9,935 bases of DNA from a plasmid. Numbering within the stretch: the stretch's first letter is position 1; each line of letters opens with the position of its first letter. The position numbers and the translations under genes were made by a program. The stretch lies in the sequence record NZ_CP104353.1; one strand, given 5' to 3'. The notes below the pieces were generated by a model, which was not told the DNA's origin, searched no databases, and saw nothing but the letters and a program-made list of their open reading frames with translations. Below are positions 1-9,935 of the stretch, one piece after another.

Positions 1-888
1 TTGGATAAGAATCAAATTGTTAAATCAAATCAAGTTATAGAAGCTTCCTATCAATTAAGTGCTGTAGAACAGCGTATCGTCTTGGCAGCTATTTCACGTA
101 TTCCGAAGAGCCAGCCTATTACTGATGATGAGTTATACCCTGTAAGCGTTAATGAACTACAGTTATTAGGAGTACATGAAAAAACCGCATACAGAGACTT
201 AAAAGAAGGAATTAATAGACTTTATGAAAGATCTATTAATCTTAGTATTGATGATAAATCTATAAAAATGAGGTGGGTACAAGAGATCCAGTTTTTGGAT
301 AGTCAAAGTATCATTGGTATTCGTTTTTCAAAACCTATCTTGCCCTTCATATCTAATTTAAGTAGAGAATTTACTAAGTATGCTCTATCAGATATTGCTG
401 GGATCAATAGTGGATATGGTATTCGTATTTATGAATTATTGGTGCAATACAGACAAATAGGTAAGCGTGAAATCTCTGTTGAGAACTTACGAAGCATGTT
501 GGAGCTTGGCAAAAAATACCCACTATTTGCAGATTTCAAAAAACGGGTAATTGATACTGCTGTAGACCAAATAAATGAATGCAGCCCATTAAGCGTTTCC
601 TATGAGCAAAAAAAAACTGGTCGTAAAGTCACTCATATTCAGTTTTCATTTAAAGAAAAGTCCAAAAGCATTAATCATCTCAATGAGCCAGAGAAGTTTT
701 ATAAATTAACTGATGCTCAAGTCCATATGTTTGGCAATCAACTTTCTCGTCTACATGAACTATCTCATTTAGCGACTCAAGGAGAAAGTTACGATGATCT
801 AGCTGCAACAATCAAAGAAATGCTAAGAGATCCAATACAACAAAAGCAATTTATTCCTCATCTTAGGAATTTAGGTTTTAAAGGATGA
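1..888 (+). CDS. rep: Rep_3-family plasmid replication initiator (RepAci-type). The start is uncertain: TTG at the window edge, with no in-frame ATG across a putative circular junction.
   Basis: 295-aa ORF whose N-terminus (IVKSNQVIEASYQLSAVEQRIVLAAISRI...) is typical of Rep_3 iteron-binding initiators of Acinetobacter plasmids. Four 21-bp iterons lie immediately upstream if the window is circular (9798-9882). Confidence 0.88.
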   Translation: MDKNQIVKSNQVIEASYQLSAVEQRIVLAAISRIPKSQPITDDELYPVSVNELQLLGVHEKTAYRDLKEGINRLYERSINLSIDDKSIKMRWVQEIQFLDSQSIIGIRFSKPILPFISNLSREFTKYALSDIAGINSGYGIRIYELLVQYRQIGKREISVENLRSMLELGKKYPLFADFKKRVIDTAVDQINECSPLSVSYEQKKTGRKVTHIQFSFKEKSKSINHLNEPEKFYKLTDAQVHMFGNQLSRLHELSHLATQGESYDDLAATIKEMLRDPIQQKQFIPHLRNLGFKG

Positions 889-964
889 TGTTTGATTGTG
901 TATGTAGCGGTTGACTGTTTCTTGATGTATCTTAGTTCACATAATAGACAACCTAAATTACAAC

Positions 965-1522
965 ATGAAATCACTATCTGTTATCGAGCTTTCAAACCTC
1001 TATGGAATGACTCGTCAAGCCGTTTATAAACAAATAAATAAAGGTAATTTAAGTAAGAATAGTGATGGTAAAATTGATCTTTCTGAGGCCATTCGTGTCT
1101 TTGGTGAGCCATCTAAATATGTAAACAGTTTACAGACAACCGAAACACGAAAGTTGTCAGAAGTTCACTTACTTGAACAGCAGGTTCACATGCTTCAAAA
1201 ACAGCTTGAACAAGCTCATGAGCGTGAGAAGTTTCAACGAGATGAATTAAAAGCTAAGAATGATCAGTTACATGTTAAGGATGAACAAATTGAGGCTATG
1301 CAACGCTTATTAGAAGCCCCAAAAACCAATATGACTACGTTTGCCGATCAGAAACCTAGCCAGGATATAGCAACGGATCCTCGACCAGAACCAGAGCCGA
1401 AACATGACGGATTGACTACTCCAGTTGAAATAGAAAATAAGCGGATTCCAGTGCCGGAGCAGGTTGAACTGGAGCAGCCGAAAAGAGGGTGGTTAAGCCG
1501 GTTTTTCTTACCTAATGGGTAA
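965..1522 (+). CDS. HTH DNA-binding protein commonly found downstream of rep in Acinetobacter Rep_3 plasmids
   Basis: 185-aa ORF with an N-terminal HTH-like stretch (LSVIELSNLYGMTRQAVYKQINKG), a central coiled-coil (LEQQVHMLQKQLEQAHEREK) and a Pro/Glu-rich tail. It is syntenic with rep. Confidence 0.65.
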   Translation: MKSLSVIELSNLYGMTRQAVYKQINKGNLSKNSDGKIDLSEAIRVFGEPSKYVNSLQTTETRKLSEVHLLEQQVHMLQKQLEQAHEREKFQRDELKAKNDQLHVKDEQIEAMQRLLEAPKTNMTTFADQKPSQDIATDPRPEPEPKHDGLTTPVEIENKRIPVPEQVELEQPKRGWLSRFFLPNG

Positions 1523-1598
1523 AAGGCTTGTTTAGGTGTACTAATCAAAGTTGTGAAACATTACTCAAATAATAGGCGTGGAACGTGAATAATCATGA

Positions 1599-1637
1599 AA
1601 AAGCCGTTCTAGTGCGCTGAACTCTAGAACGGCTTTG
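1599..1637 (+). terminator. Hairpin terminator after the rep/HTH unit
   Basis: Arm AAAAGCCGTTCTAG (1599-1612) pairs with CTAGAACGGCTTT (1624-1636) around an 11-nt loop and is followed by a T-run. Confidence 0.45.
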
Positions 1638-1672
1638 ACTAAACTATTGATGCTTATAAGAAAATTTCAAGC

Positions 1673-1700
1673 ATTTCGCATAAGGCGTATTATGTTAATT
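1673..1700. other. pdif: pdif site (XerC-6 bp-XerD), C/D orientation
   Basis: ATTTCGCATAA-GGCGTA-TTATGTTAATT: 11-bp XerC arm, 6-bp spacer, 11-bp XerD arm matching the dif/pdif consensus. Confidence 0.85.
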
Positions 1701-1716
1701 TTAGAAAACCTTAAAT

Positions 1717-1992
1717 CTATTTTTTCTTTAATTCCTCTAAAATTTGGTCTTGTATCTTACATAATTTATCTTGGTATTCTAAAAGTAAATCTAATTTCTC
1801 AGACTCTAAATTAATTAATTCGCTTTGTAACTCTATATTGTCAAGCATCAAATTATCGTATTCAAAACTATTCCTGAGTCTTTCTACTATTTCTGCTGTA
1901 ATAGAATTACCAGTAAGACTAGCTGACTGTTCTATTTCTTCTTTTAAATCAAGAGGAAGTCTAAAATTAACCTGGGTATACTTTTTAATCAT
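1717..1992 (-). CDS. Arc/MetJ-type ribbon-helix-helix DNA-binding protein with a C-terminal coiled-coil
   Basis: 91-aa ORF. The N-terminus VNFRLPLDLKEEIEQSASLTGNSITAEIVERL fits a beta-strand plus two helices RHH pattern. The gene is divergent from an 18-bp perfect palindrome. Confidence 0.6.
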   Translation of the reverse strand: MIKKYTQVNFRLPLDLKEEIEQSASLTGNSITAEIVERLRNSFEYDNLMLDNIELQSELINLESEKLDLLLEYQDKLCKIQDQILEELKKK

Positions 1993-2024
1993 GAAATTCT
2001 AGAGTCTAAAATGTCTTGAATAAC

Positions 2025-2066
2025 TATAGCACATTTGCTATATATTATTATAGCAAATGTGCTATA
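2025..2066. promoter_or_regulatory. Perfect 18-bp inverted repeat (6-bp spacer) in a divergent promoter region; candidate operator
   Basis: TATAGCACATTTGCTATA (2025-2042), spacer TATTAT, then TATAGCAAATGTGCTATA (2049-2066), which is the exact reverse complement. It lies between the RHH gene start (1992) and orf132 start (2086). Confidence 0.6.
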
Positions 2067-2085
2067 ACATTTGGAGTAGCTATAT

Positions 2086-2484
2086 ATGTCCAACATTATT
2101 GAATTTAAAAGAAATGAAAGGAGATTTATTAATCAAAAACCTATCAGTCCTGTAGAACTAGTGACAAATATACTCACTCCACAAGAGGTAGATATAAAGT
2201 CTTTGATTAAGGAAACAAAGAAAATTTTAAGAGAAAAAGGCTTAAAATTTCGTACTTCTCATCAAGATTTGGAACACTTAAAAGGAAATAATTTAATATT
2301 ATTTTCCAAAAAGAAATGCGGGTTTATCTTAACCACAAAGTTAGCCTGTAGCACAAATAGCTCATGGGAAATATATTCCATAAGTATAGATAAGACGACG
2401 AAAGCATTAGATATTGTTAATAAAATTATATCTAGGCTAGGAGATAACGTTCATGGCAGCAGCAGAGAAGAAGCAATCAGCTAA
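2086..2484 (+). CDS. Hypothetical protein (132 aa), no recognisable domain
   Basis: Intact ORF that starts 20 bp after the palindrome. Its codon usage is AT-rich, like its neighbours. Confidence 0.5.
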   Translation: MSNIIEFKRNERRFINQKPISPVELVTNILTPQEVDIKSLIKETKKILREKGLKFRTSHQDLEHLKGNNLILFSKKKCGFILTTKLACSTNSSWEIYSISIDKTTKALDIVNKIISRLGDNVHGSSREEAIS

Positions 2485-2671
2485 TCCAGCGATGGAAGCA
2501 GCGAAAGAGGCAGCAAATATTAAAATTGATGGCTTTGAGCAAGGTGTAAATACCTACAATGCGATTGGTTCACAATTATTGCGAGAAAAGCGAGATCCAA
2601 GTGTAATTAATAAAACTCGTGAAAATAGACGAAATATTCGAAAAGCACGAGAAGCTATCAAGAATTTATAG
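2453..2671 (+). CDS. Hypothetical small charged helical protein (72 aa), overlapping orf132 by 32 nt in the +1 frame
   Basis: A good RBS AGGAGA sits 8 nt before ATG 2453. The protein is Lys/Glu/Ala-rich. The overlap runs through the GCAGCAGCAGAGAAGAAG repeat. Confidence 0.45.
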   Translation: MAAAEKKQSANPAMEAAKEAANIKIDGFEQGVNTYNAIGSQLLREKRDPSVINKTRENRRNIRKAREAIKNL

Positions 2672-2716
2672 TAAAAAGCTTCTTAAGATCTAAAATATAA
2701 AAAATTCTCATTAAAC

Positions 2717-2741
2717 AAGCCCTAAGAAATTCTCAGGGCTT
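2717..2741. terminator. Bidirectional terminator-like hairpin between convergent orf72 and orf244
   Basis: AAGCCCT (2717-2723) pairs with AGGGCTT (2735-2741) around an 11-nt loop. T-rich tracts flank it on both strands. Confidence 0.4.
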
Positions 2742-2759
2742 TGTTCATGATAAAAATTA

Positions 2760-3494
2760 TCAGAACATGTCTTCTGCAAAAGTGACTAAAACAAGGCTGT
2801 GAAACTCCAATTCCGTATATACACAAGCATCTAGTCTAAGAAATTTTTCCTTATCAGATGGAAAATTATAAGGTACAGACCAAGGTTTTATTAAACAAGG
2901 ACTTACCTTATCAAAAGTTCCAATAAATTCCTTTTTAGTTAAATCATAAATTCTGATTACACTTAACTTAACAATACTCAAAACCCAAAGCATGTGGCCC
3001 TTATAGGTCTGATAATTATCACAAACCAGCACACCATACTTTTTTAATAAGTATTTGTATATAAATGAGGAAACTCCATTTCGCTGATAATTGGCTAAAA
3101 TCGATGCACCTTTTATTTGTTTACCTGTTATTTTAATAGAGTCATTAATAATTTCGATATCTTTAAATGCGTATCTCGCTATCAAAATTTCTTTCTCTAC
3201 TTCATAAGCTTCTAAGGCTTTATTAGCAGCGTCATATTCATCTAAATATTCATCAGCAACAGCACAAACCCCATCCAATGCATACTCATTATTAAATTCA
3301 CAATAAAAAAGCTCAATACATCCAGAATACTCGCTACCTTCTGAAGCTTGCAATTCTTTTAAACAAAATATTCCACCTTCCCTTTGGTTGTAGAAGTACT
3401 TACTTTCAAGAATATTTTCATAAGAAAAGTAAACAGGTAGTGGAATTAAAGGCTTATTATAATTTTCTTCGAGAAGTATGTGTGGAGGAGTCAA
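2760..3494 (-). CDS. Hypothetical protein (244 aa), apparent TTG start; second gene of a two-gene operon
   Basis: Long intact ORF. An AAGG RBS lies 6 nt before the TTG at 3494, and only 18 nt separate it from the upstream gene's stop. There is no clear domain. A weak GNAT motif-A-like stretch (QRNGVSSFIYKYLLKKYG) is noted but is unconvincing. Confidence 0.55.
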   Translation of the reverse strand: MTPPHILLEENYNKPLIPLPVYFSYENILESKYFYNQREGGIFCLKELQASEGSEYSGCIELFYCEFNNEYALDGVCAVADEYLDEYDAANKALEAYEVEKEILIARYAFKDIEIINDSIKITGKQIKGASILANYQRNGVSSFIYKYLLKKYGVLVCDNYQTYKGHMLWVLSIVKLSVIRIYDLTKKEFIGTFDKVSPCLIKPWSVPYNFPSDKEKFLRLDACVYTELEFHSLVLVTFAEDMF

Positions 3495-3512
3495 TTTAAA
3501 CCTTATATTTCA

Positions 3513-3833
3513 TCAAGCTACTAATGTTGGTTTAATAATATCATTAATTTTAGCTTCTAACATTTTCTCATAAGAAGTTAATTCTGGATACTGTTTGGAT
3601 GCTTTAATAGAAAATCTTAAGCTATTATTTCTTTCTTGAATTTCAGCTACAACTTTCACATCATCCCAATCTTTTTTATTGAGAATAATATCTTTGAAAA
3701 TAAGTATATATTGCTTATTTTTTTCTTTCTCAGAAAAACGTCTTAGTTCAAATGTTTGACGAATATTAGGCATAGTAAAACGCTGAACTAAATCAGTACT
3801 ATTTTTGAGGGTTTGAACAGTTCTAGTGAACAT
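3513..3833 (-). CDS. Hypothetical protein (106 aa); first gene of the operon. The start is trimmed to the internal ATG at 3833.
   Basis: The ORF track extends to 3914, but the first 27 codons are low-complexity translation of AT-rich promoter DNA. ATG 3833 has an AGGTG RBS 5 nt upstream. Confidence 0.5.
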   Translation of the reverse strand: MFTRTVQTLKNSTDLVQRFTMPNIRQTFELRRFSEKEKNKQYILIFKDIILNKKDWDDVKVVAEIQERNNSLRFSIKASKQYPELTSYEKMLEAKINDIIKPTLVA

Positions 3834-3877
3834 TTTGACACCTACATACCTAAAGAAATAAAAGAAAATAAAAATAT

Positions 3878-3911
3878 ATAGTGACAGGTTATAAGACAAA
3901 TATGTCACTAT
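3878..3911. promoter_or_regulatory. Inverted repeat in the divergent promoter region between orf106 and the wHTH gene; candidate operator
   Basis: ATAGTGACA (3878-3886) and TGTCACTAT (3903-3911) are exact reverse complements with a 16-bp spacer. An alternating (TA)n near-palindrome lies at 3937-3965. Confidence 0.4.
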
Positions 3912-3983
3912 CAACTACGTCAAATTTGGCGTACTATATATATATTAATTTATATATATATATGAATAGGGTTTTAAAAAATT

Positions 3984-4394
3984 ATGTTAAATTTTGAATT
4001 AAAAGAAAAGTGGGGCGAAAACTCTCTAATATTAGGGTTCACGCAGATCCCAACTACTCTAATTTATGCACAAAAAGAGCTTGGTCTATCATCTATAGAA
4101 ATTAACATCTTACTTAACTTATTGACCCATTGGTGGAAGAAAGAAGAATTTCCTTATCCATCTCAAGCTGGAATTGCATATCGAATGGGAGTTTCTACTA
4201 GAACTGTACAACGAACATTAGCAGGTCTTGAAACAAAAGGATTCATAACCAGAAACAAAACATCAAGAGATAACAGTAAATACAAAGGAAGGAGTATTTA
4301 TGATTTATCTCCATTAGTAAAAATTCTGGAAGAAAAGGCACCTGATCTAGATATTGTGAAAAAAATTAAAAAAAATAAAAGACTAGCTAAATAG
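3984..4394 (+). CDS. Winged-HTH DNA-binding protein (HTH_36/replication-initiator-N-terminal-like), putative regulator
   Basis: 136-aa ORF whose segment IAYRMGVSTRTVQRTLAGLETKGFI is a typical HTH recognition helix plus wing. It is divergent from the orf106-orf244 operon. Confidence 0.55.
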   Translation: MLNFELKEKWGENSLILGFTQIPTTLIYAQKELGLSSIEINILLNLLTHWWKKEEFPYPSQAGIAYRMGVSTRTVQRTLAGLETKGFITRNKTSRDNSKYKGRSIYDLSPLVKILEEKAPDLDIVKKIKKNKRLAK

Positions 4395-4422
4395 ATTTAA
4401 CATAAAATCTCTTACGATAAGT
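4395..4422. other. pdif: Degenerate pdif-like site, D/C orientation (good XerD arm, poor XerC arm)
   Basis: ATTTAACATAA (4395-4405) is the exact reverse complement of the XerD arm TTATGTTAAAT. A 6-bp spacer AATCTC follows, then TTACGATAAGT, which matches the XerC-arm reverse complement poorly. Its position restores the alternating C/D, D/C, C/D, D/C pattern along the segment. Confidence 0.35.
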
Positions 4423-4423
4423 C

Positions 4424-4452
4424 AAAAAAGGGAGCTTAAAGCTCCCTTTTTC
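4424..4452. terminator. Bidirectional rho-independent terminator between convergent wHTH gene and orf69
   Basis: AAAAAAGGGAGCTT (4424-4437) pairs with AAGCTCCCTTTTTT (4439-4452) around a 1-nt loop as a near-perfect hairpin, with an A-run before it and a T-run after it. Confidence 0.6.
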
Positions 4453-4661
4453 TATCTAACTATATGAATCTTCGGTGATGTTTGTATACCTAATTGCCTG
4501 AAAATATGCCATAGAGCTATGTTGCGATACTGGTACATAGCAATTTGTGAAAAATCAAACCATTGTTCGGATGTGAATTGGTTTATATCAGAAAAAGGTG
4601 GATAACCTCTTAGAGCTAGAAATGCATTAATTTCTTCTACCATTGGATCGAGCTCAAACAT
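4452..4661 (-). CDS. Hypothetical small protein (69 aa)
   Basis: Complete ORF with a weak RBS, ending in the terminator hairpin. An in-frame stop lies just upstream, so it was not truncated by the IS inserted about 52 bp upstream of its start. Confidence 0.35.
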   Translation of the reverse strand: MFELDPMVEEINAFLALRGYPPFSDINQFTSEQWFDFSQIAMYQYRNIALWHIFRQLGIQTSPKIHIVR

Positions 4662-4713
4662 GTTTTAAAACCTAATAAAGAATAAAGTCCAATTGTAAAT
4701 CCCCTTTAAAAGG

Positions 4714-5873
4714 TTAGGACTTACGCATTAACTTGCAAATTCTTACAGAAAGGTAGAGACTAGGATGTAGCCTACAATTATAAGATATTGTAATTAAATG
4801 AATAAAGTATCAAATGGTTTAGATTTTCGTCAGGACTATTGTCAGTTTCTGATCGTGAGCCAAAAAAACTTCACTCAAACCTATTTTGCCGAACATACCA
4901 AAAGCTATACTCATGACCAGATCAACCGCTATTTGAAGTCTGATCACATCAGCTCTGCTGATATTTGGACAGAAGCAAAAGCTCATATTATCCCGAGTAA
5001 TAAAGGCTATTTATTATTTGATGATACTGTTATTGATAAAAACTACTCTACCAAAATTGAAATGGTTCGTCGCCAGTACAGCGGTAATGCAGGCAGAGTC
5101 ATCAAGGGAATAGGTGTTGTTACCTGTGTGTATGTGAATCCAGAAATAGATCAATATTGGATAATTGATAAACGTTTTTATGATATAGATACGGACAATA
5201 AGACTAAATTACAACATGTTAAAGATATGTTTAATGACACGATTGATCATAAAAAGCTGGCATTTACAACACTATTAATGGATTCGTGGTATGCGGTCAA
5301 ATGGCTGATGTTATTGATAGAAAGTCGAGGGATTATTTATTATTGCCCGATTAAAAGTAATAGAAATGTCAATAAAATAAGTAATTTAGAGATTAACTAT
5401 CAACGAGTTGACAGCCTGACATGGACAGATGAACAACATCAGTATGGGCATAGCGTCCATTTACGCGGTTTTCCCAAAGGTCATTCATTACAGGTTTACT
5501 GTTTACCGTTCTCTACCGAACGTACAGATTATATTGTGACGAATGCAACAACGACTCATACACTTGATGAGATCAAAACAATCTGTGCAGTTCGCTGGCG
5601 TATTGAGCAGGTGCATCGGGAGTTAAAACAAACGACAGGTATAGAACGTTGCCAGTGTCGCAAGGGTCAAAGTCAACGAAATCATATAGCTTGTTGTATA
5701 TTGGTGTGGCATCGTTTGATCGCCTTAGCGAGAAAATGGAAAACGACGATTTATAAGTTAAAGCAAGGCTTACTCAGTTCTTATATGCGAGAACAACTCA
5801 GAAAGCCTGATATTGTGATGCTATTTTCTGGGCTATAGTGCATTATTTTTTTACTTTTATGCGTAAGTCCTAA
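4714..5873 (+). mobile_element. Insertion sequence, IS701/IS4-superfamily type, about 1.16 kb
   Basis: 15-bp terminal inverted repeats TTAGGACTTACGCAT (4714-4728) and ATGCGTAAGTCCTAA (5859-5873) flank a single DDE transposase ORF. No clear target-site duplication is visible (flanks AAGG and GGTC). Confidence 0.7.
4798..5838 (+). CDS. tnp: DDE transposase (IS4/IS701-like)
   Basis: 346-aa ORF. Candidate catalytic D residues sit in LLFDDTVIDK and LLMDSWYA. A C-terminal R(3)E(6)K signature (RWRIEQVHRELK) is typical of IS4/IS701 transposases. Confidence 0.85.
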   Translation: MNKVSNGLDFRQDYCQFLIVSQKNFTQTYFAEHTKSYTHDQINRYLKSDHISSADIWTEAKAHIIPSNKGYLLFDDTVIDKNYSTKIEMVRRQYSGNAGRVIKGIGVVTCVYVNPEIDQYWIIDKRFYDIDTDNKTKLQHVKDMFNDTIDHKKLAFTTLLMDSWYAVKWLMLLIESRGIIYYCPIKSNRNVNKISNLEINYQRVDSLTWTDEQHQYGHSVHLRGFPKGHSLQVYCLPFSTERTDYIVTNATTTHTLDEIKTICAVRWRIEQVHRELKQTTGIERCQCRKGQSQRNHIACCILVWHRLIALARKWKTTIYKLKQGLLSSYMREQLRKPDIVMLFSGL

Positions 5874-6081
5874 GGTCACTTTTTTATTGTTCCAAATCCT
5901 CTTTACAGTTTTTTTGTTCTCTACTTTACAATTGACTTGGGAAATTATCCCGATGTTTGTCCGCAGGAAATGGGGATAAAAGTGGGTTATTGGAGCATTG
6001 AGAAATCAGGAAAAATTAAATTTTTGAGTATTTTTTAATCGATTTTGTTGGCTAAAAGTGACAAAGTTGCTTAAAAAGCAT

Positions 6082-6101
6082 CCGACTTGTTTCCAAGTCG
6101 G
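6082..6101 (+). terminator. Terminator-like hairpin in a non-coding relic region
   Basis: CCGACTTG (6082-6089), loop TTTC, CAAGTCGG (6094-6101), followed by CTTTTCACCTATTTTTT. Confidence 0.35.
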
Positions 6102-6169
6102 CTTTTCACCTATTTTTTAGTCATGACTAATTCTATAAATAATTAAAAAATAATAACTTTTCATAATTT

Positions 6170-6197
6170 ATTTCGCATAACGCCCATTATGTTAAAT
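6170..6197. other. pdif: pdif site, C/D orientation
   Basis: ATTTCGCATAA-CGCCCA-TTATGTTAAAT. Confidence 0.85.
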
Positions 6198-6270
6198 TAA
6201 AAGAGTTTTAACTTTTTTAATAAAAGTATTATGCTCTAAGCCCCAAAATTTCCCCTAACATGAATTTGTA

Positions 6271-7098
6271 ATGAAAAAATTTATACTTCCTATATTCAGC
6301 ATTTCTATTCTAGTTTCTCTCAGTGCATGTTCATCTATTAAAACTAAATCTGAAGATAATTTTCATATTTCTTCTCAGCAACATGAAAAAGCTATTAAAA
6401 GCTATTTTGATGAAGCTCAAACACAGGGTGTAATTATTATTAAAGAGGGTAAAAATCTTAGCACCTATGGTAATGCTCTTGCACGAGCAAATAAAGAATA
6501 TGTCCCTGCATCAACATTTAAGATGCTAAATGCTTTAATCGGGCTAGAAAATCATAAAGCAACAACAAATGAGATTTTCAAATGGGATGGTAAAAAAAGA
6601 ACTTATCCTATGTGGGAGAAAGATATGACTTTAGGTGAGGCAATGGCATTGTCAGCAGTTCCAGTATATCAAGAGCTTGCAAGACGGACTGGCCTAGAGC
6701 TAATGCAGAAAGAAGTAAAGCGGGTTAATTTTGGAAATACAAATATTGGAACACAGGTCGATAATTTTTGGTTAGTTGGCCCCCTTAAAATTACACCAGT
6801 ACAAGAAGTTAATTTTGCCGATGACCTTGCACATAACCGATTACCTTTTAAATTAGAAACTCAAGAAGAAGTTAAAAAAATGCTTCTAATTAAAGAAGTA
6901 AATGGTAGTAAGATTTATGCAAAAAGTGGATGGGGAATGGATGTTACTCCACAGGTAGGTTGGTTGACTGGTTGGGTGGAGCAAGCTAATGGAAAAAAAA
7001 TCCCCTTTTCGCTCAACTTAGAAATGAAAGAAGGAATGTCTGGTTCTATTCGTAATGAAATTACTTATAAGTCGCTAGAAAATCTTGGAATCATTTAA
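6271..7098 (+). CDS. blaOXA-24-like: Carbapenem-hydrolysing class D beta-lactamase, OXA-24/40 family
   Basis: 275-aa ORF with a lipoprotein-type signal (LSAC) and class D motifs STFK, SAV, YGN, KSG and WLTGW. The sequence reads as an OXA-24/40-group enzyme. The exact allele (OXA-24/40, -72 and so on) cannot be assigned by eye. Confidence 0.93.
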
Positions 7099-7108
7099 TA
7101 ATTTCTAA

Positions 7109-7136
7109 AATTAACATAATACGCCTTATGCGAAAT
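7109..7136. other. pdif: pdif site, D/C orientation; identical to the pdif at 1673 in inverted orientation
   Basis: AATTAACATAA-TACGCC-TTATGCGAAAT. Its reverse complement is ATTTCGCATAA-GGCGTA-TTATGTTAATT, the same 28 bp as 1673-1700. Confidence 0.85.
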
Positions 7137-7144
7137 TTGCCTGA

Positions 7145-7180
7145 ATAGCCTTTCTCAGAAAGGCTATTACTGATTTTTCA
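7145..7180. terminator. Rho-independent terminator just outside the bla module, overlapping the stop of the mobC-like gene
   Basis: ATAGCCTTT (7145-7153), loop CTCAG, AAAGGCTAT (7159-7167), followed by TACTGATTTTTCA. Confidence 0.5.
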
Positions 7181-7925
7181 CTAAAGCTTTCTTAATTTCG
7201 ATGACTGACAATAACTCTCCGTCTTTTTTCCAGGTATTCAGTCCCTCTAATACCTGATGAAAAAGCTTATTTCTTTCAAAATATCCATTTTTATAACTTT
7301 TAACTTCTTGATATATCTTAGATTTCATTACATCATCATGAAATTTTTTCGTATTCTGAATGCGATTCTTCATCTGTTCAGGCGTATCTTGACTAATATC
7401 AATCCCTAACTCCTTGAAAGCAGCTAACACAGCACCGCCCAACTCAAACTTACGATGATTTTCAGCCGTTCTTTTTTTGCTGGCTTCCTTCTTCTGGATC
7501 TGACTCAAATAAAGCTCTAAATCACTCAACTCAAGCTTATGCGCTTTGAAACTCAGATAACGAGTCGCCATGGTTTTCAAGATATTAAAATCAGCACCAC
7601 TCAACGCATTGTCCCGATAAGCCTCAAACAACTGCACAAACTTCCGTTCATATGCGGTCTGCGGATACTTCACAGACACCTCATCAAACAATAAGTTCAG
7701 CTTCATATGCTCACGATAAGGTTTTAAGGCCTCTTTCACCAAGATCTGTTCAGCTTCAGACAATGACTCAAAGTTAAATTTTTCAATTCGTAGCATTGCA
7801 ATCACATCATTCTGCAAATCAGAACGATCCTTCTTCTGTGAAAGATAGTCTACAAATGCATGTAACTCTGCGATTTGTAAAAGTTGTGCAGGTCTGCCAC
7901 GTTTTTTTGATTTATCCAATGCCAT
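7167..7925 (-). CDS. Putative relaxosome accessory protein (MobC-like by position); function inferred from synteny only
   Basis: 252-aa ORF divergent from the mobA relaxase with oriT between, the same layout as mobC-oriT-mobA in RSF1010. No sequence motif was recognised with confidence. Confidence 0.5.
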   Translation of the reverse strand: MALDKSKKRGRPAQLLQIAELHAFVDYLSQKKDRSDLQNDVIAMLRIEKFNFESLSEAEQILVKEALKPYREHMKLNLLFDEVSVKYPQTAYERKFVQLFEAYRDNALSGADFNILKTMATRYLSFKAHKLELSDLELYLSQIQKKEASKKRTAENHRKFELGGAVLAAFKELGIDISQDTPEQMKNRIQNTKKFHDDVMKSKIYQEVKSYKNGYFERNKLFHQVLEGLNTWKKDGELLSVIEIKKALVKNQ

Positions 7926-7944
7926 CTATCTGCCGCCTAATTTT

Positions 7945-7998
7945 CAGAACTGCTACCGATTGAGTTATGGTTTTACCATAATTCAATCGGGCAGTCTG
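7945..7998. promoter_or_regulatory. Imperfect long inverted repeat 20 bp upstream of the mobC-like start; candidate operator or promoter element
   Basis: CAGAACTGCTACCGATTGAGTTATGG (7945-7970), then TTTTA, then CCATAATTCAATCGGGCAGTCTG (7976-7998). The arms are reverse-complementary with a few indels and mismatches. Confidence 0.4.
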
Positions 7999-8070
7999 AA
8001 AATAATTATTTAAAATAAAAATAAAATTTCTTGAAAAGAATTTATATTTTTATTTTAAATAATTCGCACT

Positions 8071-8110
8071 TGACAGTTTCTCCTAATCGGAGAAACTAGT
8101 ACGCAATGGG
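8071..8110 (+). other. oriT: Putative oriT (MOBQ / RSF1010-like): inverted repeat plus nick-region core
   Basis: GTTTCTCC (8076-8083), loop TAATC, GGAGAAAC (8089-8096), followed by TAGTACGCAATGGGG. The arm sequence CAGTTTCTC...GAGAAAC matches the RSF1010/R1162 oriT inverted repeat as I recall it. It lies between the divergent mob genes. Confidence 0.55.
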
Positions 8111-8228
8111 GCGATTCCCCCTTGACCCCCTTTAACCGGATTATTTCAGCCCTGTAGGCATTACATAATCCGGAGATTTTTATTGCGTTTCACTCCATAA
8201 AAACCAACAACACCCCAAGGAAGTGAAC

Positions 8229-9398
8229 ATGGCCAGTTACCATTTCAGCGTCAAAAGTAAAAATAAAGGCTACGCACTGAGCCACTACCTGTACATTTCC
8301 CGACTCATGCAATACGAAGGCATCCGCAAAAAGAGTGCAGAAGTCCTCGAACATGTCGAACCAGGGCAATGCATGCCCTCCTGGGTCAAAGATCCGGTTG
8401 AATTCTGGCAAGCAGCGGACACCTTTGAACGGGCCAATGCCAAGGCTTACATGGAATACGAAATTGCCCTACCGAATGAATTCACCGTAGAACAACGTAA
8501 AACGCTCGTAGAGACATTTGTTGATAAAACCATAGCAACACACCACTACCCTCATTCCTACGCCATACACAACGTAAAATCACGCCTCAGTGGTGAAGAA
8601 CAACCCCATTGCCACCTCATGTTTTCACTCAAAGCCGATGACGGCATAGAACGAAGTCCGGAACAATACTTCAAACGCTACAACGCTAAAGAACCAAGCA
8701 AAGGCGGAGCAAAGAAAATTCAACTACAGGATGGCCATGCCGACTACACCACTTACCTCCTACATATCCGAAAAGCCTGGGAAAATCACCTGAATGATGC
8801 ATTGGCAGAACATAGCCCAACCGTGACTTACCAGATCGATGGCCAGAAGATCCAAATTAAAAACCAAGTTTCGGCAGACAACTACGAAAAATACAACGAG
8901 ATACACGGCACCCTCTACCTACCAGAACCCAAACTGGGGACAGGCAAACAAAATGAAACCGTGGAATACCTAGCGGAAATCCAGAAAATCAGACAACACA
9001 ATGCCAAAGAACGAGAACTGGAACAGCGCCAACAATACTTTGATCAACAGCATGAATACTACTACAGCTGCTCAAACGAACCCTTCAGTTCTCCGGAAGT
9101 GATGCACTACCTCAATCACCTCATTAAAAAAGCCAGTAACAAAAAAGAACTGGGCCACGATATCGACGAAATTATTCAAACTCAGCAACCAATCCTGCAT
9201 CACGAAAAATGGGATATCGATACCATCAATTTTAATCTCAATAACGCCAGGTTATACCCAGAACCGGATATGGAGTTTAAAGTCCGATCCGTACAACCAA
9301 AACCAGTGATTGAACCAACATCACCGAAGTCAAAACCTGAAATACAACCCTCACAGCCTGAACCGAAACGAAATGATTATGATGGTCCGGGTTTTTAA
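8229..9398 (+). CDS. mobA: MobA relaxase, MOBQ family. The start is placed at ATG 8229; the ORF track begins at GTG 8223.
   Basis: The N-terminal MASYHFSVK carries the catalytic Tyr. The HCHLMFS histidine motif and the GIERSPEQYFKRYNAKEPSKGGAKK block align with RSF1010 MobA (MAIYHL, HCHLMIS, GIERPAAQWFKRYNGKTPEKGGAQK). An AAGGAAG RBS lies 5 nt before the ATG. Confidence 0.9.
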   Translation: MASYHFSVKSKNKGYALSHYLYISRLMQYEGIRKKSAEVLEHVEPGQCMPSWVKDPVEFWQAADTFERANAKAYMEYEIALPNEFTVEQRKTLVETFVDKTIATHHYPHSYAIHNVKSRLSGEEQPHCHLMFSLKADDGIERSPEQYFKRYNAKEPSKGGAKKIQLQDGHADYTTYLLHIRKAWENHLNDALAEHSPTVTYQIDGQKIQIKNQVSADNYEKYNEIHGTLYLPEPKLGTGKQNETVEYLAEIQKIRQHNAKERELEQRQQYFDQQHEYYYSCSNEPFSSPEVMHYLNHLIKKASNKKELGHDIDEIIQTQQPILHHEKWDIDTINFNLNNARLYPEPDMEFKVRSVQPKPVIEPTSPKSKPEIQPSQPEPKRNDYDGPGF

Positions 9399-9435
9399 AA
9401 ATGGATCTAGATCAGAAAGTACAAAGCGAGTGTCT

Positions 9436-9698
9436 ACGAGCGACATCACCAAAATTAGCGCCTCGACTTTCTGAAAAACCGCTTTTTAAGGCTGTATAGC
9501 CTAAAAAAGCATAAATCAGATGCTAAAACTGGCTTCCAGACCGAGCGAAGCGAGCAAAAAGCTTTATGAGCGAAGCGAATTCCGAGTTGCTTTTGCTCTT
9601 GCCTTTACTTTTTCTCAAATTCACGAAGGAATTAACAGAAAAATTGCCCCCTGAATCGAGCGAAAGCGAGATTCAATAGAGTTTGAGCGTAGCGAAAA
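9436..9698. repeat. Cluster of GAGCGAAGCGA-type short direct repeats in the region upstream of the iterons
   Basis: GAGCGAAGCGAGC (9543-9555), GAGCGAAGCGAAT (9568-9580), GAGCGAAAGCGAG (9658-9670), GAGCGTAGCGAAA (9685-9697) and the partial ACGAGCGACATC (9436-9447). An 11-bp inverted pair AAAAATTGCCC (9641-9651) and GGGCAATTTTT (9703-9713) brackets two of the copies. Confidence 0.4.
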
Positions 9699-9797
9699 CC
9701 ACGGGCAATTTTTTCAAACGTCTTTTTTAATTATTTTTATATCTTTTAAATCTTTTCTTTGAGCTGTATCCCTTATGGAGCAAGCCTTTCAAAGTTT

Positions 9798-9891
9798 AAC
9801 TATGACGGATTGACTACTAACTATGACGGATTGACTACTAACTATGACGGATTGACTACTTAACTATGACGGATTGACTACTAACTATGAC
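9798..9891 (+). repeat. Rep_3-type iterons: four 21-bp direct repeats plus a partial fifth, forming the putative oriV
   Basis: AACTATGACGGATTGACTACT occurs at 9798-9818, 9819-9839, 9840-9860 (followed by one extra T) and 9862-9882, with a partial copy AACTATGAC at 9883-9891. An AT-rich tract lies at 9719-9760. Confidence 0.85.
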
Positions 9892-9908
9892 AAGTATATA
9901 GTTGTCAT
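9887..9908. promoter_or_regulatory. Short inverted repeat overlapping the last partial iteron; candidate Rep autoregulatory operator
   Basis: ATGACAA (9887-9893), then GTATATAG, then TTGTCAT (9902-9908). The arms resemble the iteron half ATGAC. Confidence 0.35.
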
Positions 9909-9935
9909 ATATAAAAGAAAATCAATGGTTTTATT

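Follow-up and report, generated by a model that had tools for sequence, protein, structure and literature searches.

Plasmid architecture

The window, by which we mean the whole 9,935-bp stretch of DNA analysed, is a complete circular Acinetobacter plasmid of the GR12 Rep_3/OrfX, MOBQ kind that carries blaOXA-72. Profile matches identify RepM (275 bits against NF038290) and OrfX (212 bits against NF038291), and the plasmid therefore has the Acinetobacter Rep_3 gene with adjacent orfX by which hosts of dif modules are recognised; Acinetobacter is the source of 719 of the 722 plasmid hits. In type it is a pMMCU1-type plasmid with an added IS701-family element, that is, pAba10042a-type. The element, missing from pMMCU1, is flanked by a 4-bp target duplication (AGGT at 4711-4714 and 5873-5876).

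The plasmid is assembled from dif modules (Table 1). Its backbone, with repM, orfX and mobA, is a 'C module', the XerC arms of the end pdif sites facing the backbone, and the 5.4-kb cargo block is made up of three dif modules. As the window is the entire circle, a flip of the 5.4-kb segment and a flip of the 4.5-kb backbone are one and the same event.

Table 1. Features of the plasmid, in window coordinates
Feature	Position	Strand	Remarks
Backbone C module, second part	1-1672	+	repM and orfX
repM	1-888	+	backbone
orfX, 'plasmid replication DNA-binding protein'	965-1522	+	backbone
Left backbone/cargo junction pdif, C/D	1673-1700	+	XerC arm ATTTCGCATAA, spacer GGCGTA, XerD arm TTATGTTAATT
D-type dif module (2.7 kb)	1701-4394		six ORFs
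Extension beside left XerD arm	1701-1714	+	TTAGAAAACCTTAA; first 7 nt same as partner site
Arc-family repressor	1717-1992	-	in module 1701-4394
Four ORFs without family matches	2086-2484, 2453-2671, 2760-3494, 3513-3833	+, +, -, -	in module 1701-4394
HTH_36/DnaD_N protein	3984-4394	+	in module 1701-4394
Fourth pdif, D/C	4395-4422	-	ACTTATCGTAA-GAGATT-TTATGTTAAAT
C-type dif module, split by insertion sequence	4423-6169
Small ORF	4452-4661	-	in module 4423-6169
IS701-family insertion sequence	4715-5872	+	terminal inverted repeats TAGGACTTACGCAT
IS701-family transposase	4798-5838	+	inside IS 4715-5872
Internal pdif, C/D, left end of oxa24 module	6170-6197	+	ATTTCGCATAA-CGCCCA-TTATGTTAAAT
oxa24 D-type dif module	6198-7108	+	carries blaOXA-72
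blaOXA-72	6271-7098	+	in oxa24 module
Extension beside right XerD arm	7095-7108	-	TTAGAAATTATTAA on minus strand; overlaps blaOXA-72 stop codon
Right backbone/cargo junction pdif, D/C	7109-7136	-	same 28 bp as 1673-1700
Backbone C module, first part	7137-9935		circular continuation at 1-1672
Terminator-like hairpin	7144-7168		in backbone, just outside right pdif
252-aa ORF	7167-7925	-	backbone
MobA/MobL relaxase	8223-9398	+	backbone
Iterons	9796-9891		backbone

Four pdif sites, two of them identical and inverted

The first-pass annotation had described the cargo as bracketed by identical inverted pdif sites, and direct reading together with a pattern search bears this out: the two junction sites match with 0 mismatches on opposite strands, and across 200 shuffles no match to their pattern is expected by chance. 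Their identity extends, as had also been noted, 7 bp inward (TTAGAAA at 1701-1707, the reverse complement of 7102-7108) to give 35 bp in all, ending at 1708/7101 on the inside and at 1672/7137 on the outside; a repeat finder reports an inverted repeat of 44 nt at 93% around the junction sites. The XerD arm points toward the 5.4-kb segment at both. The internal site beside the oxa24 module differs in spacer and in XerD arm, again in agreement with the earlier description, which had, however, overlooked a fourth, degenerate site at 4395-4422 and so left the count of sites incomplete.

Judged by the pdif consensus (XerC and XerD arms of 11 bp each around a 6-bp spacer), three sites show 0-1 mismatches, and the fourth combines an exact XerD arm with a diverged XerC arm. 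Its spacer also occurs in well-formed pdif sites of related plasmids, and the alternation of orientations found in dif-module plasmids (C/D at 1673, D/C at 4395, C/D at 6170, D/C at 7109) would break without it. Because its XerC arm has GTAA instead of the ATAA expected next to the spacer (a rule from PMC11705084), this site is probably weak or inactive. A fifth candidate at 3965-3992 was rejected, its would-be XerC arm AATAGGGTTTT departing from the degenerate pattern at 6 positions and its spacer reading AAAAAA; we treat this locus, with an exact XerD arm TTATGTTAAAT at 3982-3992 that overlaps the start codon of the HTH gene, as an orphan half-site and not as a pdif.

XerC/XerD binding and cleavage have been demonstrated for most plasmid Xer sites (PMC11705084) and for sites modelled on pMMCU1 (PMC7399989). 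The spacers of the junction pair are identical, within the limit of at most one spacer mismatch for a recombination-active inverted pair.

Both orientations occur among natural plasmids

The junction pair had been proposed as a substrate for inversion, and plasmids of the same content have indeed been sequenced in both orientations, with breakpoints within the 35-bp repeat. The window, pMMCU1 and pAba9201a share one orientation, and the cargo is flipped in pDA33098-9-2 and in pMMCU2, which is inverted relative to pMMCU1. At 8,771 bp, pDA33098-9-2 lacks the insertion sequence and matches the window at 99.6-100% identity with 1673-7136 inverted, the alignments overlapping solely within 1673-1707 and 7094-7136. 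An independent pair with different cargo on this backbone behaves alike: pAP10253-1 and pIEC338SCOX (both 10,498 bp) differ solely by the same inversion, and their alignments overlap by 36-37 bp at each of the two GGCGTA sites. Junction searches of PLSDB for the same cargo returned six records with the window's arrangement and two with the inverted one. A 2023 paper in which Xer and pdif are not mentioned (0 occurrences; PMC10773864) reports this very plasmid in a forward (pAba79f) and a reverse (pAba78r) form. Comparison of related plasmids, which the first-pass annotation had suggested as a check, also places the start and stop of the variable region exactly at the two junction sites. The inverted junction pair and the cargo flip are genuine and already described behaviour of such plasmids.

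The sites might instead be only scars left when modules were joined in the past, with both database orientations built independently and not by inversion; relatives clearly swap modules singly, and separate building of the arrangements would be possible in principle. We consider this very unlikely, however, as the isoform pairs are 99.4-100% identical across the entire cargo and backbone and differ in orientation alone, forward and reverse forms occur among Mexican isolates with the same plasmid, and one inversion is a far more parsimonious account than three modules being assembled separately into an identical internal order.

Less probable still, to the point of being negligible, is that the inverted forms are assembly artefacts arising from the inverted repeat. 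The repeat does disturb short-read assemblies, as seen in pAba70f, a 5,464-bp 'plasmid' that is in fact a contig stopping exactly at the repeat. Reported plasmid sizes of 10,062 and 10,012 equal 9,935 + 127 and + 77 (k-mer overlap). A repeat of 35 bp is nevertheless below the read length and the apparent k-mers, an assembler would not mis-orient the segment, and each form is represented by several complete records obtained independently, in different laboratories and different years. A reading of pAba70f as an excised circle was rejected, because inverted sites cannot excise and the record is linear and ends where repeat identity ends; it is best read as an assembly-graph unitig, and its ending exactly at the repeat is an indirect hint that both orientations may coexist in one culture.

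Modules are exchanged singly, and no dedicated invertase is encoded

The first-pass annotation had further suggested that the whole block might move as a unit. The comparison does not support this: the block is three dif modules, and relatives exchange modules singly. What relatives have in common with the window is just the oxa24 module, which one of them carries at the opposite end of the accessory region. This module, with its XerD arms and flanks, is present on at least four backbones, and so appears as the same module in different contexts, whereas PLSDB has the 2.7-kb module at 1701-4394 in just 9 records, each time on the window's backbone.

None of the plasmid's ORFs contains a recombinase domain, the sole DDE protein being the IS701-family transposase, and the plasmid has no dedicated invertase of the kind that defines a Hin/Gin/fim-type programmed switch. 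A promoter-switch reading found no support: consensus scans of the junctions gave one terminator-like hairpin, no convincing outward-facing promoter at either junction, and promoter-like matches no commoner than in shuffled controls. Both cargo ends are gene 3' ends (the Arc stop at 1717 and the blaOXA-72 stop at 7098) and one backbone end bears the hairpin, so the flip would be expected to be roughly neutral for gene expression. Nor does the plasmid have the single site with ~180 bp of accessory sequence that marks the cer/psi type; it has four sites with flank conservation of ~14 nt.

A conserved extension beside the XerD arm

The 7-bp extension had been taken as special to the pair, but it is part of a class-wide motif of ~14 nt, TTAGRAAWWYTWAA, which adjoins almost every pdif site with an XerD arm ending in AATT and a spacer ending in GTA and is absent beside sites whose XerD arm ends in AAAT. 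Conservation beside the pdif core reaches only about 14 nt. Of the first-pass interpretation, then, the inversion substrate is supported, as are the limits of the variable region that it proposed to check, and the block as a unit, the pair-specific extension and the site count that missed one pdif are not.

Published experiments tie the AATT/GTA class of pdif sites to inversion and cointegration. It is possible, if on balance doubtful, that the ~14-nt element is functional and defines recombination-proficient pdif sites, in which case it may, for example, act as an extended XerD contact or be bound by an accessory factor from plasmid or host. Stop-codon coverage as the cause of the conservation was set aside, since the reverse complement of the extension, read by hand, has stops in two of three frames only. 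No earlier account of sequence conserved past the XerD arm turned up in PMC9947245, PMC13141974, PMC6449649, PMC12907356, bioRxiv 2022.12.17.520857 or full-text searches, although one may exist. A functional TTAGRAAWWYTWAA would contradict current statements that pdif sites are without accessory sequences, and the class-wide motif is the sole part of this analysis that might add something new.

Discussion

Our findings suggest, with a probability that we put at roughly 85%, that in this GR12 dif-module plasmid host XerC and XerD recombine the inverted GGCGTA pair and thereby flip the 5.4-kb cargo relative to the 4.5-kb backbone. The two recombinases would bind both junction sites, whose arms and non-palindromic 6-bp spacer are identical and oppositely oriented, bring them together and carry out strand exchange inside the spacer. 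With sites in inverted orientation, the product would be an inversion of cargo relative to backbone and not an excision. The internal sites, with spacers GAGATT and CGCCCA, have no compatible partner on the plasmid, so that the cargo flip would be the sole intramolecular Xer event expected and the cargo would not be lost. We infer that the flip in this plasmid is both Xer-dependent and reversible. Reversible inversions are known at pXerC/D pairs with identical spacers (PMC9947245), and work on other Acinetobacter plasmids has shown that such sites no longer recombine once xerC is deleted and that their central regions must be closely related (PMC11705084); for such plasmids the literature also records both isoforms within clonal cultures. 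In an E. coli assay that scored deletion, not inversion, intramolecular recombination between plasmid Xer sites was inefficient (NAR 2025 study, PMC11705084).

Four different backbones place the crossover in the core, as the XerD arm and flank stay constant with the oxa24 module and the XerC arm and spacer vary with the backbone, giving hybrid sites. Between the two junction sites themselves the crossover is resolved no finer than 35 bp because they are identical, and this 35-bp identity makes the sequence alone compatible with homologous recombination too. The flips could thus be RecA-dependent exchanges at the inverted repeat (35 bp, or 44 bp at 93%) with no Xer role; the repeat is perfect across 35 bp, close to the shortest length that RecA-mediated exchange needs, and breakpoints inside it are not resolvable. 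Such an origin is nonetheless unlikely, since the pAP10253-1 and pIEC338SCOX sites share just 32 bp (the 28-bp site plus TTAG) and underwent the same inversion, the exchange point across backbones lies inside the core and yields hybrid XerC-arm/XerD-arm sites, and in other Acinetobacter plasmids xerC deletion abolishes recombination and spacer identity, not homology length, is decisive.

Recombination by XerC and XerD at the junction pair would explain why the internationally spread blaOXA-24/72 plasmid stands in databases in two orientations, and why short-read assemblies fragment it into supposed 'plasmids', the 5,464-bp pAba70f among them. The junction sites would mark the only intramolecular Xer event open to the plasmid, a flip without loss of cargo, and they also mark the points at which cargo modules are exchanged between relatives. 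These results leave the current understanding of dif-module plasmids unchanged; in practice they help with correct annotation and with the reading of plasmid 'variants' in outbreak tracking.

XerD cleavage is under FtsK control at most sites (PMC11705084). Cre-lox and FLP-FRT resemble the junction pair in using a tyrosine recombinase and two arms around an asymmetric spacer, with orientation setting inversion or excision, but the window pair relies on two different host-encoded recombinases, XerC and XerD, and the element encodes none. Like the window sites, cer and psi are XerC/XerD core sites on plasmids. In cer and psi, some 180 bp of accessory sequence ensures that only direct repeats on the same molecule recombine; the window sites are without such a region, several are present per plasmid, and pdif inversion and cointegration occur.

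Comparable too are the pairs C2/D2 and C7/D7 of pAb242_25 and pAb825_36 (PMC9947245, 2023; PMC5790767, 2018), opposed pXerC/D sites with identical spacers, as in the window, which reversibly invert a resistance region so that both forms coexist. Those plasmids are larger and multi-replicon, with a blaOXA-58/TnaphA6 region and the spacer GGTGTA, and their arms differ, which makes hybrid sites visible, whereas the window arms are identical. A further such case is that of pMSHR_A204 and other r3-T5 Rep_3/OrfX plasmids, with inversion between pdif sites 1 and 6 (PMC13141974, 2026). As in the window, the backbone C module of pMSHR_A204 lies between inverted pdif sites with the XerD arm TTATGTTAATT and identical or near-identical spacers, recombination inverts the backbone against the entire set of dif modules, and the internal sites have other spacers. 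The window differs in its Rep_3 subgroup, GR12, and in its spacer, GGCGTA as against CGTGTA/GGTGTA, and the evidence is comparative for the window and PCR with amplicon sequencing for pMSHR_A204. Finally, pMMCU1, pMMCU2 and pMMA2, together with pAba10042a, pAba78r and pAba79f, are essentially the window plasmid at 99-100% identity, and XerC/XerD-like sites around blaOXA-24 were reportedly described by Merino et al. in 2010.

Plasmid identity and module layout

The sequence is a complete circular plasmid that best matches Acinetobacter plasmids in the 8.8-11.4-kb range; pMMCU1 and CP033132 (8,771-8,773 bp) correspond to it over their full length, without one insertion sequence. A 2022 paper assigned these plasmids to replicon group GR12, and the backbone genes that complete the set listed in the table are a MobA/MobL relaxase gene and a 252-aa ORF. 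A 2023 paper on Mexican isolates reported the same plasmid as pAba10042a, of 10,062 bp, together with 10,012-bp SPAdes contigs, and located an IS701 element upstream of blaOXA-72, at a distance of 433 bp (PMC10773864). Because these sizes equal 9,935 + 127 and 9,935 + 77, and 127 and 77 are SPAdes k-mer sizes, we infer a true size of 9,935 bp.

The first-pass annotation described the 5.4-kb cargo as enclosed by identical inverted XerC/XerD sites (pdif), and it was accurate: the sites at 1673-1700 (+) and 7109-7136 (-) both read ATTTCGCATAA-GGCGTA-TTATGTTAATT, a further 7 bp (TTAGAAA) are identical beyond the XerD arm, whose side points into the segment at both ends, and the identity ends at 1672/7137 and 1708/7101 for a total of 35 bp, a match of which none is expected by chance. 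The internal pdif at 6170-6197 carries, as described, the spacer CGCCCA and the XerD arm TTATGTTAAAT. A looser scan revealed a fourth, previously overlooked pdif at 4395-4422 (-), ACTTATCGTAA-GAGATT-TTATGTTAAAT, which we accept because the XerD arm matches exactly, related plasmids have the same spacer in well-formed pdif sites, and a 48%-identical homologue of the adjoining HTH gene in a distant Acinetobacter plasmid is directly followed by a D/C pdif. With this site the order becomes C/D, D/C, C/D, D/C, and the alternating orientations yield the standard dif-module layout. Its XerC arm reads GTAA rather than ATAA beside the spacer, a position reported to be important for binding and cutting (PMC11705084), so the site may be inactive and represent a fossil module boundary.

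Features of the plasmid and its dif modules
Feature	Position	Strand	Remarks
RepM	1-888		matches Acinetobacter RepM model
OrfX	965-1522		ORF after RepM; matches 'plasmid replication DNA-binding protein' model
D module	1701-4394
HTH_36/DnaD_N protein	3984-4394	+	136 aa
C module	4423-6169
IS701-family element	4715-5872		in C module; target duplication 4 bp, AGGT; missing from pMMCU1
oxa24 D module	6198-7108
blaOXA-72	6271-7098		275-aa ORF; labelled OXA-72 in identical records
Backbone C module	7137-9935 + 1-1672
Iterons	9796-9891		four, 21-22 bp

Several further features accompany these modules. An exact copy of the XerD-arm 11-mer TTATGTTAAAT at 3982-3992 (+) overlaps the HTH start codon (ATG) and lacks any recognisable XerC arm on its upstream side. 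Because this copy is oriented towards the XerD arm at 4395-4405, the HTH gene may at one time have formed a small D module of its own. Enterobacterial plasmids of 2.3-5 kb encode proteins with 40-53% identity to the HTH_36/DnaD_N protein, and a 2,311-bp Klebsiella plasmid has the homologue as its sole annotated CDS. The protein may therefore initiate replication in small plasmids, and a second replicon, possibly a relic, may be present in the cargo; beside the gene, at about 3935-3965, lies an AT-rich (TA)n tract. A perfect 18-bp inverted repeat, TATAGCACATTTGCTATA / TATAGCAAATGTGCTATA (2025-2042 and 2049-2066), occupies the divergent intergenic region between an Arc-family gene and a 132-aa ORF and is probably the operator of the Arc repressor. 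The related plasmid pAba9201a lacks 911 bp within the IS701-family element (window 4839-5749), a gap due either to deletion inside the element or to collapse during assembly. The interval between the right pdif and the 252-aa ORF holds, just beyond the pdif, a hairpin at 7144-7168 (an 11-bp stem followed by a T-run) that probably shields the backbone from transcription of the cargo, whichever way the cargo is turned.

Inversion at the GGCGTA pair

Comparative evidence indicates that the pair inverts, as had been proposed: plasmids of the same content are known in both orientations, flipped at these two sites. Outside the insertion sequence, which it lacks, pDA33098-9-2 (8,771 bp) is 99.6-100% identical to the window over the aligned pieces, with 1673-7136 reversed; its forward and reverse alignments overlap only at 1673-1707 and 7094-7136, and the inner flanks are swapped at both junction sites. 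The same difference in orientation separates pMMCU2 from pMMCU1, and the nine PLSDB records that contain module 1701-4394 comprise six in the window arrangement, two inverted and one contig. Two A. pittii plasmids from Brazil, pAP10253-1 and pIEC338SCOX, carry the backbone sites of the window with other cargo; both are 10,498 bp and 99.9-100% identical, their sole difference is this inversion, and their alignments overlap by 36-37 bp at the two GGCGTA sites, which makes them a second, independent example. The Mexican study also presented a forward form, pAba79f, and a reverse form, pAba78r, as an inversion of the four backbone genes, and its text makes no mention of Xer or pdif (PMC10773864).

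Indirect evidence that both orientations coexisted in one culture comes from pAba70f (NZ_OR436922.1), a linear 5,464-bp record deposited as a 'complete' plasmid without any Rep_3 gene, which matches window 1673-7136 exactly, with one mismatch. The record most likely represents a unitig of the assembly graph with the inverted pair at its ends, as a contig that ends exactly at the limit of repeat identity is the outcome of a de Bruijn graph when reads support both junction configurations.

The likely driver of the flip is XerC/XerD site-specific recombination; judged by sequence alone, homologous recombination across the 35-bp repeat is an unlikely but possible route. On four backbones, the oxa24 module retains a constant TTATGTTAATT + TTAGAAATTATTAA, whereas the adjoining XerC arm and spacer vary by backbone (ATTTCGCATAA-GGCGTA, ATTTCGTATAA-GGCGTA, ATTTCGGATAA-GCCGTA and ATTTCGGATAA-GGCTTA), a pattern that puts the exchange within the core; in pA52-OXA-72, the two backbone-flanking sites share the spacer GGCTTA and have different XerC arms. 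Xer dependence for this plasmid is inferred. Plasmid sites are substrates for binding and cleavage by XerC and XerD in A. baumannii, deletion of xerC abolishes recombination between them, their central regions must be closely related for it to occur, and cleavage by XerD usually calls for the FtsK gamma domain (PMC11705084); sites modelled on pMMCU1 also showed cooperative binding and cleavage (PMC7399989). Given the asymmetry of the GGCGTA spacer and the opposite orientation of the sites, XerC/XerD recombination would invert the cargo, not excise it, and since the internal spacers (GAGATT, CGCCCA) have no partner in the plasmid, this flip would be the only intramolecular Xer event expected.

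Exchange of modules among related plasmids

The suggestion that the whole block moves as a unit found no support, as relatives with the same backbone exchange modules and share only the oxa24 module. Their shared backbone (98-100% identity) ends exactly at the two GGCGTA sites, but other modules lie between them, and shared sequence is also bounded at the internal pdif at 6170. The oxa24 module sits on the orfX side in pSU8507_OXA-72 and on the mob side in pAP10253-1, and in PLSDB module 1701-4394 is confined to this backbone. The GGCGTA spacer is rare, found in 1/124 non-redundant AATT-class sites from species-representative genomes (loci L008-L087) versus 54 for GGTGTA and 21 for CGTGTA, so the GR12 backbone may recombine little with dif-module plasmids sharing its host. 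In pMMCU2, an 'ISNCY family' element (about 1041-2474) sits ~6 bp beyond the XerC arm of the pdif at the backbone junction, in keeping with the report that ISAjo2/IS1202-family elements target pdif sites (PMC10132070).

A conserved motif beside the XerD arm

The 7-bp extension of identity, put forward as a special trait of the pair, proved to be a class-wide feature. Searching one genome per species (GTDB) with the pattern TTCGYATAA-N6-TTATGTTAATT yielded >120 stretches, nearly all from Acinetobacter, and 130 sites were kept as non-redundant on the distal flank. In about 90% of these AATT-arm sites (loci L008-L087) the XerD arm is followed by a ~14-nt motif, TTAGRAAWWYTWAA, with the composition T 88%, T 92%, A 96%, G 86%, R, A 69%, A 78%, W, W, Y (C 56%), T 90%, W, A 75%, A 76%, and flank information falls to zero from +19 onward. 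The window copies lie at 1701-1714 and 7095-7108. The motif is absent from 68 AAAT-arm sites of the same loci, and exact TTAG follows 97/131 AATT-class versus 0/69 AAAT-class sites, in a survey that makes no correction for phylogeny and is biased by its ascertainment of loci through AATT sites. Out of a maximum of 11, AATT-arm sites with a spacer ending in GTA had a motif score of 9.5, compared with 3.4 in the AAAT class and a background of 4.2. Judged from 7-mer frequencies, a random pair of AATT-class sites has about a 14% chance of agreeing over the first seven flank bases, so that within the class the extra identity is unremarkable.

The motif is apparently undescribed in the accessible literature on pdif sites, and two studies of plasmid Xer sites state that they found no accessory sequences (PMC11705084, PMC7399989); it is the sole lead here with some novelty. 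The accompanying division of spacers, NNNGTA in the AATT class versus ..CCA or GAGATT in the AAAT class, agrees with the two pdif clusters noted by Mindlin et al. The inverted pair is real and its reading as an inversion substrate correct, and such inversion is already described for dif-module plasmids and for this lineage: PCR and sequencing have documented it between oppositely oriented, identical-spacer sites in blaOXA-58 plasmids (PMC9947245) and in r3-T5 plasmids (PMC13141974).

Follow-up and report, generated by a model that had tools for sequence, protein, structure and literature searches.

The AT-rich segment at positions 1717-4394 of the window, by which we mean the whole 9,935-nucleotide stretch of plasmid DNA (NZ_CP104353.1) that was analyzed, consists of two unrelated, separately controlled cassettes and not of one six-gene system. 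The right-hand cassette A (2760-4394) holds the phage-derived pair orf106-orf244 and a winged-helix (wHTH) gene; it is the conserved, widely distributed part of the segment, joined to the left-hand cassette B (1717-2671) at a convergent terminator near position 2730. The explanation that best accounts for the observations jointly, held here with about even confidence, is a two-cassette dif module in which cassette A is a repressor-controlled acetyltransferase conflict cassette.

A dif module composed of two cassettes

An Acinetobacter GR12 OXA-24/40 carbapenem-resistance plasmid carries the 2.7-kb segment as a dif module of the D type, with inward XerD arms. All six open reading frames that the initial annotation had listed were found at the coordinates it gave, and it was right in placing the lowest GC content here (0.298, or 29.8%, with no segment of equal size lower, against 0.350 for the whole window) and in bounding the segment with Xer sites (1673-1700 and 4395-4422). 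The left pdif site (1673-1700, plus strand; ATTTCGCATAA-GGCGTA-TTATGTTAATT) reads XerC arm, 6 nt, XerD arm; it departs from the Acinetobacter pdif consensus by 1+1 mismatches and has its XerD arm inward. The inversely oriented pdif-like site on the right (4395-4422, minus strand; ACTTATCGTAA GAGATT TTATGTTAAAT) also has its XerD arm inward, and this arm is perfect (0 mismatches) while the XerC arm is degenerate, with 5/11 mismatches. At the equivalent position, L020 and L036 have sites that share this spacer and XerD arm but show only 2 and 1 XerC mismatches, respectively. The degenerate XerC arm may impair the present-day mobility of the module. The module resides in different plasmid contexts: an identical copy lies beside another Rep_3 backbone (L014; Rep identity 36%), where the XerC arm and spacer of the left site differ from those of the window plasmid, and two further loci (L013 and L017) carry the module in rearranged orders or orientations. 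The change of backbone and the rearrangements support the earlier description of a horizontally mobile, Xer-bounded accessory cargo. The dif (pdif) modules described for Acinetobacter Rep_3 plasmids (PMC13141974, PMC6449649, PMC7399989) are similar in that inverse XerC/D sites flank accessory genes on varied Rep_3 backbones and in varied arrangements. The window module differs from them in its degenerate right-hand XerC arm and in a cargo made up of two joined cassettes, both of them distinct from the toxin-antitoxin (TA) or resistance cargos named in those papers.

The composite nature of the cargo follows from the distribution of its halves, because Arc91, orf132 and orf72 (cassette B) are confined to one plasmid lineage and the wHTH-orf106-orf244 trio (cassette A) recurs with other companions. 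We found the trio together in 8 other plasmid loci (L006-8, L020, L034-36 and L041), where both its companion genes and the enclosing dif modules vary. Arc91, orf132 and orf72 are missing from all such loci outside this lineage. Moreover, no relatives of the three were detected near any orf244 homolog, in GTDB genomes, in metagenome or viral contigs or, save for weak Arc91 relatives (39-53% identity), in PLSDB outside 9 near-identical plasmids. The initial annotation had viewed the six genes as one tightly regulated system between its two regulators. All copies in this lineage do have the six genes collinear and intact. A 94%-identical variant (L041) is among these copies, and its pN/pS is <0.3 for all six ORFs, indicative of purifying selection. 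The genes also share a single pair of Xer sites. Co-occurrence fails, however, above the level of the single lineage, an outcome that the initial annotation had itself counted against its proposal: the halves are never together outside it and the eight other trio loci have other neighbors. A convergent terminator also separates the halves. The hairpin at 2705-2753 (-15.4 kcal/mol, z = -2.9), between the convergent orf72 and orf244, is probably this bidirectional terminator and the inter-cassette junction. The co-occurrence test thus largely refutes the single six-gene system, which we regard as very improbable.

A probable Arc-type repressor and two ORFans in cassette B

Cassette B is probably an Arc-type ribbon-helix-helix (RHH) repressor controlling two lineage-specific ORFans from a predicted 42-bp palindromic operator. 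The Arc/MetJ-type protein, Arc91 (1717-1992, minus strand), matches Pfam Arc (PF03869, 25.2 bits, cut-off 20.4) and Arc-like PHROG families (E down to 1e-11), and is under strong constraint (pN/pS of 0.07 against L041). The palindrome in the Arc91/orf132 divergent promoter region (2025-2066) has perfect 18-nt arms (2025-2042 and 2049-2066) around a 6-nt center and lies 33 nt upstream of the Arc91 start codon. In 30 shuffles, the longest perfect arm reached 8-12 nt. Further, both arms are invariant in L041, with substitutions in the center and flanks, so the exact palindrome that had been annotated here is borne out. The promoter elements of orf132, as read from the sequence, are TTGAAT (2016-2021) and, at a spacing of 17 nt, TGcTATATA (2036-2044); Arc91 has TGcTATAAT, located on the minus strand within the palindrome. 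The palindrome is probably the Arc91 operator, and a repressor bound to it would occlude both divergent promoters. From position and conservation, Arc91 is probably an autorepressor and the repressor of orf132-orf72. The locus resembles those of Arc/Mnt-type RHH repressors in having, at the sequence level, an Arc-family protein above the Pfam cut-off and a perfect inverted repeat at its own promoter that spans divergent promoters; it differs in that Arc91, at 91 aa, continues past the RHH domain in a long helical C-terminal extension and in that the genes under its probable control are ORFans.

The first of these ORFans, orf132 (2086-2484, plus strand), was recovered by tblastn from the 9 near-identical plasmids only. 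It had no match in Pfam, NCBIfam, PHROG or PADLOC and no relatives in genomes, metagenome contigs or viral contigs. The second, orf72 (2453-2671, plus strand), overlaps the end of orf132 by 32 nt and encodes a lineage-restricted small basic protein, also without a family match in Pfam, NCBIfam, PHROG or PADLOC. Their pN/pS values against L041 are 0.25 (14 substitutions) and 0.19 (10 substitutions), respectively.

A GNAT-fold protein with an obligate partner in cassette A

The larger protein of cassette A, orf244 (2760-3494, minus strand, TTG start), has a GNAT acyltransferase fold and is a divergent, putative acyltransferase of PHROG 3307 (E 2.7e-56). The core of the fold is present (mixed beta-sheet, V-shaped cleft at beta4/beta5 and flanking helices), preceded by an extra N-terminal beta-rich region of ~70 residues. 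The nearest solved structures are the C-terminal GNAT-like domain of Rv1916/ICL2, NatD/Naa40, Hat1 and AAC(2')-Ia, and the best structural matches include the protein N-terminal/lysine acetyltransferases NatD, Hat1 and ESCO1. On its own, orf244 matched no Pfam (GNAT models included) or NCBIfam model, but its family profile reaches P0074, P0076, P0079, P0068, P0071, P0075 and P0091, all of them above the cut-off for Acetyltransf_1. The pyrophosphate-binding loop (motif A, Q/R-x-x-G-x-G/A) reads Q137-R-N-G140-V-S142 in orf244. Many relatives keep Y-Q-x-x-G-I-S/A, yet G140 is replaced in several of them and the motif is semi-conserved; the use of acyl-CoA is uncertain because G140 is not invariant. 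The protein stands apart in the GNAT superfamily by its lack of a Pfam GNAT match, its low identity to any solved GNAT (7-14%), its N-terminal region, the variable motif-A glycine, its obligate small partner gene and the signature of its small family (GKQIKGA ... Y-Q-x-x-G ... DNxQTxxGxxLW), of which GKQIKGA and DNxQTxxGxxLW are invariant. The initial annotation had reported no assignable motif in four proteins; this holds for orf132 and orf72 but not for orf244 (GNAT fold, PHROG 3307) or orf106 (PHROG 2594). One of the proteins that it had left unassigned, orf244, belongs to a very well-known enzyme superfamily, GNAT.

The partner, orf106 (3513-3833, minus strand; PHROG 2594, E 9e-33), is an obligate neighbor of orf244, located upstream in a common operon, and consists of a beta-sheet and a C-terminal helix. 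The small-then-large bicistronic arrangement is tightly coupled, with an 18-nt gap in the window and overlapping genes in L003 and L042. We found in orf106 neither an RHH/DUF1778 domain nor any other fold or motif typical of DNA-binding antitoxins. In PADLOC, it had only a weak match to PDC-M01B (E 0.0045, 14 bits), and no PADLOC-DB 2.0 defense model matched Arc91, orf132, orf72 or orf244. Similarly, no TA or defense model of PADLOC, NCBIfam or Pfam matched orf244.

Phage origin and exchange of the orf106-orf244 pair

The operon originates from temperate phages and phage-plasmids, and its two genes move together as an autonomous unit. The pair was found in 354 PLSDB records, most of which are replicons of ~110 kb. 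Members of the orf244 family reside chiefly in phages and phage-plasmids from many genera and are invariably accompanied by orf106. In the SSU5-like phage-plasmids (SSU5, PhiR41_1 and a Buttiauxella element) the pair lies between lysis genes and parA, in an Acinetobacter prophage-like contig it follows holin/endolysin, and in PhiR12 it adjoins the integrase gene. In a Photorhabdus chromosome, the pair sits alone between cat and sohB, with no phage context. This distribution argues against orf244 being a small-molecule (e.g., antibiotic) acetyltransferase selected alongside OXA-24 in clinical Acinetobacter. There is, in addition, no resistance-family HMM match, the AMRFinder-based PLSDB annotation has blaOXA-24 as its sole entry, and orf244 is frameshifted in pMMCU1, which means that the gene is dispensable there or that the 2009 sequence contains an error. 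We consider this explanation highly improbable.

Two near-identical Acinetobacter phage-plasmids, pABTJ2 and ZW85p2, have flanks that are 99.8% identical and an orf106 that is 100% identical; orf244 alone differs (67% nucleotide and 60% amino acid identity). Such divergence amid an identical partner and flanks points to diversifying exchange, in which the GNAT gene would have been swapped between otherwise identical elements with orf106 unchanged. This pattern bears on the possibility that orf106-orf244 is a classical GNAT-class type II TA addiction module, in which orf244 would acetylate aminoacyl-tRNA to arrest translation, orf106 would serve as a labile antitoxin, blocking orf244 by binding to it, and post-segregational killing would stabilize the plasmid or phage-plasmid. 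The gene order and spacing are as such a module would have them, as is the occurrence of the pair as a two-gene island in a chromosome and next to parA in SSU5-like phage-plasmids. The frameshift tolerated in pMMCU1 also fits, and dif modules frequently hold TA pairs such as abkBA (PMC13141974). However, the identity of orf106 across the swap to a 60%-identical orf244 allele is the opposite of cognate-pair co-evolution and argues against a specific neutralizing interface. Known GNAT/RHH systems (TacAT, AtaRT, KacAT and ItaRT) differ from the pair in several other respects. No RHH antitoxin of the DUF1778/TacA/AtaR type is encoded upstream of orf244, and orf244 (244 aa) has an extra N-terminal region and is ~70 residues longer than the toxins of those systems. 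It matches no GNAT-toxin HMM, and AtaT and TacT score below NatD, Hat1 and AAC(2') in the structure comparisons. Conservation is higher in orf106 than in orf244, and regulation on plasmids is apparently delegated to a separate, divergent wHTH. A type II TA module is, for these reasons, an unlikely though not negligible explanation.

Anti-CRISPR AcrVA5 inactivates Cas12a by acetyltransferase action. A comparable counter-defense or host-takeover function would have the acetyltransferase inactivate a host immune protein or other factor in the service of the mobile element, with orf106 as its specificity subunit. The family is centered on temperate phages and phage-plasmids, the cassette-like exchange of enzyme alleles is suggestive of an arms race, and the best structural matches are to protein N-terminal/lysine acetyltransferases (NatD, Hat1 and ESCO1). 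Against this, we found no likeness to known anti-defense proteins, and the Photorhabdus pair stands alone without phage context. Further, the pair has a dedicated divergent regulator on small plasmids whose relatives guard toxin-like NYN and DUF3800 genes, suggesting that the product of the operon must stay off. We judge counter-defense to be improbable to the same degree as the TA module.

A divergent winged-helix protein, probably a regulator

The third gene of cassette A encodes wHTH136 (3984-4394, plus strand), a stand-alone winged-helix protein with DnaD_N (PF21984, 45.3 bits, cut-off 27) and HTH_36 (PF13730, 40 bits, cut-off 25) matches that is divergent from orf106-orf244 and had only generic HTH matches in PADLOC. 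Copies that are 87-91% identical lie beside orf106-orf244 homologs in 7 other plasmid loci, as does a 98.5%-identical copy in L041 (pN/pS of 0.03). In small plasmids, conservation decreases from the wHTH to orf106 to orf244. The phage copies of the pair have no wHTH, and the regulator is thus not intrinsic to the system. More distant homologs (40-52% identity) lie on plasmids of the RNAI (ColE1) type, where they are divergent from cargo of other kinds. Four wHTH sublineages were distinguished, each with its own divergent cargo: the GNAT pair, an NYN protein, a DUF3800 protein and a 56+142 aa pair. The NYN cargo is PADLOC HEC-09 (E 2.5e-30). The loci of HEC-09 on small enterobacterial plasmids resemble cassette A in having a ~50% identical DnaD_N/HTH_36 wHTH divergent from a single toxin-like cargo, but this cargo is an NYN RNase-like protein rather than a GNAT pair. 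HEC-09 is the sole "defense" label among the wHTH-linked cargos. When tested, it gave no phage protection (bioRxiv 10.1101/2024.01.29.577857).

From its position and conservation, wHTH136 is probably a transcriptional repressor of the cargo operon and not a Rep protein. The best family matches are, admittedly, to the N-terminal domains of DnaD_N, RepC and phage O-like proteins, and a near-palindrome and a nearly invariant alternating (TA)n/AT-only tract (3934-3968) adjoin the gene, as would be the case if wHTH136 were a minimal replication initiator, 3916-3968 a second origin and the right end of the module a replicon remnant. Yet PHROG and NCBIfam models match through their N-terminal ~100 residues only, and the C-terminal part of the matched 300-450-aa initiators is missing. 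The window plasmid encodes its own Rep_3 initiator, all examined enterobacterial hosts of wHTH homologs are plasmids of the ColE1-type RNAI class, and the wHTH sublineages track cargo type. A replication initiator is, in our assessment, highly unlikely.

As to the operator of the repressor, the near-palindrome TACGTCAAATTTGGCGTA (3916-3933) is conserved in nine homologous loci, with changes only at the center and at one arm position, and is a better candidate than the repeat at 3878-3911. The latter had been annotated as an exact palindrome. It is a 9-nt inverted repeat (ATAGTGACA-N16-TGTCACTAT, 16-nt spacer) with arms of a length also reached in shuffled sequence, and it is not conserved as an element. 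It spans the transition from the conserved wHTH-linked segment to a diverged one, and in five homologous loci the right arm is conserved but the left arm (3878-3886) is not. The "tightly regulated" layout of the initial annotation stands as two divergently regulated units, and only one of its two perfect palindromic operators is real.

A proposed repressor-controlled acetyltransferase cassette

The preferred explanation, that of a repressor-controlled acetyltransferase conflict cassette, would operate as follows. On small plasmids, the operon of orf106 then orf244 is accompanied by the divergent DnaD_N/HTH_36 winged-helix protein, which would bind the near-palindrome at 3916-3933 and repress transcription. 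Once expressed, orf244 would use acyl-CoA to acylate a macromolecule, possibly a component of the translation machinery or a protein encoded by a rival phage or plasmid. No characterized homolog ties the GNAT family of orf244 to a target or phenotype. The partner, orf106, may function as a conserved adaptor or regulator, or as a subunit that presents the substrate, rather than as a classical co-evolving antitoxin. The segment had been said to have the look of a defense, abortive-infection or addiction module; it has no meaningful PADLOC match, but a conflict-type function is the most plausible one for the right-hand unit. Cassette A may have a role in exclusion, defense or addiction, and the benefit to its carrier would come from exclusion or abortive infection, or from addiction.

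Organization of the module and its surroundings

The window is a small (9.9 kb) Acinetobacter plasmid of the pMMCU1/pMMA2/pHUAV family, which corresponds to GR12 (PMC8826734), and encodes a Rep_3 initiator (1-888), an OXA-24-like blaOXA (6271-7098) and MobA (8223-9398). Positions 1600-4500 are 100% identical to plasmids of A. baumannii, A. wuhouensis and A. nosocomialis and 99.9% identical to pMMCU1. A scan of the window for the Acinetobacter XerC/D consensus returned four Xer sites (1673-1700, 4395-4422, 6170-6197 and 7109-7136) and, therefore, places the module (1717-4394) between two inversely oriented sites with their XerD arms facing inward. The segment qualifies as a dif module. Its six open reading frames were all where the initial annotation had put them, and its GC content (29.8%; whole window, 35.0%) is indeed the minimum for any stretch of that size. 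The genes are drawn merely as "hypothetical CDS" in a paper on GR12 OXA-24/40 plasmids (PMC8826734), and we found no paper that names the proteins by accession or discusses the module.

The right-hand site (4395-4422) has a perfect XerD arm and an XerC arm mismatched at 5 of 11 positions. The spacer (GAGATT) and the perfect XerD arm of this site, which lies on the side of the winged-helix (wHTH) gene, are kept in all loci (window 4395-4422; L020:604-631 and L036:1793-1820 in other replicons), and the XerC arm reads as a degenerate ACTTATCGTAA in the window lineage and as ATTTCGAATAA or ATTTCGTAGAT in relatives. Loss of module mobility may be under way at this end. Just beyond the module is a 69-aa open reading frame without a family match (4452-4661, minus strand); a perfect 13-nt hairpin (AAAAAGGGAGCTT/AAGCTCCCTTTTT, 4425-4451) adjoins both this frame and the pdif-like site, and a weak, sub-threshold Rfam match to sraA (E 0.21) overlaps here. 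Farther along, in the interval enclosed by the pdif-like site at 4395 and the pdif site at 6170 (4423-6169), the plus strand encodes a 346-aa DDE transposase (4798-5838; Pfam DDE_5/DDE_Tnp_1). The gene is missing from the 8771-bp pMMCU1 and is thus an IS insertion that sets the window plasmid variant apart. Adjoining the OXA-24 dif module is a 252-aa hypothetical protein (7167-7925, minus strand), which is conserved in all plasmids of the family and received no assignment in Pfam, PHROG, NCBIfam or PADLOC. On the opposite side of the module, a perfect 13-nt inverted repeat (AAAGCCGTTCTAG/CTAGAACGGCTTT, 1600-1636) separates a 185-aa backbone gene, of which it is probably the terminator, from the pdif site at 1673. 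Of the whole query, only the approximately 100 nt around this repeat are shared, in conserved form, with many other Acinetobacter plasmids.

The module is a fusion of two cassettes

The initial annotation regarded 1717-4394 as one six-gene system. Within the window lineage the block is indeed stable: the exact orf132 protein (2086-2484, plus strand) occurred in 263 blocks of the assembly collection and was accompanied in each by the same five neighbours. One orf132-bearing locus adjoins a Rep_3 gene of only 36% identity, and gene order is rearranged in some. A collinear variant of the module in another replicon (L041) has 94% nucleotide identity to it. The pN/pS ratios calculated against this variant were 0.07 for Arc91 (1717-1992, minus strand), 0.25 for orf132, 0.19 for orf72 (2453-2671, plus strand), 0.08 for orf244 (2760-3494, minus strand), 0 for orf106 (3513-3833, minus strand) and 0.03 for the wHTH gene (3984-4394, plus strand). 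These values suggest that all six are real genes, with small counts for orf132 and orf72.

Outside the window lineage, co-occurrence splits the block, and we rejected a single six-gene system on this ground. The wHTH-orf106-orf244 trio recurs in other replicons (L006-8, L020, L034, L035, L036 and L041) with orf244 identities of 57-98%, and the dif modules that hold it differ in their companion genes, none of which has similarity to Arc91, orf132 or orf72. A related-locus search with alignment A1 added merely two loci. Conversely, orf132 had no relative beyond the window lineage in PLSDB, among GTDB genomes (one for each species) or in metagenome and viral contigs, and the relatives of Arc91 were weak and unlinked only. 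Where orf72 and orf244 converge, a hairpin lying between them marks the cassette junction. The recurrence of the trio elsewhere, the lineage-bound distribution of the remaining genes and the junction hairpin thus identify the module as a fusion of two cassettes. In some plasmids an 82-aa protein rich in serine, alanine and lysine is encoded beyond the far side of the wHTH gene (L006:5015-5263 and L035:180-428; 65% mutual identity); it is missing from the window.

Candidate regulatory sequences of the module

Two perfect palindromic operators had been proposed for the module, and only one of these palindromes withstood analysis. At 2025-2066, two perfect 18-nt arms enclose a centre of 6 nt (longest perfect arms in 30 shuffles of the region, 8-12 nt). 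The repeat at 3878-3911 has arms of just 9 nt, set 16 nt apart, an arm length also attained in shuffled sequence. Its left arm varies across homologous loci and its right arm is within a highly conserved block, and we rejected it as an operator. The same conserved block contains an alternating TA tract and, at 3916-3933, the conserved near-palindrome TACGTCAAATTTGGCGTA. A consensus scan for promoters and terminators gave fewer matches than in shuffles, and Rfam, searched for type I/III toxin-antitoxin RNAs and sRNAs, had no match inside the module at E<=1.

Read directly from the sequence, the 2025-2066 palindrome overlaps a TTGAAT-17-TGcTATATA promoter for orf132 and, on the opposite strand, a TGcTATAAT extended -10 element for Arc91, an arrangement in which a single bound repressor could close both promoters. 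The palindrome arms are intact in the collinear variant L041, in which the centre and flanks have changed. Arc91 matches the Pfam Arc family over its cut-off and belongs with the Arc-type repressors. The name that one source gives to a member of the cluster led us to consider Arc91 as a DUF1778-type antitoxin of the orf244 protein. We rejected this candidate because Arc91 had no Pfam DUF1778 match, the two genes do not lie side by side, and no other orf244 homologue had an Arc91 homologue nearby.

orf244 has a divergent GNAT fold

The initial annotation recognised none of the non-regulatory proteins, which was wrong for orf244. The orf244-family profile reaches distant proteins carrying Pfam Acetyltransf_1, some of them giant and with several such repeats, and the matched segment (Y-Q-x-x-G-I-S ... 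L-x-x-D-x-x-Q-T-x-x-G-x-x-L-W) corresponds to motif A together with helix 3 and strand 5 of GNAT proteins. Foldseek searches of viral models yielded weak matches to NAT_SF proteins. None of the curated GNAT models matches orf244 directly, the motif-A glycine varies within the family, and the N-terminus carries approximately 70 extra residues as a beta-rich region. Membership in the GNAT superfamily is clear at the level of the fold but borderline at that of the sequence, and orf244 is a divergent member of the fold with putative enzyme activity. Five of the giant proteins recovered with the profile (P0068, P0071, P0075, P0086 and P0091; 1429-1884 aa) contain two to three repeats of the same unusual GNAT signature (Y-Q-G-x-G-I ... 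SDxxQTxxGxxLW); DUF6934 repeats are present in some of them, as is a ParB-like nuclease match. The family itself is small, as searching 1.84 billion representatives exhaustively with the profile retrieved only 128 matches at E<=1e-3 and about 45 full-length clusters. Sequence searches of the PDB with both family profiles (orf244 and orf106) gave chance-level matches only, and hhalign found nothing to relate orf106 to orf244 as a duplicated or degenerate piece.

The pair in phages and the exchange of its enzyme gene

Both orf106 and orf244 have full-length matches to PHROG families of unknown function. In SSU5, PhiR41_1 and a Buttiauxella element the pair occupies one syntenic place, with the holin, endolysin and spanin genes preceding it and parA following. 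An Acinetobacter prophage-like contig has lysis genes, then the pair, then umuDC; in lambdoid PhiR12 phages the pair adjoins the integrase gene. It is also found on Acinetobacter replicons of about 110 kb, such as pABTJ2 and ZW85p2, and in a Photorhabdus chromosome as a bare two-gene islet with cat on one side and sohB on the other. Using tblastn against PLSDB, we identified relatives of orf244 in 354 records and of orf106 in 167, both sets including all 102 Acinetobacter records; the smaller number for orf106 outside this genus probably reflects the limited sensitivity of a 106-aa query. Some copies of orf244 are irregular. The pMMCU1 copy (L001:1869-2602, equivalent to window 2760-3494) is broken by a 1-nt deletion into two frames, annotated as two hypothetical proteins, and the tblastn match in pMMA2 starts at residue 15 (95.7% identity), which could indicate either gene decay in some copies or sequence errors from 2009.

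The comparison of pABTJ2 with ZW85p2 (otherwise near-identical replicons of about 111-114 kb; L010:5100-6900 versus L011:4106-5900) revealed an allelic replacement the size of a gene. The upstream 553 nt are 99.8% identical, the orf106 homologue 100% and the downstream sequence 97%; only the orf244 homologue diverges (67% nucleotide and 60% protein identity), from about five codons into the gene to its stop codon. Small plasmids follow the same gradient (wHTH, 87-91%; orf106, 77-94%; orf244, 57-88%). Cassette exchange therefore affects the enzyme gene and leaves its partner constant. This pattern accords with diversifying selection of the kind seen in arms-race genes, acting on the enzyme. This bears on one of the main rival readings of the pair, that of a classical toxin-antitoxin system. 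The operon layout is that of GNAT/RHH toxin-antitoxin pairs, but the antitoxin type differs, and a co-evolving toxin-antitoxin interface is a poor fit with an enzyme exchanged against a constant partner. No PADLOC model matched.

The wHTH protein, a probable regulator, and its cargo

The wHTH protein matched DnaD_N and HTH_36 above cut-offs and aligned with phage and plasmid initiators in their N-terminal domain only. Homologues with 40-52% identity were present in 277 PLSDB records and, in the small enterobacterial plasmids inspected, were usually divergent from variable cargo. This cargo was an NYN protein in three plasmids (PADLOC candidate HEC-09, E 2.5e-30), or a pair of 56- and 142-aa proteins or the 142-aa protein by itself; two plasmids (L023 and L029) carried the wHTH gene without cargo. 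In A. baumannii p3KSK20, a DUF3800 protein takes the cargo position. The four wHTH sublineages follow the type of cargo. Six small-plasmid loci (L024, L025, L026, L027, L028 and L031) all have 128- to 142-aa DnaD_N/HTH_36 proteins divergent from differing small cargo, and this regulator-plus-cargo architecture could be general on ColE1-type plasmids. A ColE1-type RNAI was present in every enterobacterial carrier examined, so the wHTH homologue is not their initiator. This, and the restriction of the match to the initiators' N-terminal domain, led us to reject a Rep function. We infer instead that the wHTH protein serves as a dedicated transcriptional regulator for cargo that may be harmful. 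HEC-09 gave no phage protection on testing (bioRxiv 10.1101/2024.01.29.577857) and its association with the wHTH gene, thus, merely hints at function.

Functional interpretation

Mobile, regulated and uncharacterised cargo worth attention had been the initial assessment, and rightly so. It is well supported that the module is composite, that its pair came from phages, that orf244 has a GNAT fold and that the enzyme gene undergoes cassette exchange. We consider it plausible, with about an even chance of being correct, that orf106-orf244 is an acetyltransferase conflict cassette kept under guard by a repressor, the plasmid-borne wHTH protein; besides the toxin-antitoxin reading, its other main rival is a counter-defence function. 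A bolder proposal, which we regard as rather unlikely, is that the pair forms a new two-component conflict system, in which a fast-evolving GNAT acts on or through an invariant partner, and that the wHTH family is a general guardian repressor. The GNAT might, for example, acetylate orf106 in its N-terminal stretch, which is strictly conserved (MFTRTVQTL..TD), as in enzyme-type (type VII-like) antitoxins; alternatively, orf106 could be a sensor or adaptor presenting a phage or host target to the GNAT. The DnaD_N/HTH_36 family would mark interchangeable toxic or defensive cargo of small plasmids (the GNAT pair, NYN/HEC-09, DUF3800 and the 56- plus 142-aa pair) and, if this were true, the guardian wHTH would offer a guilt-by-association handle for finding new systems.

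The analysis shows a conserved core consisting of a phage-derived acetyltransferase pair, the constant place of this pair in SSU5-like phage-plasmids from Enterobacteriaceae and its presence in Acinetobacter replicons of about 110 kb, and the exchange of the enzyme gene against an identical partner. The module is carried by GR12 OXA-24/40 plasmids, which spread carbapenem resistance among Acinetobacter species. The pair is a candidate plasmid/phage conflict function that may help resistance plasmids persist, and the pattern of a wHTH gene with variable cargo could guide the search of small plasmids for more toxin and defence genes.
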